Shown here: piece by piece, positions 1 to 64,000 of the stretch
How positions within the stretch are numbered: the first letter of the stretch is position 1
Layout: the number at the start of each line of letters is the position of its first letter
Assembly: GCA_965222375.1 (NCBI GenBank)
Contig: CBDCTZ010000013.1
Span: 736,001-800,000, forward strand
Direction of reading: 5' to 3'
Source of the DNA: Polyangiaceae bacterium
Lineage (GTDB): Bacteria; Myxococcota_A; Polyangia; Polyangiales; Polyangiaceae
Length of the DNA stretch: 64,000 nt
Translations under genes and position numbers: made by a program
The notes under the pieces: model-generated
What the model was told of the DNA's origin: nothing
The model's database searches: none
The model's input: the letters and a program-made list of their open reading frames with translations, nothing else

Positions 1-316
1 TATCGCAATCCACCACGCCCAGGTCGCCGATTGAATCCCCGACGTTGAAGCCCACATTCCCAGCGGGTGCGGAGCAGTGCTCGGGGCCCCAGTTGTTCGT
101 CGACGTGCCACCGGCGCCTGCTGAGGAGCCCGCGGCGCCTGCTGAGCCCCCAATCGCGCCAAAGCCGCCCGTGCCGGTGGCGGCGAATCCGCCGCTGCCG
201 GTTGCGGCCGTTCCCCCACTGCCCGCGCCGGCGCTGCCCGAAGGGCCACCGGACGAATTGCTGCTGCAGGCTGCCAGGAAAAACAGGCTGACCAAGGAGA
301 CGATGGAACTTCGCAT
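1..316 (-). CDS. Lipoprotein with Gly-rich linker, partial (runs off the window start); possibly a redoxin-like domain follows
   Basis: Manual translation from ATG 316: MRSSIVSLVSLFFLAAC (lipobox), Gly/Ser/Ala linker, then GNVGFNVGDSIGDLGVVDCD. Not in the ORF track because there is no stop in the window. Confidence 0.7.
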   Translation of the reverse strand, partial: MRSSIVSLVSLFFLAACSSNSSGGPSGSAGAGSGGTAATGSGGFAATGTGGFGAIGGSAGAAGSSAGAGGTSTNNWGPEHCSAPAGNVGFNVGDSIGDLGVVDCD

Positions 317-491
317 GCCGTGCGTACGCGCCCCACGGGCTGAGGTTTCAGCGAAAACGCTTTTTCTTCGGCTCCGCGGCCCGGCCGAGGGCAAATCCGG
401 CGGTTCGCAGGCGTCCCGCACCCCGGGTTTCCGCATCGTGGCCTCAGCAAGCCCGTCGAGGCCTGGAGTCGTCGGCGTCGAGAGACCGCAG

Positions 492-927
492 TCACAGGAG
501 TTCGGGGTGGTTTGCTTTGACCCAAGCCAGCGCGCGGTCGCGCAGACTCGTAGCAAAAGCGATCATTTCTTTTGCCTCCTGATCGGATACGGCGCCAACT
601 TGATCGTAGACGTTTGTGTGGCGCTTGCGGCGGCAACGGTCCAGGAAGGCTACTTGCTTGGGGTCGAGGCCCAGGGTGAACTCCAAGCATTCGATGGTTC
701 TCATATGCTTGTTCTGTCGTTCGGCCTGAAACCCCGCGACAGCTAGGGCCATAGTCGCCAGCTGCAGCGCTGCGTTGTACGCGATCGCGAACCGCCACTC
801 CGAGCTGAGACCGGCGGTTTGGCTCTGCGCGATGTCGCGATCGACGATCGCGCGCACCTTCGACTTCCTCGCGCGACGTCGAGTGCGGGCGAATCCAGCT
901 ATTGTCGAGATAACGCTGCAAACTCAC
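492..927 (-). pseudogene. HEPN-like partner of the MNT protein, apparently frameshifted near 858
   Basis: 492..857 encodes ...WRFAIAYNAALQLA...RRKRHTNVY (HEPN-like R-x4-Y region). A plausible N-terminus MSLQRYLDNSWIRPHSTSREEVEG starts at GTG 927 in another frame. Confidence 0.65.
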
Positions 928-1510
928 GTTCGCCCCCGATCAAGAACAGTTTTTCACGCGCGGAAACCTTGGTCAAAAAATGGTTTCGCGGAGCGAGCTT
1001 GGCGGCTAACTCCGCGGGCGTGTACACCACTGCGTTCACCTCGCGGCGAGTTTCTTCCTCCGCGCCGCGTATTGCGTCGACGACTTCCGCAAACGTTACG
1101 TCTCCAACAACGAGCAGGTCGATGTCACTGTGTTCGTTCTCGGTGCCTCGAGCCAACGATCCAAAAATGAAGGCGACCTCGATGCGATCGGTCAGCGGCA
1201 CGAGTGCTTGCGCCAAGACCGCCGCAGCTCCCAGTGTCTTGCGCACGATCGTCCGCAACTCTTCGAAGATGGGGCATGCAGCGTCAGCTTGAAAGTAGAC
1301 GTGCTGGCCATCGCGGGTTCGTCGGATGATGTTCGCGCGAGAAAGCCGCTCGAGTTCTCGCTGGATGCTGCCGACGCCGAGTCCCGTCAGCGACACGATT
1401 TCCCGCAAGTAGAAGCGCCGATGCGGTTGACCGAAGAGCAGCCCCAGCACGCCCTGCCGCGCCTTGGGGAAAAGGGCGGCCGGTATCGCACTGGCGACGA
1501 ATGAACCCAT
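899..1510 (-). CDS. wHTH + minimal nucleotidyltransferase (MNT) protein, putative antitoxin/autorepressor
   Basis: N-terminal HTH (FYLREIVSLTGLGVGSIQRELERL) and Pol-beta NTase motif FGSLARG...SDIDLLVVG; overlaps the HEPN-like gene start. Confidence 0.85.
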   Translation of the reverse strand: MGSFVASAIPAALFPKARQGVLGLLFGQPHRRFYLREIVSLTGLGVGSIQRELERLSRANIIRRTRDGQHVYFQADAACPIFEELRTIVRKTLGAAAVLAQALVPLTDRIEVAFIFGSLARGTENEHSDIDLLVVGDVTFAEVVDAIRGAEEETRREVNAVVYTPAELAAKLAPRNHFLTKVSAREKLFLIGGEREFAALSRQ

Positions 1511-1541
1511 TATGGGTACATTTGTACTCGAATTGAGTACA
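1502..1541. promoter_or_regulatory. Two tandem 19-bp palindromic operators at the MNT start
   Basis: TGAACCCATTATGGGTACA (1502-1520) and TGTACTCGAATTGAGTACA (1523-1541), 21 bp apart. Confidence 0.7.
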
Positions 1542-1657
1542 CCTAGCAACCTTCGCCAGTGCCGGGGCCTGGCCCCGCACTAGACTAGGGGCCCAACGCC
1601 GCCCCGGCGCCACGACCCCAACCAACCAACACCATCAAACGCCGGGCTGATTCGACT

Positions 1658-2686
1658 TCAGGGCTTCCAGTCCGGAGGCGGGCTGGGGACGGGGATGCAT
1701 TTCTGCTCGGTGGCCAAAGCGCTGTAGGCGCTTTCAGCGGGATAGGAATAGCCGAAGAGCATGCACATTTCGTTGTCGCCAATGCCTTCGACGATGGTCT
1801 TGTTGTGGGTGTTCTTCCAGGTGCAGCCAAAGCGCCAGCCGTTGCCTTGGGAAAGGTCGATGGCGGGCTCGTAGGAGTAGATGTCACTGGCTTCGTCGAA
1901 ACCGGTGTCTTCGAGGAAGATTTCGCCGTCCTTGTCGCCGCCCACGTAGCTGATGAAGAAGCGCTCGCCCAGGGCATGCATGTGCGGCATCGCGTCGACG
2001 ATCTTCATGGGCTCGCCGATCCAACACTCTGTTTCGACGGAATGCTCACTCTTCGGGGGAATTTCGAAGTCCTGAATCGCCCAGAAGAATGGCGCGATCT
2101 CCTGAGTCACGTCCTCCTCAGGCACGGTGAACCACTCGTACTTGGGGGCGACGGTGATGGGTTTTGCGGACGTGTTCAGGTAGTGCAGCCGGGCAACGAT
2201 CTCGTAGCCATCCTTGATGCGATAGGCCTGACCTGGACTGAAACGACGCCACTCGGTGCCGACCAGCTGCGTGGAAGAGCCGAAAAGGACGCTGCCCCCA
2301 CCAAGCACGTCCCCGGCTTCGCCGCCGAAGACTCCACCCTTGCCCTTTTCGCAGGGGCGGATCCCTTCACCGGTCTTCTTGCGAGTGGTCAGATTGCCGT
2401 GATGGAGGCCAGCGGTGGTGGTCAGGCTGGCTCCGCCCACGAAGCGACTCGGCCCGTTCAGCTCGAGGGGGAAAACCCAACACGGAGTCTTTTCGTCCCC
2501 GGGCTGCAGCGTGATTTCCGGGACCTGAATCGAAAAACCACCGATCGCGTTCGGCGGCGGTCCCTGCCCAGGCAGGGTGCCCGGCATGCCAGCGCCGCCG
2601 CCAGGCGTCGTCGGCTCGGACTCGGACCCACAACCCGACAGCAACGCCAGGCAGACAGCCGGTAGAAAAGGAATCAAGTAGCGCAT
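1658..2686 (-). CDS. Lipoprotein with copper type II ascorbate-dependent monooxygenase-like (PHM/DBH) fold
   Basis: Lipobox LLSGC; GLHHG, LHY, MPHMH and NEMC copper-ligand motifs. Confidence 0.75.
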   Translation of the reverse strand: MRYLIPFLPAVCLALLSGCGSESEPTTPGGGAGMPGTLPGQGPPPNAIGGFSIQVPEITLQPGDEKTPCWVFPLELNGPSRFVGGASLTTTAGLHHGNLTTRKKTGEGIRPCEKGKGGVFGGEAGDVLGGGSVLFGSSTQLVGTEWRRFSPGQAYRIKDGYEIVARLHYLNTSAKPITVAPKYEWFTVPEEDVTQEIAPFFWAIQDFEIPPKSEHSVETECWIGEPMKIVDAMPHMHALGERFFISYVGGDKDGEIFLEDTGFDEASDIYSYEPAIDLSQGNGWRFGCTWKNTHNKTIVEGIGDNEMCMLFGYSYPAESAYSALATEQKCIPVPSPPPDWKP

Positions 2687-2780
2687 GACTCAGCAGGCGA
2701 CGCCGCCTGCATCCAGTGTGACGCATTTCGGCGCTGCCGCGCAGTTCTATACGTTCTGCATTTACAGAATGCAAGTCGCG

Positions 2781-2838
2781 AAAAAAACCCGACCACAAAA
2801 AGGGTCCAGGGCGACCCGGTCACCCGGATCGCCCTGGA
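2781..2838 (-). terminator. Intrinsic terminator closing the minus-strand non-coding transcript
   Basis: Minus strand: UCCAGGGCGAUCCGG-GUGA-CCGGGUCGCCCUGGA (15-bp stem) followed by CCCUUUUU and a second U7 tract. Confidence 0.75.
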
Positions 2839-2849
2839 GGAAGTTTACG

Positions 2850-3480
2850 TTTTGCCGATGGTGGACGTCTGTCCCGACATTTCTGCCTCGCATGCATCAG
2901 CCTCCCTCGACACGCTTGCTGCGTTCCGAAGGCATCATCATCTCAATGTGGGCTCTCTATCCCCAGGACCCGCCAATTCGCGCTGGCTTGATCCGGGCAG
3001 GGAGCAGAGTCGTTAGCTCGTGCTCGCTTCGGCGAAGAGCGCCGACGATGCACCTCTGTTTCTACATCCGCCACATTTCTGCGACGGCGCGTGTGCTGAC
3101 CTCCCGCGTCGAATCGACTGGAAAAGCCTTTACCGCCATAACCGCTCAGCCTCTGACGTTTTATGTCGCCTCACAGACACCGCAGGCAGCGCTTCAGTCG
3201 CTGCTCACAGCTGGCTAATTCGTCGTAAACGCTTGCGCGCTCCGTCTCGAACTTCGCATTCACCTGCTTGGCCAGAGCTGCGCTGACACCGAACGGATTA
3301 AGATCAGTGCTGCTCACAACTCAAAACGCCTCGAACCGTACTAGACAGGAACCCCGCAGGTTACCCCGCGGATCGACACTTATCGTTCGTTGTTCACGAA
3401 TTAACAAGCATCGCGCACCCGTTCGCCTGACTCGCACCGCGACAGTTCTTTCAAAACTGCCTCGGCCACCATCGTGCTAG
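2850..3480 (-). ncRNA. Candidate large structured ncRNA B (~630 nt), family not recognised
   Basis: Ends pair (2856-2864 with 3466-3474); GUAA, GCAA, UUCG and GAAA-containing hairpins with G-U pairs favouring the minus strand; no credible ORF. Confidence 0.6.
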
Positions 3481-3554
3481 ACCGCATGTTACGTGCGCCT
3501 TACGGCACTCGCTCACACGGCCAAAGATGCGTCCGGCCGGTTCGTGCAACCCAC

Positions 3555-3570
3555 ATGTCAAAGAAGAGCA
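3555..3570 (-). promoter_or_regulatory. boxA-like antitermination sequence upstream of ncRNA B
   Basis: Minus strand UGCUCUUCUUUGACAU resembles the rrn boxA (UGCUCUUUAACA). Confidence 0.4.
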
Positions 3571-3669
3571 CCCGAATTCATATGTGAAAATCTTCCCGCG
3601 CAAGGCGAGAGATGAGCGCTTTCACTTCACGGCAAGAAGCGCCCGCTTCGGTCGGCAATGAATAGATTT

Positions 3670-4400
3670 GTTTTTACCTCTCCGAGTTCAACCAACCGCT
3701 TTTTAGGCGTGTTGAATCCGGCGACGTAGAGGGCCGACCTCTGACGCCTTCGTCACCGCCACTTCCGAACCCCGATCTCTCGAAAGCCCTTCCGTGACGA
3801 CCAAGACCGCCTCCACGACCCATCCGTGAAGATGAACCGCTTGCAGCAACCCAAGGCGCCTTCCACCGACGAGGAGACTTTCTAGGTCCCTTTGCGAGCT
3901 TAAGGTGAGAACTCACGTCCCCTGCCCGCTCACGACGCCATTTCGCTCGCCCCGATGTTTCCACCCGGGTTCGCTAGATTCTGCCACTCGCCCTAGCCGC
4001 AACCAGGGTTTGCGTCCGAATCCGACGCCGCTCGTCAACTTCTGCTTTCAAAACACATGATCGAGCACACCAACTCAGCTCGACTCCTCACACGGAACCA
4101 CGCTTTAACGCATCCCGCTGCCCCAAGCCCGAGGGCTTGTTGCCGTGAGCGACACGACACCGGAGTTACCCCCGGCTGGCCCGCGAAGGACCTGCCGCAT
4201 CGGCCGAGAACAGTGGAGCCAGCTGTGCGTACTGCGACGCAGAGGCCGACTCGTGCCGTTCTCGAACACCTCTTTGTCGCGAGTCATCTGCCGGTCCGGG
4301 GCTGAAGTTAATTCATCCGGCGGCCAGGATGCTCGCCAAGGCCCCTCCGCTTCACCGTCCGCGCGAACGGAACAGGCTGGCCGAGAGACCGAGGTGTCTG
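3670..4400 (-). ncRNA. Candidate large structured ncRNA A (~730 nt), family not recognised
   Basis: Hairpins CCGGGG-GUAA-CUCCGG (4160-4175), GGUG-GAAA-CAUC (3951-3969), CAAGCC-CUCG-GGCUUG (4124-4139); long-range ACACCUC/GAGGUGU pairing; no credible ORF. Confidence 0.5.
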
Positions 4401-4553
4401 ACTACTCTAGGGGGCCAAGCCGAGGGCAAGCTCGGCAGGACCGGGACCGCCTATGAACCCCCACCCGCGCTCACGCGCTCAGTCGTTCGGTTTAGGTGGG
4501 GAGGTCAGTCCGCACGCCATTTTTCGCTCGGATGCTGGAGGGCGTTGAAGCGC

Positions 4554-4576
4554 CCAACTGCCCACTGGGCAGTTGG
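4554..4576. promoter_or_regulatory. Perfect 11-bp inverted repeat, probable protein-binding site
   Basis: CCAACTGCCCA-C-TGGGCAGTTGG. Confidence 0.5.
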
Positions 4577-4779
4577 TCCCAACTGAAATCCGGCGGTGGT
4601 TCTACCGTGTCGGTGGAAAAGGCTTGCGACCTTTCCGAACCCGACCGGTGCTCCACGGCGCCCCTGGGTTGTCAACGAACCGTTCGCTTGTTGGCAGATG
4701 TGCCGCGAACTTCCGAAAACAGTTATGCCTCGAAGGGCCCATGCTGCGCAACACAAAACAACTTTCGTTTCGGAATTTG

Positions 4780-4799
4780 TTATCCACAGGCTATCCCCA
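4780..4799 (+). promoter_or_regulatory. DnaA box pair
   Basis: Perfect TTATCCACA at 4780-4788 and degenerate CTATCCCCA at 4791-4799. Confidence 0.5.
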
Positions 4800-5049
4800 G
4801 GTTGATGATGAGCGCCTCGACGTGGGCGCGGAGCTATTGATTCAAGTGCTTGAAGTCATTGCTAATTGTAGCGAGTCGCAGAGTTCCGCCGAGCGCCATT
4901 AGCTGCACTGTTGCATTTGTTTATATCATTTGTTTATCGTGTCTTAAGTCAATAAGAAAGCGTGTTTGATGCTTCGTCTGAGCAGAAGCTTGGCGCCGGC
5001 TGACGGCATCGCGCTCAAGGATCTCCAAACAGCACCGTTCAGCTGATTC

Positions 5050-6324
5050 ATGGTGGCCCACGCTCCGAGCTATGCCCTCACACCCCAAACAGCAGTGACC
5101 GAACGACCCCGGAGTGAACGGACTACATCCGCCCACCCTGCGCCTCACAGCATCAGCTCCGTTTCCCGCACGGCCAAGCGTGGCTCGGTGCTTGTCGTGG
5201 ATGACGATGCCATGCTGCGCCGCAGTCTCGATCGCGCTCTGTCCGCGGAAGGCTACGAAGTCGTGACATGCCCAGACGGTCACTCCGCCATCGCGCGCCT
5301 GATTGAGCGGCCCGTGGATGTGATCGTGAGCGATATCGCGATGCCGGGAATGGACGGGATCCAGCTGCTCCGCGAAGTACGCACCCACGACCTTCACGTA
5401 CCGGTCGTCCTGATCACTGGCGAGCCTGCGGTGTCGACCGCAGTTCAAGCGCTCGAGTACGGAGCGTTCCACTACTTGACGAAACCGGTGGACCCCCACG
5501 AGCTGGACAAGGTCATCGAGCGTGGCGCACGCCTTCACCGAATGGCCCAAGTCAAAGAGCAAGCGGCCGAGTTGCTCGGAAACCGTGGGGGCAGAGCGGC
5601 GGATCGTGCGGGCCTGGAAGCCAGCTTCGAGGGCGCACTGGCCACGCTCTGGATCGCCTACCAGCCCATCGTTTGCGCGCGAAACCAGACCATCTTCGGC
5701 CACGAGGCGCTGCTCCGCAGCGATGAGCCCAGCCTACCTCACCCGGGTGCCGTCATCGACGCGGCCGAACGCCTGGGGGAACTGCAAAAACTCGGCCGCG
5801 CGATCCGAGATCGTGCAGCTGTGCCTGCGCAGGAGCGGCCCCATGCTGCGAGAACCCTATTCGTCAATTTGCACGTCCACGACCTGCTTGACCCGACACT
5901 GGTCAACCCAGACGCGCCCCTGTCGAAGATCGCTGACCGAGTCGTGCTGGAGATCACCGAGCGCTCGAGCCTCGACGAGGTCAAGGACGTGCGCAATCGC
6001 GTACTGGCACTCCGGGAGATGGGTTTCCGAATCGCCGTCGACGACCTGGGTGCAGGCTACGCAGGACTAACCAGCTTCGCTCAGTTGGAGCCGGAGGTCG
6101 TGAAACTCGACATGAGTCTAGTGCGCGACGTGCACCGCTCCTCCACGAAGCAGAAGGTCATTCGGTCGATGGCCAGGCTGTGCCAGGACATGGGAATGCT
6201 CGTGGTCGGTGAGGGCGTCGAGAACGCCGAGGAGCGCGATACGCTGATTGAGCTGGGCTGCGACCTGTTGCAAGGCTTCTACTTCGCGAAACCCGCACGA
6301 CCGTTTCCGAGCGTGAGGTTCTGA
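5050..6324 (+). CDS. Response regulator with EAL c-di-GMP phosphodiesterase domain
   Basis: REC (VVDDD, SDIAMPGMDG, KP) plus HEALLR, DDLGAG, KLD, EGVE, QGF. Confidence 0.93.
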   Translation: MVAHAPSYALTPQTAVTERPRSERTTSAHPAPHSISSVSRTAKRGSVLVVDDDAMLRRSLDRALSAEGYEVVTCPDGHSAIARLIERPVDVIVSDIAMPGMDGIQLLREVRTHDLHVPVVLITGEPAVSTAVQALEYGAFHYLTKPVDPHELDKVIERGARLHRMAQVKEQAAELLGNRGGRAADRAGLEASFEGALATLWIAYQPIVCARNQTIFGHEALLRSDEPSLPHPGAVIDAAERLGELQKLGRAIRDRAAVPAQERPHAARTLFVNLHVHDLLDPTLVNPDAPLSKIADRVVLEITERSSLDEVKDVRNRVLALREMGFRIAVDDLGAGYAGLTSFAQLEPEVVKLDMSLVRDVHRSSTKQKVIRSMARLCQDMGMLVVGEGVENAEERDTLIELGCDLLQGFYFAKPARPFPSVRF

Positions 6325-6325
6325 G

Positions 6326-7405
6326 ATGGCTTTGCGCTCCTATGCGCCACCGTCCTTTCAGCCTGAGTCCGGGGCGCGCTCCGCCCTCTTGCCGGAGCCG
6401 CCGCCCTCGGCTGCCTACCCAGCCTCGAGTACGGGAACGACCACGCCAGAAATGGCCGCTGTGCGCGTGCCCGCTTCGGACATTCCTGGCGACAACCTCG
6501 ACTCGTGGGAGGAAATCACGGACGTCGCGCGCCTCACGGAGGTTGGAGAGCCCCCGGCGGCAGTGGATGGCCGGGATCGGGCAGTGCTTCTGCGCGCTGA
6601 CGGCGTGGGTGCGGGACAGGTCCTCTCCCTAGGTGCAGGAGGCGCCGTGGTGGGGCGAGCACCGGACGCAAGTATCCACCTCGATGACGCAGGAGTGAGC
6701 CGCCGCCACGCCCGCTTGACGCCCACACTGTCGGGACGCCACTTCATCGAAGACCTCGATTCGAGCAACGGTACCTTCGTGAGGGGTCAACGTGTCGAAC
6801 GCGCCTGGCTTCAGGATGGCGACATGATCCAGCTGGGGCCGCGCGTCAGTTTTCGCTACGTCGTAGTCGATCAATCCGGCGAGGCGCTGTTTCGCCAGCT
6901 CTACCAGTCCAGCGTCCGGGATTCTCTGACGGGAGCGTACAACCGCCGACACTTCGACGAGCGCCTGACCGCGGAGCTCGCCTACGCGGATCGGCACAGC
7001 ACTGATCTATCCCTGGTCTTGTTCGATATCGACCACTTCAAGAAGGTCAACGACAACTTCGGTCATCCTGCCGGCGACGCCGTTCTGTGCCACGTCGTCA
7101 AGCTGGCTCAACGCGAACTTCGAGCGGAGGACGTCTTTGCCCGCTACGGTGGCGAGGAGTTCGCGATGTTGCTGCGAGGGGTTGGGCCGTCAGGCGCCGT
7201 CCGCGCAGCAAGTCGCATTCGAACGACGATCGAGGCAAACGCGAGCCAACACGAGGGCCGCATGATTTCTGTGACCGTGAGTGGCGGTGTCGCGTCGTTG
7301 AGCGAGACCGCAGAGCGCTCGGCTCAAACCCTGGTCGGGCGGGCAGATGCACGGCTGTATCGGGCCAAGCACGAGGGCCGCAACCGCATGATTTCGCGGG
7401 GCTAG
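6326..7405 (+). CDS. FHA-domain diguanylate cyclase
   Basis: FHA (GR...VSRRHA...SSNGT) plus DIDHFK, RAED I-site and RYGGEEF. Confidence 0.93.
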   Translation: MALRSYAPPSFQPESGARSALLPEPPPSAAYPASSTGTTTPEMAAVRVPASDIPGDNLDSWEEITDVARLTEVGEPPAAVDGRDRAVLLRADGVGAGQVLSLGAGGAVVGRAPDASIHLDDAGVSRRHARLTPTLSGRHFIEDLDSSNGTFVRGQRVERAWLQDGDMIQLGPRVSFRYVVVDQSGEALFRQLYQSSVRDSLTGAYNRRHFDERLTAELAYADRHSTDLSLVLFDIDHFKKVNDNFGHPAGDAVLCHVVKLAQRELRAEDVFARYGGEEFAMLLRGVGPSGAVRAASRIRTTIEANASQHEGRMISVTVSGGVASLSETAERSAQTLVGRADARLYRAKHEGRNRMISRG

Positions 7406-7534
7406 GGCGCTCCCGCCAATCGGAGGCGCAGGGTCTGCGCCACATTGAAGGAGCGCTCTGAGGGAAATCCATTTCTCGGTGGTCTTTTCTACGGATTCTG
7501 GGTACACGCTCAGAAACCGGAAGGAAGCGACGAC

Positions 7535-7726
7535 GTGGCCCTCGAACTAGAAGCACTGAAGTCCGAGCGTGATCAGCTGAAGAGCAAGCTGCGAGAACTC
7601 GAGACCGAGCAGCGCAAGATAGAGGCGGAACTCAAAGGCCTGCGCCAGAAAGAGATCCAAGCCAAGCGCGAAATTGAAGCGCTGAACACGCTGATCGACA
7701 TCCACGACGTTCGCAGCGACGACTAA
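7535..7726 (+). CDS. Small coiled-coil protein
   Basis: GTG after a GGAAGGAAG RBS; heptad-rich E/K/L sequence. Confidence 0.65.
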   Translation: MALELEALKSERDQLKSKLRELETEQRKIEAELKGLRQKEIQAKREIEALNTLIDIHDVRSDD

Positions 7727-7807
7727 AGAGCGGCCGGACAGGTTCACGCCTTTCAGGGACGCGCACTCACGTTAGTACGGCACGCCCAAGAACCCGATGG
7801 CGCCAAC

Positions 7808-8221
7808 TCAGAGCTTGGTCTTGCCTAGAGCCAAGATGCGCCGGAAGTGCGCGGCGCTCAGAGGAACCACGCTGAGGCGGCTCTGCTTGACCAGAGCGAT
7901 GTCCGCCAAGCGCGCGTCGCCCTTGATCTGCGCTAACGTGACGGGCTGACCGAGCGCCTTTACCGGTGCAACGTCCACGACGGACCAATCGCCTTTTTTG
8001 GCGGTTGGGTCGGGATAGGCTGTCTTGGCGACTTTGGCGACCCCCACCACCTCCTTGCCAACCACGGAGTGGTAGAAGAGCAGCAGGTCGCCCTTTTTCA
8101 TCGCACGGAGGTTGTTGCGAGCGGTGTAGTTCCGCACGCCCTCCCACATCGTTTTCTTGTCGCGGACGAGATCCGCCCAGGAATAGGTGTTGGGCTCGCT
8201 CTTGACGAGGAAGTACGCCAT
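7808..8221 (-). CDS. EVE domain protein
   Basis: MAYFLVKSEP...WEGVRNYTARN...LFYHS...YPDPT...SRLSV; ATG overlaps the upstream TGA. Confidence 0.92.
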   Translation of the reverse strand: MAYFLVKSEPNTYSWADLVRDKKTMWEGVRNYTARNNLRAMKKGDLLLFYHSVVGKEVVGVAKVAKTAYPDPTAKKGDWSVVDVAPVKALGQPVTLAQIKGDARLADIALVKQSRLSVVPLSAAHFRRILALGKTKL

Positions 8222-9606
8222 CAGTCGCTGCCTGCGTCTGCGGGCGTGCCGCCGCTGCCACCGGATGCGCCCCCAGTACCGCCAGACGCGCCACCAGTGC
8301 CACCCGATCCGCCACCGCTGCCCCCGGATGCGCCGCCAGAGCCGCCGCCGGTGCCCCCGCTGCCTGAGCTGCCCCCGAGCCCGCCGTCTGCGCCGCCCTG
8401 CCCGCCGGTGCCACAACCCGGGAGGGGGGTCGCGGCCACTTTCGTTTTGGCGACCGTGGCCTGCCTGGCGTTGAACCCGATCCCCACGCTCACCGAGTCG
8501 CAGGTCGCCTCGGGACTGACAGCGCCCGTCGCGAGGGAGTCGGCGCCACCGTTCACGAAGAAGGTCACCGAGCTGTAGAGGGGGTGGCCGGAGCACACGC
8601 CCAGGAGTTCAAAGCCGTCGATCATGTCTGAGACCTTGGCCGCCCCAGCAATGGTGCCGTCCTCGATCACGTACTTTCCATCCTTGTTCAGGATTCGACC
8701 CGCGAATACGCCGCGCTGAATCGTGAGGGGGTACGCACGAGCCGCGGACTCCCCGGGGAACCAGAAGAGCGCATCCGACGGCAACTGGCCCACGATATAG
8801 CCCTCTCGCACGTAGGCGCTGGGGTCGTTCAGCACCGCACTACCGGAGATGGGGTCGGCACCCACGACGCCGGTGTCTTGCACGACCCACTCATCATCCT
8901 CGGTCCAGCAGGGGTTCTTCTTCCACGACCCTTCGGGTGAAGTCAGGTCACACTTCCACGTGGGCTTGTCCGAGAGGCCCGGGGAAGGGAAGAGGTCGAT
9001 GCGCACGTTCGAATCGTTGTCAGTGCCGTTCCACTCCGAGATCCGGATGACGAAGTTATAGTCACCGCGACATAACGCGCAGTTGAAGCCATCGTTGTTC
9101 AGGCCGAACTCTTTGCCGATGCCTTGGAGTTGAACCGCCTCGTTTTCCAGCTTGCCAAAGCTGTTGTCCCGACAAGAGCGTCCGTCCGGCGGGGACGCTC
9201 CGATGCTCTTGCAAGGAACTTCGAACTGAGGCGTTTCACAACCCTCGGACGCTGAACACAGGCCATCGAGATCGAACCCGAGGTCTTGCCACGCGTCTTC
9301 GCTGGCCGTCTGATTTCGGTCCAGAGACCCGAGGGCCATGCTGCTGACGGCCACGAAGATGGGGTCAATGTCGTCGCCGCCCGCATTCTTCGGCCGTTGC
9401 TCGGCGGTGGGGACGCCAGCGCTGAGGCAACCCTCGGGGGTCTTGCTGGACCACCAGCCGATGCCACTGCCCCATTGGTCTTTGGGCACCGACGACGGCG
9501 CTGGGCCTTCCAGCAGAGACTCGTCGTAGATCTGGCAGGCAAACGGCGTCATCGCCAAACCCACCGCTCCAGACACAGCTGCGATTGCAAGAGCCCGACG
9601 GCGCAT
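8221..9606 (-). CDS. Myxobacterial Cys-containing lipoprotein
   Basis: Signal peptide with FAC, GFDLDGLCS and RDNSFG motifs, Gly-rich C-terminal tail. Confidence 0.75.
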   Translation of the reverse strand: MRRRALAIAAVSGAVGLAMTPFACQIYDESLLEGPAPSSVPKDQWGSGIGWWSSKTPEGCLSAGVPTAEQRPKNAGGDDIDPIFVAVSSMALGSLDRNQTASEDAWQDLGFDLDGLCSASEGCETPQFEVPCKSIGASPPDGRSCRDNSFGKLENEAVQLQGIGKEFGLNNDGFNCALCRGDYNFVIRISEWNGTDNDSNVRIDLFPSPGLSDKPTWKCDLTSPEGSWKKNPCWTEDDEWVVQDTGVVGADPISGSAVLNDPSAYVREGYIVGQLPSDALFWFPGESAARAYPLTIQRGVFAGRILNKDGKYVIEDGTIAGAAKVSDMIDGFELLGVCSGHPLYSSVTFFVNGGADSLATGAVSPEATCDSVSVGIGFNARQATVAKTKVAATPLPGCGTGGQGGADGGLGGSSGSGGTGGGSGGASGGSGGGSGGTGGASGGTGGASGGSGGTPADAGSD

Positions 9607-9699
9607 CAGCTTCAGGATAGCCAAAGCGCCGACGACAATCCTGTTTTTTTCTTCCACAGGCAAGGCACGCCGGAAACGGGGCGATCGGTGGCGGCAGGC

Positions 9700-10863
9700 T
9701 CAGGGTTTCTTGGGGGTCGTCGGTGCCGGGTCCGCATCAATGTCGTTCAGGTCGAGCAGCACCGGGCAGTGGTCAGAAAGTCGCTGGCGGGCCGCGGGCC
9801 GGGGGCCATCGAAACGGCAGGAGCTCACCGCACAGAAGCCTGAAGCCCGCGCGGGTGTCGTGGTGGCCAATTCCGCCCGGTCGAGGCGCACGATCAAATG
9901 ATCGAGGCTTCCGGAGGAGCTGCGATAGGCGTGGGTGCATGCGGGTCGTGCCACCACGCGCCGTCCGAGGGGTGAAACGGCTTGATCCAGAGCTGCCAGT
10001 TCGTCCTGGGCTGTCACTGGCGGCGAGCAGCGCCCGCAGCCCATGGTGTTGAAGTCACCGGCGAGCACGACGTCGAGATCGCCGCTTTTTGCGGCGAGCT
10101 GTGACCACAGGCCGCGGATGCGCGCGGCGGCGCGCTGGCGCAAGGAGTAGTCCCGGCGCTTGGCGCCGCTTTTGGCGTGCAAACTCACCAGGGTGAAGTC
10201 GATGCTCCCGGGCCGAGTCAGATACACGGCGAGCCCGGGCCGAAGTTGGTCCCTGCATGCTCTCCCGTGGGGATTGAGCTCACGGACAACCTGGATCTTG
10301 CTGGCCTTGAGGCGATCCGTGCGCCACAGCACGCCAACGTGCTGTCCGGCGGAGTTGGGGCAATCGTCGAGGCGGAGCCGCCACGTTGCGCTTGTCTCTC
10401 GCTTCAGAATCGCTAGCAATTCGTCGATCCGAGCGCGAGCGCTGGCCGTGGCCTTGAACTCCTGGACCGCGAGGGCGTCCAGGGCCATCCAAGTCAAAGC
10501 GCACCCCAGCCAGGGAACGTCCGTGCCAGCCGCAGGGCGCTTCCCGGGCTTTCCGTCTGGGAACCACCGCACATTCCAGGTCCCAATTCGCACGACGTCG
10601 GCGGCGCGCGGTAGACGAGCACCTCGCCGCAACGCAGCTGCGCAACCTCTGCGAGATCCCCACACTTCCCGAGCGTCGAGCTCAGGCTGCTCGGCTCCGC
10701 GCGCCGCGCTGGATGGATGCGGGGCAGCCGAAATGGCACCAGGTGGGCGCGCGGCTTGGGCGACCGTCCCAGTGACGGTCGGCGCTACACCACCGGGCTC
10801 CCCGCTCCGCTCGGCACAGCCAGCGAGCGCGAGTATCGCTCCGTACTTCAGCAGGCGCCTCAC
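9700..10863 (-). CDS. Endonuclease/exonuclease/phosphatase (EEP) family lipoprotein
   Basis: LAGC lipobox; TWNV, VQE, GDFN, LDH, SDHCP motifs. Confidence 0.88.
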   Translation of the reverse strand: MRRLLKYGAILALAGCAERSGEPGGVAPTVTGTVAQAARPPGAISAAPHPSSAARGAEQPELDAREVWGSRRGCAAALRRGARLPRAADVVRIGTWNVRWFPDGKPGKRPAAGTDVPWLGCALTWMALDALAVQEFKATASARARIDELLAILKRETSATWRLRLDDCPNSAGQHVGVLWRTDRLKASKIQVVRELNPHGRACRDQLRPGLAVYLTRPGSIDFTLVSLHAKSGAKRRDYSLRQRAAARIRGLWSQLAAKSGDLDVVLAGDFNTMGCGRCSPPVTAQDELAALDQAVSPLGRRVVARPACTHAYRSSSGSLDHLIVRLDRAELATTTPARASGFCAVSSCRFDGPRPAARQRLSDHCPVLLDLNDIDADPAPTTPKKP

Positions 10864-11047
10864 GCACTGACCCTACCCTCCTGGCTGCTCCGCCGTGTGG
10901 CACGGCGGCAACACGAGCTGACGCCGACGGGTGTGCCTCCGGGCCACGGCTGCACCTTCACAGACCTCGGTGAGCCAATTGGTTCAACCACTTAAGACAT
11001 TGAATTCAAAGAGGTTTGTTGGACAGCCCCCGCCTCGAATCCATCGC

Positions 11048-11064
11048 TTGGCACGGGGAATGCT
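11048..11064 (+). promoter_or_regulatory. Putative sigma-54 promoter
   Basis: TTGGCACG-GGGA-ATGCT with exact GG-N10-GC spacing, just upstream of ATG 11078. Confidence 0.5.
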
Positions 11065-11077
11065 CCCAAAGCACGGC

Positions 11078-11944
11078 ATGAAAAAGACTGCGCTCAAACT
11101 TGGTCTCTTGATGACTTTCGCGACTGCCATCACCGCATGCGGCACGGCGAAGGACGAGCCCCAACCCGACAAGCCGTTGGGTCCAGTAGCGTCCAACGCT
11201 CAAGAAGCCTGGCCCGAAAAGCCTGCAAGCGTGCCGGCCATTACGGCGGAACAGATCGCACAAGCCTGCGTGATGCAGGCTGCATGCATTCCGGCGAGCG
11301 AAGGACACGACCGCAAGACCCTGCAAGGCCTCGTAGACCTATGCGCCCACGACGCAGCGTTCTCCGCGGAGCGAGCGATCCCGCTGAGCGGTTTCGGAAA
11401 ACGCAACGAGCGGGCGGAATTCTTCGTGGACTGCACCCTCAAAGCGGCGAGCTGCGATGCCGCGCGCGCTTGCACGACAACTCGCTCTGAAGACGTTCAT
11501 TGCGAAGAAGACGGCTGTCGCCTCACCAGCAACGCCAGTCCGTCTGTGAGCTGCAATGGGAGCGTTGCGTCAATCACGACGGGCAGCTCCAGTATTCAAC
11601 GCGATTGCGCACGCGCCTTCGCGCAATGCTCCGAGCAAAGCCCGACGGGGTGCACGGATCGGGCGTTTTCAGCCTGCGACCAGGGCGGAATCGAGCAGGG
11701 CGACCGCTGCGATGGCGACATCCGCCTAGGTTGCGACGGAGGCAATCAGGTCAGCTACCGCGACTGCACACGCCTAGGAGGCAGCTGTCAGCAAAACGGT
11801 AAGGGTGCTTGCGTATATCCGGATGCGGACGCGCTGTGTGGCGGGGATTCGCCATCGCCGAGTGAGTGCACGGGCAGCCAGCTCTCGCTCTGCGTGGGAC
11901 ATGCTCGGATCAGCGTCGATGCGCCCGAGATCTGCCCCCTCTGA
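11078..11944 (+). CDS. Cys-rich lipoprotein
   Basis: MKKTALKLGLL...ITAC lipobox; many cysteines. Confidence 0.75.
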   Translation: MKKTALKLGLLMTFATAITACGTAKDEPQPDKPLGPVASNAQEAWPEKPASVPAITAEQIAQACVMQAACIPASEGHDRKTLQGLVDLCAHDAAFSAERAIPLSGFGKRNERAEFFVDCTLKAASCDAARACTTTRSEDVHCEEDGCRLTSNASPSVSCNGSVASITTGSSSIQRDCARAFAQCSEQSPTGCTDRAFSACDQGGIEQGDRCDGDIRLGCDGGNQVSYRDCTRLGGSCQQNGKGACVYPDADALCGGDSPSPSECTGSQLSLCVGHARISVDAPEICPL

Positions 11945-11979
11945 TCCCAGCAGCAACAAAGGAATGCTACGCCTGAGCG

Positions 11980-14103
11980 ATGAGTTCGGGCGTAGCTAGC
12001 TATGTGGGTCGACAGGATCGCGATGGAGTCCGCATCCTCACCATCGACAACCCCCCCGTGAACGCCCTCGCGGCACCAGTGGTTGCCGAGCTGTGCTCCG
12101 AGCTGGACGCGGCGTTCGACGATCCAGCCGTGCTCGCTTTGGTGATCACTGGCGCGTCAGGCTGCTTCGTTGCCGGCGCGGATATCACTCGACTCGAAAG
12201 TATCGCGCGAGGCCAGCACCCGGCCGTTGGCGACGGCCCAACCTTGCTCGATGCCATCGCCCGGCTGGAGCACAGCCCCAAGCCTTGCGTAGCAGGCATC
12301 GACGGTTTCGCCCTGGGTGGTGGCCTGGAGTTGGCGCTGGCATGCCACGCATGCGTTGGCACCAAGCGGGCACGTCTGGGCTTGCCCGAACTCAAGCTAG
12401 GTTTGATTCCAGGAGCGGGAGGCACTCAGCGACTTCCCCGGATCGTGGGCGTGAGGACGGCGCTGGAGATGACGCTCAGTGGCAAAGAGCTGCGGGGCTC
12501 AGCGGGCAAGGACGCTGGCTTGCTAGAGGCCATCGTCGACGACGACGCACTACTGGATGACGCATGCAACCGAGCGCGGTCACTTCAAGCCAACACGGAA
12601 CCCTGGGTCAGCAATCTGACTCGCGAAGATCGAATCGAGAGTCTCGACGGCGCCGAACGCTGCGCACAGGAAATGCGGAAGCGCGTCGCCAAACGCTACC
12701 GCAACCAGGGACAAATGAACGCCTGCGTCGAGGCGGTACTTCACGGCCTGAGACATGGACCGGCAGCGGGGCTAGAACGCGAGCGGCAGTTGTTCGTCCA
12801 GCTTCTGGACTCGGACGCAGCACGGGGGCTGATTCACGTATTTTTCGCCGAGCGCGCCCTGGGCAAGGCCGACCTCCCGAAGCCACGAGAGCTGAAGCAT
12901 GTCGGCGTGGTCGGCGGCGGAACCATGGGTCGCGGCATCGCGACGGCACTTCTGACCGCCGGCCTCGAAGTCACGCTGGTGGAAAGCGATGGCGCGAGAG
13001 CCCGAGGCGCAAAAACGCAAGTTCACGAGCAACTCGATCGTGACGCCACGCGGGGGCGCGCCACGGCCGAGCAATCTGACGCGCGAAAGCAGCGGCTGAG
13101 CGCAAGCTCGGAATTGTCGTCCCTGAGCCGCGCAGAGTTCGTCATCGAGGCGGTCACCGAGGACGTGGAGCTCAAGCGTACTCTGATCGGGGGACTCAGC
13201 GGCATCCTGGGCGCGGACGTGCCCATCGCCACGAATACGTCGACTCTGTCTCTGACTCGCCTGCATGACGCCGGTGTCGAGGCAGAGCGAATCCTCGGAA
13301 TGCACTTCTTCAGCCCGGCGCACATCATGAAGCTCGTGGAGGTGATCCGCGACGACCGGAGCTCTCCGGCCGCCCTCGCAGATGCGGTTCGACTGACCAA
13401 GCGCATGCGCAAGACGCCAGTGCTCGTGCGCAGCTGCCCGGGATTCCTGCTCAACAGGATCTTCATGCCCTATTCCCAAGCCTGTGGGTTGTTGATCGAT
13501 CGCGGCGTCGACCCCTACGCAATCGACTCGGCCCTGGAGGAGTTCGGTATGCCCATGGGCCCTTGTCGAGTCAGTGATCTCGCGGGCATTGATGTGGGAG
13601 TCAAAGCGGGGGCCGTGCTGGATGCGGCCTATTCGGGTCGCGCGTATCGCTCGGCACTGCGACGGCTGCTCGCCGAAGCCGGCAGGCTGGGCGAAAAGAG
13701 CGGCGCGGGGCACTACCGCTACGACACTGGCCGCGCAGAGCGGGACGACGCTCTGCAGGGCTTCGTCGAGCAGGCTCGGCAAATCGCCGGCAGACCTGAG
13801 CCGATCGAGCTCTCTGCAGAGGACATCGTCGACCACCTGTTGTTTCCGGTGGTCAATGAAGCGCTGCGCGCACTATCCGAGGGCATCGTGAGTCGTCCCG
13901 GCGACGTGGATGTAGCCGCCATTTTGGCATACGGATTCCCCGCCTATCGCGGCGGTCCGCTAAGGTGGGCGGAAAGCCGCGGTTTGCCGGTGGTGCTGCG
14001 GCGGCTCAGCAAATGGCACGCTAGCTACCAGGCCGGCCTATTTGCTCCAAGTGACGCTCTGCAGCGTGCGGCGGAGGCTGGCTCGATGGATTGCCTACTT
14101 TAG
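11980..14103 (+). CDS. Enoyl-CoA hydratase / 3-hydroxyacyl-CoA dehydrogenase multifunctional enzyme (FadB/FadJ-like)
   Basis: NPPVNAL, AGADI, GGGLELA, PGAGGTQRLPR; GGGTMG; NTSTL; GMHFFSPA. Confidence 0.93.
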   Translation: MSSGVASYVGRQDRDGVRILTIDNPPVNALAAPVVAELCSELDAAFDDPAVLALVITGASGCFVAGADITRLESIARGQHPAVGDGPTLLDAIARLEHSPKPCVAGIDGFALGGGLELALACHACVGTKRARLGLPELKLGLIPGAGGTQRLPRIVGVRTALEMTLSGKELRGSAGKDAGLLEAIVDDDALLDDACNRARSLQANTEPWVSNLTREDRIESLDGAERCAQEMRKRVAKRYRNQGQMNACVEAVLHGLRHGPAAGLERERQLFVQLLDSDAARGLIHVFFAERALGKADLPKPRELKHVGVVGGGTMGRGIATALLTAGLEVTLVESDGARARGAKTQVHEQLDRDATRGRATAEQSDARKQRLSASSELSSLSRAEFVIEAVTEDVELKRTLIGGLSGILGADVPIATNTSTLSLTRLHDAGVEAERILGMHFFSPAHIMKLVEVIRDDRSSPAALADAVRLTKRMRKTPVLVRSCPGFLLNRIFMPYSQACGLLIDRGVDPYAIDSALEEFGMPMGPCRVSDLAGIDVGVKAGAVLDAAYSGRAYRSALRRLLAEAGRLGEKSGAGHYRYDTGRAERDDALQGFVEQARQIAGRPEPIELSAEDIVDHLLFPVVNEALRALSEGIVSRPGDVDVAAILAYGFPAYRGGPLRWAESRGLPVVLRRLSKWHASYQAGLFAPSDALQRAAEAGSMDCLL

Positions 14104-15048
14104 CGCGACTTTCGCTTCGAAGTAGCGACCCGACGCGAGCAAGAAGTAGGCACGCCCGGAGTGAGTTGCCGTGGGGGGATCGAAGCCGAGAGTCACGGCC
14201 GCGTGGGGATTGTCCTCATCCTCTGCGCGGGGGTCGTCTCGAAGCAGGACGTCGATCGATAGTTCGATCTTGCCGGCACCGTGCCCGGACGGGACCGCAA
14301 AGCGACCCCGCAACAGCATGGCGCGAGTCCGTTCCAGCAGACGGGTCATCGCCTCGACTGGCGTCTCGGGCTCCGTGATGATCTCACCGAGCTTGCCCTC
14401 CTCGTCCACGGACAGGCGCACCTGCACCGATCCTACGGGCCCCGCCGGCAGCTGACGCCAGTATGGATCGCGGTGGGTTGCAGCTGTGATTGCTCGCACG
14501 AAGGCTTTGTCCAAGCGGCGCACGCCAGGTGGCAAATCCGTCACGCTCCCGCTCTTGGGCGCAGCCCCCGCATCACCATCCGCGGCGGGTTCGGGTTGGT
14601 CAGTCGAGGCGCTTGCGGCGGCCGGCCCACTCCTGGGGCGAGGCATATCCACCGGTGGCTGCGGGGACTTGGGACGCTGCGGAGGTGGGTCCGCTTGTGG
14701 TTTGGACGGCGCTTCCGCCAGCTTGGACTCTGACTGGGCGGGCCCAGGCGGGCGCTTCGGCTTGGGTTCCTTTTCCACGGCGGGCGTCGGCTCGGGTGAG
14801 GGCGGCGCCGCCGGTTTGGCAACAGCGTGAGCGGGGAGTGACGGGCGGGTACCGGGGGCCTGGCTCTTCAGATCGGACTGTTGGGCCAGCAGGGTCTCTA
14901 CGTCGACCGTGTCGCCCCGCCAGTTGTCGCGGCTCTCGGCAGAGCGTGCCGCAGATTGGGCGACTGCGGGAGCTCCGGAAAGCACGCTCAGGACGGCCAG
15001 GTGCAGCCCAATCGAGCTGAAAACGGCGAGCATCGAGCGAAGGCCCAT
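14095..15048 (-). CDS. Pro-rich TonB-like/exported protein
   Basis: N-terminal TM with SxxLH motif (SIGLH), long Pro-rich linker, small C-terminal domain. Confidence 0.55.
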   Translation of the reverse strand: MGLRSMLAVFSSIGLHLAVLSVLSGAPAVAQSAARSAESRDNWRGDTVDVETLLAQQSDLKSQAPGTRPSLPAHAVAKPAAPPSPEPTPAVEKEPKPKRPPGPAQSESKLAEAPSKPQADPPPQRPKSPQPPVDMPRPRSGPAAASASTDQPEPAADGDAGAAPKSGSVTDLPPGVRRLDKAFVRAITAATHRDPYWRQLPAGPVGSVQVRLSVDEEGKLGEIITEPETPVEAMTRLLERTRAMLLRGRFAVPSGHGAGKIELSIDVLLRDDPRAEDEDNPHAAVTLGFDPPTATHSGRAYFLLASGRYFEAKVALK

Positions 15049-15130
15049 GGCAGAAAGACAGCATAGCGCCCGGGGAGTTCCGCCGCCCCTCGGGAATCTG
15101 CCCGCGGGCCAAAGGCGTTTTCATTTCGAA

Positions 15131-16333
15131 ATGACCCATTCTTTCCGATGCTTCGCAGTTTTTTGCTGCGCACTGCCACTGCTCTGCTGCGACGACGCGC
15201 CCGCGGGCCGGAGCAGCGCGACCACAGGCTCGGCGCCCACACGGGTGCTGAGCACCGCCTCATCCGCCCCGAGCGCAGCTGCGGCTGAGCCGAAGGCGTC
15301 CAAGCACGCGCTGTCCAACGCGCAGTTCGCGAAGCTATTCGAAGAAGCCTCCGAGACCGGTCAATACTTCTTCAGTGACAATCACGTTTCGAACGAGACC
15401 AGCTATCTGCAGGTCGCACCCGCCCTCGACAAGCGTAGCAAGCACGGCGGCGCGTATCTGGGAGTAGGACCGGAGCAGAACTTCAGCTACCTGGCGCTGC
15501 TTAAACCAGAGCTGGCCTTCATCATTGACATCCGTCGCGCGAACGCGCTACAGCACCTTTGGTACAAAGCGCTATTCGAGGGTGCGAAGGATCGCTTCCA
15601 GTTCTTGGCCGCACTCACGGGTCGAGCCTCGAGGGATACGGCGGCCGAGGGTGAGAATCTCAAGGGGATCCTCGAGAAGGTCGCTGGGCTGCCCAAGTCA
15701 GAAAAGGGATTCGTCCAAAGCGTCTCCACAGTTCGAAAGCGCATTTCTTCCTGGGGCGTGAAGCTCTCCGCCGCTGACCACAAATCCCTCCAGATCGCAC
15801 AGCGCGCTTTCTTCGATCAAGGGCTCTCGCTGGCTTTCGAGCTGCACGAAGAGAATGGACGGACGTACCCGACTCTGCAGGCGCTACTGCTTCAGAAGGA
15901 CCCGAAGGGCAGGCTTGGTGGCTTTCTTGCGAACCATGAAAGCTTCGTCTTCGTGAGGCAGATGCAGAAAGAAAACCGCATCGTGCCAGTGGTCGGAGAC
16001 TTCGCCGGCGACCACGCCCTGCCCCGCATCGCCGAAGAGCTAAAGCGACGAAAGCTGCCAGTAAACGCGTTCTACGTTTCCAACGTCGAGCAGTACTTGC
16101 TCAAGCCGGAGGTTTGGCCGAAGTGGGTTCGCAACATCGGCTCACTTCCGTCCAACGAGACGAGCGTTTTCATTCGTTGTTACCTCGACCAGGGCAAGCG
16201 CCACCCCGCTCAACTCGAGGGGCACCGCACTGCAACGGTGCTCAGCAGCTTCGACCACTTCAAGTGGCGCTCGAAGAAGAAGGCCTACCGAAGCTTTTAC
16301 GAAATCTCGACCGAAGGCACGCTCGAGAACTGA
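15131..16333 (+). CDS. Conserved hypothetical lipoprotein
   Basis: Signal peptide with Cys; YFFSDNHVSNE, YLGVGPEQNF, FYVSNVEQYL motifs. Confidence 0.75.
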   Translation: MTHSFRCFAVFCCALPLLCCDDAPAGRSSATTGSAPTRVLSTASSAPSAAAAEPKASKHALSNAQFAKLFEEASETGQYFFSDNHVSNETSYLQVAPALDKRSKHGGAYLGVGPEQNFSYLALLKPELAFIIDIRRANALQHLWYKALFEGAKDRFQFLAALTGRASRDTAAEGENLKGILEKVAGLPKSEKGFVQSVSTVRKRISSWGVKLSAADHKSLQIAQRAFFDQGLSLAFELHEENGRTYPTLQALLLQKDPKGRLGGFLANHESFVFVRQMQKENRIVPVVGDFAGDHALPRIAEELKRRKLPVNAFYVSNVEQYLLKPEVWPKWVRNIGSLPSNETSVFIRCYLDQGKRHPAQLEGHRTATVLSSFDHFKWRSKKKAYRSFYEISTEGTLEN

Positions 16334-16354
16334 AGCTTCGGCTCACCGAGTCGC

Positions 16355-16831
16355 TTAGCTCTTGTCGTCTGGTTTCGCACGCACGACAAGCACGGCGCAG
16401 CCGGCGTGCCGCAGGAGCCACTCCGCCACTGAACCCAACACGGCGCGTGACAATTTGCTTCGATTGCGACTCCCGACCACGACTGTGTCCGCATCGTGGC
16501 GTCCCGCCGCGCTGGCCAGAGCCTTTCCGGGAGGACCTGCCAGGACCTCCGTGATCAACTTGGGTGCGCCAGCGGCGCGCTCCTCTTGCCAGGCTTGAAC
16601 CAACTGCTGCACGCGCTCCTCGAACCGCCTTGCTGCTTCCGTCGTATCGACGAGCTGCTCGTGGACGCCGTATTCGATCGTCTTGAACGGGTCGTAGCCT
16701 CCGCCGACAACGTGCACCGCGACGACCTGAGCCCCGCGGCTCGCCGCAAGTTCCAAGGCTTGCAACAGTGCTGCCTCGCTGGCAGCACTCTCGTCCAACC
16801 CCACCAATACGTTCTTCACCGCCTCAGCCAC
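16355..16831 (-). CDS. Universal stress protein
   Basis: VLVGLD, VVVGSR, LGSVAEWLLRHAGCAVLVV. Confidence 0.9.
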   Translation of the reverse strand: MAEAVKNVLVGLDESAASEAALLQALELAASRGAQVVAVHVVGGGYDPFKTIEYGVHEQLVDTTEAARRFEERVQQLVQAWQEERAAGAPKLITEVLAGPPGKALASAAGRHDADTVVVGSRNRSKLSRAVLGSVAEWLLRHAGCAVLVVRAKPDDKS

Positions 16832-18749
16832 TGGCCACGCCCCCCTGGACAAGGGTGGGCTTCTCGGGTGGGTCCTGCAAGCACTCTCCCAGGATCTCGG
16901 TCAGCTGCTCGCGCTCCAGAGTCTCCTCCCGAACTAGAGCCTCGATCAGCCGGTCGATGGCATCTCGCTGTTCCCGCACGATACTCTTGGCACCCTCCAC
17001 CGCACGCGCCAGAAACTCCCGGGTCTCTTGCTCGATGACATGCACGGTTGCGTCGCTCGTACCACCTTCGGTTGCGAGCACCTGACCCAAGAAGGGGTGT
17101 TCGGTCTTGTGCTCATGGTAGACGGGACCCACGCGGTCGCTCATTCCGAAGTGCGCGACCATCTTGAAGGCTAGTTCCGTGGCCTTTTGCAGGTCGTTGG
17201 CGGCGCCGCTGGAAATGCCGTCCAATACGACACTCTCCGCCGCATACCCGCCCATCAGAACTCGAAGTCGGCTCTCCAGTTCTTCCTGAGTCATGATGTG
17301 GCGCTCGCCAGCTGGGGTTTGCTGAGTCACACCCAAGGCCATGCCTCGTGGAATGATGCTGACGCGCCGAAGGGGCTCGGCGCCGGGTGAAAAATGGGCG
17401 ACGACTGCGTGCCCAGCTTCGTGCACGGCAACGCGGTGTTTTTCGTCGGGATCTAGCTTCGTCTCCCGAGGATCTCCCAGCACGACCTTGTCAAAAGCCG
17501 CCCTGAAATCCGCCTTCTCGATGGTCTGCGCGCCGCGCCGAGTCGCGCCGAGGGCAGCTTCGTTGACCAGGTTCGCCAGGTCTGCGCCGGAGAAACCTGG
17601 CGTCGAGCGAGCCATTTCCGCCAGGTCCACTTCGTCCCCCAGAGGTTTGTCACGAGTATGGACACGCAGGATAGCCTCCCTGGCCGCTAGCTCCGGGCGA
17701 TCAACGATAACGCGACGATCGAAACGACCTGGCCTGAGTAGCGCCGAATCCAAGACATCCGGACGGTTGGTGGCAGCCAAAACGATGGTTAGGTCGTTGC
17801 GAGAAAAACCGTCCATCTCGGATAGAAGCTGGTTCAGGGTTTGCTCGCGCTCGTCGTGCCCGCCGCCGAGGCCCGCTCCGCGGGAACGCCCCACCGCATC
17901 TATCTCGTCGATGAACACGATTGCTGGCGCGACCTTCTTGGCTTCTTCGAACAGCTCCCGAACACGGGAGGCTCCAACCCCGACGAATAGCTCGATGAAT
18001 TCAGAGCCATTGATGGAAAAGAACGGCACTCCGGCTTCACCAGCGACAGCACGGGCGAGAAGGGTCTTACCGGTCCCGGGCGGCCCGACCAGGAGCACGC
18101 CGCGGGGCACTTTCCCTCCCAGCCGCCGGAAGCGGTCGGGTTCCTTCAGGAATTCGACGATCTCCCTCAGATCCTGCTTGGCCGGACCGAGGCCTGCAAC
18201 GTTCTCGAAGGTGACCTGCACCTCCCCTTCTTGCTCGAATCTGCGCGACTTGCCCTTCAACATTCCGCCAAGGGGGTTGGCGCCTCCCATCATCTTCTGG
18301 GCGCGCCTGGAGAGCCACACCCACACACCGATGATCAGTACCCAGGGCAGAATGCTGAGAATCAACTGCAAGGCGAGAGGCTGCTCTTCGCTGCGGGCCT
18401 CCACCTTGACACCTTTGCCGCGCAGCAGGGGAAGTAGTTCGTCATCTTTGACAACGGGCAGAGTCGTTTGGAACTTCTTGACGCGGGCACCATCGACGGA
18501 CTGCTCACTCTTGAGCACACCGGTGACTCGATTGCCTTGGAGCACAACGCTTTCCAACTGCTCCTGCTCCGCGAGCCTGTAGAAGGCTGAGTAGCTAACC
18601 GTCGGTTGAGATACCTGGCGATTGGCGAAGTACTGCCACCCCCAAAACGACGCCAGCAGGACCGCAAGCGTCAGCCAGCCACGCCACGACGGCGAGCGGG
18701 GATCCGGCTCGGGAGTCGGGCCAGGCGGGCGAGGTGCGGCTTGCGGCAT
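16824..18749 (-). CDS. ftsH: ATP-dependent zinc metalloprotease FtsH
   Basis: Two TMs, [28 protein letters not shown]. Confidence 0.97.
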
Positions 18750-18860
18750 GCCCGCTCAACTTAGTGATGGCGAGCGGGGTTGTCGACGGCCTCGATGGCG
18801 GCCACCATGAGCGATTGTCTTCGCAATCTCCGCTCAATCTCGCCTAGATTGTAAGAATCT

Positions 18861-19475
18861 GTGAAAAAGCATGTCCTCGCCCAACCCACCGGAGCGCCCA
18901 CGCCGCCTCCAGCGGAGTGCCTGGAGCAGGAGCTCACGCGGCGAATTCTCGAAGCGATGCCGGGGGGCGTCGTACGCGTCGCCGCCGACGGGGCGATCTT
19001 GCACGCCAACCCCGCGGCCTGTCGGGTGCTCGGGCTTCGACTGGACGAGCTGACGCAGCGCTTCACGACGGACTTCGCCGTAGAGACGATCAACGAGGAT
19101 GGCAGCACTGGCACCGGGGTGGCGGCGGAAACGGCGGCGCGGGTATTCGACCCATTCTTCAGTACCAAAACGAATGGGCGGGGACTGGGGTTCGCTGCCA
19201 CTTTGGGAATTGTTCGCTCCCACCGGAGCGCAATCGAGCTTTCGTCAGAGTTGGGTGCAGGAACGAGGTACCGGGTGTACCTGCCGGTCTCCGGGCGATC
19301 GCGTTTTGTGTCTCAACCGCCGGCGCTAGTGGCTGCTGACCTACAGGGTGGTCGCTTGCTGGTGATCGATGACGAGCCCGCCGTCCTCGACATCGCATGC
19401 AGCCCTACAGAAGCCCTACAGCCCGGCTGCTCTGGTCGCGGCAGTAGAAGCCGCTCTGAAGCGCAGCTGAGCTAG
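18861..19475 (+). pseudogene. Internally deleted PAS-histidine kinase-REC remnant
   Basis: PAS start (ILHANPAACRVLG) joined directly to HATPase end (FDPFFSTK, GRGLG) and a truncated REC (VIDDE); no H-box. Confidence 0.7.
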
Positions 19476-20017
19476 TCGGACCCCGCGTCTTGGGGCGCGC
19501 CGCCGGTTCCGCTTCCGCCACTGGTGCCGGAGCTTCCTCCTGTCGCACCACCGCCCGTGCCGCCGCTGCCACCACTGGTACCGCCGGTTCCGCCAGTGGC
19601 GCCTGCGCTGCCGCCTGTGGCGGCATCCGCCGCCGCGTCGTTGCCCGCGTCCATGCCTCCGGCTCCACCGGTGGTGCCACCGGTTCCACCCGTTCCACCA
19701 GTACTGCCGCCACCCGTGCCACCCGTGGTTGGGACGCCCGCATAGCCACCGCCGCCGCAACTGGCTGAATAGCCATCCGGGCAGACCTTGCCCCCGCTGC
19801 AGATGGCCTGCACGACTTCGCCCTGGTCATTGCAGCACACCACGCCCGGGCAACCATTGATGCCGGCCACATTGCCGAAGCCGCCGAAGTTCAGACTGCC
19901 GCCGCTTCCGTTACCGCCTCCGTTGCCGTCGCCGCTGATTTCACCCGCACCGCAGGCGAGCAACAACCCCGCGAACGCCCAGTAACCCCTCCGCAATCCA
20001 ACTCCAGTTCGACGCAT
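19472..20017 (-). CDS. Gly-rich lipoprotein with a small Cys domain
   Basis: LLAC lipobox; GGT/GGS repeats. Confidence 0.65.
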   Translation of the reverse strand: MRRTGVGLRRGYWAFAGLLLACGAGEISGDGNGGGNGSGGSLNFGGFGNVAGINGCPGVVCCNDQGEVVQAICSGGKVCPDGYSASCGGGGYAGVPTTGGTGGGSTGGTGGTGGTTGGAGGMDAGNDAAADAATGGSAGATGGTGGTSGGSGGTGGGATGGSSGTSGGSGTGGAPQDAGSD

Positions 20018-20157
20018 GGACGCCGAGCTTACCGCGAAACCCATCGTGGCGCGAAGTGTGGGCAACTGTCCTACCTTCTCCGCCTCGGTGTTGTGGTAGC
20101 GGAAGTAGATGCACCGGATGGGGTGGCAGCTTGGCGACTTCTCGATACTATCGAAGG

Positions 20158-23100
20158 ATGAGCAATACTGTCCGCATAGTCGTCGCTCTTGGTGGAGCCC
20201 TTGCCCTAGCCATCCCGGCTTGTGGCGGCGACCCTGAAGTCTCAAACGGAAGCGGTGGCGGCTCCGCCGCAGCGGGAGCCGCGGGCGCATCTGGCAGCGC
20301 AGGCAACACTGGTGGTACGGGCGCAATCATCGACACCGACGGCGGCGCCGGTGACTCCGGTGGCGGCTTCGACGCCGACCTATGCGCCACTCAAAACTGT
20401 CCAAAAGAACAGCACTGCGAAGTCGTGGATGGGTCCGCTGGTTGCGTGCCCAACGACTGCACCTCCCTGGGCTGCAAAGCGACTGAGAAGTGCGTCATGG
20501 TCGACGGTGGCGCCTTCTGCGAGGACATCAGCTGCAAAGACGACGTCGAATGCCCGGAGAGTCAATACTGCGACGGCACCATCTGTGTAGATGACGCCTG
20601 CACGCCGGAAACCCGCCAATGCTCGGGGCAAGACCTCTTGGAATGCGAGCAGAACGGCAGCGGCTTCACCAAGAAGTTCAGCTGCCAGAGCGGCTCACCC
20701 TACTACCAGAGTGTCTGCGCGGACGACGGAAAGGGCGCAGCCGACTGTCCCTGCGAAGACGACTGGGATTGCCCCGCGTTTACGGAATGCGAAGCCGGGG
20801 TGTGTCAGGGCACCGGCGTCGCGCCGACTTGCTCCCTCCCCCCGGAGCCCTTCGCCAACGTCCTACCGACCAACGAAATCACCTGGGGCGGCACTTTCGC
20901 CAATCCGAAAGCGGTGGGAAGCCCCTTCGAAAACTCCACTCAGGTTGTGATGGTGCCCCTGGTGGCGAACTTGGATGACGACAACGGCGACGGGCTAATC
21001 GACGAACGAGACTTCCCTGAGATCATTTTCACCACCTTCTGCAACCATGACTTCACTTCCAATGGCGTGCTGCGCGCTATCCATGGGGGTGGCCCCAAGA
21101 AAGGTGACGATTTCTTCGCGAACTGCGGCGGCACCCTGTGGAGCGAAGGCGACGCACTGCCCGCGAATTGCAGCTGCTCCAGCGCCGACCTGGACTCGAC
21201 GGCGAGCGTGGCCGTGGGTGATCTGGACAACGATGGCACGCCCGAGATCGTCACCATCACCGAGGGCAGCGGGCACAATGGGGCGGTCAGGATCTACTCG
21301 AACTTGGGCGTGCTAGTCGCAACGAGCGCCTCGCGAAACCTCGGCGGCTCCAACCCGGCGCCGACGCTAGCCAACATTGACAATGCGGGCCTGTCGGAGA
21401 TCGTGGTCGGACGTACCGTGTTCACTCTCGAGAAAGACGCGACCACCAAGCAACTCAAGTTCTTGGACGTCTTCGAAGGCACGGGCCAAAACGGCTCCAA
21501 CGGGCAAGGCCCGGTGTCATGTGTCGCAAACTTGATTGGCGACTCGAAACAAGAAATTGCCGCGGGCACCACGACCTATCGCATGCCAATTCCTTCGGCC
21601 GGAATCACCAAGCGCGCTGACTGCGTCGGCGGGGAGACGGGCGAAACCAAGACCTTCTGCGATGGGCAGCTGGTCACGGTTTGGGATGGACAGACCGTCA
21701 ACGGCGCAACGAAGATCCCGAATGCCAACCGACGTGGCTTCTGCGCGGTGGCGGACGTATTGGGGACGGACCAAACCAAGGAGCCGGGACCCACCAACCC
21801 CTTGGATGGCGTGGCAGAGGTCATCAGCATTTCCAACGGCCGGCTCTACGTCTTGAACGGCCAGACCGGCGCGTTGAGGGTGGACATCGCCATCGGGCAG
21901 GGCTCCAACGGAGGAGCACCCAACGTCGACGATTTCGACGGCGACGGGTTTCCGGAGATCGGCAGCGCCTTTTCCGCGGCCTACGTCGTGGTCGATTTGC
22001 AAGCGACGGCCACGGAATGCCCAGCCTGGACTGCCACTGGGGATGACAACTCCAACAAGCCCCGAACCCCACCCAGCGCAAGCTGTCTCAAGGACTCGGA
22101 TTGCGGCGACACGACGAAGTTCGCCTGCAACGAGAGCACCAGCGCATGCGTGTGTTTGCAAAACGGTTGGCGGCGCAAGACCGAAGATGACTCCAGCCGG
22201 GTCACAGGGTCGAGTGTCTTCGACTTCAACGGCGACGGTGCGGCAGAGGTCATCTACAACGACGAGTGCAACTTCCGTGTCTACGACGGCCTCAATGGTA
22301 CGGTGTACTTCGAGCAACCTTCCGAAAGCCGCACCCGCGTCGAGTATCCGGTGGTCGCGGATGTGGACAACGACGGCAACGCTGAAATCGTGTTCGCCAC
22401 CACGACCGAGAGCGGTTTCTGCTCCGAGAAGAAGACTAGTCAATACAACGCGGGCATCGAGGTCTGGGGCGACAAGAGCGATCTTTGGGTTTCCGCACGA
22501 CGCATGTGGAATCAGCACGCCTACCACGTGACCAATGTGACCGAGTCTGGCCAGATCCCCGTCTTCGAACCGGAAAGCTGGATGAGCTACAATGGTCGCC
22601 TCTACAACACGTATCGGAGCAACCCGCGCTCCTTCGGAGTCGCGCCAGATCTGACCGTACAGGCAATTCAGGTATCGAGCCCAGACGCTGTTTGCGGCCA
22701 GCTCTCCAACAAGCTCGACATCACTGTCCAGATCGCCAACATTGGAGACTTGCGAGTCGGGCCCGGTATCGTGGTCAGCTTCCACGGCACTTGGACCACG
22801 CCCGCGCTTTCGGAACCGTTGATGGACGGAACGCCTGCGCCGCTGACCCTCACTATTTCAAACAGCTTGGAGCCAGGGGACGTGATCTTGCTGACCGCGA
22901 GCTATGACGCCGTCAACAACTCACCGGGGGTGCTGCCAGACAAGGTTCGAGTAGTTGTCGACGACGGCGACCTGGCCCGAGAGTGCATCGAAACCAACAA
23001 CGAACTCGAGGCTCAAGTACAAGCCCAGGGCAAGCAGCCCGACCTGCGCGTGGAAATCGGCGTGCCCACCGGGTGCCCGCCAGGCGTGGTACCCAAAGTG

Positions 23101-23391
23101 CCCACCAAGGTCTTCAATGATGGGTCTGCGCCCGCGAGCAACGTACTGGTTCGTTATTACGCCGGTGATCCAAACGCCGGCGGACAGCCCATTCACGACG
23201 AAACCATTGCCGGTTCCATCGCGCCGGCAACCAGCGTCAACGTCAACCCGAGTATGAGCAGCTTCCCGCCAGGCCTATCCGTATTGATCTACGCGGTTGT
23301 CGACCCGGATAACCAGATCGCGGAGTGCAACGACGGCAACAACAAGGACGCTGCCGACGCCAAGATTACTTGCGGCGTCGTGCCGCAGTAG
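20158..23391 (+). CDS. Large lipoprotein with Cys-rich, FG-GAP/VCBS and CARDB domains
   Basis: IPAC lipobox; DLDNDG/DFDGDG/DFNGDG repeats; PDL...EC.E.NN CARDB motifs. Confidence 0.88.
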   Translation: MSNTVRIVVALGGALALAIPACGGDPEVSNGSGGGSAAAGAAGASGSAGNTGGTGAIIDTDGGAGDSGGGFDADLCATQNCPKEQHCEVVDGSAGCVPNDCTSLGCKATEKCVMVDGGAFCEDISCKDDVECPESQYCDGTICVDDACTPETRQCSGQDLLECEQNGSGFTKKFSCQSGSPYYQSVCADDGKGAADCPCEDDWDCPAFTECEAGVCQGTGVAPTCSLPPEPFANVLPTNEITWGGTFANPKAVGSPFENSTQVVMVPLVANLDDDNGDGLIDERDFPEIIFTTFCNHDFTSNGVLRAIHGGGPKKGDDFFANCGGTLWSEGDALPANCSCSSADLDSTASVAVGDLDNDGTPEIVTITEGSGHNGAVRIYSNLGVLVATSASRNLGGSNPAPTLANIDNAGLSEIVVGRTVFTLEKDATTKQLKFLDVFEGTGQNGSNGQGPVSCVANLIGDSKQEIAAGTTTYRMPIPSAGITKRADCVGGETGETKTFCDGQLVTVWDGQTVNGATKIPNANRRGFCAVADVLGTDQTKEPGPTNPLDGVAEVISISNGRLYVLNGQTGALRVDIAIGQGSNGGAPNVDDFDGDGFPEIGSAFSAAYVVVDLQATATECPAWTATGDDNSNKPRTPPSASCLKDSDCGDTTKFACNESTSACVCLQNGWRRKTEDDSSRVTGSSVFDFNGDGAAEVIYNDECNFRVYDGLNGTVYFEQPSESRTRVEYPVVADVDNDGNAEIVFATTTESGFCSEKKTSQYNAGIEVWGDKSDLWVSARRMWNQHAYHVTNVTESGQIPVFEPESWMSYNGRLYNTYRSNPRSFGVAPDLTVQAIQVSSPDAVCGQLSNKLDITVQIANIGDLRVGPGIVVSFHGTWTTPALSEPLMDGTPAPLTLTISNSLEPGDVILLTASYDAVNNSPGVLPDKVRVVVDDGDLARECIETNNELEAQVQAQGKQPDLRVEIGVPTGCPPGVVPKVPTKVFNDGSAPASNVLVRYYAGDPNAGGQPIHDETIAGSIAPATSVNVNPSMSSFPPGLSVLIYAVVDPDNQIAECNDGNNKDAADAKITCGVVPQ

Positions 23392-23414
23392 TCCCGCAAG
23401 AAAAGTGCCCGGCG

Positions 23415-23759
23415 TCAGCGCGGGCGGTCGCGCCGCTCGGGCTGCGCGGAGGAGCCAACCACCCATTCCAACTCGGGCACGGCCTCGTCGAACTCAATCG
23501 CCATGCGATGAGGCCAGAGGCCATGGGGGTCCTCCTTGTTGTCTTCCACGCGCACGACACGCCCCGTCACCCGCTTCGGGACGTCTTGACCCGGCAACTT
23601 AATGGCAACCTCGATAGGAGCACCTTCATCCAACGTGCTGGCGGTCAGCATCAAGGCGCCAGTGCTACTCGCATCATGCGTGATGGCAATACCTTCGCGC
23701 AGCGCGTCTACCTTCACGGGCAACCACACTTCGAAACGGTCGTTCGTTCTGCGAGTCAT
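23415..23759 (-). CDS. PilZ domain protein
   Basis: RTNDR (RxxxR) and DASSTG motifs. Confidence 0.8.
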   Translation of the reverse strand: MTRRTNDRFEVWLPVKVDALREGIAITHDASSTGALMLTASTLDEGAPIEVAIKLPGQDVPKRVTGRVVRVEDNKEDPHGLWPHRMAIEFDEAVPELEWVVGSSAQPERRDRPR

Positions 23760-23980
23760 GGCGTCAGAGGATAGTCCGGAGCTGCGAGAAATGAGTGTAA
23801 GCGAAGCACATACATCGGCGTTTTCATGACAATTGCATGCGGATAGCGAACAGGCGAGTGTGACGCATGGGTCTCGTTAACTGTGAAATCTTTGCACAGC
23901 AGCAGGGCAACTAGGAATGCATAGGTGTTGGAAATCGTTGGAATGAGCGGCTGGTACGCAAAGTGAATGAAAGGATCCAC

Positions 23981-24364
23981 ATGACTGACGGCGATTCGGA
24001 GTCCAGTGACAATGGCTCGGTCGATCGGCGCAGTCATCGGCGCGCACCCTTGGAGCAGCCGGTGATGGTGGAAGCCGCCGCCCTCTCCCAGCCCGCACCC
24101 GCCCACGACGTTTCTCGCGGGGGGCTGTCCATCCGAGCGGAACTCGCCCTCGAGGTCGGCAGCGAAGTGGAAGTCTATTTCGAATTGCCCATTGGATACG
24201 CCGTCGAGACCAAAGCGGAAGTCGTGCGCCGACAAGACGGCGTGACTGCTCTCAGGTTCTTGGCGTTGAAACGGGAAGACGAGGTTGCCCTACGCTCCTT
24301 TTGTCGCATCAGCGGTCTGCACCGACTAGAGACGGAAGAAGCAACGCCGACTCCTACCGGCTGA
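23981..24364 (+). CDS. PilZ domain protein
   Basis: RSHRR and DVSRGG motifs. Confidence 0.88.
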   Translation: MTDGDSESSDNGSVDRRSHRRAPLEQPVMVEAAALSQPAPAHDVSRGGLSIRAELALEVGSEVEVYFELPIGYAVETKAEVVRRQDGVTALRFLALKREDEVALRSFCRISGLHRLETEEATPTPTG

Positions 24365-24376
24365 GCGAGCCGGCCT

Positions 24377-25555
24377 TCACTTCGTTGCGGCTACGTAGGC
24401 GCTCAACTCGGCGGCAGATAGCGCGCGCTTGTACATCGCCAACTCATCGATCGCGCCAACCCAAAACGACGTCCCCGCCGTCGAGGCGTCCCCAGGTACG
24501 CCGCGGCAACCGATGCCGACGCCGGTACTGCGATTGACCAGCGCGCCACTCAGCGTCCGAGTGTAGCCCCCCACTCCGTCCAGGTAGTGACGGACGGTCG
24601 TTCCATCCCAGGTCACGGCCGCATGAACCCACTGCGCAACGGGCATCTTCCCAGTGCCTTCCCAACCCCACGGTGTCGTGGAGGTGTTGATCGCCTCCTG
24701 GAACTGGCTCGTGCCCGCGCAGGTCACGCCGACTTCGTAGGCGTATTCCTTGTTGAAAATGATTCCCCGATCTCCAGAGCAGCCGCCGTCGAAACGGACC
24801 CAGGCCATGATGGTCAAGGTCGTGGCTGCGGCGGCGTCGAGGCTGTTCGAATCGGGTATTGCGACGCAATTGCCGTTGCTGATCTCGACGGCCTGGCCCA
24901 CCTTTCCAGCCGCGAAGGTCGATCCGTAGACCGTGCCGTCGTTGTTTTGAGTCGAAGTGTCTTTGGCGCCACCCTCCAATCGCCAGTACCCAACCAAGTC
25001 GGCGTCGATGGGCGGTGCCGGCCAGCACACGTTTTCTATGCAGCTGAGCGAGCTGCTGCAATCCGACTTGAGCGCGCAAGCCTTCATCGCGCCGCAAGGC
25101 GCGCAGCTACCGCCACAATCCACGTCCGTTTCGTCACCGGTCTTGGCGCCATCGGCGCAGCCACACTTGCCACTATCGCAGATGCCGGCCACGCAGGCGT
25201 TGCCGCAGGTGCCGCAATGGGTCGTGCTTTGGGACAAGTCAGCACAAGCACCGTCACAGTTCGTGGTCCCCGGAGGGCAGGTCGACGAACAGACACCGTT
25301 GCCGCAAACCTCCGAAGGCGCACACGGCACGCCGCAACCACCGCAGTGTTTTGGGTCGTTGGAGAGATCCACGCACTCCCCGAAACAGGGTGACGTGCCA
25401 GCCCAACAGCTGCCGCTGTCGGCGGCCGCGGCGTCGATGGCCGAAGCGTCGGGTTTCGACGCGTCCGGCTTGGGTGACCCGGGCGGCCCGGCGTCGTCGT
25501 CGCTACTGCAGGCGACCACCACGACGGTCAGTAGCGACAAGCTTGTCCATCGCAT
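24377..25555 (-). CDS. Lipoprotein with myxobacterial Cys-rich repeats and LamG-like jellyroll
   Basis: VVAC lipobox; HCGGCG repeats; LVGYW...WVHAAVTWDG...GAIDEL. Confidence 0.85.
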   Translation of the reverse strand: MRWTSLSLLTVVVVACSSDDDAGPPGSPKPDASKPDASAIDAAAADSGSCWAGTSPCFGECVDLSNDPKHCGGCGVPCAPSEVCGNGVCSSTCPPGTTNCDGACADLSQSTTHCGTCGNACVAGICDSGKCGCADGAKTGDETDVDCGGSCAPCGAMKACALKSDCSSSLSCIENVCWPAPPIDADLVGYWRLEGGAKDTSTQNNDGTVYGSTFAAGKVGQAVEISNGNCVAIPDSNSLDAAAATTLTIMAWVRFDGGCSGDRGIIFNKEYAYEVGVTCAGTSQFQEAINTSTTPWGWEGTGKMPVAQWVHAAVTWDGTTVRHYLDGVGGYTRTLSGALVNRSTGVGIGCRGVPGDASTAGTSFWVGAIDELAMYKRALSAAELSAYVAATK

Positions 25556-25599
25556 GTTGTGGCTAAGCGTAGCACAGCGGTGTCGGCTAGAGTGCCCGG

Positions 25600-26166
25600 G
25601 TGCTCAGCGTCGAAGACCTGTTCGCCATCGAAGGCGCCCTCGTGCATGTCGTGGAGCGCAGCCGCTCGGGGCAACTCAGCCAACCCATGGCGCGTCTCGC
25701 TAGCATGGCGCCGTGGTTGAACTTCATGGCCGCGCGCTGCAAAGACTGCCCGTGTCCGCGAACGAGCGTTCAGGGCGACAGCTCGCACGGTGAAATCACC
25801 TTCATTGGCCCCATTGAAGGGCGCTTGTTGGAGCCTTTCGTCATCCTCTTGCGTGATCTGGCACGGGGTCATGCAGATCTCGACACGCCCGCCACAGCAT
25901 CGCTCCTGAAAAACCTTCGAACCAACCGCGGGCTTTCAGTCGCTGTCAGCGGCTCCTGCCCACGCTGCCCACGCACTCTGGGCACGGCGCTCTCCGTCGC
26001 ACTCTGCTCGGCGTACATCGACGTTGTCGTGGCTCGCGCCGATCTGGGGCTGGGCCCGAAAGCCACCAGCGTTCCCACGATCTACATTGATGGCAGAGCT
26101 GTCCCTCGCTCCAGGCACTCGGAGTACGCCTTGGCAGAAAGCCTACTGACGCCTCCAGAGCGCTGA
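25600..26166 (+). CDS. Thioredoxin-fold protein (AhpF N-terminal-like), degenerate
   Basis: SCPRCP and SVPT motifs; start codon uncertain. Confidence 0.5.
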   Translation: MLSVEDLFAIEGALVHVVERSRSGQLSQPMARLASMAPWLNFMAARCKDCPCPRTSVQGDSSHGEITFIGPIEGRLLEPFVILLRDLARGHADLDTPATASLLKNLRTNRGLSVAVSGSCPRCPRTLGTALSVALCSAYIDVVVARADLGLGPKATSVPTIYIDGRAVPRSRHSEYALAESLLTPPER

Positions 26167-26277
26167 ATCTTCCATGCCCGCCCATGAGGCGCTGCACCTC
26201 GCGCGACGCCAGACCCCAGCCCTGCTCACCCTTGACCACGACCAGGGTTCGGCACAAAGTCCCCCGCTGCCAACCCA

Positions 26278-26350
26278 GCCTCCGTAGCTCAGTGGATAGA
26301 GCAGTGGTTTCCTAAACCATTGGTCGCAAGTTCGACTCTTGCCGGAGGCG
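26278..26350 (+). tRNA. tRNA-Arg(CCT)
   Basis: GCCTCCG/CGGAGGC acceptor stem, anticodon loop TTCCTAA, GTTCGACTC T-loop; no encoded CCA; TTGACC-N17-CAAAGT promoter candidate at 26232-26260. Confidence 0.96.
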
Positions 26351-26476
26351 CTGAGATCCCACGGGATGTCGCTGGGTTGCGGCGTTGGAGGCCCAGCCGC
26401 TCCCGCTTGGGTCCGCTCTCCTCGTGAGTAGCTCTTGACTGCTGCCGGATCGTTGGCAATTGCAGTATAATGCCGG

Positions 26477-27493
26477 ATGCTTCGCTTTCTCCCGGTGTTG
26501 TCGATTGGGCTGTGGGTCTGCTCTTGCTCTGGCGACGACTTCACCGCTGCTAACGAAGCCGGGTCGGGCGCCAGTTCCGGCTCGGGCGGCCAGGACGCAG
26601 GCACGGGTGGCCAATCGGGTTCGGCCGGACAGCCTGCGGGCGGCGCCGCCGGCTCCAGTGGGCAAGCCGGTAGCGGCGCGGGCGGTGCAAGCGGGAGCGG
26701 CGGCAGCAGCGGAACAGGCGGGGTGGATGACGCGGGTAGTGATGCAGCTACGAGCGTCTGCGCCAATCCGCCCTGCAAGCTGGGAGAGCCTTGTGTCAAG
26801 TCCGCAGATTGCAAACAGGCCGCATGTGTGGCCAAGGTTTGCTCGGCAGTGCGCAACTGCAACTCGCTGCCCGAGGACGCCAAGTCCGGGCGCTACTTCG
26901 TGGACATCGATGGCCCCGGGCCGAGGAAAGTCATGTTGGCCCAATGTGATGAGTCGCAAGGCGGCGGCTGGATGCTGGTGCTGAACTACGTGCACAAAGC
27001 GGCCACAAATCCACAGTTGAACAACATGTTTAGCAGGCTGCCCTTGAAAAAGAGCTCCACCCTCGGCGTAGACGAGTCCTCGGACCCGGAGAGCTGGGGA
27101 CACGTCGTTCCATCACTGATGAAGGATATTCAGTTCAGTGAGACGCGCTGGTTCGCAAGAACTTCCGCGCACAGTCGGGTCATTCACTTCAAGAACAACG
27201 CCAAAGTCGTGAACGACTACATCAAAGACGGTTCGCTCGCAAAGGGTGCTGGTTGCGATCCAAAAGCCTCTACCAACAGCTCGACAAACTTGAGCACGAG
27301 CGGCGGGTCGGCCAAGCTCCCGCAGAACGCGACTGATGGCTTCTGCGCTCGAGGTGACAAGGCCATGACGGAGTACCCCTTCTTCAAAGACAGTACGTAC
27401 CATTGGGGAGTGCGAGGTACTGGAACTCGTTGGGAGGTTGACGACTACCTGCCCACCAGCCCGGACACGCTGCACCGAGTTTGGGTACGCTGA
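26477..27493 (+). CDS. Lipoprotein with Gly linker and fibrinogen C-terminal-like domain
   Basis: SC lipobox; SGRYFVDIDG...CDESQGGGWMLV motif. Confidence 0.75.
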   Translation: MLRFLPVLSIGLWVCSCSGDDFTAANEAGSGASSGSGGQDAGTGGQSGSAGQPAGGAAGSSGQAGSGAGGASGSGGSSGTGGVDDAGSDAATSVCANPPCKLGEPCVKSADCKQAACVAKVCSAVRNCNSLPEDAKSGRYFVDIDGPGPRKVMLAQCDESQGGGWMLVLNYVHKAATNPQLNNMFSRLPLKKSSTLGVDESSDPESWGHVVPSLMKDIQFSETRWFARTSAHSRVIHFKNNAKVVNDYIKDGSLAKGAGCDPKASTNSSTNLSTSGGSAKLPQNATDGFCARGDKAMTEYPFFKDSTYHWGVRGTGTRWEVDDYLPTSPDTLHRVWVR

Positions 27494-27766
27494 ACGACCT
27501 GGCGACGATTCGCACCGAGGCCGCCCGTGGCCCCAGGAGATGTGATGGGGTGGCTCGTGACCTGGTAGGTAGCCGCCGAGGCGTCTTTCGGATGCGGAGG
27601 GCTGCCATGGTGGCCGTTCTGCATACGGTGTTCGCTTGGGCGCCGGACGCGCGAGCGATGGCTTTGCGCGAGGCGACAGTGGCTGTCTCCTCATTAACGA
27701 GGTCACCGGAAACCGGGCCTCAATCAACAGACGCGCTCAAAGGCGCAGTGATTAGAGGAGACAGCC

Positions 27767-28795
27767 ATGGAGCATATTGGAGTCGATCTGGGTGGAAAAC
27801 AATCGCAGGTGTGTGTGCGGGCCGCGGACGAAGGAATTCTGCTGGAGAAGAGGATCGCGACCAGCAGTTTGATGTGCTTCTTTCAGCACCAGCCCAAGAG
27901 CCGAATTGTACTGGAAACGTGTTCGGAAGCATTCCGAGTCGCCGACTGGGCTCTGGAATGTGGACACGAGGTGCGTGTGGTCCCAGCAACGTTGGTGCGC
28001 AGTTTGGGGGTCGGGGCTCGAGGCATCAAGACCGACCGGCGCGATGCGCAGGTCCTCAGCGAAGTCTCGTGCCGTATCGACTTGCCATCGGTGCACATCC
28101 CGGCGGAGCAGGCTCGCGACAGACGCACGATGTGCGCAATGCGCGAGCAACTGCTTGGTGCACGCACGGCATTGGCAAATGCAGTGCAAGGCTGGAGGCG
28201 TACGCAACTGTTGAAAATGTGCTCCGGCGAGCCCACGACCTTGCCCACACGCCTCCGCGCTGCAGCCCTCGCTCATCCCGATGGATTGCCGCAGCACGTC
28301 GAGCGTCTTTTGCAGGCCATCGAAGCTCTCAACGTGCAGATCAAGGAAGCCAACGAGGAGCTCAGGGCCCTGGCGAAGAAGGACCCAGTCTGTCAGCGTC
28401 TCATGACGGTGCCCGGTATCGGTCCGGCAACCAGCATGCGCTTTGTGGCAGCACTCGACGACAGGACACGTTTTCCGAGCGCTCACTCTGTCGAAGCCTT
28501 TCTTGGGCTGACTCCGGGCGAGAAATCCAGCGGCGATCGTCAGCAACGGCTCGGGATCACCAAGGCCGGACCGGCGATGGTGCGCACCAACTTGGTGCAG
28601 GCGGCGTGGACCTTTCGGCGTACACGGCCCAACGACCCAATGTCCAAGTGGGCAGAGCAAATCGAGCAACGCCGTGGCAAATTCATCGCTACCGTGGCGT
28701 TGGCCCGCAAACTAGCTGGCGTGCTCTTCGCGTTGTGGCGCGACGGCTCTGTATACGAGCTCAACCATCGAAAGGCAGCGCAAACCGTGGCGTAG
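27767..28795 (+). CDS. IS110-family DEDD recombinase/transposase
   Basis: IGVDLG, VLET, KTDRRDA, VPGIG, GLTP...SSG...ITKAG, VALARKL; GAGGAG RBS. Confidence 0.96.
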   Translation: MEHIGVDLGGKQSQVCVRAADEGILLEKRIATSSLMCFFQHQPKSRIVLETCSEAFRVADWALECGHEVRVVPATLVRSLGVGARGIKTDRRDAQVLSEVSCRIDLPSVHIPAEQARDRRTMCAMREQLLGARTALANAVQGWRRTQLLKMCSGEPTTLPTRLRAAALAHPDGLPQHVERLLQAIEALNVQIKEANEELRALAKKDPVCQRLMTVPGIGPATSMRFVAALDDRTRFPSAHSVEAFLGLTPGEKSSGDRQQRLGITKAGPAMVRTNLVQAAWTFRRTRPNDPMSKWAEQIEQRRGKFIATVALARKLAGVLFALWRDGSVYELNHRKAAQTVA

Positions 28796-29140
28796 AAAAC
28801 CTCCAGACTCCGGCAGCCCACAAGGTTGACCTGAGAAAGCCAATCAACGGCTGTCCAGAGGCGGTGAGCGCGTTACTCTCGCTCCAGGCGTCCAGCGAAA
28901 GCTGGCCACGACCTTGTCACGGCGATTGCGCCCCGCCAACGGACCTCCACCTATGCGCCATTGCGAGCGCGAATAGTCGATTCAGACAGCCCGTTCTTGG
29001 TTTCCTCGTCTTCCGACAAGCCACGACCGCGAATAGTCGATTCAGACAGCCTGAGCTGGACTTTCTCCCCAACCAACGCGCTGCCGACGAAGAACTCCCC
29101 TCTACCTCAGGGCGACGGACCACTTTGTTCTGGACGGACA
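28796..29140 (+). ncRNA. Putative bridge/seek RNA region of the IS110 element
   Basis: Contains ATAGTCGA (identical to the element right end) twice and TACTCTC (reverse complement of target GAGAGTA). Confidence 0.6.
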
Positions 29141-29225
29141 GGCCACCCCATAGTCGAGAGTAGTGGCCTTGGGCCGAGCAGTGAACCGACCCCAAATTCA
29201 AGAGTCCATGGGTGGCTAGCTGCGA

Positions 29226-29649
29226 CTACGGGCCGCAGTACTCGGTAGCATCCTCGGTGCGTAGCGCGAGCTCGGCGTCGCGATGAACGTCGAACCACGC
29301 TGTACCCAAGTCGATGCTCGAGAGCTCGCCGGTAGTGGCATCTACCAAGAGGGGTGTTCCGGCTTGGATCCTGCCGATGACGTGGTGCTCGCCGTCGCGA
29401 ACGCCCAGCAGCTCCAGGGGCGCCGTGCACTTGCGCCAGGATTCGTGTCCAAAATGGGTGGCGCCGCCGGGTGGAAGCGGATTTGTCGACGTCGAAGACA
29501 TCACGGAATTCGTCGAGGCGCAGCGACAGCACGCGACCCCGGCACAGTACCAAGATCTCATCTTGCCCAAAGAGCGTGTGTACCTTGTCGCTGACCAGAG
29601 CGTCGCACGGCGCATCGGGCTAAGCGACCCACCGGCTACCACCGAGTAG
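29226..29649. pseudogene. Two back-to-back 3' gene remnants; the plus-strand piece resembles a DUF4291 C-terminus
   Basis: Plus: VDVEDITEFVEAQRQH...LILPKERVY to stop 29649. Minus: protein-like C-terminus to stop 29226. Neither has a convincing start. Confidence 0.4.
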
Positions 29650-29686
29650 AACAATTCGGCCACTCCGGCTGTGCTAAACTGGAAAC

Positions 29687-30709
29687 GTGCAAAAGCTCCT
29701 CTCGTTGTGTTTCGTCGCGGTCCTTGGTTGCAGTAGCTCGGGCTCCGGTGGCGGTGGACCTGTCGATGGGGGTGGAGGCGCACAGACCGGCGGCAGCGGC
29801 GGCTCGGGGCTGACGGGCACCGGGGGCGCTGCGACCGGCGGGGCGAATACCGGTGGCGGCGGTGGAGTTGCCACGGGCGGCGTGGGCGGCAGCTTTCCCC
29901 CGGGCTGCGTCACCGACGGAGCCGCGAATGTATGCGCTCGCTGGAAGGCGGACCGGGCAGATCTGAGTGAAGGCACATGGAGCGGCAGCGTTTCGTCCTG
30001 CAATCCCGGGGATATCTCCGCCGAGGGCCGCGCCAACGCCCTCAAGTTGGTGAACCTGTATCGCTACATGACGGGCTTGCCGACGGTCACGACGGATCCG
30101 ACCCGGGACGCCAAGGCGCAAGCCTGTGCCCTGATGATGAAGGCCGAAGGCAAGCTCTCTCATTCGCCCGGCCCGAGTTGGGCTTGCTATAGCGCGGATG
30201 GTGACGAAGCGGCCGGCAAGAGCAACATCTCGAGCGGCCGCGGCGTCGGCGCCGTGGACCGCTACATGCGAGACAACGGCAACCTGACCACCATGGGTCA
30301 CCGTCGTTGGATCATCTCGAATAGCTTGAACAACATCGGGCTGGGTTCGACGGATGGCGCGTCGTGCATGTGGGTCATTGGAGGTGGCGGCAAGGCGCAG
30401 CGCAAGTGGACCGCCTGGCCTCCTGCCGGCGACGTGCCCTTCGAGCACATCGACTACATCAAGGGCACGGGTTGGACCATTCAGAGCAGCGATGTCGATC
30501 TCGACAATGCCAGCGTGAAGATCACCGACGGCGATGGCAACTCAATGCCAGTGACCGTCACCAATCTGCAGCCGAACTTCGGCGCCAAAGACGCGCTGTT
30601 GATCCGCTTGGACGGCTGGCAGGCCCAGGCTGGCAAGGCCTACGCCGTCGAAGTCACCGGAGCGAGTGAGCCCATTTGCTACGTCGTCAACGTCGTCAGC
30701 TGCGGCTAG
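29687..30709 (+). CDS. CAP/SCP domain lipoprotein
   Basis: VLGC lipobox; VNLYRYMTGL, LSH, GHRRWI. Confidence 0.85.
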   Translation: MQKLLSLCFVAVLGCSSSGSGGGGPVDGGGGAQTGGSGGSGLTGTGGAATGGANTGGGGGVATGGVGGSFPPGCVTDGAANVCARWKADRADLSEGTWSGSVSSCNPGDISAEGRANALKLVNLYRYMTGLPTVTTDPTRDAKAQACALMMKAEGKLSHSPGPSWACYSADGDEAAGKSNISSGRGVGAVDRYMRDNGNLTTMGHRRWIISNSLNNIGLGSTDGASCMWVIGGGGKAQRKWTAWPPAGDVPFEHIDYIKGTGWTIQSSDVDLDNASVKITDGDGNSMPVTVTNLQPNFGAKDALLIRLDGWQAQAGKAYAVEVTGASEPICYVVNVVSCG

Positions 30710-30789
30710 TGGCGCCGCGACCAGCGTCAACGTCGTGAGCTGCGGCTAGTGGCGCCGCGACCAGCGTCAACGTCGTGAGCTGCGGCTAG
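30685..30789 (+). repeat. 40-bp tandem repeat (~2.6 copies) duplicating the CAP gene 3' end
   Basis: CGTCAACGTCGTSAGCTGCGGCTAG begins at 30685, 30725 and 30765. Confidence 0.92.
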
Positions 30790-30879
30790 GAGCGCGGAGG
30801 CTAGCGCCCACGGCCTCGGAGCGAAGCGGCGCGACGTCTTCTGGTTTCAACGCGCAAGGAGGCGTTGTAAGCCTGCCCA

Positions 30880-33339
30880 ATGGCTACTCCCCAGATCCCC
30901 GAGCGCGCTCGCGTGATCGTGATTGGCGGCGGCATCATCGGCACGTCGGTTGCGTACCACCTGGCTCATGCCGGCTGGAAAGACGTCGTGCTCCTAGAGC
31001 GGGATCGGCTAACCTCCGGCACGACCTGGCATGCTGCGGGGTTGGTCGTCACCTTCGGTTCCACCAGTGAGACCTCCACCGAGTTCCGCAAATACACCCG
31101 CGACCTGTACACGAGGCTGGAGGCCGAAACCGGGCAGTCCACGGGTTTCAAAGCGACGGGGTTCATCGAGATCGCCGCAGACGCCGACCGCCTGGAGGAG
31201 TACCGACGGGTAGCTGCCTTCAATCGCTACTGCGGCGTGGACGTGCACGAGATATCCGCCGAGGAGGTGGGCGAGCTTTTTCCCCTGGCGCGGACCGATG
31301 ACATCCTCGCCGGTTTCTACGTAGAGGAAGATGGTCGGGCCAACCCCGTGGACGCGACCATGGCCCTGGCCAAGGGCGCCCGCATGCAAGGGGCGAAGCT
31401 GATTGAAGAAGTCGCTGTGACGAAACTGCTGACCAAAGGCGGTGCCGTGACCGGGGTTTCGACAGACCTTGGGGACATCGAAGCCGAGTATGTCGTCAAC
31501 TGCACGGGAATGTGGGCGCGTCAGTTGGGCGGCAAGGCCGGCGTGAAAATTCCGCTGCAAGCCGCCGAGCACTACTATTTGATCACCGAAAAGATCGCCG
31601 ACATGAGCGCCGACTTTCCCGTTCTGGAAGATCCGGCGTCTCACGCTTACTACCGAGAAGAGGTAGGCGGGCTGATGATTGGTCTTTTCGAGCCCATCTG
31701 CGCGCCCTGGAGGGTGGAAGGGATCCCCGACGACTTTTCTTTCGGTGAAATCTCGCCGGACTGGGATCGCATGACGCCGTACCTGCAAACGGCGATGAGT
31801 CGAGTGCCCGTCTCGTTGGAAACCGGCGTCAAGAAGTTCTTCTGCGGCCCGGAAAGCTTCACCCCTGATCTGCAACCCCTCGTGGGTGAAGCGCCGGAGC
31901 TAAGGAACTACTTCGTCGCTGCGGGCCTGAACTCCATCGGCATCATCACAGCTGGCGGAATAGGTCGCATGCTCGCCCATTGGATCATGACGGGCCGCCC
32001 GGACGTCGACGTGAGCTGCATCAATATCGACCGCATGCAAAACTACCAGGTCAATCCCGAATACCTGCGCTCGCGGACCGTCGAGTCCCTCGGCATGGTC
32101 TACCAATGCCACTACCCGACTCGCTCACTTCAGACCGGCCGTGGCGCCAAGAAGTCTCCCTTTCACGACCGCTTGGCTGCGCGAGGCGCGTACTTCAAAG
32201 AGGTCAGTGGTTGGGAGGGTCCCGATTGGTACGCGCCAGCGGGGGTCGAGCCGAAAGTGGAAAAGCTGAGCTGGGGGCGGCACAACTGGTTTCCTTACTG
32301 GGAAGCCGAGCACCGAGCTGCGCGGGCGGGCGTGATCCTGATGGACATGTCCTTCATGAGCAAGTACTTGGTGCAAGGCCGCGACGCAGGTCGGCTCTTG
32401 AACTACATCTCTGCCAACAACGTAGACAACAAGCTGGGGCGCATCACCTACACCCAATGGCTGAACGAGGGCGGTACTCTAGAAGCCGACTTGACGGTGA
32501 CGAAACTCGACCCCGAACGCTACTGGGTGGTGGCCTCGGACACGGTGCGCGGCCACGTGCTGGCCTGGATGAAACGGTACTTCCCCTCGGATGCTCATGT
32601 ATTCGTCACCGACGTCACTTCGGGCTACGGGCAGCTCAACGTGCAGGGGCCGCGATCCCGAGAACTGATGCAAGCCGTCACCAGCGAGGACATGAGTAAC
32701 GAAGCCTATCCCTTTCGCACCGCCCGAGAGATCGACATTGGCTTCGCCCGAGCCCTGTGCGTGCGCATCACCTACCTCGGCGAACTGGGCTATGAGCTGT
32801 ACGTCCCGGCCGATCAGGCCACCCACGTGTACGACCGGATCGTCGCCGCCGGCGAGCCGTTTGGCGTCAAGCACGCTGGGCTCAAGGCGCTCTCGAGCTT
32901 GCGCATGGAAAAGGCCTATCGGGACTACGGTCACGACATCGACAATACCGACACCGTGCTGGAGGCCGGCCTGGGCTTCGCAGTGAGCCTGAAAAAGCCA
33001 GATGGCTTCTTGGGGCGCGAATCCGTGGTCGCACAGAAAGCTGCCGGCCCCCTGCCCCGCCAGCTCCTGCAGGTCAGAGTTCTGGACCCCGAGCCGTTGA
33101 TGTACCACGCGGAAGTCGTCCACCGCAGTGGCAAAGCTGTAGGTTACATTCGTGCGGCGTCCTATGGGCACACCTTGGGCGGTGCCGTGGGTCTGTGCAT
33201 GGTCGAAGCCGGCGAGCCGATTACGAAGGAGTACATCGAAGGCGGACAGTGGCAGGTCGACATCGCTGGCACGCTGTATCCAGCAGCCGTATCAAAGGCT
33301 CCGATGTACGATCCGAAGATGCTGCGCGTGAAAAGCTAG
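30880..33339 (+). CDS. GcvT-family FAD-dependent oxidoreductase (sarcosine/dimethylglycine dehydrogenase-like)
   Basis: GGGIIG, SGTTWHAAG, GPESFTPD, aminomethyltransferase domain (GELGYEL, SLRMEK). Confidence 0.93.
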   Translation: MATPQIPERARVIVIGGGIIGTSVAYHLAHAGWKDVVLLERDRLTSGTTWHAAGLVVTFGSTSETSTEFRKYTRDLYTRLEAETGQSTGFKATGFIEIAADADRLEEYRRVAAFNRYCGVDVHEISAEEVGELFPLARTDDILAGFYVEEDGRANPVDATMALAKGARMQGAKLIEEVAVTKLLTKGGAVTGVSTDLGDIEAEYVVNCTGMWARQLGGKAGVKIPLQAAEHYYLITEKIADMSADFPVLEDPASHAYYREEVGGLMIGLFEPICAPWRVEGIPDDFSFGEISPDWDRMTPYLQTAMSRVPVSLETGVKKFFCGPESFTPDLQPLVGEAPELRNYFVAAGLNSIGIITAGGIGRMLAHWIMTGRPDVDVSCINIDRMQNYQVNPEYLRSRTVESLGMVYQCHYPTRSLQTGRGAKKSPFHDRLAARGAYFKEVSGWEGPDWYAPAGVEPKVEKLSWGRHNWFPYWEAEHRAARAGVILMDMSFMSKYLVQGRDAGRLLNYISANNVDNKLGRITYTQWLNEGGTLEADLTVTKLDPERYWVVASDTVRGHVLAWMKRYFPSDAHVFVTDVTSGYGQLNVQGPRSRELMQAVTSEDMSNEAYPFRTAREIDIGFARALCVRITYLGELGYELYVPADQATHVYDRIVAAGEPFGVKHAGLKALSSLRMEKAYRDYGHDIDNTDTVLEAGLGFAVSLKKPDGFLGRESVVAQKAAGPLPRQLLQVRVLDPEPLMYHAEVVHRSGKAVGYIRAASYGHTLGGAVGLCMVEAGEPITKEYIEGGQWQVDIAGTLYPAAVSKAPMYDPKMLRVKS

Positions 33340-33416
33340 CCCGGCTTTGGCCGGTTGGACACACCGATAAAGTCCGTCTAAGAACTTTGGTGGCGCCCAA
33401 TTGGCGCTTCTTCACC

Positions 33417-36400
33417 ATGCTAGCTCTCGGCATAGATTTGGGCACCGCCTACGCGCGAGCGGCGGTGTTCGGGGATCGCGGCGGGCAGCTACTGCAGTTT
33501 CCAGACGGTGCGCACTGCGTTCCAGCGGTCGTTGCCCTCGGCAAGGGCAGCGAGCGTGTGGGGCGCACCGCCCTGGCACGGGCCACGACACATCCGGAGC
33601 AAGCCGTTCGTGGCATCAAGCGGCTGCTCGGCCGCAGCGCGGATGACAAGGTACTGCAACGGGTCATGCAGGGCGCCGCCTACTCCGTCGCTGACGCGGC
33701 GCACGGTTCGACACTGCTGCGCCTCGGCAGCGAGAGCTTCGAATGCGAGAAAGTAGCGTCCGTTCTCTTGGACCATTTGGCCGAGGTTGCGACCCAGGTA
33801 GCCGGAAAGCGGCCGAGCAAGGTCGTCTTGACCACTCCCTATTGGTATGGCGCGCGTCAACGCGACGCCCTCAAGCGGGCGGCAACTCAGGCGAACCTCT
33901 CGGTCCTGCAGGTCATCAGCGAAGGTACAGCGACCGCCCTGTCACTGCTCGATGCCGAGCCAGAAACGCGACAGGTCGCAATTGTCGACGTCGGCGCGGG
34001 TGGTTGTAGTGCTTCCATTCTCGAGATGGGCCAGTCTCGCATTCGTTTGATCGCCAGTGGCGGGGACCCCCTGGGCGGTGGCGAAGACGTGGACCAGGGG
34101 CTTGTACGCGCGGTGCTGAAGGGGGTTCGGGCCAAGGTGGGTGAGTTCCCAGACAGTCCGGCTGTCTCAGAAATGGTGCGGCAAGTGTGCGAAGTGGCCA
34201 AGCGAGACATCAGCGACGCCGCACAGGTTGCCGCAGTCATCCCGTTCTTGCCCATTGGCAGCGGCGTGTTCAATCAGCAGGTGCGAATCGACCGCAGCAG
34301 CGTGGAGCAGCTGATGCAGGATACGACGCTGCGCATCGGCGCGGCGTGTCAAACGGCGCTTTCCGACAGTGGCCTGGACAAGAGCGAGCTGGACGCCGTT
34401 TACGCCACAGGGGGCATGGCACGCCTGCCGGCCGTCCGCGCGTGCATCACCGAAGTGCTGGGCGAGATTGCGTCGCGTCGGCTCGACCCTGACGGCTCGG
34501 TCGCTCTAGGCGCAGCTTATCAGGCCGGCATGTTGCTCGGGGCTGTCGACAGCATCCCCGTCATCGACGTGCAGACAACGCTTTCGGTACCGCCAGCCGC
34601 ACCCGGTGAGGCGGCTTCAGTACCGCCGGCTCCGGTGGTGACCGCGCCGCCACCAGCCAAGGCGAAGCCTCGAGCGTCCAAAGTGGACGCCGGTGCGTTT
34701 CGGGTTGAGCTCGCTGGACTGCTAGCGTCCCTTCGCGCAGGCGCCTTGACGGGAGGTGGCCAGAAAGCAACGGGGCCCCGCACGCTGTCGCGCGCCAATG
34801 ACGTCGAAGAAGGCGACGCCGATGACTCGCCCGAAGCGCAAAGTGCCGCAGTCGAGCACCTGCACGGTGTCTGGAAGCACCTGGCCTTGACGATGCAGAC
34901 CGCGCGCCAGTACCAATGGGAGCACCCGCAAACCAAAGGTGCACTCGAGCAAGCCCGAACGGCCATCGAAGCTGCGGCGGAAGCTTCGGAGTATGCCGTG
35001 CGCTGGGACATTCGATCGACCCGCTTCTCTTTCAAGGGACAAGAGGTCTGGAAGCCAGACAGGCCGCCCTACGACCGAATCCCCCACGAGCTCTTTGCCG
35101 ACGGCGTGCGCAAGCTCCAATTGCGCGCGGGAATCACTCGGGCGGAGTTGCGCCAGCTGTTGGGCGTATTGATGCGCGATCCGGCGGTCGGATTTGGCCC
35201 TGACGACGACGCCGCGACGGCCTTGTGGGACAGCAAGTTCGATCACGTGGGCTACCTGGCTGTGGACGCTTTCTCGGAGGCCGACGACCTCGAATTCGAA
35301 GAGCAGCGCGACGAGCTAGCCAAGCAACTCGCAAAGATGGCGCAGCTGGATGACGACTCGGATTCCGCCCTGGGCGGTTACGCTGCGGCCCAGCGCGAGA
35401 TCGCGCCGCAGGTGGACTCTGCCATGCTGCAGCCCGAGACCCGAGAGGCAATCGAAGCGCGCATCGACCCCGGAAAGTCGGGGTGGTTCGCAACCTTTTC
35501 CAGGAGCTTCGCGCACAGTTACGCCGCAGCGGCGAAGCTGGACGGCGGAGGGCGGCTTGTGGCTTCCGTCAAGCAGTACGCGGCGGAACAGTTCGACGCC
35601 AAGAACCCTGCCAGTGTCTTCGATGCGTTGACAGCGTTGAGCGACGGCTTTGAACACGACTTTGGCGGTGCGGCGGCAGCCGCGTTTCGAAGCAAGCTGG
35701 TCGGTCAGATCTTCAGCGCGGAGCGACTGCAGGCCCTGTTCGAGATGTTGCAGGAGGCCCGTGCTCTGGACGAGCAACTGCTCGCGTCGTTTCGGACGCA
35801 TTTGACGGACGTTTCCGACGCGCGCTTCGTCAAACCCGCAGTGGACCTCTATGCGAGCCTGCGCCCAGAGCTGCAAGAGGTGCTTGATGACTACCTAGCG
35901 AACCACGTTGCTGGCAACGAGGACGCCATCGGGCAGCTGCTGGCCGTAGCTTCTGCGAGCACCGCCCATCGCTTTCTCAAACTGCTCCATGCGGTGCCTA
36001 CGAACGCGGCGAAAGTCGCACTCCAGCGCGCTCTGGTATCGCCGCACCCTGAAGTTCGCATTCAGGCCCTGGTTTGCCTACCCAACGAATCGTCGGAGCG
36101 CCTGTACGAGGACGTGCGACGGGTCCTGGAAGATCCCGAACCCACGGTACGGGACCGTGCTTTGCAGGTGATCGTCGAGCATGCAATCGTGTCCGCCGGC
36201 CCTGCGCTGATGCAGCGAGCTCGCAGCGAGGATTTCCACAAGCTATCGCTGCGGGAGCGGCGCTTGATCCTCGAAGCCATCGCCGCCTTGAATCAGGAGC
36301 GAGCAGAGAGCTTGGGCCTCGAGCTTCTGGAACGCCAAAGCCTGATCGGGTCTGAGGACTTGGAGCTGTCTCGGGCCTTGGCTGCGGAGTTCTTGAGCAA

Positions 36401-36563
36401 ATTCGATTCCGAACGTGTGCTGACGGCTCTGCGCAAAGTCGCCAAGAAGCGCTGGTTCGGCTCGTCTCCGGTGCAAGAGGCGGCGGAGCAAGCCGTTTCC
36501 GGCATCGAAACCCGTCGTTCCAAGCCCGCGCCGCGCAAGCCGCGAAAAGGCAACCTGCGATGA
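33417..36563 (+). CDS. Hsp70-like nucleotide-binding domain fused to a helical/HEAT-repeat region
   Basis: GIDLGT, IKRLLGR, LGGGEDVD, TGGMARLP; C-terminal HEAT-like repeats (HPEVRIQAL, DPEPTVRDRAL). Confidence 0.82.
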   Translation: MLALGIDLGTAYARAAVFGDRGGQLLQFPDGAHCVPAVVALGKGSERVGRTALARATTHPEQAVRGIKRLLGRSADDKVLQRVMQGAAYSVADAAHGSTLLRLGSESFECEKVASVLLDHLAEVATQVAGKRPSKVVLTTPYWYGARQRDALKRAATQANLSVLQVISEGTATALSLLDAEPETRQVAIVDVGAGGCSASILEMGQSRIRLIASGGDPLGGGEDVDQGLVRAVLKGVRAKVGEFPDSPAVSEMVRQVCEVAKRDISDAAQVAAVIPFLPIGSGVFNQQVRIDRSSVEQLMQDTTLRIGAACQTALSDSGLDKSELDAVYATGGMARLPAVRACITEVLGEIASRRLDPDGSVALGAAYQAGMLLGAVDSIPVIDVQTTLSVPPAAPGEAASVPPAPVVTAPPPAKAKPRASKVDAGAFRVELAGLLASLRAGALTGGGQKATGPRTLSRANDVEEGDADDSPEAQSAAVEHLHGVWKHLALTMQTARQYQWEHPQTKGALEQARTAIEAAAEASEYAVRWDIRSTRFSFKGQEVWKPDRPPYDRIPHELFADGVRKLQLRAGITRAELRQLLGVLMRDPAVGFGPDDDAATALWDSKFDHVGYLAVDAFSEADDLEFEEQRDELAKQLAKMAQLDDDSDSALGGYAAAQREIAPQVDSAMLQPETREAIEARIDPGKSGWFATFSRSFAHSYAAAAKLDGGGRLVASVKQYAAEQFDAKNPASVFDALTALSDGFEHDFGGAAAAAFRSKLVGQIFSAERLQALFEMLQEARALDEQLLASFRTHLTDVSDARFVKPAVDLYASLRPELQEVLDDYLANHVAGNEDAIGQLLAVASASTAHRFLKLLHAVPTNAAKVALQRALVSPHPEVRIQALVCLPNESSERLYEDVRRVLEDPEPTVRDRALQVIVEHAIVSAGPALMQRARSEDFHKLSLRERRLILEAIAALNQERAESLGLELLERQSLIGSEDLELSRALAAEFLSKFDSERVLTALRKVAKKRWFGSSPVQEAAEQAVSGIETRRSKPAPRKPRKGNLR

Positions 36564-37906
36564 CGGTCCGGCAAGACAGCGAAGAGCTCCGCGCCCGGCG
36601 TCGCAACGCGCCGGTGGAGGTCGTACTGGCGTGCTTTCGCCTGGCCAAAGCTTGCCAAATCCACGACGACTCCAACCAGACGGTCCAGCAACTCATTCCT
36701 GATGTCGTAAGCGCGGTGCGCGAGTGCTGCGAACTCGCCGCAGCGGAGAGCGTTCGAATCATGTTCTCCACCGAAGTCGTGTTCATCAACCGCAGGCTCA
36801 TGCGGGCCCCCCGAGAGACCTACGCAATCGCTCTGCAATTGGGGGAACTGCTCGCCCACGCCGACGCCAACGAGGTGGCATTTGAGCGGCGCCTCGAGCC
36901 TGCGGCCGCTCTTTCCTTCGCCCGGCTCATCGTGGACGCCCAACGCAGTCCCGACGCGGCGAGACAGCTGACGCAAACCGAGATTCGTGGCGTGAGCGTG
37001 CGCAAGGTTCCAGAAGCCGACGAGCTGGAGATGGAGCGCAAAGACAGCCCGACCGCAAAGATCGTGAAGGCCTACGCGGCATCCATCTTGATACTGCAAG
37101 CCTTCTACCGCGACCTCGCGTCGGGTAGCGGCGCCAATCCTCAAGCGCTGAAGCGGATTGCTCAGAAACTGGTCGGGCTCGCGGAGCGCTATCCCGAGCT
37201 GCTGGTGGCAACGGCGGCGGCGCCCCCGGCGGACGCGGCTCCCGCGCGCCGGGCGGTGAGCAGTGCCGTACTGGCCATCGCCATGGTTCGCAAGCTCTCG
37301 GCGGACCGAGCGCTATCAACCAGTGTGGCGCAGAGCGCGCTGCTGGTGGATCTGGGCGTCACGCTTGCCGGGAACGAAGAAAACGCTCGCGTTCGGGCTG
37401 GCGTCGCGCTGGCGTACTTGCTGGAAACTGGTGGGTTGCACCCACCGTCACTCCGGCGCAGTGCCGTGGCGCACCAAGCCCTCTCCGGGGACGCCTGCGA
37501 TCCTGAGCACGCACTCGTCCTGGCCCAGATCCTCCGCATCGCCACGCGATTCAACGAATTGCGCTCACCCGGAGGTCCTGCGAGCGTCGGTAGCCTGGAT
37601 GGCGCCATCGAACAGCTGCAAGCCGAGTGCCCCACGATGGATCAACCCTTCGTGCGGCTCCTCGTGGGCGCCTTGGGACTGATTCCCGACGGCACCTTCG
37701 TGGAACTGTCGACAGGCGAAGTAGCCGTGGTCACCGGTGTGCCACGCCAGGCACTGGATTTCGCCAGACCGCGAGTCCGTCTGCTCACCGATCCAAAACA
37801 CACCCCACTGACGTCACCGGTGGAGGTCGATCTGGCGCGGCCCGGCGCGGAACAGCCGGAGCGCGCGGTCAAACGCGCGCTCGTGGGCGCGGGGCTCACC
37901 CCCTGA
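36560..37906 (+). CDS. Degenerate HD-GYP-like protein
   Basis: C-terminal LGLIPDGTFVELSTGEVAVV...RP tail typical of HD-GYP proteins; HD and GYP motifs absent; ATGA overlap with the upstream gene. Confidence 0.6.
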   Translation: MTVRQDSEELRARRRNAPVEVVLACFRLAKACQIHDDSNQTVQQLIPDVVSAVRECCELAAAESVRIMFSTEVVFINRRLMRAPRETYAIALQLGELLAHADANEVAFERRLEPAAALSFARLIVDAQRSPDAARQLTQTEIRGVSVRKVPEADELEMERKDSPTAKIVKAYAASILILQAFYRDLASGSGANPQALKRIAQKLVGLAERYPELLVATAAAPPADAAPARRAVSSAVLAIAMVRKLSADRALSTSVAQSALLVDLGVTLAGNEENARVRAGVALAYLLETGGLHPPSLRRSAVAHQALSGDACDPEHALVLAQILRIATRFNELRSPGGPASVGSLDGAIEQLQAECPTMDQPFVRLLVGALGLIPDGTFVELSTGEVAVVTGVPRQALDFARPRVRLLTDPKHTPLTSPVEVDLARPGAEQPERAVKRALVGAGLTP

Positions 37907-37985
37907 GCCAACCGAGATCTGAACGTTTGGTGGCATCTCGCGCCCCCATGATCGTGCGAATCATCGGCGCAGAGGCTCGGAAGTC

Positions 37986-38117
37986 ATGAAGCTGCCAGCG
38001 GCGGGCGGAACGCTAGTTAGCTTGACCACCGGCAAGTCCTTCGTGGAACAGCTGGAAGTGGACGCTACGCACGTCTACTTCCGCACGATGTTCTCGCTGC
38101 AACGCACGGCGAAGTAG
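37986..38117 (+). pseudogene. C-terminal fragment of a beta-propeller protein
   Basis: MKLPAAGG...LEVDATHVYF...LQRTAK* parallels the end of 41920..43077 (LAIDVTHVYY...VYRTLK). Confidence 0.5.
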
Positions 38118-38249
38118 AGCGCGTAAGCTTCGCATTGCGAGGCGAAGCCGCCTTCGCGCTCGGCGCCTTGAGACAGGACATTTCTTCCGAACAAGTGAGG
38201 AATGTGACGGGCTTGGTTGCCGGGCACGCGCATTGCTCCGCTAGCGACA

Positions 38250-38861
38250 ATGCAGAAACTCAAGAGCGCCACGGGGCTGGCGTTGTGCCTGGGGTTTGTC
38301 TCGCACTGGGCGCAAGCGGGTCAACCGCGAGACGAAACGGGAGGCGCCCAGGGCGCCTGCGGTGACACCGAGGACACACGCGAAGTCTGCGAGCAGCACG
38401 ATATCTTCTTCATGCCCGGGGTGACGGCCGTCGGCTTCATGCCAGCGGCCAATTCGTCGGATCCTTTCATCGGCGGCGCCGTGCAGCTGACGCCATTCCG
38501 CTGGTCCCACAACAACGACAACTTCGGTCCCAGTCAGGGCGCGGTGTTCGTGCAAGCGTCCATCCTGAGATCCCCTGAAAGCGATGCGACGCTCTCCCTC
38601 TTCGATCTCGGCTACACGCTGTCCCTAGAACGCAACTCCAGCCGGCGCTTCCTGATCCCCTTTTTCGGGGGAACGGTTGGCGGCCTGGCCCACGAAGAGC
38701 TCGGCAACTCCGGCTACACCTACCAGTTCGCGGGAGCGCACCTGTATTGGCACCACAACTTCGTGGTCAGTGTCGAGGGCGGCTACCAGTTTCCCTTCGA
38801 AAACGTCGACGTCGTCCGCGGGCCCCGCGCTCAATTCTCCGCCGGGTTCTCGATGTGGTGA
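38250..38861 (+). CDS. Exported protein, probable small outer-membrane beta-barrel
   Basis: Signal peptide (AQA), alternating beta pattern, C-terminal FSMW. Confidence 0.6.
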   Translation: MQKLKSATGLALCLGFVSHWAQAGQPRDETGGAQGACGDTEDTREVCEQHDIFFMPGVTAVGFMPAANSSDPFIGGAVQLTPFRWSHNNDNFGPSQGAVFVQASILRSPESDATLSLFDLGYTLSLERNSSRRFLIPFFGGTVGGLAHEELGNSGYTYQFAGAHLYWHHNFVVSVEGGYQFPFENVDVVRGPRAQFSAGFSMW

Positions 38862-39202
38862 CGGGCCGCCCATTGACCAGAGCTACGCAACGACCGCCGC
38901 CCGGCATTCTGTACGTCTACTCCTGAAACTGAGTTGCCCAAGCAGAAGTCACGTAACTGTGCGACGCTGGGGTCGAACTGACTCACCACACTGCCCGCCC
39001 CAGCGAGGGGCGGGCGATCTTGGGGACTTTCTGTTTTGGGGTCGCGGCGATGGGGCGGCGCTTTTGCACGACTCTCTCGCTTGCTCCCGAGGCGCGGCTT
39101 GGTGTGGAGGAGCGAGATTAGGGCACCAAGTCGGCGCAGCGCTCGACCCCAAAACCCAAGGCCAGACGTGCGCGCAAGGCAGAGGTGCACGAAAAAGTTG
39201 GC

Positions 39203-40192
39203 TCAGGTGGTGATCTCGAGTGGGCGCAGGCTCTTCCAGTCGGCGCTGCCGAGGCCACGCTGCTCGCCCAGGTCGAGCCAGCCGAGCTTGCTACGCCTCA
39301 CGCGGATCAGTTGGGAACCCCAGGCATCTGCTGCCACGGCATCTGGGGTCACGCAAATCGTATCGAAGGTCTTCACGTCGTCCAGATTGCCACCCTGCGG
39401 ACCATTGCGCATGAGCGCCCGAGTGGCATCCACGATGGTGAGGGTGGGGCGCATCATTTCGGCCAGGCCCGCGACCGCTTCATCGATTCGCTTGTGCAAC
39501 TTGAAGCGGAGGCCACCGATGGCGCCGAACCAGCCCTTCATGCCAATCGTCGTGCCCGCCAGGCCGTGATGCTTGACGATGGGCAGGCTGATCACTTTGG
39601 CGGCTCGCATATAGGGCTCGAGGACCTGCCAAGGGCCGAAGCCGGGCAAGAACGTGTTGACGTAGTTCGCTTCAGCGGGTGTGACCACCTTGGCTCCAGC
39701 TTTTTCCGCGGCGGCTCGTATTCCAGATTTGGCGAAGGCGGCATCGATGTTCTTGACCGGACCGTCGGTGACGATGACCTCGGCAGCCCCGGCGCCACGG
39801 ACCGCCTGGACCACGGCCGCCACCACGGCAGGACTGGTCGTTACGGCGTAGTGCTGCGACAGATCGAAGCCAATGTTCGGTTTGACGACGACGACATCGC
39901 CCTTCTTGATGAACTGGCCCATGCCGCCGATGGCTTTGAGGGCGGCGTGCACGTTCTTCGCGGCGTCCTTGCCGCGGGCGATCACCATCTTTGGCGAGTC
40001 ACCCGACAATTGCACGCGGTGGTCCGCCATTGGCTTCGGCGGCCCCTCAGGCGTGCGCAAGATGTAGCCGCGCTCCCGAAGTTGATGCACCACGTAGCCG
40101 CCACCTCCAAGCGCGGCCACGCCAGCGCTGGCGCCGCCCCAGAGCAAGATCTTGCGGCGCCGAAGGCGGCGCCCGGTCTTCGGCTCGTCCAT
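39203..40192 (-). CDS. DUF362 domain protein
   Basis: RRR signal-like N-terminus; GDVVVVKPN, TTSP, KHH, GMK, DAVAAD. Confidence 0.85.
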   Translation of the reverse strand: MDEPKTGRRLRRRKILLWGGASAGVAALGGGGYVVHQLRERGYILRTPEGPPKPMADHRVQLSGDSPKMVIARGKDAAKNVHAALKAIGGMGQFIKKGDVVVVKPNIGFDLSQHYAVTTSPAVVAAVVQAVRGAGAAEVIVTDGPVKNIDAAFAKSGIRAAAEKAGAKVVTPAEANYVNTFLPGFGPWQVLEPYMRAAKVISLPIVKHHGLAGTTIGMKGWFGAIGGLRFKLHKRIDEAVAGLAEMMRPTLTIVDATRALMRNGPQGGNLDDVKTFDTICVTPDAVAADAWGSQLIRVRRSKLGWLDLGEQRGLGSADWKSLRPLEITT

Positions 40193-40334
40193 TCGTGGAA
40201 GTCTAGGGTCGGACAACCAGCACGACCAGGTGGCTCATGGCGTTTTGCGGAGTCGCTGGCTGACATTTCCGGCCGCGGGAGCGGCACCGGGCTCGATTGA
40301 CATGGCACTGGAATCGCGCCACATCGGTTTTTCG

Positions 40335-41039
40335 ATGCTCTTCAGCCAGCTCTCGCGTGGCGGGTGCCGTTGGTCCCTGGTCTCAGCCGCTTTGCTGACT
40401 CTGAGCATGGCTTGTGGCTCCCGAAGCGGGCTGAACGAGCTGTTGCCGAGTGGGCAGGCCGGCGCGGGGGCGCAAGCAGGCTCAGCGGGCAATGGGGGCT
40501 CGGCGGGCAATGGGGGTGCCGGCGGCATTGCGGCCAGTCTCAGTGGACTGCGCTGGGAGTTGCCGTGCTACGCGCACGTTTCGAGCGAGGTCTGCGACAC
40601 GGACAACGAGCTGAGCCTGCAGACGACCCTGAAGGGTGACCCTGCCACGTTGTACGCGGTGCGTCTTCGCATCCGTGGAGTGCTCGAAGAGAAGTCTTAC
40701 TCCGGAGGCACGCCCCTCGGGAAATTCACCCTGGGTGGAAAGCCGAAGCTGGACGATTGGAACACGTACGCGCTGAGCGTCAGCGACCCGCCGCAGACGC
40801 TGTACCTGAACCCCGGCGTCTCAGGCCTGTACTACTGCTTCTTGCTGGACGAGACGGTGACCCTGACCATGAGTGGAGGCGCCGTGGTTCGGCTGTGGGC
40901 AGAGGTCTACGACGCTCAGCAGATCACCAATCAGGGCAAAAATGGCAGTGCCATTCTGGTTCCGGGCGTCAAACCGTTCCCCGCTGCTTTCGACGGACAG
41001 TTCGCCCAGGTCGACGTTCTAGACGTCAAACCCATCTGA
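40335..41039 (+). CDS. Hypothetical lipoprotein
   Basis: SMACGSRS lipobox, Gly linker, LRWELPC domain. Confidence 0.7.
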   Translation: MLFSQLSRGGCRWSLVSAALLTLSMACGSRSGLNELLPSGQAGAGAQAGSAGNGGSAGNGGAGGIAASLSGLRWELPCYAHVSSEVCDTDNELSLQTTLKGDPATLYAVRLRIRGVLEEKSYSGGTPLGKFTLGGKPKLDDWNTYALSVSDPPQTLYLNPGVSGLYYCFLLDETVTLTMSGGAVVRLWAEVYDAQQITNQGKNGSAILVPGVKPFPAAFDGQFAQVDVLDVKPI

Positions 41040-41155
41040 CAGGGGTGCGGTCAGAAAACCGGACCCGTGAGCGGTTTCCGGTGCAAGCTCGGCGACGTGA
41101 GGGTGTCTAGGTGTTAGGCGCAGAACAACCCGCACCCCTTTTCCTGAGCTGCAGT

Positions 41156-41902
41156 ATGAGCTGGACGTTATTCCCGAAGACTTGGCCGGCCGCCGCAGTG
41201 CTGTCCGCGGCTTTGACCAGCCTTGGCGGCTGCGCTGCCACCGCGCCGAGCCAGGTCGCTCAGCCACGGGCAATTCAGCTTGAGGAACTAGACGCGCCCG
41301 CGATTGACCGCGGCGCTGTCTACTACGAGTCGGAGATCGGCGGATTGAGCCAAGAAGACGTGAGCGAGCACTTCTTGGCGCTTCGGCCTCGCCTGGAAGA
41401 CTGCGTGCACAAGGCGGCAGGGCGGATGAGCGTACTGGGCGGTCACGTCAATCTCCGGATGCGGCTCGATGGACAGGGCCAGGTGCGCTGGGCCTACCTG
41501 GTGGACAGCACGCTCGGGGATCGGGAGGCAGAACTTTGTGTGCTGCGGCTGGTCAAGAACCGCAGTTGGCCAAAGCCACTCAGTGGCGAAGGGTTGGCTG
41601 AGGCTTCCTTCGAAGTACAACCCGCCGAGCCACCGGGTGACCTGCCGGGGTTCAAGCGACGCCTGCTGGCGGAACGCGCTAACGCCGCAACCCAACGCTG
41701 CCGCCGCGGGATCTCCGGCGAGTTCCGAGCCACGGCCTATGTAGGACAGAACGGCAACGTGCTCTCCGCAGGTGTGGCGCCACCGAGTGAACAAGGGGAG
41801 ACGGTGTCTGACTGTGTCGTGGACGCGTTGCGCGGCATCCGCGTCGGCCGCCTTCGCGCGGGGCAAAGTGGCGCTGCGAAGATCAGCTTCGAACTACGTT
41901 AG
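41156..41902 (+). CDS. Lipoprotein with AgmX/PglI (TonB C-terminal-like) domains
   Basis: LGGC lipobox; STLGDREAELCV...WPKP. Confidence 0.75.
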   Translation: MSWTLFPKTWPAAAVLSAALTSLGGCAATAPSQVAQPRAIQLEELDAPAIDRGAVYYESEIGGLSQEDVSEHFLALRPRLEDCVHKAAGRMSVLGGHVNLRMRLDGQGQVRWAYLVDSTLGDREAELCVLRLVKNRSWPKPLSGEGLAEASFEVQPAEPPGDLPGFKRRLLAERANAATQRCRRGISGEFRATAYVGQNGNVLSAGVAPPSEQGETVSDCVVDALRGIRVGRLRAGQSGAAKISFELR

Positions 41903-41919
41903 ACACCAGAGGGTGCAAT

Positions 41920-43077
41920 TCAGAGTTCGCAGCAGGACTTGAGTGTCCGATACACACCGCCATCGTCAGTGTAGTAGACGTGGGTCACGTCAATCGCTAG
42001 GCCGCCCGTAGACTTCAGCTTCTTGGCGATGGCGGTGATGTTGCCGCCACTCAGGGGCGCCCGTGCCACGCGCCGAGCCGTGTTGCTGTTCCAATACACG
42101 TGGGTGGCATCCAGGGCGATGCGATCCGGTAAGATGGACGTGACGACAGGCATCACGGCTCCGGTGTTGTCCTGATTGCGTGACAGAACTTGCGTTAGAT
42201 CCGTGAAGTAGACCTTGCTGCCTTGCAGAGTCACGTCTGCAGGCGCGGCGAGCCCCGTGGCGACCGGATCGCTGGCCTTGGAAGACAAGTTGTAGCGAAT
42301 CACGTTCTTTCCAAAGGTGCGGTTGGACCACCACACATAGGTGCCATCCGACGCGACGCCCAGGGGATCACTGCCGGACGGTGAAAGCTTCTCGCTACTG
42401 CCACCCGCAGTCGCTACGCGGTACACTCCACCCGGGTAGGTCGTCCAGTACAAGTAGCCGCCCGCCAGAGCCATGCGCTGAGGCGTGGAACCGTCACTGC
42501 TCACCAGCGCGGTCACTTGACCGGTGACCTTGTTGACCTTGGACAGCGCGAGGCTTCCAGTTGCGACGTAGACGTGTGTGCCGTCCACGGCAATGGGCGA
42601 TCGGAAGTCGCCGCTTGCAAGCGTCGCGGCCTTTCCGCCACCCTTGGGCACCTTTCCAACCCCGGGTACGGATACGTAGAAAACGTCTTGGCCGTCGACG
42701 ACGAGGTCGAGGGCACTGAAGGCGTTGGGCAGAAGTTCCACGCCGCAGCTGGTGACGCAGCCACCCGCACCCGCCGAGCCGGCACTGCCACCGGAACCCG
42801 CGAGCCCACCGGAACCTGCCGCGCCCCCGGAGCCGGCCTGGGCGCCAGTTCCAGCAGCGCCTCCCGTGGCCCCGCCGACACCACCGGAACCACTCGAGCC
42901 GGAGGCGGCACCTTGCCCACCCGCGCCCGCGCCGCCACCTCCGCCAGAACCCGACGCGCCCGTGTCCAGCTGTCCAACGGGATCCCCTTCACACCCGAGA
43001 CTCAACGCAGAACTGAAGGTGCTGATGAGCACCCACTGGCAAAGCGCCGTTCGTCTGCTTCGGCGACGCGACGTCAT
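41920..43077 (-). CDS. Lipoprotein with Gly linker and beta-propeller (DUF5050-like)
   Basis: SLGC lipobox; repeated AVDGTHVY/DATHVYW blades. Confidence 0.78.
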   Translation of the reverse strand: MTSRRRSRRTALCQWVLISTFSSALSLGCEGDPVGQLDTGASGSGGGGGAGAGGQGAASGSSGSGGVGGATGGAAGTGAQAGSGGAAGSGGLAGSGGSAGSAGAGGCVTSCGVELLPNAFSALDLVVDGQDVFYVSVPGVGKVPKGGGKAATLASGDFRSPIAVDGTHVYVATGSLALSKVNKVTGQVTALVSSDGSTPQRMALAGGYLYWTTYPGGVYRVATAGGSSEKLSPSGSDPLGVASDGTYVWWSNRTFGKNVIRYNLSSKASDPVATGLAAPADVTLQGSKVYFTDLTQVLSRNQDNTGAVMPVVTSILPDRIALDATHVYWNSNTARRVARAPLSGGNITAIAKKLKSTGGLAIDVTHVYYTDDGGVYRTLKSCCEL

Positions 43078-43454
43078 CTGCGCTTCTTCTTACTACCTGG
43101 CTTGGTCCGCAAGGCACTCTGTACCCGCGCGTGCAGGTCATCGGCTCGCGACTGACGCTGAGCGATGCGCTCTTCGATGGCGAAGTTCGCCTCGACGTCG
43201 TCAGCCAGTTCGTCGCCAGCAAGTCGCCCGACGGCGTGGAGCTGAGGCCCCAGGCGCTCACGCAGTCGTTCTCGGATCCCCTCGCGCACGAGATCCAGAG
43301 CAGCTTGCTTCGCCATCTTCTCCGCCTCGGAATAGAGCACTTGGCTCAGCTCCAGGTCCAAGAACTCGGTGTTGGCCGGACCCTTGTTACCGTCCTGGGG
43401 ACCACTCGACCCACGTGCTCCGCCGCGCCCGTCCCCTTCCCTGCTTCCGCTCAT
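43074..43454 (-). CDS. Hypothetical protein
   Basis: AGGAGG RBS before ATG 43454; stop overlaps the next start; helical composition. Confidence 0.65.
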   Translation of the reverse strand: MSGSREGDGRGGARGSSGPQDGNKGPANTEFLDLELSQVLYSEAEKMAKQAALDLVREGIRERLRERLGPQLHAVGRLAGDELADDVEANFAIEERIAQRQSRADDLHARVQSALRTKPGSKKKRR

Positions 43455-43594
43455 GCTTCCTCCTGAGGGCGGCAGTGTACGCGTGGATTGCCCGAGATGC
43501 CGACGGGGAGTCCGGAGGAAGAGCACCCGCCCTCGGCACCAGAGTTGCACGAGCGACAAAGAAGCGGGAAAATGACGCTCGGGAGGCTTGTGCC

Positions 43595-44650
43595 ATGCGC
43601 TACGCAATTCTTTTTTTAGTCGTGTTCCTTTCCGCCTGCAGCGGGGAGTCCGAATCCGGGCTCAACGGCAGCGGGGGGTCGGATGCCGGCACCACTGGCG
43701 GCAGCGCGGGCAAAGCGGGCTCGGCCGGGGCGAGCGGCAATGCGGGTACCGGAGGTCATAGCGGTGGCGCGGGCACGGCAGGCACCGGAGGTCAGAGTGG
43801 CAGCGCGGGCCAGGGAGGCATTGCGGGGACCGCCGGAGCTGCTGGCGCAGCCGGCAAAGCGGGCGCGGGCGGCGCGGGTGGCGCGGCAACTTGCACCAAC
43901 TGCGATCACTCTTGCTGCGGCAACCGCTGCATCAATCTGGACAACGACATCAACAATTGCGGCAAATGCGGCAACAAGTGCCAGGGCAACAAGCCCTTTT
44001 GCGACAACGGCCACTGCAAAGACAAGGCGCCTTGTGAGGGCGGCACCAAGTGCGGTGCGGTCGAAACTTGCTGCGGCAAGAAGTGTTGCACCTCGGAGCA
44101 AATCTGTTGCCGCGTGCCCGGGCCGGTGATCGGGCCGGACGGCAATCTGGGCTGTGTCAAACCCGTGGATGGCACTTGCCCCCGCGGCTGCAAGACCTGC
44201 GTGTGCAACGCGCCGGATACTCAGATCGCCACGCCCAGTGGCAATCGCGACATCTCGGATTTGCGCCAGGGCGACTGGGTCTACAGCGTGCACCAAGGCA
44301 AGGTCACACCGGTGCGCATATCGCGCACTCATAGCGTGCCGTCCCCGAATCACTTCGTGATGCGGGTTCGACTAGCGACCGGCCAGGTTCTGCGTATCAG
44401 TCCGAGGCATCCCACGACCGATGGCCGGACCTTTGGCGATTTGCGCGCAGGTCAGCGCCTGGACGGCGTGGCCATCGAGTCGGTCGAGCTGATCGCCTAC
44501 GAGGAGTCACACACCTACGACATCCTGCCCGAGTCGGACACGGGAGCGTACTTCGCCGGCGGCGTATTGATCGCGTCAACCCTGACCGGCACGCCGGAGC
44601 ATGCTTTGCCGCTGACCGCCCCCTATAGCAGCGCTCCGGCGGCTCACTGA
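43595..44650 (+). CDS. Lipoprotein with Cys-rich region and C-terminal Hint domain
   Basis: LSAC lipobox; C-NAPDTQIATPSG, SPRHP, TYDI, YFAGGVLIAS. Confidence 0.85.
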   Translation: MRYAILFLVVFLSACSGESESGLNGSGGSDAGTTGGSAGKAGSAGASGNAGTGGHSGGAGTAGTGGQSGSAGQGGIAGTAGAAGAAGKAGAGGAGGAATCTNCDHSCCGNRCINLDNDINNCGKCGNKCQGNKPFCDNGHCKDKAPCEGGTKCGAVETCCGKKCCTSEQICCRVPGPVIGPDGNLGCVKPVDGTCPRGCKTCVCNAPDTQIATPSGNRDISDLRQGDWVYSVHQGKVTPVRISRTHSVPSPNHFVMRVRLATGQVLRISPRHPTTDGRTFGDLRAGQRLDGVAIESVELIAYEESHTYDILPESDTGAYFAGGVLIASTLTGTPEHALPLTAPYSSAPAAH

Positions 44651-45975
44651 CAGCAGATGGTCACCGGGTTCGTCGGTGTGACGGACCCGGTCGTCTGGCC
44701 ACCGGAAGCGGAACAGCTTCCGCCCACAGGCCCGGTCGTGGAGAAGCGGACGGAGCGTGATTCCGAATAGGGCGGCGACGGCGGCGTCGAGTCTGCGGGC
44801 AAGGGTGCGCAATCCCCCGGAGCATTCAAGGTCACCGTTTGGCTCTGACATGAAAAATCTGTGCCCAGCACGACGCTGCCCGAACACGAGGCGCCGGCGG
44901 GGCTACTACAGCTGCAACCACTACAAGTGCGAGTGTCTGCGGCGCTCTGGTAGTACACGCGTCGTTTGTTGTAGGGCCCTGGCGGGCAGGCAAAGTCGCC
45001 ATCTCGCGCGATGCACAAATTGGACAGGTACGGGGCTTTGGGCCGGGGCACACAGGCGCCGACGAAACAACCCGCACCCGTCTCCGGCGAGCCGCACGCC
45101 CGTGCCGTCTCTTTCCACGTCAGCGGAGGCACCACTGGCGGGCTATTGAAGCTAGGCACGCAAGCACCGCCTTGGGGGTCGGACTCAGCCCATGACACGC
45201 TGCGCGCCTGCAGTGAGGTGAGCAGGAACGCCTGACAAATGTTGGCGGGCACCGTGAGGGGCCCACTCAGTGTCCCGCAGCCAGAGTCCGGAGCAAACCT
45301 CAGTGCGGCAGTGGGGCAGACGACCCCTTGGGGCGAACTGCATTTGCAGCCCGAGCACATGGCGGGCAGCGCGTTCGGGCCAGCGTTGCCTTGCTCCGCC
45401 TGCTTCGGGTAACCGCCCGAGGCACCACACGCTGGCGGAGTGCCGCTGCCGACGGAAAGCGCCAGGGGCCCCTGCCAACCAAGCGGAGTTGGGGGGGCGC
45501 AGCGGTAGCCAGCAGTACAGTCGTTGTCGAGGCAGTCGACGAATCCGTCGTTGTCATCGTCGACGCCGTTGAGGCAGTCCTCGACCACGCCGCCGCCGGT
45601 TCCACCCTGGCCCGCAAAGCCAGCGAAGCCCGCTGCAGCGCCTTGCCCTGCGAAACCGGCGAAGCCTGCTGCGGCGCCTTGCCCTGCGAAACCGGCGAAG
45701 CCGGCGTTTCCAGCGAAGCCCGCAAAGCCCGCAAAGCCCGCGAAGCCGGCAAAACCGCCAGTGCCGGCAAAGCCAGACAGCCCGCCCGTGCCCGACAGCC
45801 CGCCAGTTCCGCCAGTGCCGCTGCTCGCGGAAAACCCGCCGCTACCCGCTGTGGCTCCGATCCCTCCGCTGCCGGCGTTGGTTTCGGAAATCTCGCCGAT
45901 GTCTCGGGCACCACAGGACAGCGGACCGAACACCGCCAAAGCAGTCAGTGCCATAAGCAACGCCGTGCGCTTCAT
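44644..45975 (-). CDS. Cys-rich lipoprotein with GFA-repeat linker
   Basis: LSC lipobox; (GFA)n; CLNGVDDDNDGFVDC motif. Confidence 0.78.
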   Translation of the reverse strand: MKRTALLMALTALAVFGPLSCGARDIGEISETNAGSGGIGATAGSGGFSASSGTGGTGGLSGTGGLSGFAGTGGFAGFAGFAGFAGFAGNAGFAGFAGQGAAAGFAGFAGQGAAAGFAGFAGQGGTGGGVVEDCLNGVDDDNDGFVDCLDNDCTAGYRCAPPTPLGWQGPLALSVGSGTPPACGASGGYPKQAEQGNAGPNALPAMCSGCKCSSPQGVVCPTAALRFAPDSGCGTLSGPLTVPANICQAFLLTSLQARSVSWAESDPQGGACVPSFNSPPVVPPLTWKETARACGSPETGAGCFVGACVPRPKAPYLSNLCIARDGDFACPPGPYNKRRVYYQSAADTRTCSGCSCSSPAGASCSGSVVLGTDFSCQSQTVTLNAPGDCAPLPADSTPPSPPYSESRSVRFSTTGPVGGSCSASGGQTTGSVTPTNPVTICCQ

Positions 45976-45993
45976 GCCTCTGCGCACTCTAGC

Positions 45994-46587
45994 TCACACC
46001 GCCGCCGCTTGCACCCGGGCAGCGCGCGCGGCCCGCCGTCGCCGCCAAGCGCGCACGAACCAGACGCAGATCAAGGCGAGCATGAACAGGGCCAAGGGAG
46101 CGAATACTAGGGTCAGCACAGCAACGAAGATGGCCGCCAGCGCCTCTAGGGTCGCCACGAGAAAGTTCGCCAGACCGCCTGTGGCCGCACTGCTCAAGGC
46201 GCGGGTGAAAACCGTTGCGGTTTGAGTCACTCCGGCCGCACCGCCACCTGCGATGATGGCCAACGTCCACTGCGCGACCGGGGGAAGCTCGGTGGTCACG
46301 CCCGCGGTGAGCAAGATCCCGGCAACGACGGCCAGAGGACTAGCCACGGCGTCAAGAGCATTGTCGACCCAGGGTACGTAGTAGGCGAGAAGCTCGATCA
46401 GACTCGCTGCGCCCAAAACGCCAATCGCGACCCAGCTCCCGATCCAATCCGGAGCAGCGTCCGTGACGGGCAGCTCCAGACGCACGGCCACGGCAAGTAT
46501 GAGCGGCGGGACGAACACACGAAAGCCGCACGCGGCAGCAAGCCCGATACCGAGACAAACGCTGAGCACGATACTGAGCGCATCCAT
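45994..46587 (-). CDS. DUF4126 membrane protein
   Basis: GIGLAAACGFRVFVP, YYVPWVDNALD, TGGLAN. Confidence 0.88.
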   Translation of the reverse strand: MDALSIVLSVCLGIGLAAACGFRVFVPPLILAVAVRLELPVTDAAPDWIGSWVAIGVLGAASLIELLAYYVPWVDNALDAVASPLAVVAGILLTAGVTTELPPVAQWTLAIIAGGGAAGVTQTATVFTRALSSAATGGLANFLVATLEALAAIFVAVLTLVFAPLALFMLALICVWFVRAWRRRRAARAARVQAAAV

Positions 46588-46720
46588 GGGACCACTTTGG
46601 CGGACTAGCGACGCGGGGTCAAAAAGCCGGCGCCGGTTGCTCGTGCCGAGAGCAGTTGACGTTCGACCCCCAAGCCGCCAAATGAAGTCATTGCCCGGTG
46701 CGTCCAAGGTTGAAATCGAC

Positions 46721-48214
46721 ATGTTCCACGTCCCACCCGCCCTTCACCGTCCCAACCGCCGAACTCTGCCAGCGCTCGGAGCGGCTGCGCTGGCGGCCGC
46801 CCTCGCTGGCTGTGGTGGGGCCCAACCGAAACAAGAGGTCGGCGCGCCGGCGGCAGCCGCCACTCCGGCGCCACCGAGGGCGGCCGCCCCCGAGAGCCCG
46901 GGCGGACCGACACCAGCGACCGACGAACCCGTCGCCCCGCGCAAAGTGACCTTCGTAGAAAACGACTTTGCGGCGGCCGTCGCAAAGGCAAAGAAGGAAG
47001 ACAAAGTCGTTCTGGTCGATGCCTGGGCGCCGTGGTGTCATACCTGCCTTTCGATGGACAACTTCGTCCTCAACCAGCCTGCCCTTGCCCGCTTCGAATC
47101 TCGGGTTGTGTTTGCGAAAGTCGACACGGACCGGGAACAGAACGCTGCATTCGTGAGCAAGTACGCCATGGACGTATGGCCCACGCTATTCGTGGTGGAC
47201 CCGGAAAAAGGGGAACTGCTCGGCGTGTGGACCGGCGCTGCTTCTCTCCGGGAGCTGGAACAACTCCTGGACGAGTCTCTCCGCTTGCGCGACATGGCAC
47301 GGCAAAAAAAGCTCGATCCCAACGCGCCCGTTGGGCTGCTGCTGAAGGCTCAGCGCGCCATGCTCGAAAGCAAGTACACGGTGGCCGCAGCGGCCTACGC
47401 CAAAGCCGTGAAAGGCTCGCCCAAGACCTGGCCACGCCGCAGCGAGGCGTTGTTCGGCTGGATCAAGAGTCTTCACCACGCTCGCCGGGCAAGGGAATGC
47501 ACGCAAGTCGGCGCCAAGCATGCGAAGGAAGTCCGCGGCGCGGCGCTCCCAGGGGACTTCGGTCGGTATTGGTTTTCCTGCGCCAACGGGCTGCCGAATG
47601 CGCGCCAAAAGAAGCAGGTGCGGCAGGCTGCCATCGCGCACCTACGTCAGCTCGTCGAGCAGCCCTCCGCAGAATCGTCCACAGACGATATTGCAGACGC
47701 TTGGGACATTCTAGCCGATGCCCTCAAAGATACCGGCGACAAGGCGGGCTTCAAGAAAGCGCACGAGCGCCGGCTGCTACTCCTCGAAGCAGCTGCAAAG
47801 GCCGCGCCTTCGCCCGCTGCTGCGGCCACCTTTGACTACGCACGCGCGGGCTCCTACGTCGTGCTCGGGCGCGCGCAAGAGGCCGTGGCCATGCTGGAGG
47901 CGCGAGTAAGGGAGCTTCCGAACAGCTACGAGCCACCCGCACGCCTGGCGTCCTTGCTACACAGAATGGGCAGGGACAAGCAGGCGCGGCCGGCGATCGA
48001 CAAGGTACTGAAGTTGGCCTACGGGCCGCGACGGATGCGCTACCTCGCGCTGAAGGCGGAGATCGAACACAAGCTGGGGAACAAGGCTGCGCGCATCGCG
48101 GCGTTGGAAGAAGAAGTTCGAGCCTGGAAGAAACTTCAGAAGCGGACTCGGATCGCACCCGCCGGCTTGGCAGCCGCGCAGGCGCGCCTCGCGAAGGCCA
48201 AAGTGGGCAGGTAA
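46721..48214 (+). CDS. Thioredoxin-fold + TPR-like lipoprotein
   Basis: LAGC lipobox; WAPWCHTC; helical repeats. Confidence 0.85.
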   Translation: MFHVPPALHRPNRRTLPALGAAALAAALAGCGGAQPKQEVGAPAAAATPAPPRAAAPESPGGPTPATDEPVAPRKVTFVENDFAAAVAKAKKEDKVVLVDAWAPWCHTCLSMDNFVLNQPALARFESRVVFAKVDTDREQNAAFVSKYAMDVWPTLFVVDPEKGELLGVWTGAASLRELEQLLDESLRLRDMARQKKLDPNAPVGLLLKAQRAMLESKYTVAAAAYAKAVKGSPKTWPRRSEALFGWIKSLHHARRARECTQVGAKHAKEVRGAALPGDFGRYWFSCANGLPNARQKKQVRQAAIAHLRQLVEQPSAESSTDDIADAWDILADALKDTGDKAGFKKAHERRLLLLEAAAKAAPSPAAAATFDYARAGSYVVLGRAQEAVAMLEARVRELPNSYEPPARLASLLHRMGRDKQARPAIDKVLKLAYGPRRMRYLALKAEIEHKLGNKAARIAALEEEVRAWKKLQKRTRIAPAGLAAAQARLAKAKVGR

Positions 48215-48224
48215 GGACGCAGCG

Positions 48225-49118
48225 TCAAAACGCGCCGCGAACGGTGGCGAATGCCCCACGGCTTTGCACGCTCACGTCCACCCACGCCGCGTCTTGCGCG
48301 GGCTTCTTCTTGCTGCCAGATGACGAAAGCCAGAGATAGGTGGCGACGCCAATGGAAGCGACGCCCACGCCCAGCGCGATGTCTCCGAGCAGCCGCTTCT
48401 GTTTGATAGAATCCACGTCGTCTTGGGCACAACTCGGTGAACAACCGCTGCTCTCCAAATCGCTCTTGTCGCTCTCAGACGAAACCCAGAAGAACGCGGT
48501 CCCCGCGAGGGCAACGCCGCCAAGGCCGTACAGGATATAGGACGCAACCGGCACGGGCTTCTTTGCTGCATCCTTGGAGTCGAAGTCGAAACCGCCGTCC
48601 CCTTCCGCTTCGTCCCCGCTTCCGACGCCAGCTCCGTCGCTACCGAACTGGATTTCAATGACTTTGTTCTTCTGTCCGGCGCGAAGAATCACCTCTTGTT
48701 CGATCGGGTCTTCGCCTTCGAGCTCGAAGCGAAGTTGGTGGGTGCCGGGGTCGATCTCGATCCCTTTGGTGTCGAGCTTCTCGGCGGCAACCCCCCCATC
48801 GACGCTGACCTTGACATCGAGAGTTTCCTTGCCGGCTGCGTCCTTCGCCACGATCACGATCGACGGCAAGGCGGCGTTTACCTCATCCAGCCAGCTCAAA
48901 CAGTCCTTCTTGACTGCGGACATGCACTCGTCACGGGCGCACACGATGAGCTTCTCGCGCGCTTCTTTCAGATCGCCGTCCCGCTTCATTTTCTGGGCGT
49001 CGACGTAGGCTGCCGCGCATTCCTTCTTAGCGTTGGCCTGCGCTGCCTTGGGGGTCAGTGCCACCCCGGCGAGGCAAAGCGCCACTACGGGCAAAGACTG
49101 CCCTCGAACTGCTTGCAT
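48225..49118 (-). CDS. Exported PEGA-like protein, kinase partner
   Basis: Signal peptide, DPGTHQLRF, C-terminal TMs; TAATG coupling to the kinase. Confidence 0.7.
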   Translation of the reverse strand: MQAVRGQSLPVVALCLAGVALTPKAAQANAKKECAAAYVDAQKMKRDGDLKEAREKLIVCARDECMSAVKKDCLSWLDEVNAALPSIVIVAKDAAGKETLDVKVSVDGGVAAEKLDTKGIEIDPGTHQLRFELEGEDPIEQEVILRAGQKNKVIEIQFGSDGAGVGSGDEAEGDGGFDFDSKDAAKKPVPVASYILYGLGGVALAGTAFFWVSSESDKSDLESSGCSPSCAQDDVDSIKQKRLLGDIALGVGVASIGVATYLWLSSSGSKKKPAQDAAWVDVSVQSRGAFATVRGAF

Positions 49119-50932
49119 TACATACACTCCGGTCGAACGTGCTTGATGCCGTTCTTGTCGATGAAGAAAGGACTGTCGCAATTCCCAGCGGGTTTGGTCT
49201 TCGGGCCGGGTTTGGTCTCTTTGGGTTTCCCTCTTGGCTTGGTCTTGGTCGTTTTGGCCGTGGCGGTCGACTTTGAACTCGGCTTGGTGGTGGGCTTGGC
49301 CGGGGGCGGCTCGACCTTAGCCACGGGTTCGGCCGTCGCCTCTGTGGGCGGGTCGGCGGGCTCCTCTGCCACGGGCACGGCCGTGGCCACGGGAGGGTCG
49401 GCGGGCACAGCCGCCTGGATGGACGTTGCAGGGGGCGCGGCCTCCCCGGCAGCTCCTGCGCGTGGCTCTTCGCCCGGGCGATCACGTAGGGACAGCAACG
49501 CGGCCAGACCGATGAGCGTGATGAGCGCAGTGACTGCCACGACGATGGCGACCAACTTGGCCGGGGACTTGTTCGCGCCCCCCGCGGGAGGCGTGGTGGA
49601 AATGTGACTCGGGGCAGGGGGTGCCGTGGCCGCCCAGGGTGCCGCGCCCGGCTCGGGCGCAAAGGCCGGGACTCCGCTCGCCGGCGCCGGGACGCCAGCC
49701 GCGGACACCGCGCTTGGCGAAGACACACCGCTCGGCGCAGACACTCCACTCGGCACCGAGACTACGCTCGGCGACGAGACTGCGCTGGGGCTCGAGGCTG
49801 CACTGGGTTGGCTCACTTGCGACGGACTCGTGATGAGCGATGGGCTCGTCACGTAGCTGATGCCGGAGCCGGTTTGCTCGTGCAGACCGTGAGTGGGCGG
49901 GGGCGGCGCACTCGCTGTCGCGACATTGGAGGCTGGAACCATGTGCACCGCACTAGTGCTCTCCATCTCGCGCACGCGCGCGGCTCGGGATGCCAAGGCT
50001 TGTTTGGCGATGGCCTGAACCCATTCGCCAACGAGCAGCGGCGACGCGACGCCCAGGGCGCGCTCCAGGTCGACTCCCATCTGTCGCGCCGTGTTGAAGC
50101 GATCATTGGGATTCGACGCCAGGCCTTTCATCACGATGCCGTCGATTTTCTTCGGTAGGTGCGGCGCGATGGAGCTTGGCGGGGGAAAGCCGCCGCCGAG
50201 CACGTCCGCGAGCACCTGGGCTTCATTCGAGGTCTGGATCAGCCGACGGCCCGTCAGCCCCTCCCACAAAACCACGGCCGCAGAGTATATGTCCGTGCGT
50301 CGATCGACGGGCTCCCCACGGACCTGCTCCGGCGCCATGTATGCCAGCTTGCCCTTCAGCTGGCCATCCCGCGTGGATTGCAGACGGCCGCTCGCTTTCG
50401 CCACGCCGAAGTCCAAAACCCGCGCGACACCGTCTATTCCAACCAGGAGGTTCTGGGGTGAGACATCGCGGTGCACGATACCCAGGGGATGCGCATGCTC
50501 GTTCGTGGCTTCATGGGCCGCGTGCAGACCGTGAAGCGCATTGACCAGAACACTTGAGATGATTCGAGGATCCGCGCGTTGATTGTCGGCACGCAACGCC
50601 TTGAGCAATCGAGACAAAGACTCACCCTGCACGTAGTCTAAGACGAGGAAGACCTCGCCCTCGAGGGCGACGACATCGAGGGTCGCCACCACGTTGGGGT
50701 GCTGGATGCGCGCTGCCAGGCGGGCTTCGTCCAAGAACATGGACACGAACTCTGGGTCCCGAGCCAGGTGGGGGTGCAGCCGCTTGATGGCCACGGTTTT
50801 CGAAAACCCGACCGGCCCGATCAGCCGACCCAGGTGCACCGTGGCCATACCGCCAGCGGCGATCTCGTCGAAAAGCGCGTAGCGCCCGAAAACCCTTTCC
50901 GGCTGCACTTGCTGCATCATGGCCCCCGACAT
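49118..50932 (-). CDS. Membrane Ser/Thr protein kinase
   Basis: GGMATV, AIK, HRDVSPQN, DFG, YMAPE; TM; Pro-rich tail. Confidence 0.96.
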   Translation of the reverse strand: MSGAMMQQVQPERVFGRYALFDEIAAGGMATVHLGRLIGPVGFSKTVAIKRLHPHLARDPEFVSMFLDEARLAARIQHPNVVATLDVVALEGEVFLVLDYVQGESLSRLLKALRADNQRADPRIISSVLVNALHGLHAAHEATNEHAHPLGIVHRDVSPQNLLVGIDGVARVLDFGVAKASGRLQSTRDGQLKGKLAYMAPEQVRGEPVDRRTDIYSAAVVLWEGLTGRRLIQTSNEAQVLADVLGGGFPPPSSIAPHLPKKIDGIVMKGLASNPNDRFNTARQMGVDLERALGVASPLLVGEWVQAIAKQALASRAARVREMESTSAVHMVPASNVATASAPPPPTHGLHEQTGSGISYVTSPSLITSPSQVSQPSAASSPSAVSSPSVVSVPSGVSAPSGVSSPSAVSAAGVPAPASGVPAFAPEPGAAPWAATAPPAPSHISTTPPAGGANKSPAKLVAIVVAVTALITLIGLAALLSLRDRPGEEPRAGAAGEAAPPATSIQAAVPADPPVATAVPVAEEPADPPTEATAEPVAKVEPPPAKPTTKPSSKSTATAKTTKTKPRGKPKETKPGPKTKPAGNCDSPFFIDKNGIKHVRPECM

Positions 50933-50942
50933 CAGCCTGTAA

Positions 50943-53327
50943 TCACCTCAGTTCGTTGGTCCAAGTGCAGCGGAAGGGCTTGCTGTTGGTCACGTTCGTC
51001 CAAGTCGTGTACGTGCTGTACAGACCATTGAACGCCGTGTCTACGCCGTCCCACTTCACGACCTGCGCGCGCAACTGGGTGTTGCCGCTACTTCCAATCG
51101 ACAGGTCGGAAGTCCACAGTGAGCCGAGCGTTCCGTTGCCATTGGGCAGGCTCTTGCGAATCGCCTCGGTGTAGTCGCGTTCAGTGGGCAGGTGGCCGCC
51201 CAACTTGCGGCATGTATCGATCGCCGCTTCCAGCGTCGCCGAGGGTCGGTCGAAGTTGTCGAACCACATCTTGGCGCCGGAGCTGCCCGGCAATGCAACC
51301 TCGAAGCAACCGCCGCTGCAGTCAGCCGTCTTCGGCCCCGAGTAGGCCTTGTCGACGGGGTAGTACACGCAGCGGTGGAAATTGGTTTGCGTCTTGTAGC
51401 CCCAGCCGAGATCCGCGCTGTGGTTGAACTGGTACTGATCCAAGGTGCCGGTCCAGCGGAACAAGTGCGCCAAGAATTGAGTTCCGTTGTAGCCAACGTT
51501 GTCTGAGCTCCACAGCCACTCGTTGGTTGTTCCACCGGGCATGCCTTGGCCAATGAGCTCCGCCATTTCGAAACTGCCTGCCAAGTGACCACCCTTCGCG
51601 AAGCAATCGTCGTTCGCGTCCACCCAAGCGACCTTGGCAGTGCTGTCCGCGCCGTCGGCCTTGAGGTTGCTCCAGGGCGGGGCGAACTCGCCAGTGATCG
51701 CGACGGGGTGCTTGCCCGATGCGTAGTTGGTGCCGGCACAGCGGAATGGTCTCGAGGTCGTCGTGCCCGACCAGCTGCCATTGCCGCTGACCGTTGGCGC
51801 CGTCGCCACCGTCGCCCATTTCATGATCACATTGATATCGTAGCGCGCAGCATCCGCCACATGCAGCCAAGTATCGCTGCCGTTGTCCAAGCCTTGCTGC
51901 ATGGCCTCCAGCAGGGTGCGAGACCCGGCTAGACGACCGCGATTGAATCCACATTCCCAAATCGCAGAGCCCGTTGGCAAAGGCGCTCGGTCCTTGACGT
52001 CAACGTTAGTGCGCTTGCCCTCGGTGTCCACGGTCAGGCAGGCCTGCCCCGACGGCCCCTGGCAGTTGTTACCGGAGAAGCTATTGGGCAGCGGAGCGGG
52101 ACAAATGCAGCGATAGGCGTGCACGGTCGTCTTGTTCACCGCGCCCACGGCGCCATCGCTGAGGCGACCGCGGATTTGCTGAGTCGCGTTGCGCGGTACC
52201 AGAGTCCACAGGTAGTCCGTATGGCTGGGCTGCCCCACGCTGGCAGATTGAGTGAAGCTGGCATTGAAGAGCTCCGTCGCCGTCGGAAGTCGCCCACCGA
52301 TGGCCTCACATGCCGTTTTGGCCGTGTCGAGATCGCTCGGGCTCCGGAGCAGGCCGTCCCAATCGTTGCCCCAGTCGTCCGGCAGAGGCTGCTTGAGCAA
52401 CGTCTTGCACGCGATCACGCAGTTCCCTCCCGTGCATTCTTCGGTCGCTCCGCAGGTCTTCCCGCAGATCCCGCAGTGGTTGGGATTGGTCATGGTGTCG
52501 ACGCAGCTGTTGCTGCACTTGGTTTGGCCGGCCGAGCAGTTGAGATCGCAATTGCCACTAGAACACACTTCGCCGCTTGCGCACTTCTTGCCGCAGGCGC
52601 CGCAATTGTTCACGTCCGTCTGTAGGTCGAAGCACAACCCGCCACACTCGACTTGGCCACCTGGGCAGAAGATCTTGCAACTACTGTCTCCGCAGACCTG
52701 ACCAGTCGGGCATGGGTTGTCGCACTTGCCGCAATGGTTGGAATTGGTCTTGGTGTCCACGCAAATGGCGCCGCATTGGGTCTCGAGCGCGCTGCAGCTG
52801 GCGACGCAACTCCCGGCCTTGCATTCCTGACCACTGCCACACGGCTGATTGCAGGCGCCGCAGTGCTGAGCGTCGGTTTGGGTATCGACGCAACTGCCGT
52901 CGCAGCTCTCCTGCCCCGGAAAACAGGTGGCAGAACACTGACCCGCGGAGCAGTTCTCTCCACCCCCGCATGGCGTGCCGCAGGTCCCGCAGTTCTGGGG
53001 GTCCGTGGACAGATTCACGCAGGCGCCGCTACAGTCCTCGAGCCCGGAGGGGCAGGAATCCAAGCAGCTGCCGGTCGCGCAGACCTTGCCCGTGTCGCAG
53101 GCTTGATCGCAGCCGCCGCAGTGTTGCGGACTGCTTTGGAGATCAACGCAGTCGCTACCGCAGCGACTCAGCCCCTGGTCGCAGGCGGTCGCACCACCAC
53201 CTCCACCCTCGGTGAACGACCCCAGATCCGACCCGAAGGCGGAGCAGGCGACGATGGAGCCAAAGCCAAGAACCGCAGCCAGCCTGGACAGCCGCGCACG
53301 TAAGGAAAACTTCGATTTCTCGTGCAT
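50943..53327 (-). CDS. Lipoprotein with myxobacterial Cys-rich repeats and tandem C-type-lectin-like domains
   Basis: IVAC lipobox; repeated CVD....HCG.C; four C...GG.L....E...W...C units. Confidence 0.78.
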   Translation of the reverse strand: MHEKSKFSLRARLSRLAAVLGFGSIVACSAFGSDLGSFTEGGGGGATACDQGLSRCGSDCVDLQSSPQHCGGCDQACDTGKVCATGSCLDSCPSGLEDCSGACVNLSTDPQNCGTCGTPCGGGENCSAGQCSATCFPGQESCDGSCVDTQTDAQHCGACNQPCGSGQECKAGSCVASCSALETQCGAICVDTKTNSNHCGKCDNPCPTGQVCGDSSCKIFCPGGQVECGGLCFDLQTDVNNCGACGKKCASGEVCSSGNCDLNCSAGQTKCSNSCVDTMTNPNHCGICGKTCGATEECTGGNCVIACKTLLKQPLPDDWGNDWDGLLRSPSDLDTAKTACEAIGGRLPTATELFNASFTQSASVGQPSHTDYLWTLVPRNATQQIRGRLSDGAVGAVNKTTVHAYRCICPAPLPNSFSGNNCQGPSGQACLTVDTEGKRTNVDVKDRAPLPTGSAIWECGFNRGRLAGSRTLLEAMQQGLDNGSDTWLHVADAARYDINVIMKWATVATAPTVSGNGSWSGTTTSRPFRCAGTNYASGKHPVAITGEFAPPWSNLKADGADSTAKVAWVDANDDCFAKGGHLAGSFEMAELIGQGMPGGTTNEWLWSSDNVGYNGTQFLAHLFRWTGTLDQYQFNHSADLGWGYKTQTNFHRCVYYPVDKAYSGPKTADCSGGCFEVALPGSSGAKMWFDNFDRPSATLEAAIDTCRKLGGHLPTERDYTEAIRKSLPNGNGTLGSLWTSDLSIGSSGNTQLRAQVVKWDGVDTAFNGLYSTYTTWTNVTNSKPFRCTWTNELR

Positions 53328-53397
53328 TTGCTTGGGGTCTCAGCTTACCCCGAGGCGAGCCCGCAGGCGACTAGTTGCCGCCGTTTCGACGGCGCGC

Positions 53398-53899
53398 TCA
53401 CGGCGGCACATTTGTCCACCTTTTGCGACATTGGCGCACGCCGTGGCAGCCGCACCCCGCGGCGCGAGGACCACAAAACCCGGTTGATTTCAGGAATGGT
53501 TCAGCTACCGGCTTGAGGCCGTGCTCTGCCATGTACTGCATCATCATCTTAGCCAGCCCTTCCGGGGGAGCGACCTCGGGCTCTTCGATCGAGTCCTTTT
53601 CGTTCTCGAAACGCAGAACACCCAGTTCGTCGCAAGCATCGCGCACCCGCAGCGCAAGCGGATCATGGCGTTTGAGGTTGGGCACGATACTTGGAAAACA
53701 CCATCAACCCCCATGGACCAGTCCAGGTCCGACGCGTTCCAAGTGGCAGCCTTGCCCTTTCGTACAGAACGAGCAGCTTCTGCTGCTTCAAGAAGTACTC
53801 CCGGTCGAAGACTGTGTCGTTCGTTGCGCGCACCGACTGTTCGGACGCCAATAGCTGGCAACGGAACTGGGTCTTCCGCTCGTAGTCCGTCGAGCGCAC
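53398..53899 (-). pseudogene. Ferritin-like (AurF-type diiron) gene remnant, internally deleted and frameshifted
   Basis: Three frames give LLVLYE / KGKAATWNASDLDWS / VFSK / IVPNLKR...LGVLRFE: N- and C-terminal family motifs without the ExxH core. Confidence 0.55.
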
Positions 53900-53960
53900 A
53901 ATAGCGCGGACCTAAGGCCGGGGACACTGACGGCCACCGCGTCACCCTAGACGCGAGCGA

Positions 53961-55451
53961 CTAATTCTTCAGACGATTGCCGCGCGCGTCGAAGCGCAGC
54001 ACTGGGAGCTTCAATCCCTCCAACGTCGGTTGAACGCTCTTGGCGTCTCCAGAGACGACCAAGACGAACTCCTTCTTGTCGCAGTACTTCTTCGCCAGTG
54101 CGTTCGCCGCAGCGGCGGTAACGGCTTCGACTTTACGCGGGTACTGGGAAAGCCAATCTAGAGATCTGCCGTAGACAGGCAGGTCAGCGAGCTCGCTGGC
54201 GACCCCGTTGTTGGACTCGAAACGACCCGGGTAGCCCAACAACAGGCCACCGACGGATTCCCCACGCTCTGTGCTGGTTATCGGGCGACTGCTGCAAACC
54301 TCGTCCAGCTCGCGCAGGATCTCGTCCAAACTGGCCCGCGTCGTCTCCCGTTTGACACTGGCGGCGATGGCGAAATAGCCGACCCCAGGGAAGCGGCGAA
54401 ACGTGCTGCGGGCGCCGTAGGTGTAGCCCTTGTCCTCCCGCAGGTTCATGTTGACTCTGCTAGTGAAAGCGCCTCCGAATGTTCGGTTGAAAACGAGAGC
54501 TGGAAAGTACTCATCAGACTTCATGCCGGTGGCGCGCCGGGCCACTGCGATGGCGCTTTGGGACGCCTTCGGGTGATCCACAAGATAGATCCCCTTCTCG
54601 ACGGGCGCCGTCGCTAGCTTCGCCGTCTTGACCTTGGACTCGCCCTTCCAGTCCGCAAAGTGTTTCTCCAAAGCTTTGACGGCGCTGTTCTGGTCGATAC
54701 CACCGACAACCACGAAGGCGGCCCCATCGGGCTGGAAAAGTGCCCGGTACTGTCGCTTCACATCGCGCAGGTACAGGCGCTTCAGGGTCTGATGCGTGCC
54801 TTGAGGAAGAGCACCGCCGTATCCATCCCCGAACAGCGCCTTGCGAAGAGCGACGGCCCTGGTATGGGGCGGCTTTGATTCGTCGGTCAACGCGTTGGCG
54901 AGACGTTGGTCTTTTCTGCGTGCAAACTCATTGGCATCCAACGCGGGCCGCCGAACGATGTCGGCGAGCAGCGCCACGGAAGGCTCGAAGTTCTCAGCAA
55001 TCAGATTCATGCGCAGCGAGACGTGGTCCACCCCAGCGCTTCCGCCGTAATCCGTACCCAACCGCTGCAGCGCCTCGCTCAGCGCGAGGGCGTTTTTCCC
55101 ACCCGCGCCTTCATCCAGCATGTCCGTGGTGAGCAGCGTGAGGCCCGCCTTGCCCTTGGGATCCGTCGCTGCCCCCCGGGGCAGCACCAAGAGCAGAGTG
55201 ACGAGCGGCGTAGCACCTTGCCGAAGAAAGTACAGAGGCGTTCCGCTGGACAACTTGATCTTCTGCGGCGAGGGCAGAACCCAAGCTGGCCTGGGGCCGG
55301 GGTCTGGCAGCTTGGCGCGATCAGCGACAGGCGGCGCCTCGACCGGAGCCGTGGGCGCTGGCGCCGGCTGGATCGGGGGGGAGGTTTCCGGCGGTGGCGC
55401 GCCGGCGCAAGACGCCAGGAGCAAGGCGCTGAGAGCGTGCGTTGCCTTCAC
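53961..55451 (-). CDS. M16 peptidase family, non-catalytic subunit (lipoprotein)
   Basis: LASC lipobox; SRVNMNLREDKGYTYG; lacks HxxEH; GTG overlaps the upstream TGA. Confidence 0.88.
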   Translation of the reverse strand: MKATHALSALLLASCAGAPPPETSPPIQPAPAPTAPVEAPPVADRAKLPDPGPRPAWVLPSPQKIKLSSGTPLYFLRQGATPLVTLLLVLPRGAATDPKGKAGLTLLTTDMLDEGAGGKNALALSEALQRLGTDYGGSAGVDHVSLRMNLIAENFEPSVALLADIVRRPALDANEFARRKDQRLANALTDESKPPHTRAVALRKALFGDGYGGALPQGTHQTLKRLYLRDVKRQYRALFQPDGAAFVVVGGIDQNSAVKALEKHFADWKGESKVKTAKLATAPVEKGIYLVDHPKASQSAIAVARRATGMKSDEYFPALVFNRTFGGAFTSRVNMNLREDKGYTYGARSTFRRFPGVGYFAIAASVKRETTRASLDEILRELDEVCSSRPITSTERGESVGGLLLGYPGRFESNNGVASELADLPVYGRSLDWLSQYPRKVEAVTAAAANALAKKYCDKKEFVLVVSGDAKSVQPTLEGLKLPVLRFDARGNRLKN

Positions 55452-56797
55452 TTGGAACCTCCCGCCTTTGGCCCGGGCACGATGTCGAGCCGTACATGCC
55501 CGTCCAGCTTGAGCCACTGTTTTGCCGCCGAGTGCACTTGGCTGGACGTGGGCTGCGTGTAGCGAGCTAGGTCCTTGGCCAGGAAGTCTGCGTTGCCCGT
55601 GTACTGGTAGTAGGTCGCCAGGGTGGACGCGCGGGAGACCACGCTTTCCAAACGTTGAAAGAAGTCCTTCTTGTAGCCGTTCTTGGCTCTGGCCAGCTCG
55701 TCAGCTGTCGGCGGTGTTGCCAAGGCGTCGGTGAGCGCTTTCCTCAACGCCTTCTCCAACTTCTCGACGCTGACTTTGGGTGCGGCAGTGGCCCGCACGA
55801 CGTAGAAGCTGCCCAAGCGCATCGACGCTTGAAAGGCAGCAACGTCCTTGGCCACCTTTTGTTCGTAGACCAGTGGCTTGTAAAGGCGGCTAGTCTTCCC
55901 CCGGGACAGCACGCTCGAGAGCAAATCCAGTTCTGCATCCCCCTTGGCGAAAAGGGCTGGCGTCGGCCAGGCGAACATAACGCGGGGCAGCGGTACGTCA
56001 TCAGTGGTCGTGACGTGCTTGACCTTGGTCAGACGGGGCAACGCGGACTTGGGAACAACCGCACGTTTACCAGGTGCCGCTGCACCGAAGTACTTCTTGA
56101 CCATCGCCTTAACCTGTTCGGTCTTGAAGTCGCCGACCACGGTTACGACGGCGTTGGCGGGAGCGTAGTACTCCCGAAAGAAGCCCTTCACGTCAGCGAG
56201 GGACGCGGCGGTCAGGTCCTTGTGGGAGCCGATCACTGGCTCGTGATAGGGATGCCCCTGAGGAAAAACGTTCTTCGTCAGGTGTATCCAACTCATACCG
56301 TAGGGCACGTTTTCGTAGCGTTGGCGTCGCTCGTTCTTCACCACATCACGTTGGTTGTCGAGCCCGCCCTGGGTCAGCGCAGGAAGCATGTGCAGCATGC
56401 GGTCCGACTCCATCCAAAGCGCCAACTCTAAGTAGTTTGATGGCACGCGTTCGTAGTAGTTGGTGCGATCCTGATTCGTCGTGCCGTTGACCTTCGCTCC
56501 AATGGGCTCGAAGGGCTTGAAGTACTCGTCGTTGTAGTTCTGCGAGCCTTGGAACATCAGGTGTTCGAAGAGATGTGCGAAACCACTACGCCCCGGGCGC
56601 TCGTGGCTGGAACCGACGAGGTAGCGAACTTCGACCGCCACGACGGGGAGTCGGCGGTCCTGGCTCAACAGGACCGTCAGGCCATTGCCGAGCTGATACT
56701 GCTCTACCGAAAGCTTGGGGGCAGATGCAGATGGCGCCGCCATGGCGGACGCCGACAGCGTCGCAAGCGCCAGGGCGAGCGGGACATGAAACTTCAT
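55448..56797 (-). CDS. M16 (pitrilysin) zinc peptidase, catalytic subunit
   Basis: GFAHLFEHLMFQGS, NGTTNQDRTNY, VKNERR. Confidence 0.93.
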   Translation of the reverse strand: MKFHVPLALALATLSASAMAAPSASAPKLSVEQYQLGNGLTVLLSQDRRLPVVAVEVRYLVGSSHERPGRSGFAHLFEHLMFQGSQNYNDEYFKPFEPIGAKVNGTTNQDRTNYYERVPSNYLELALWMESDRMLHMLPALTQGGLDNQRDVVKNERRQRYENVPYGMSWIHLTKNVFPQGHPYHEPVIGSHKDLTAASLADVKGFFREYYAPANAVVTVVGDFKTEQVKAMVKKYFGAAAPGKRAVVPKSALPRLTKVKHVTTTDDVPLPRVMFAWPTPALFAKGDAELDLLSSVLSRGKTSRLYKPLVYEQKVAKDVAAFQASMRLGSFYVVRATAAPKVSVEKLEKALRKALTDALATPPTADELARAKNGYKKDFFQRLESVVSRASTLATYYQYTGNADFLAKDLARYTQPTSSQVHSAAKQWLKLDGHVRLDIVPGPKAGGSK

Positions 56798-56979
56798 CTC
56801 CGAGACTCCTTTCGGCCCGAGGCCGGGCCGGCAGCGCACGAAAGCCGCCCAAACGCATCGCCGTCAAGCCCGATGGTCCATTCTTATTCTTGAAGGTAGA
56901 TCTTGGAGCGACAACCGTACAAGCGGCGTGCGCCGGGGCCGGAGGCTGCGGAGCCTGACCTCTGAAGGGTCGTATAGCC

Positions 56980-57480
56980 ATGAAAATTCAAATACTTAGA
57001 GCCGCGACGGTGGGCGCTGGCCTGCTCCTCGCGATGGGCTGCACCACCAAGGGCGCCGGGGGCGGACTTCCCGACGGCGGAACTGCCACGGGTGGCGGAG
57101 GTGGCACGAAGGAGGGCGGCTCGGGCGCGTTTGGCGCGTTCGGAGGCGGCTCCGGGAAGGGCGGAGGCGCAGGCAGCGGTGGGGCCGCTGGCGGCGGAGC
57201 TGGATTTGCCGGCGCGTCCGGCGGAGGGGGCTCAGCCGGCTTTGCGGGCGGCGGCGCCGGATTCGCGGGTTCGGGAGGCGGCAGCGCAGGCTTCGCAGGC
57301 GGAAGTGCCGGATTCGCGGGCTCGGCTGGCGGCAGCGCCGGCTTTGCAGGTGCCGGCGGAGGCGGCGCCAACAGCTGCAAGGGCAACTGCGGCAAGCAAG
57401 CTCCCGGTGGCTGCTACTGCGACGCCGGGTGCGAGGGCGCGGGCGACTGCTGCGCGGACAAGGCTCAGTACTGCTCCTAG
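56980..57480 (+). CDS. Gly-rich lipoprotein with somatomedin-B-like C-terminal domain
   Basis: AMGC lipobox; AGFAG repeats; SCKGNCG...CYCD..C...GDCC.D. Confidence 0.75.
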   Translation: MKIQILRAATVGAGLLLAMGCTTKGAGGGLPDGGTATGGGGGTKEGGSGAFGAFGGGSGKGGGAGSGGAAGGGAGFAGASGGGGSAGFAGGGAGFAGSGGGSAGFAGGSAGFAGSAGGSAGFAGAGGGGANSCKGNCGKQAPGGCYCDAGCEGAGDCCADKAQYCS

Positions 57481-57516
57481 CGAGCCCGTGAGCTGATGGA
57501 GACGGCGAGCTGGAAC

Positions 57517-58647
57517 TCAGCGCGCCGTTTCCGGTTGGACGTCCGTGGTTGCACCTCGAGCAGCAATGACGCTCGCGCGCCAAACCACCAGCAACGGTGC
57601 CGCCACCGCGACGACGACCGCCAGCAACGGTTGTCGCAGCACTCCCAAGGCGAGCAGTGCCGCGACCAGCAACAAACAAAAGACACGCACCGCGACGTAG
57701 CGAGCTCTTCGCGCATCACTGCGCCCGAAAAGCATCACATCCGTTGGCCAAAACACGACAAGTGCCTCATTGAAGCGTAGTTCCGGCACCTGGCTCAGCG
57801 CCGCCACAGACCAGATAGCCAGCGCCAATAGCCCCAGCACTGAACCGACGACGGCGCATGCCGCGCGCCGAAGAGCTGGGCACCGCAGCATCAACCAGGA
57901 GGCTAGCGCCAGGCCACCGCCGGCGCTCAGGTGCCAGGGCGGAGTCTGTGACTGCTCCGCAGAAAACGCTGGACCGCGTCGAGTGTAGATGACCTCGGGT
58001 TCCGAGCCGTACTGCGTGCGCACCTGCTCGCGCAGTACGTCAGGCAAGAACATACCGTCCCACTTTTGCAGCGGTGCATCTGCACCGCGCCCAACCACCA
58101 GGTCAGCGATGGCAACTAGCCCAGTTTCGCCCGAGAGCCGCGCTTTGCCCAAGCTACGAAAGGACTCTGGGATCGCACCCTGGCTGGCTTTGCGAAACGC
58201 TCCGGCGGAAGCCTCATCCAAAACGTCTCGAACCCGAGTAGCACAGTTGTCGCGGAAGTGGTGATACACGTAGGTGCGGTTTTCTGGCAGCGCATCATGT
58301 TCGAGTCGCTTCGAGATGGCGCGCGCAACCTCTGGTGGCAGAGAGAGCCGCTGCCGCCACACGCTTCGGTCATGCTTGACGTATTGGCGCAGCATTCGAT
58401 CACGCTCCCAAACGCTGACCCAAAACTTCGCATCACCACGTAAGAACGCGTAGCCGAGTTCCTCGGGCGGCGATCCGAAGTCCGTCGTGCCATAGTTGAA
58501 ACAGCGGGAGCGCCCGTGCTCGGTCGCGCAAATTGCCGCGTGCCCGAATCGCTCGAACAGGTGCTGCCCCTGCCCCATCGTGTACACGTCGATCTGGAGA
58601 GCAGCAGATGTCGCCGCCAGGAGCGTGAGCGGAAGGGCTGTTGGCAT
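57517..58647 (-). CDS. DUF4105 (Lnb-like lipoprotein N-acyltransferase family) membrane protein
   Basis: FGHAAI, FNYG, YHHFRDNCAT, MFLP motifs; C-terminal TMs. Confidence 0.8.
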   Translation of the reverse strand: MPTALPLTLLAATSAALQIDVYTMGQGQHLFERFGHAAICATEHGRSRCFNYGTTDFGSPPEELGYAFLRGDAKFWVSVWERDRMLRQYVKHDRSVWRQRLSLPPEVARAISKRLEHDALPENRTYVYHHFRDNCATRVRDVLDEASAGAFRKASQGAIPESFRSLGKARLSGETGLVAIADLVVGRGADAPLQKWDGMFLPDVLREQVRTQYGSEPEVIYTRRGPAFSAEQSQTPPWHLSAGGGLALASWLMLRCPALRRAACAVVGSVLGLLALAIWSVAALSQVPELRFNEALVVFWPTDVMLFGRSDARRARYVAVRVFCLLLVAALLALGVLRQPLLAVVVAVAAPLLVVWRASVIAARGATTDVQPETAR

Positions 58648-58651
58648 CGAG

Positions 58652-60544
58652 TCACTCCGGCGTCGGAGCTGGGGCAACGCTCCACACGACGACGCGAGTG
58701 TCGCCACCCAGCGCCGGCGAGCAGAAGTCCGTCTTGCCCAAATCAGCCCGCTCCTCCCGAAGAAAGTCTTGGACCTCCGGCATATTCGCAACCTGCTCGG
58801 AAAAGGCGATCTGCCCGGCATCGGCGCAGGATTGAAGCTTGGCGGCGGCGTTTACCGTGCTGCCAAAGTAGTCGATGTTGGTATTCAGCTTCACCGCAAT
58901 GCAAGGTCCGGTATTCAGGCTCGCGCGCACGCGCAAGCTCAGGTCTTCGCGACCCGGGAATAGACGACGTTGGATGCCCTGAGCGGCGCGCAACGCCGAA
59001 ACTGGGTCGACGAACGCTGCCATGGCAGCGTCCCCGATGGTCTTCACGATCGCACCACGGTGAGCGCGCACTTCCTCGTAGATGTCCGTGAAGTGTCGTT
59101 TCACGTCGATGAAGGCCCCCGGGTCTCCTCGCTCGGCATAGAGTTCCGTCGAGCCCACGACATCGGTGAACAAGATGGTCTGCTCCCCAACCGAGAGCTG
59201 GATGTCCGAGCCAACGTACTCCTCGGTAAATAGATCCCGAAACCCCTGAAAGCTAAACAATTGCGCGGGCCGTAAGGCATCGTCGGACCAATGCGCGTTT
59301 TCGATCACGAATGTGCACTCTTGGTCCGTATCGTTGACGAGTTCCAGGCGCGGATGCGGCTGAACCTGGCCTGCCGTAGCGGGTGGCGTAGACGCCGACC
59401 AATTCAGCTGACTCGACTGCCCACTCGGGTCGACGTCCAACAGACCGAGGGGCTCGGCGCCCTTGAGGCGCAAGCGATATCGCCCGGGGTACAAGCGGCA
59501 GTCCACCGTGCGCGTCTCGCCGGGCTCGAAGCTGAGCTGCAACTTGATGTGGTCTTTCTTGGCCGGCTCGGCGCTGCAATAGAAGACTTCGGGGACGTTG
59601 CGAATCGATGGGTGCACGTGGAACACGACCTCAATCGCGTTTTCCGTATCGGTCTCGAAATCAATCGCGCAGGCATCGCACTCGCCCTTGCGCGGCACCT
59701 CGCCAAGAGTGGAGATCTCTGCACGAACCCCACGGCAGTGGGGGCACACCACATCCCACGAGAGTTGAAACAGGCCGAGACGCGTCGCGTGCAAGAACGC
59801 AAGCAGCAAGTCCTCGCTTTCGACACCCCATTCGCGCGCGCGAGGCAACAGCCGAATGCGGTGCAAACCCATGTCGTCCGTGCCCCGCACGTATTCCGAG
59901 ATTCGGTCAACAAGAGATTGGTCAACTCCGGCATCGGCTAGTGCGGCCGCGTAATGAGAAAGACGAGTTTCGATGCTCGGAGGAAGATGGTGCGGCGGCG
60001 GCTGATAAGGGTCGCTCCGTTCCTGCGCGAGGTGAGCATCGATTTCAGCAACCACCCGAGCAAAGCCCGAGCGAATGCTGCCAATCCCGATCCAGAGTAG
60101 GAGTCGGCCCAGCAATCCCCGCGGCACGAAGCCGAAGTACACGTCTAGGCGGCAGCGGCCGTCCCCGATTGCCGAGATCTCGTAGACGGAGCGCATCACG
60201 TGGGCGAAGCCGCGGGAGTAGCGACGAACGCAGGTGAGCGAACGCTCAGCCACCCAGGTCCAAGGGACCTCCACCCATTCGCTTACCATGCCAGCGTTGA
60301 CCGACCGGCCGTGCAGCAACCCGTCCTTCTCCGAGAACTCCATTCGCGGCATGCCCATGGCGCGGTTGAAGCGCGACGTATCCGAAACGAAGGGCCACAC
60401 GTCTTTGGGGGACGCCGCGAGTTCAAAGCTCCACAGACCTTCGATTCGAGAACCGTGGGCGGCATCGGCTGCGGGCCACGCGTGCTTCGCCAGGAATTCC
60501 GCCAAGGTCGGCTGGGACGAGCTGGTCACGACCTCCGTCGCCAT
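58652..60544 (-). CDS. SRPBCC-DUF5939-class III adenylate/guanylate cyclase
   Basis: CPHC/CDAC motifs; LFTDVVGST, VKTIGDA, DYFGSTVNAAAK. Confidence 0.9.
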   Translation of the reverse strand: MATEVVTSSSQPTLAEFLAKHAWPAADAAHGSRIEGLWSFELAASPKDVWPFVSDTSRFNRAMGMPRMEFSEKDGLLHGRSVNAGMVSEWVEVPWTWVAERSLTCVRRYSRGFAHVMRSVYEISAIGDGRCRLDVYFGFVPRGLLGRLLLWIGIGSIRSGFARVVAEIDAHLAQERSDPYQPPPHHLPPSIETRLSHYAAALADAGVDQSLVDRISEYVRGTDDMGLHRIRLLPRAREWGVESEDLLLAFLHATRLGLFQLSWDVVCPHCRGVRAEISTLGEVPRKGECDACAIDFETDTENAIEVVFHVHPSIRNVPEVFYCSAEPAKKDHIKLQLSFEPGETRTVDCRLYPGRYRLRLKGAEPLGLLDVDPSGQSSQLNWSASTPPATAGQVQPHPRLELVNDTDQECTFVIENAHWSDDALRPAQLFSFQGFRDLFTEEYVGSDIQLSVGEQTILFTDVVGSTELYAERGDPGAFIDVKRHFTDIYEEVRAHRGAIVKTIGDAAMAAFVDPVSALRAAQGIQRRLFPGREDLSLRVRASLNTGPCIAVKLNTNIDYFGSTVNAAAKLQSCADAGQIAFSEQVANMPEVQDFLREERADLGKTDFCSPALGGDTRVVVWSVAPAPTPE

Positions 60545-60699
60545 GTGCACGAGGTGTACCCCGAAATAGTTGCGAAAGCGATGCCGAGGGCGTTCGTGCA
60601 CGCGATGCCAAGGGCGCCGTCAAAGCCCGCCCAGAGCCTCATCGCGGCAGGTCTGCAGTTTTCCTCTGGAAACCCCCTGGGCATCGCTAAGCTGGAAAC

Positions 60700-61224
60700 G
60701 TGAAGCCTTGGCGTAACTCGATTCGCTTTCTGCGAGCGGCGCTTCCCGTCGTCCTCGTGGGGCTTGGCTGGTCAGCGCTATCGGCCGTGTTGTACGCAGC
60801 AGGGCACGCACCCAGCGGCCCGGTCTTCGCGGCGCCCCGCGCTCTCTACTATGCCGCTCAGGCGGGCTTCGCAGTCCCAGTGATCCTACTGCAGTTCTGG
60901 ATACTGCTCGCGGTCACAGACCGGGTTTTAGGCGGTCTGGACGATGCCAGCTTGGAGCGACACCAGCGCGCCATGGCCCTCGCCTTCGCACTACCGCTAG
61001 GCGTGACCTGGCTCCTCCCGGATATCTGCGCCTACACCATCGCAGGTTTCGAAGCCCTAGCAGTCGTCGTTCGGTTTGCGGCTCCGGTGACGGCACTTGT
61101 CACGTTCGCCCTGGTGGCACGGGTACTGAAGCGTAGCTTCGCTGCCAGCTGGGGGCGGGTCGCGATGGCGGCGCTCTTGGGGGGGCTCGCTCAGGGCATC
61201 GTCGGCGGGCTACTTTTGCGTTGA
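60700..61224 (+). CDS. Membrane protein
   Basis: About five hydrophobic segments. Confidence 0.65.
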   Translation: MKPWRNSIRFLRAALPVVLVGLGWSALSAVLYAAGHAPSGPVFAAPRALYYAAQAGFAVPVILLQFWILLAVTDRVLGGLDDASLERHQRAMALAFALPLGVTWLLPDICAYTIAGFEALAVVVRFAAPVTALVTFALVARVLKRSFAASWGRVAMAALLGGLAQGIVGGLLLR

Positions 61225-61258
61225 GTATGGGGTGCGAAGAGCTAGGCTCGGCGCCTAG

Positions 61259-61768
61259 ATGGGCATCGAAATTGAGCGAAAGTTCCTGGTCCGCGGTGAC
61301 GCCTGGCGAGCATCAACCGACCGTGTCGTGATGAAGCAAGCCTACCTGTCCACCGATCCCGAAAGAACGGTGCGAGTTCGCGTGGAGGGGGACATAGCTG
61401 TGCTCACCATCAAGGGCCGGCGCCATGGCGACGCGCGACCTGAATTCAACTTCAACATCCCGCATGAAGACGCGTTGGCTCTGATGTCGTTGGCCCGAGG
61501 CCATGCCATCGAAAAGGTGCGGTTCCGAATCGAGGCAGCCGGTTTCACCTGGGAGGTGGACGAGTTCTCGGGAGAGAACGAGGGGCTCGTCGTGGCGGAA
61601 GTTGAAGCCGACAGCGAGAGTGCTCTGGAACGAGCGATCGCTAGCCGGCCGGATTGGGTGGGCGCAGACGTCAGTGATGATGGCCGCCTCTACAACGCCT
61701 CCCTAGCAGAAAGGCCATTCTGCTCCTGGACGGACGCGGAACGCCGGGAAGTCTCCGGCGACAGCTAG
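61259..61768 (+). CDS. CYTH domain protein
   Basis: EIERKFL, RVRV, IEKVR, WEVDEF, AEVE. Confidence 0.92.
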   Translation: MGIEIERKFLVRGDAWRASTDRVVMKQAYLSTDPERTVRVRVEGDIAVLTIKGRRHGDARPEFNFNIPHEDALALMSLARGHAIEKVRFRIEAAGFTWEVDEFSGENEGLVVAEVEADSESALERAIASRPDWVGADVSDDGRLYNASLAERPFCSWTDAERREVSGDS

Positions 61769-61771
61769 GCG

Positions 61772-63313
61772 CTAGCGGTGGTGAGACACGTCGGAGATCT
61801 TCGCGAGCCGCCCCTGCACCTCGGCAAAGCTTCGCCGACGCCCACCGGTCAGAGCTACCAGACGGAATAGTTTGGGTAGGTGTTGCCAAAAAGCCCCGCG
61901 CCAGCCGACTGCGCGAAAGGCTTGCTTCATGAAATTCGCCGCACGAGCGCTCAAGACCGTTTCTGCGTTGGTCATCCAGTTCGGGTGCTTTGCCGCCGCG
62001 GTGACGAGCACGGAGTAGAGCTCTTGAAGGTCCAGCTCCGGTGACAGGTACCAACTGGGCTGGAACAGGGGGTCATCCTCGTCGAACCAGCCAGTGTCCT
62101 TGCAATGGCGTTCGAGGGGCGTTCCGGCATAGACGCGGATCCCGGTCGAGAAGAGCACCATGTGATTGGGGGGAATATGCGTCTCGCAGAACTCGAGGGT
62201 TTCCCGAACGGTGTCGAGAGTCTCGCCAGGCGCGCCAAGCATGAAAAACCAATAGGTCGGAAGTTCCGCTGTGGACAGGACCTTTGCCGCGCGCTCGACG
62301 GTGCGTTTTCCGAACCCTTTCTGGAGCGACTTCAACGTCACGTCGGATGCGCTTTCAGGCGTGCACATGACGCTCGTGAATCCCGCACGCTTCATGAGTT
62401 CCACCAGCTCTTGAGTCACGCCGGCGGGATTGAGACCCATTGTGGAGAGGCTCACACCCAGCGCTCGGGTGGCGAGCGCATCGCAAAGCCCTCGGGCATG
62501 GGAAAGAGGCAAATTGAAGGTGGAATCAACAAAGTCAAAACTGCCTGCTCCGTGAGACTTGGCTTCGGCGATCTCGTCGACGACGTCGACCGGCCGGCGC
62601 AAGCGGTAGGCATGGCCCTCGATGTTGTTGTAGACGCAGTACACACATTTGAGCGCGCAGCCGCGCTTGGTTTGAATGGGGTAAGGGCCGCCGCTCGTTT
62701 CGTAGCGGGCGACGTCGACCCAGCGCCAGGCCTCACTGCGAGCACCGCGCTCCAAGTCTTGGGCCAGTGCGCGCCCGGCGCGAGGCTCCTTGGGCAGCAG
62801 TCGACCCGTATCCAGAATGGGCAGCGGGCTGTCACTCATGGTCTCGCGCGTAAGCACTCCGGGCAGCTTCCGCACTCGCCGAGCATCGGCGCCAGCCGCG
62901 AGCAATTCCTGGAAGACCTCCTCACCTTCGCCGACGACTGCGTAGTCCGCGTCCAGGTAGTCGAATATCTCCGCTGGGGAGACGTTCACACCGCTGCCCC
63001 CAAGAACCAACTTCGCCCTGGGCACCAGGTCGCGAATAGGGGCAACGACATCATTCTTGATTTCGTCCAAGAAGAAGATGGGTCGTTCGAAGTTGCAATT
63101 GTCGATGTTGCGAATGGTCAGACCGACCACCTCCGGCGCGAAGCGAACCAGTGCATCACGAGTTGCCTGCGCTGGATCCTTGACGAAGGTGAGGTCTAGG
63201 ACCTCGACGTCGTATCCCGCGCGTTTCGCGTTGCTCGCCACGGCACAAAGCCCCATCGGCACGGCCGGCCAGGGCACATGTTCTCGGTTGGGGTTGATGA
63301 GCAGGATGGTCAC
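61772..63313 (-). CDS. B12-binding radical SAM protein
   Basis: ILLINP, IRNIDN, GEGE, RGCALKCVYC; start taken at GTG 63313 after GAGGGAG. Confidence 0.9.
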   Translation of the reverse strand: MTILLINPNREHVPWPAVPMGLCAVASNAKRAGYDVEVLDLTFVKDPAQATRDALVRFAPEVVGLTIRNIDNCNFERPIFFLDEIKNDVVAPIRDLVPRAKLVLGGSGVNVSPAEIFDYLDADYAVVGEGEEVFQELLAAGADARRVRKLPGVLTRETMSDSPLPILDTGRLLPKEPRAGRALAQDLERGARSEAWRWVDVARYETSGGPYPIQTKRGCALKCVYCVYNNIEGHAYRLRRPVDVVDEIAEAKSHGAGSFDFVDSTFNLPLSHARGLCDALATRALGVSLSTMGLNPAGVTQELVELMKRAGFTSVMCTPESASDVTLKSLQKGFGKRTVERAAKVLSTAELPTYWFFMLGAPGETLDTVRETLEFCETHIPPNHMVLFSTGIRVYAGTPLERHCKDTGWFDEDDPLFQPSWYLSPELDLQELYSVLVTAAAKHPNWMTNAETVLSARAANFMKQAFRAVGWRGAFWQHLPKLFRLVALTGGRRRSFAEVQGRLAKISDVSHHR

Positions 63314-63400
63314 GGCGCTCCCTCGATGTCGCCGACATTCGTGTTGGGTTGTGAGCAGAATGGTCACGGCGCTCCCTCGATGTCGCCGACATTCGTGTTG
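63298..63400. repeat. 54-bp-period tandem duplication covering the radical SAM RBS/start and a palindrome
   Basis: 63298-63346 and 63352-63400 differ at one base; each holds ATGTCG-C-CGACAT. Confidence 0.92.
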
Positions 63401-63449
63401 ACGAATCAGCTCCCCTTGCCAATCGTGCGCGTCCCCCAGGCTAAGCTCC

Positions 63450-63991
63450 GTGCGAGCTTGGGTTTTCGCGGTGATGTCGCTGCTATGCGCATGCTCTGGT
63501 GAGGATGGCCCGACCCCGGGGTCCGGGGCCGGAGCAGCTACCGGGACGCTGCCCTTGGGCCTACACCCCGCCAACTTCATCGAAGAGCAGCAACCCATGC
63601 GGCCGCTCGCAGATGGGGACTCGATCCAATTGGTTGCGGCGCTTCAAGGCGGCTACGTGCTCTATGTTGGTGCACAGGTCGAAGCCCTTCGCTCAACTCA
63701 GGCGGAGATCGTGGCGCGGCTGATTGACCCATGACATCCGCGCTGCGCCGAGAGGACATTCGCACGATCGTGATGAAACCAATCCCAGGCAAGCCGAACT
63801 GGAAGCAGCCCGACCTGCGCTCTCGAAGTCAGGTCGCGCACCTTGTCGTGTGTCCAAACGAAGAGACAAAGAACGTGTTCGGCGAACCGTTCCGCCTGGA
63901 GATCGAGGTCAAGGAGGTCGTCGGAAGGCAGCTTCAAGGGCGCACCGCGCACTGGCTCCGCGTCGCTCGCCGGTCACGCAGAGTGCTCTGA
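63450..63991 (+). pseudogene. Lipoprotein gene split by a frameshift near 63730
   Basis: LLCAC lipobox ORF ends ARLIDP*; protein-like sequence continues as TSALRREDIRT in the adjacent frame. Confidence 0.5.
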
Positions 63992-64000
63992 CTCCGATGC

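Follow-up and report, generated by a model that had tools for sequence, protein, structure and literature searches.

A doubled donor-guide and closing-strand module in the predicted bridge RNA gene of a recently mobile IS1111-type insertion sequence

Introduction

Bridge RNAs, or seekRNAs, are being engineered as programmable recombination tools, and knowledge of bridge RNA structure derives mostly from IS621, an element of the IS110 group.

The described systems closest to the locus reported here are the seekRNAs of the IS1111 elements ISEc11, ISPa11, ISKpn4 and ISPst6 (Siddiquee et al., 2024; PMC11187229), which are encoded in the non-coding region downstream of the transposase gene. Elements of the IS1111 group have subterminal inverted repeats of 7–17 bp with short terminal extensions, a layout given in both PMC11187229 and PMC11208160; in the elements of Siddiquee et al. 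the left extension is 7 nt and the target is not duplicated. As described there, a guide complementary to the top strand is followed, in the 3′ direction, by one for the bottom strand, and their matches meet or overlap where insertion takes place. All of these features recur at our locus. Table 1 of PMC13604230 gives lengths of 82–96 nt for the short and 148–172 nt for the long seekRNAs of these four elements, to be compared with 78 and ∼152 nt here. Unlike the elements of PMC11187229, our locus has two copies of a module comprising donor guide and closing strand, a left non-coding end that, at 229 nt, is long too, another repeat as its target and an RNA that is predicted from sequence.

The bridge RNA of IS621 (Durrant et al., 2024; PMC11208160) likewise carries target and donor guides in one RNA, two for each DNA and one for each strand. 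In contrast to IS621, the predicted RNA described here lies at the opposite end of the element, with the guide order reversed. Its donor guide is placed in a multiloop, as PMC11208160 notes for many IS1111 orthologs, rather than in the simple internal loop of IS621, and no shared core dinucleotide could be fixed: CGA follows both left guides, and the left end starts with AGA. ISPpu9 and ISPpu10, which target REP sequences (PMC12288879; 10.64898/2026.03.19.712850), resemble our element in occupying one position, in one orientation, of a multi-copy intergenic repeat with GC-rich palindromic parts, although the repeat family is a different one.

Duplications beside IS110 transposase genes also have a described counterpart. 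The loci of 10.64898/2026.08.14.744561 carry local non-coding tandem duplications with a left-donor match in each unit, as ours does. The units described there measure 50 bp or more, are alike to at least 95% and expand the locus, whereas the duplication described here lies inside the guide-RNA gene, doubles the guide and has only 28 nt still alike. In a full-text literature search, figures and preprint supplements aside, no doubled guide inside a bridge RNA was described, and the search returned no report of a tandem duplication in an IS1111 seekRNA. The system is of a known type, an IS1111-type bridge/seek RNA, and what is new is the doubled donor-guide and closing-strand module within a mobile element.

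Results

An active IS1111-type insertion sequence

The window, by which we mean the whole 64-kb stretch of DNA analyzed, contains an active IS1111-type insertion sequence of the IS110 family. It was delimited as the block common to all of its copies when these are compared with 76 empty target sites, and its parts are as follows.

27529–27537, forward strand: left half of the target site, GGCC followed by CCAGG, from the empty-site comparison
27538–29154, forward strand: the whole IS1111-type insertion sequence, 1617 bp
27545–27554, forward strand: left subterminal inverted repeat ATGGGGTGGC, 7 nt inside the left end
27680–27767, forward strand: hairpin over the ribosome-binding site and start codon of the transposase gene, with perfect 13-bp arms (27680–27692 and 27755–27767)
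27767–28795, forward strand: transposase gene, 342 amino acids, an IS110-family RNA-guided DEDD recombinase by Pfam, NCBIfam and PDB matches
29142–29154, forward strand: right subterminal inverted repeat GCCACCCCAT (29142–29151) and its 3-nt extension AGT, the last 5 nt equaling the donor guide
29155–29196, forward strand: the target's right half, CGAGAGTAG-TGGCC...CGACCCC, which belongs to a genomic repeat of at least 81 copies

The transposase open reading frame matches PF01548 (E = 2e-11) and PF02371 (E = 2e-22), both passing the Pfam cut-offs, and the NCBIfam model NF033542 with 245.3 bits against a cut-off of 140. The nearest solved structures found by a PDB search are the ISCro4 and IS621 transposases (IS621 chain, E = 1.2e-8). 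Its translation contains GLTPGEKSSG, which, read directly rather than by alignment to the published logo, corresponds to the GL-P----S(T)G motif with the conserved Ser-Gly given for IS1111 transposases in PMC11187229. Residues 122–261 additionally match an NCBIfam model for TIGR-Tas RNA-guided endonucleases at 40 bits, below its cut-off of 100, and show a weak PDB match to TasH (E = 2e-4).

Seven full copies of the element are present in the genome, together with an eighth that another insertion has split and a short remnant of a right end. Over 27537–29163 no difference separates the full copies and the two halves of the split one (100% identity), so the element, including the internal duplication described below, moved very recently. 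The halves of the split copy (G000:C16:335328-336102, L009, and 338143-339051, L008) are separated by ∼2 kb of other DNA and overlap by 8 bp (28288–28295), as the target duplication of a second mobile element would. The solo right-end remnant (L011, G000:C14:932103-932160) aligns over 53 nt with three differences and still abuts CGAGAGTAGTGGCC.

The element has 359 nt of non-coding sequence downstream of the transposase gene, compared with 229 nt upstream. The arms equivalent to those of the transposase-start hairpin covary in relatives, and in several of these the 5′ arm adjoins the left inverted repeat; the hairpin probably serves as a translational control against read-through transcripts. 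We considered pairing between this hairpin and the RNA described below through the common heptamers GGCTGTC and GACAGCC, and rejected it on finding that both helices vary independently in relatives.

Insertion into a genomic repeat

A first search returned six element-free sequences resembling the right flank, from which a target pattern was built. It matches the genome 81 times, 42 forward and 39 in reverse, compared with 0 and 1 matches for the reversed-pattern control. Seventy-six of the 81 matches are empty sites, which are intergenic and have the form GGCC-N5-CG(A/G)GAGTAG-NGGCC-N10-25-CGACCCC, usually followed by an A/C-rich run. A search of six empty target sites against Rfam gave a single sub-threshold sRNA match, which lies elsewhere in one locus.

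Comparison of eight left and nine right junctions with the 76 empty sites places the last base of the element at 29154 (...ATAGT), so that the following CGA belongs to the start of the target flank. The initial annotation had equated ATAGTCGA in the repeat with the element's own right end at 29150–29157; the letters do match, but with the element ending at 29154 the CGA is contributed by the target. On the left, G27537 was assigned to the target, since only then do occupied sites keep the 5-nt spacing of empty sites. Insertion is thus site and orientation specific and proceeds without target duplication, preserving the spacing in which GGCC and 5 nt precede CGAGAGTAG. The subterminal inverted repeats are 10 bp long, with extensions of 7 nt on the left and 3 nt on the right, a layout common to 13 relatives, in which the left repeat reads ATGAAGTGGC or takes similar forms. 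Candidates for a core dinucleotide shared by donor and target (CG, GA and GT, as well as a single C) were discarded, each failing at some junctions. Several relatives (the flanks of L023, L027, L042 and L068) reside within short host tandem repeats matched by their guides, among them a run of the hexamer GTCGTG in L023 and CTGCAAATCAGGTGGTCC units in L027.

A predicted bridge RNA downstream of the transposase gene

From its conserved helices and guides, the segment 28796–29154 is predicted to be the bridge (seek) RNA gene of this active element, and its RNA would be expressed and would bind the transposase. The proposal in the initial annotation of an IS110-family bridge RNA region whose repeat holds a donor guide is thereby borne out, for the IS1111 group and for the left donor, with guides that covary with donor and target in relatives. 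Rfam gave no family match within 28796–29154 at E values up to 10, and a search for a promoter-like site for the RNA gene found none.

Relatives were collected in two sets. A protein search covered 200 genomes of the order, from which 15 loci were examined; a DNA search covered 382 other genomes of the family, in 29 of which the downstream region is conserved, and 16 loci were examined from these matches. The parts of the RNA gene are listed below in their order along the forward strand.

28845–28855, forward strand: 5′ strand of the closing helix P1, CAACGGCUGUC, with an outer extension, P0, back to ∼28826
28860–28937, forward strand: target-binding domain, 78 nt, closed by P2 (28860–28870 with 28929–28937)
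28874–28881, forward strand: right-target guide UACUCUCG, complementary to CGAGAGTA at 29155–29162
28917–28927, forward strand: left-target guide UCACGG (28917–28922), then constant CGAUU, from cognate tests
28945–28953, forward strand: single-stranded multiloop segment, candidate right-donor guide
28954–28971, forward strand: hairpin P3 (UGCGC with GCGCG)
28968–28991, forward strand: repeat copy 1, comprising the end of P3, the left-donor guide AAUAGU (28972–28977) with CGAUU, and the P1 3′ strand GACAGCC (28985–28991)
28992–29015, forward strand: tail 1, 3′ strand of the outer closing helix in the form common to relatives
29028–29051, forward strand: repeat copy 2, comprising the same donor guide (29032–29037) with CGAUU, and a second GACAGCC (29045–29051)
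29052–29075, forward strand: tail 2, alternative 3′ strand of the outer closing helix

In our model a single RNA would be closed by a long helix, P0/P1, that encloses a target-binding stem-loop and a multiloop. The internal loop of the target stem-loop would present two guides, one complementary to the right flank and the other sense-identical to the left flank. The multiloop would comprise P3 and then the left-donor guide, AAUAGU-CGAUU, which is positioned between P3 and the 3′ strand of P1. The domain closed by P2 is 78 nt long and that closed by P1 ∼152 nt.

This model is supported by covariation. Over 26 sequences, 88.2% of the cells in the three helices are paired, compared with 79.2 ± 0.7% in column shuffles and 31–39% with a slid partner strand, and changes on both sides are found in 17 of the 25 helix pairs, compared with 8.5 in shuffles; a 14-sequence version was also made. 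The individual helices behave as follows.

P1 closing helix: 80.1% of cells paired, both-side changes in 8 of 11 pairs
P2 target stem: 92.3% of cells paired, both-side changes in 8 of 9 pairs
P3 small hairpin: 98.5% of cells paired, both-side changes in 1 of 5 pairs, three pairs invariant

It is the innermost pair of P3 that covaries (CG in 19 sequences, GC in three, UA in two). RNAalifold, run on 14 sequences, placed a GUCC/GGAC helix in the position of P1. This was dropped, as its four pairs never vary, and P1 was kept because 8 of its 11 pairs change on both sides. A further pairing suggested earlier, between AGCGCG (28965–28970) and CGCGCT (29077–29082), is real at the level of complementary letters, but the two segments are unpaired with each other in every fold and AGCGCG belongs to P3. 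In all 26 aligned sequences GAGCGCG forms the 3′ arm of a local hairpin.

Guides track target and donor

The right-target guide follows directly after the 5′ strand of P2 and comprises 8–10 nt matching, as the reverse complement, the right flank of the element concerned. In the window, TACTCTC (28874–28880) had already been recognized as the reverse complement of GAGAGTA; the match in fact extends to 8 nt, with TACTCTCG the reverse complement of CGAGAGTA. The longest exact cognate matches in 11 elements are 8, 8, 8, 7, 9, 10, 7, 4, 3, 12 and 4 nt, a set without L029 and L031, which are misaligned, and L042, which has no flank. The corresponding 121 non-cognate pairs have a mean of 3.12 and a maximum of 6. 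From the second set of relatives the guide was extracted in nine loci and not in seven further ones; seven of the nine match over 6–9 nt, and L054 and L060 do not.

A clean left-target guide had eluded the initial annotation. We identify it as UCACGG at 28917–28922, which tracks the flanks both here and in relatives. It lies directly before the 3′ strand of P2 and consists of about six bases in the sense of the left flank, followed by constant CGA(U/A)U. In relatives the cognate mean is 4.36 and the non-cognate mean 2.72, with 4.1% of non-cognate pairs reaching the cognate median. Within the genome, CACGG matches the eight occupied sites at 3, 3, 4, 5, 5, 3, 4 and 4 of five positions (mean 3.88), compared with a mean of 1.89 at the 76 empty sites; the occupied mean was reached in 0 of 20000 random draws. 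On the right, all nine junctions read CGAGAGTAG, compared with CGAGAG in just 45 of the 76 empty sites.

The left-donor guide follows the element's own right end. Of 30 elements, 29 have as their final five bases on the right the same five that follow P3, in three states: ATAGT in 24, ATACT in four (L024, L052, L055 and L068) and ACAGA in one (L029). The exception, L031, has one mismatch. We assign AAUAGU-CGAUU as the left-donor guide because it has the sense-strand sequence of the element's final five bases and of the flank's first bases. For a right-donor guide, no cognate signal was found at 28945–28953 (cognate mean 3.86, non-cognate 3.49); by eye, a 3-nt block in this candidate seems to follow left-end positions 5–7.

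The donor-guide module is duplicated

The 24-bp direct repeat first seen at 28968–28991 and 29028–29051 is exact and occurs exactly twice in the window. No further 24-mer match is present in the window at up to three mismatches, and matches arose in 0 of 100 shuffles. In register, at a 60-nt offset, the two units are 82% similar over 44 nt (28964–29007 versus 29024–29067). Their heads are identical at 27 of 28 positions, and beyond the head the likeness does not rise above that of shuffles. Tandem Repeats Finder, run on the repeat region, reported nothing.

The repeat is present in all eight element copies of the genome. Alignment of these copies, a check proposed at the outset, shows that the number of units is constant as well, and an assembly artifact is countered by independently assembled contigs that also carry the duplication. 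A 649-nt contig from another sample, run X3, which may come from the same study as the assembly, covers 28700–29159 with no differences and no gaps. A contig from run X6, which bears a different organism label and has five differences, covers both copies without a gap (28962–29055); the four of its differences that are listed fall within the spacer, leaving both heads unchanged. Short contigs from runs X5 and X8 end before copy 2 and are uninformative on the duplication. The earlier suggestion of an array-like expansion is not upheld: there are just two units with one and the same guide, and their number is invariant among the eight copies. We also rejected the 36-bp spacer as a guide for another locus, as it occurs only in the eight element copies and has no other match in the genome.

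In 29 of 31 relatives the module GCGCG-(A/G/C)AUAGU-CGA... is found, each time exactly once; L022 and L030 have none by this pattern. In 15 of 16 relatives 113–127 nt separate the module from the right end; the corresponding values here are 127 nt (copy 2) and 187 nt (copy 1). Copy 1 retains the family context both upstream and downstream. Considered together with the distance of copy 2, this makes insertion of ∼60 nt by tandem duplication the simplest history; such an event would have added a second P3 end, a second donor guide and a second 3′ strand for the closing helix. The head is identical at 22 of 22 positions to that of L041, at ∼51% protein identity, and is nearly invariant across the family.

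One relative from another genus, L051 (1413–1520, G315:C1), itself among the 29 with a single module, carries an independent and perfectly tandem duplication of a 54-nt unit at 85% identity, which starts inside the donor guide and comprises part of that guide and the closing strand. In L054 (G297:C135) it is the last 25 nt, CTGGACTGTGAGGCCACCCCATAGT, that are tandemly duplicated, with one change in the second unit. A transposase-based scan for close relatives in a collection of genome contigs found nothing. The two-module pattern ATAGTCGANT...GCGNATAGTCGANT gave one match in genome contigs, which is unrelated, and none in metagenome contigs; these patterns cover ATAGTCGA-type guides at that spacing, in collections that may exclude the window's own genome. 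The exact 23-mer likewise had no match in metagenome contigs. L048 (DFGB01000055.1) was set aside as an unrelated repeat, GCGCGGCTTCAGCCGCGCATAGTCGAATAA, of a Verrucomicrobia MAG that shares the ATAGTCGA word by chance.

Two possible closures of one RNA

Two alternative donor loops had been suggested for the repeat. That the same guide precedes each copy of the closing strand is correct, but the arrangement is one of a single 5′ strand with two alternative 3′ closing strands. The duplex of tail 1 with 28824–28848 has a computed energy of −17.2 kcal/mol, with 11 of 1000 shuffles as good, and that of tail 2 with the same strand −20.9 kcal/mol, with 0 of 1000 as good. For two downstream control segments paired with the 5′ strand, 528 and 354 of 1000 shuffles are as good. 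When the P1 strand is included, the whole duplexes have −27.0 kcal/mol for copy 1 and −27.6 kcal/mol for copy 2. In the full-length ensemble P1 forms on copy 2 with a probability of 0.96–0.99, with a penalty of 3.2 kcal/mol for forcing it onto copy 1; if the RNA is cut ahead of copy 2, it is computed to fold into the canonical shape. Copy 1 is the first to appear in transcription. Closure on copy 1 would give an RNA of ∼150 nt, as in all relatives, and closure on copy 2 a domain of ∼210 nt with two donor guides in its multiloop.

We examined two possible relationships of the tails and discarded both. Homology between the sequences of tails 1 and 2 does not exceed that of shuffles, and the likeness of CCCCAACCAA within tail 2 to the CGACCCCAA part of the target repeat was not borne out, cognate (6.3) and non-cognate (6.4) pairs being indistinguishable when the region after the module is scored against distal flanks.

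Discussion

The reading that we consider best, and judge to be probably correct, is that of a bridge RNA gene with a tolerated tandem duplication, a mutational by-product. It is the most likely one because copy 1 already completes a canonical RNA. The duplication would then be neutral, and the variant with a doubled donor guide is apparently rare and harmless. There is a possible precedent in ISEc11, for which the short 82-nt seekRNA, with the target matches in it, was enough to support transposition (PMC11187229). Judged by its length, this RNA may lack the donor-binding part, and if it does, a change in the donor part of our RNA may also be harmless.

As to origin, it is possible, though not the history we favor, that the recombinase itself produced the duplication. 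The DNA of the guide is a copy of the left-donor half-site, and the resident recombinase with its RNA might occasionally make local tandem duplications there; such an origin is compatible with both a tolerated duplication and a two-state RNA. In its favor, 10.64898/2026.08.14.744561 describes tandem non-coding units beside IS110 transposase genes (n = 468) with unit boundaries enriched for left-donor-only matches, and proposes one-sided reactions of the resident recombinase, but the units of that study were required to be at least 95% alike. The unit boundary in L051 falls within 2 nt of the guide's junction between AGU and CGA, and in L054 the 25-nt right end is itself tandemly duplicated, yet with the window this makes three cases only. 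In the window CGA marks the start of both units and also of the sequence that follows unit 2 (29085); a 3-nt microhomology of CGA is, however, equally expected from replication slippage, and the boundary here lies 8–13 nt upstream of the half-site rather than at it.

Less probable than a tolerated duplication, and offered tentatively, is that both copies are under selection, as parts of a two-state RNA whose compact form (closed on copy 1) and extended form (closed on copy 2) would tune or stage transposition, for example by separating excision from insertion or by self-limitation. There are hints, which speak against plain neutrality, that both copies have been kept: like heads, tails that are unlike yet pair, the preference of the ensemble for copy 2, and differences in the X6 contig that are confined to the spacer. 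The heads match at 27 of 28 positions and the tails are not detectably alike, which speaks for this reading; however, the head is so nearly invariant in the family that its identity need not mean selection after the duplication, and a hybrid origin from two diverged relatives would give unlike tails without selection. Each tail is independently complementary to the 5′ strand, the two complete duplexes differ little in energy (−27.0 and −27.6 kcal/mol) with the ensemble favoring copy 2, and the duplicated element has spread to eight sites, although 29 relatives work with a single copy. The X6 variant retains both heads, but its differences lie within 7 nt and may be a single event. L051, in another genus, has independently duplicated the same part of the RNA gene (54 nt), but its units are evenly 85% alike, with no differential constraint. 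It appears doubtful that the RNA switches between a compact and a two-donor-guide form and that L051 reflects recurrent selection rather than a mutational hotspot. We therefore rank a by-product, which we hold to be the probable explanation, ahead of a functional two-state RNA, which we regard as rather unlikely.

That the repeat is not RNA at all, being instead a protein-coding repeat, a CRISPR-like mini-array or a chance repeat, is extremely improbable: two overlapping open reading frames of 94–95 amino acids do cover it (28961–29248, forward strand, and 28917–29201, reverse strand), but both extend beyond 29154 into flanks that differ between copies, the spacer is confined to the eight element copies with the same “guide” in both units, the sole Rfam CRISPR-repeat match (E = 9.1) lies inside the transposase gene, and chance is excluded by the shuffles.

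With a tolerated duplication as the preferred reading, the locus provides a fully mapped natural RNA of the IS1111 type, in which target guides, left-donor guide and helices are backed by covariation. The target repeat, with at least 81 copies, constitutes a natural series of matched and mismatched sites on which specificity may be studied. An element with a doubled module has transposed at least eight times very recently, which points to a site in the RNA that tolerates ∼60 extra nucleotides and would be useful for design. If both copies matter, this would be the first example in nature of a bridge RNA that adopts alternative conformers.
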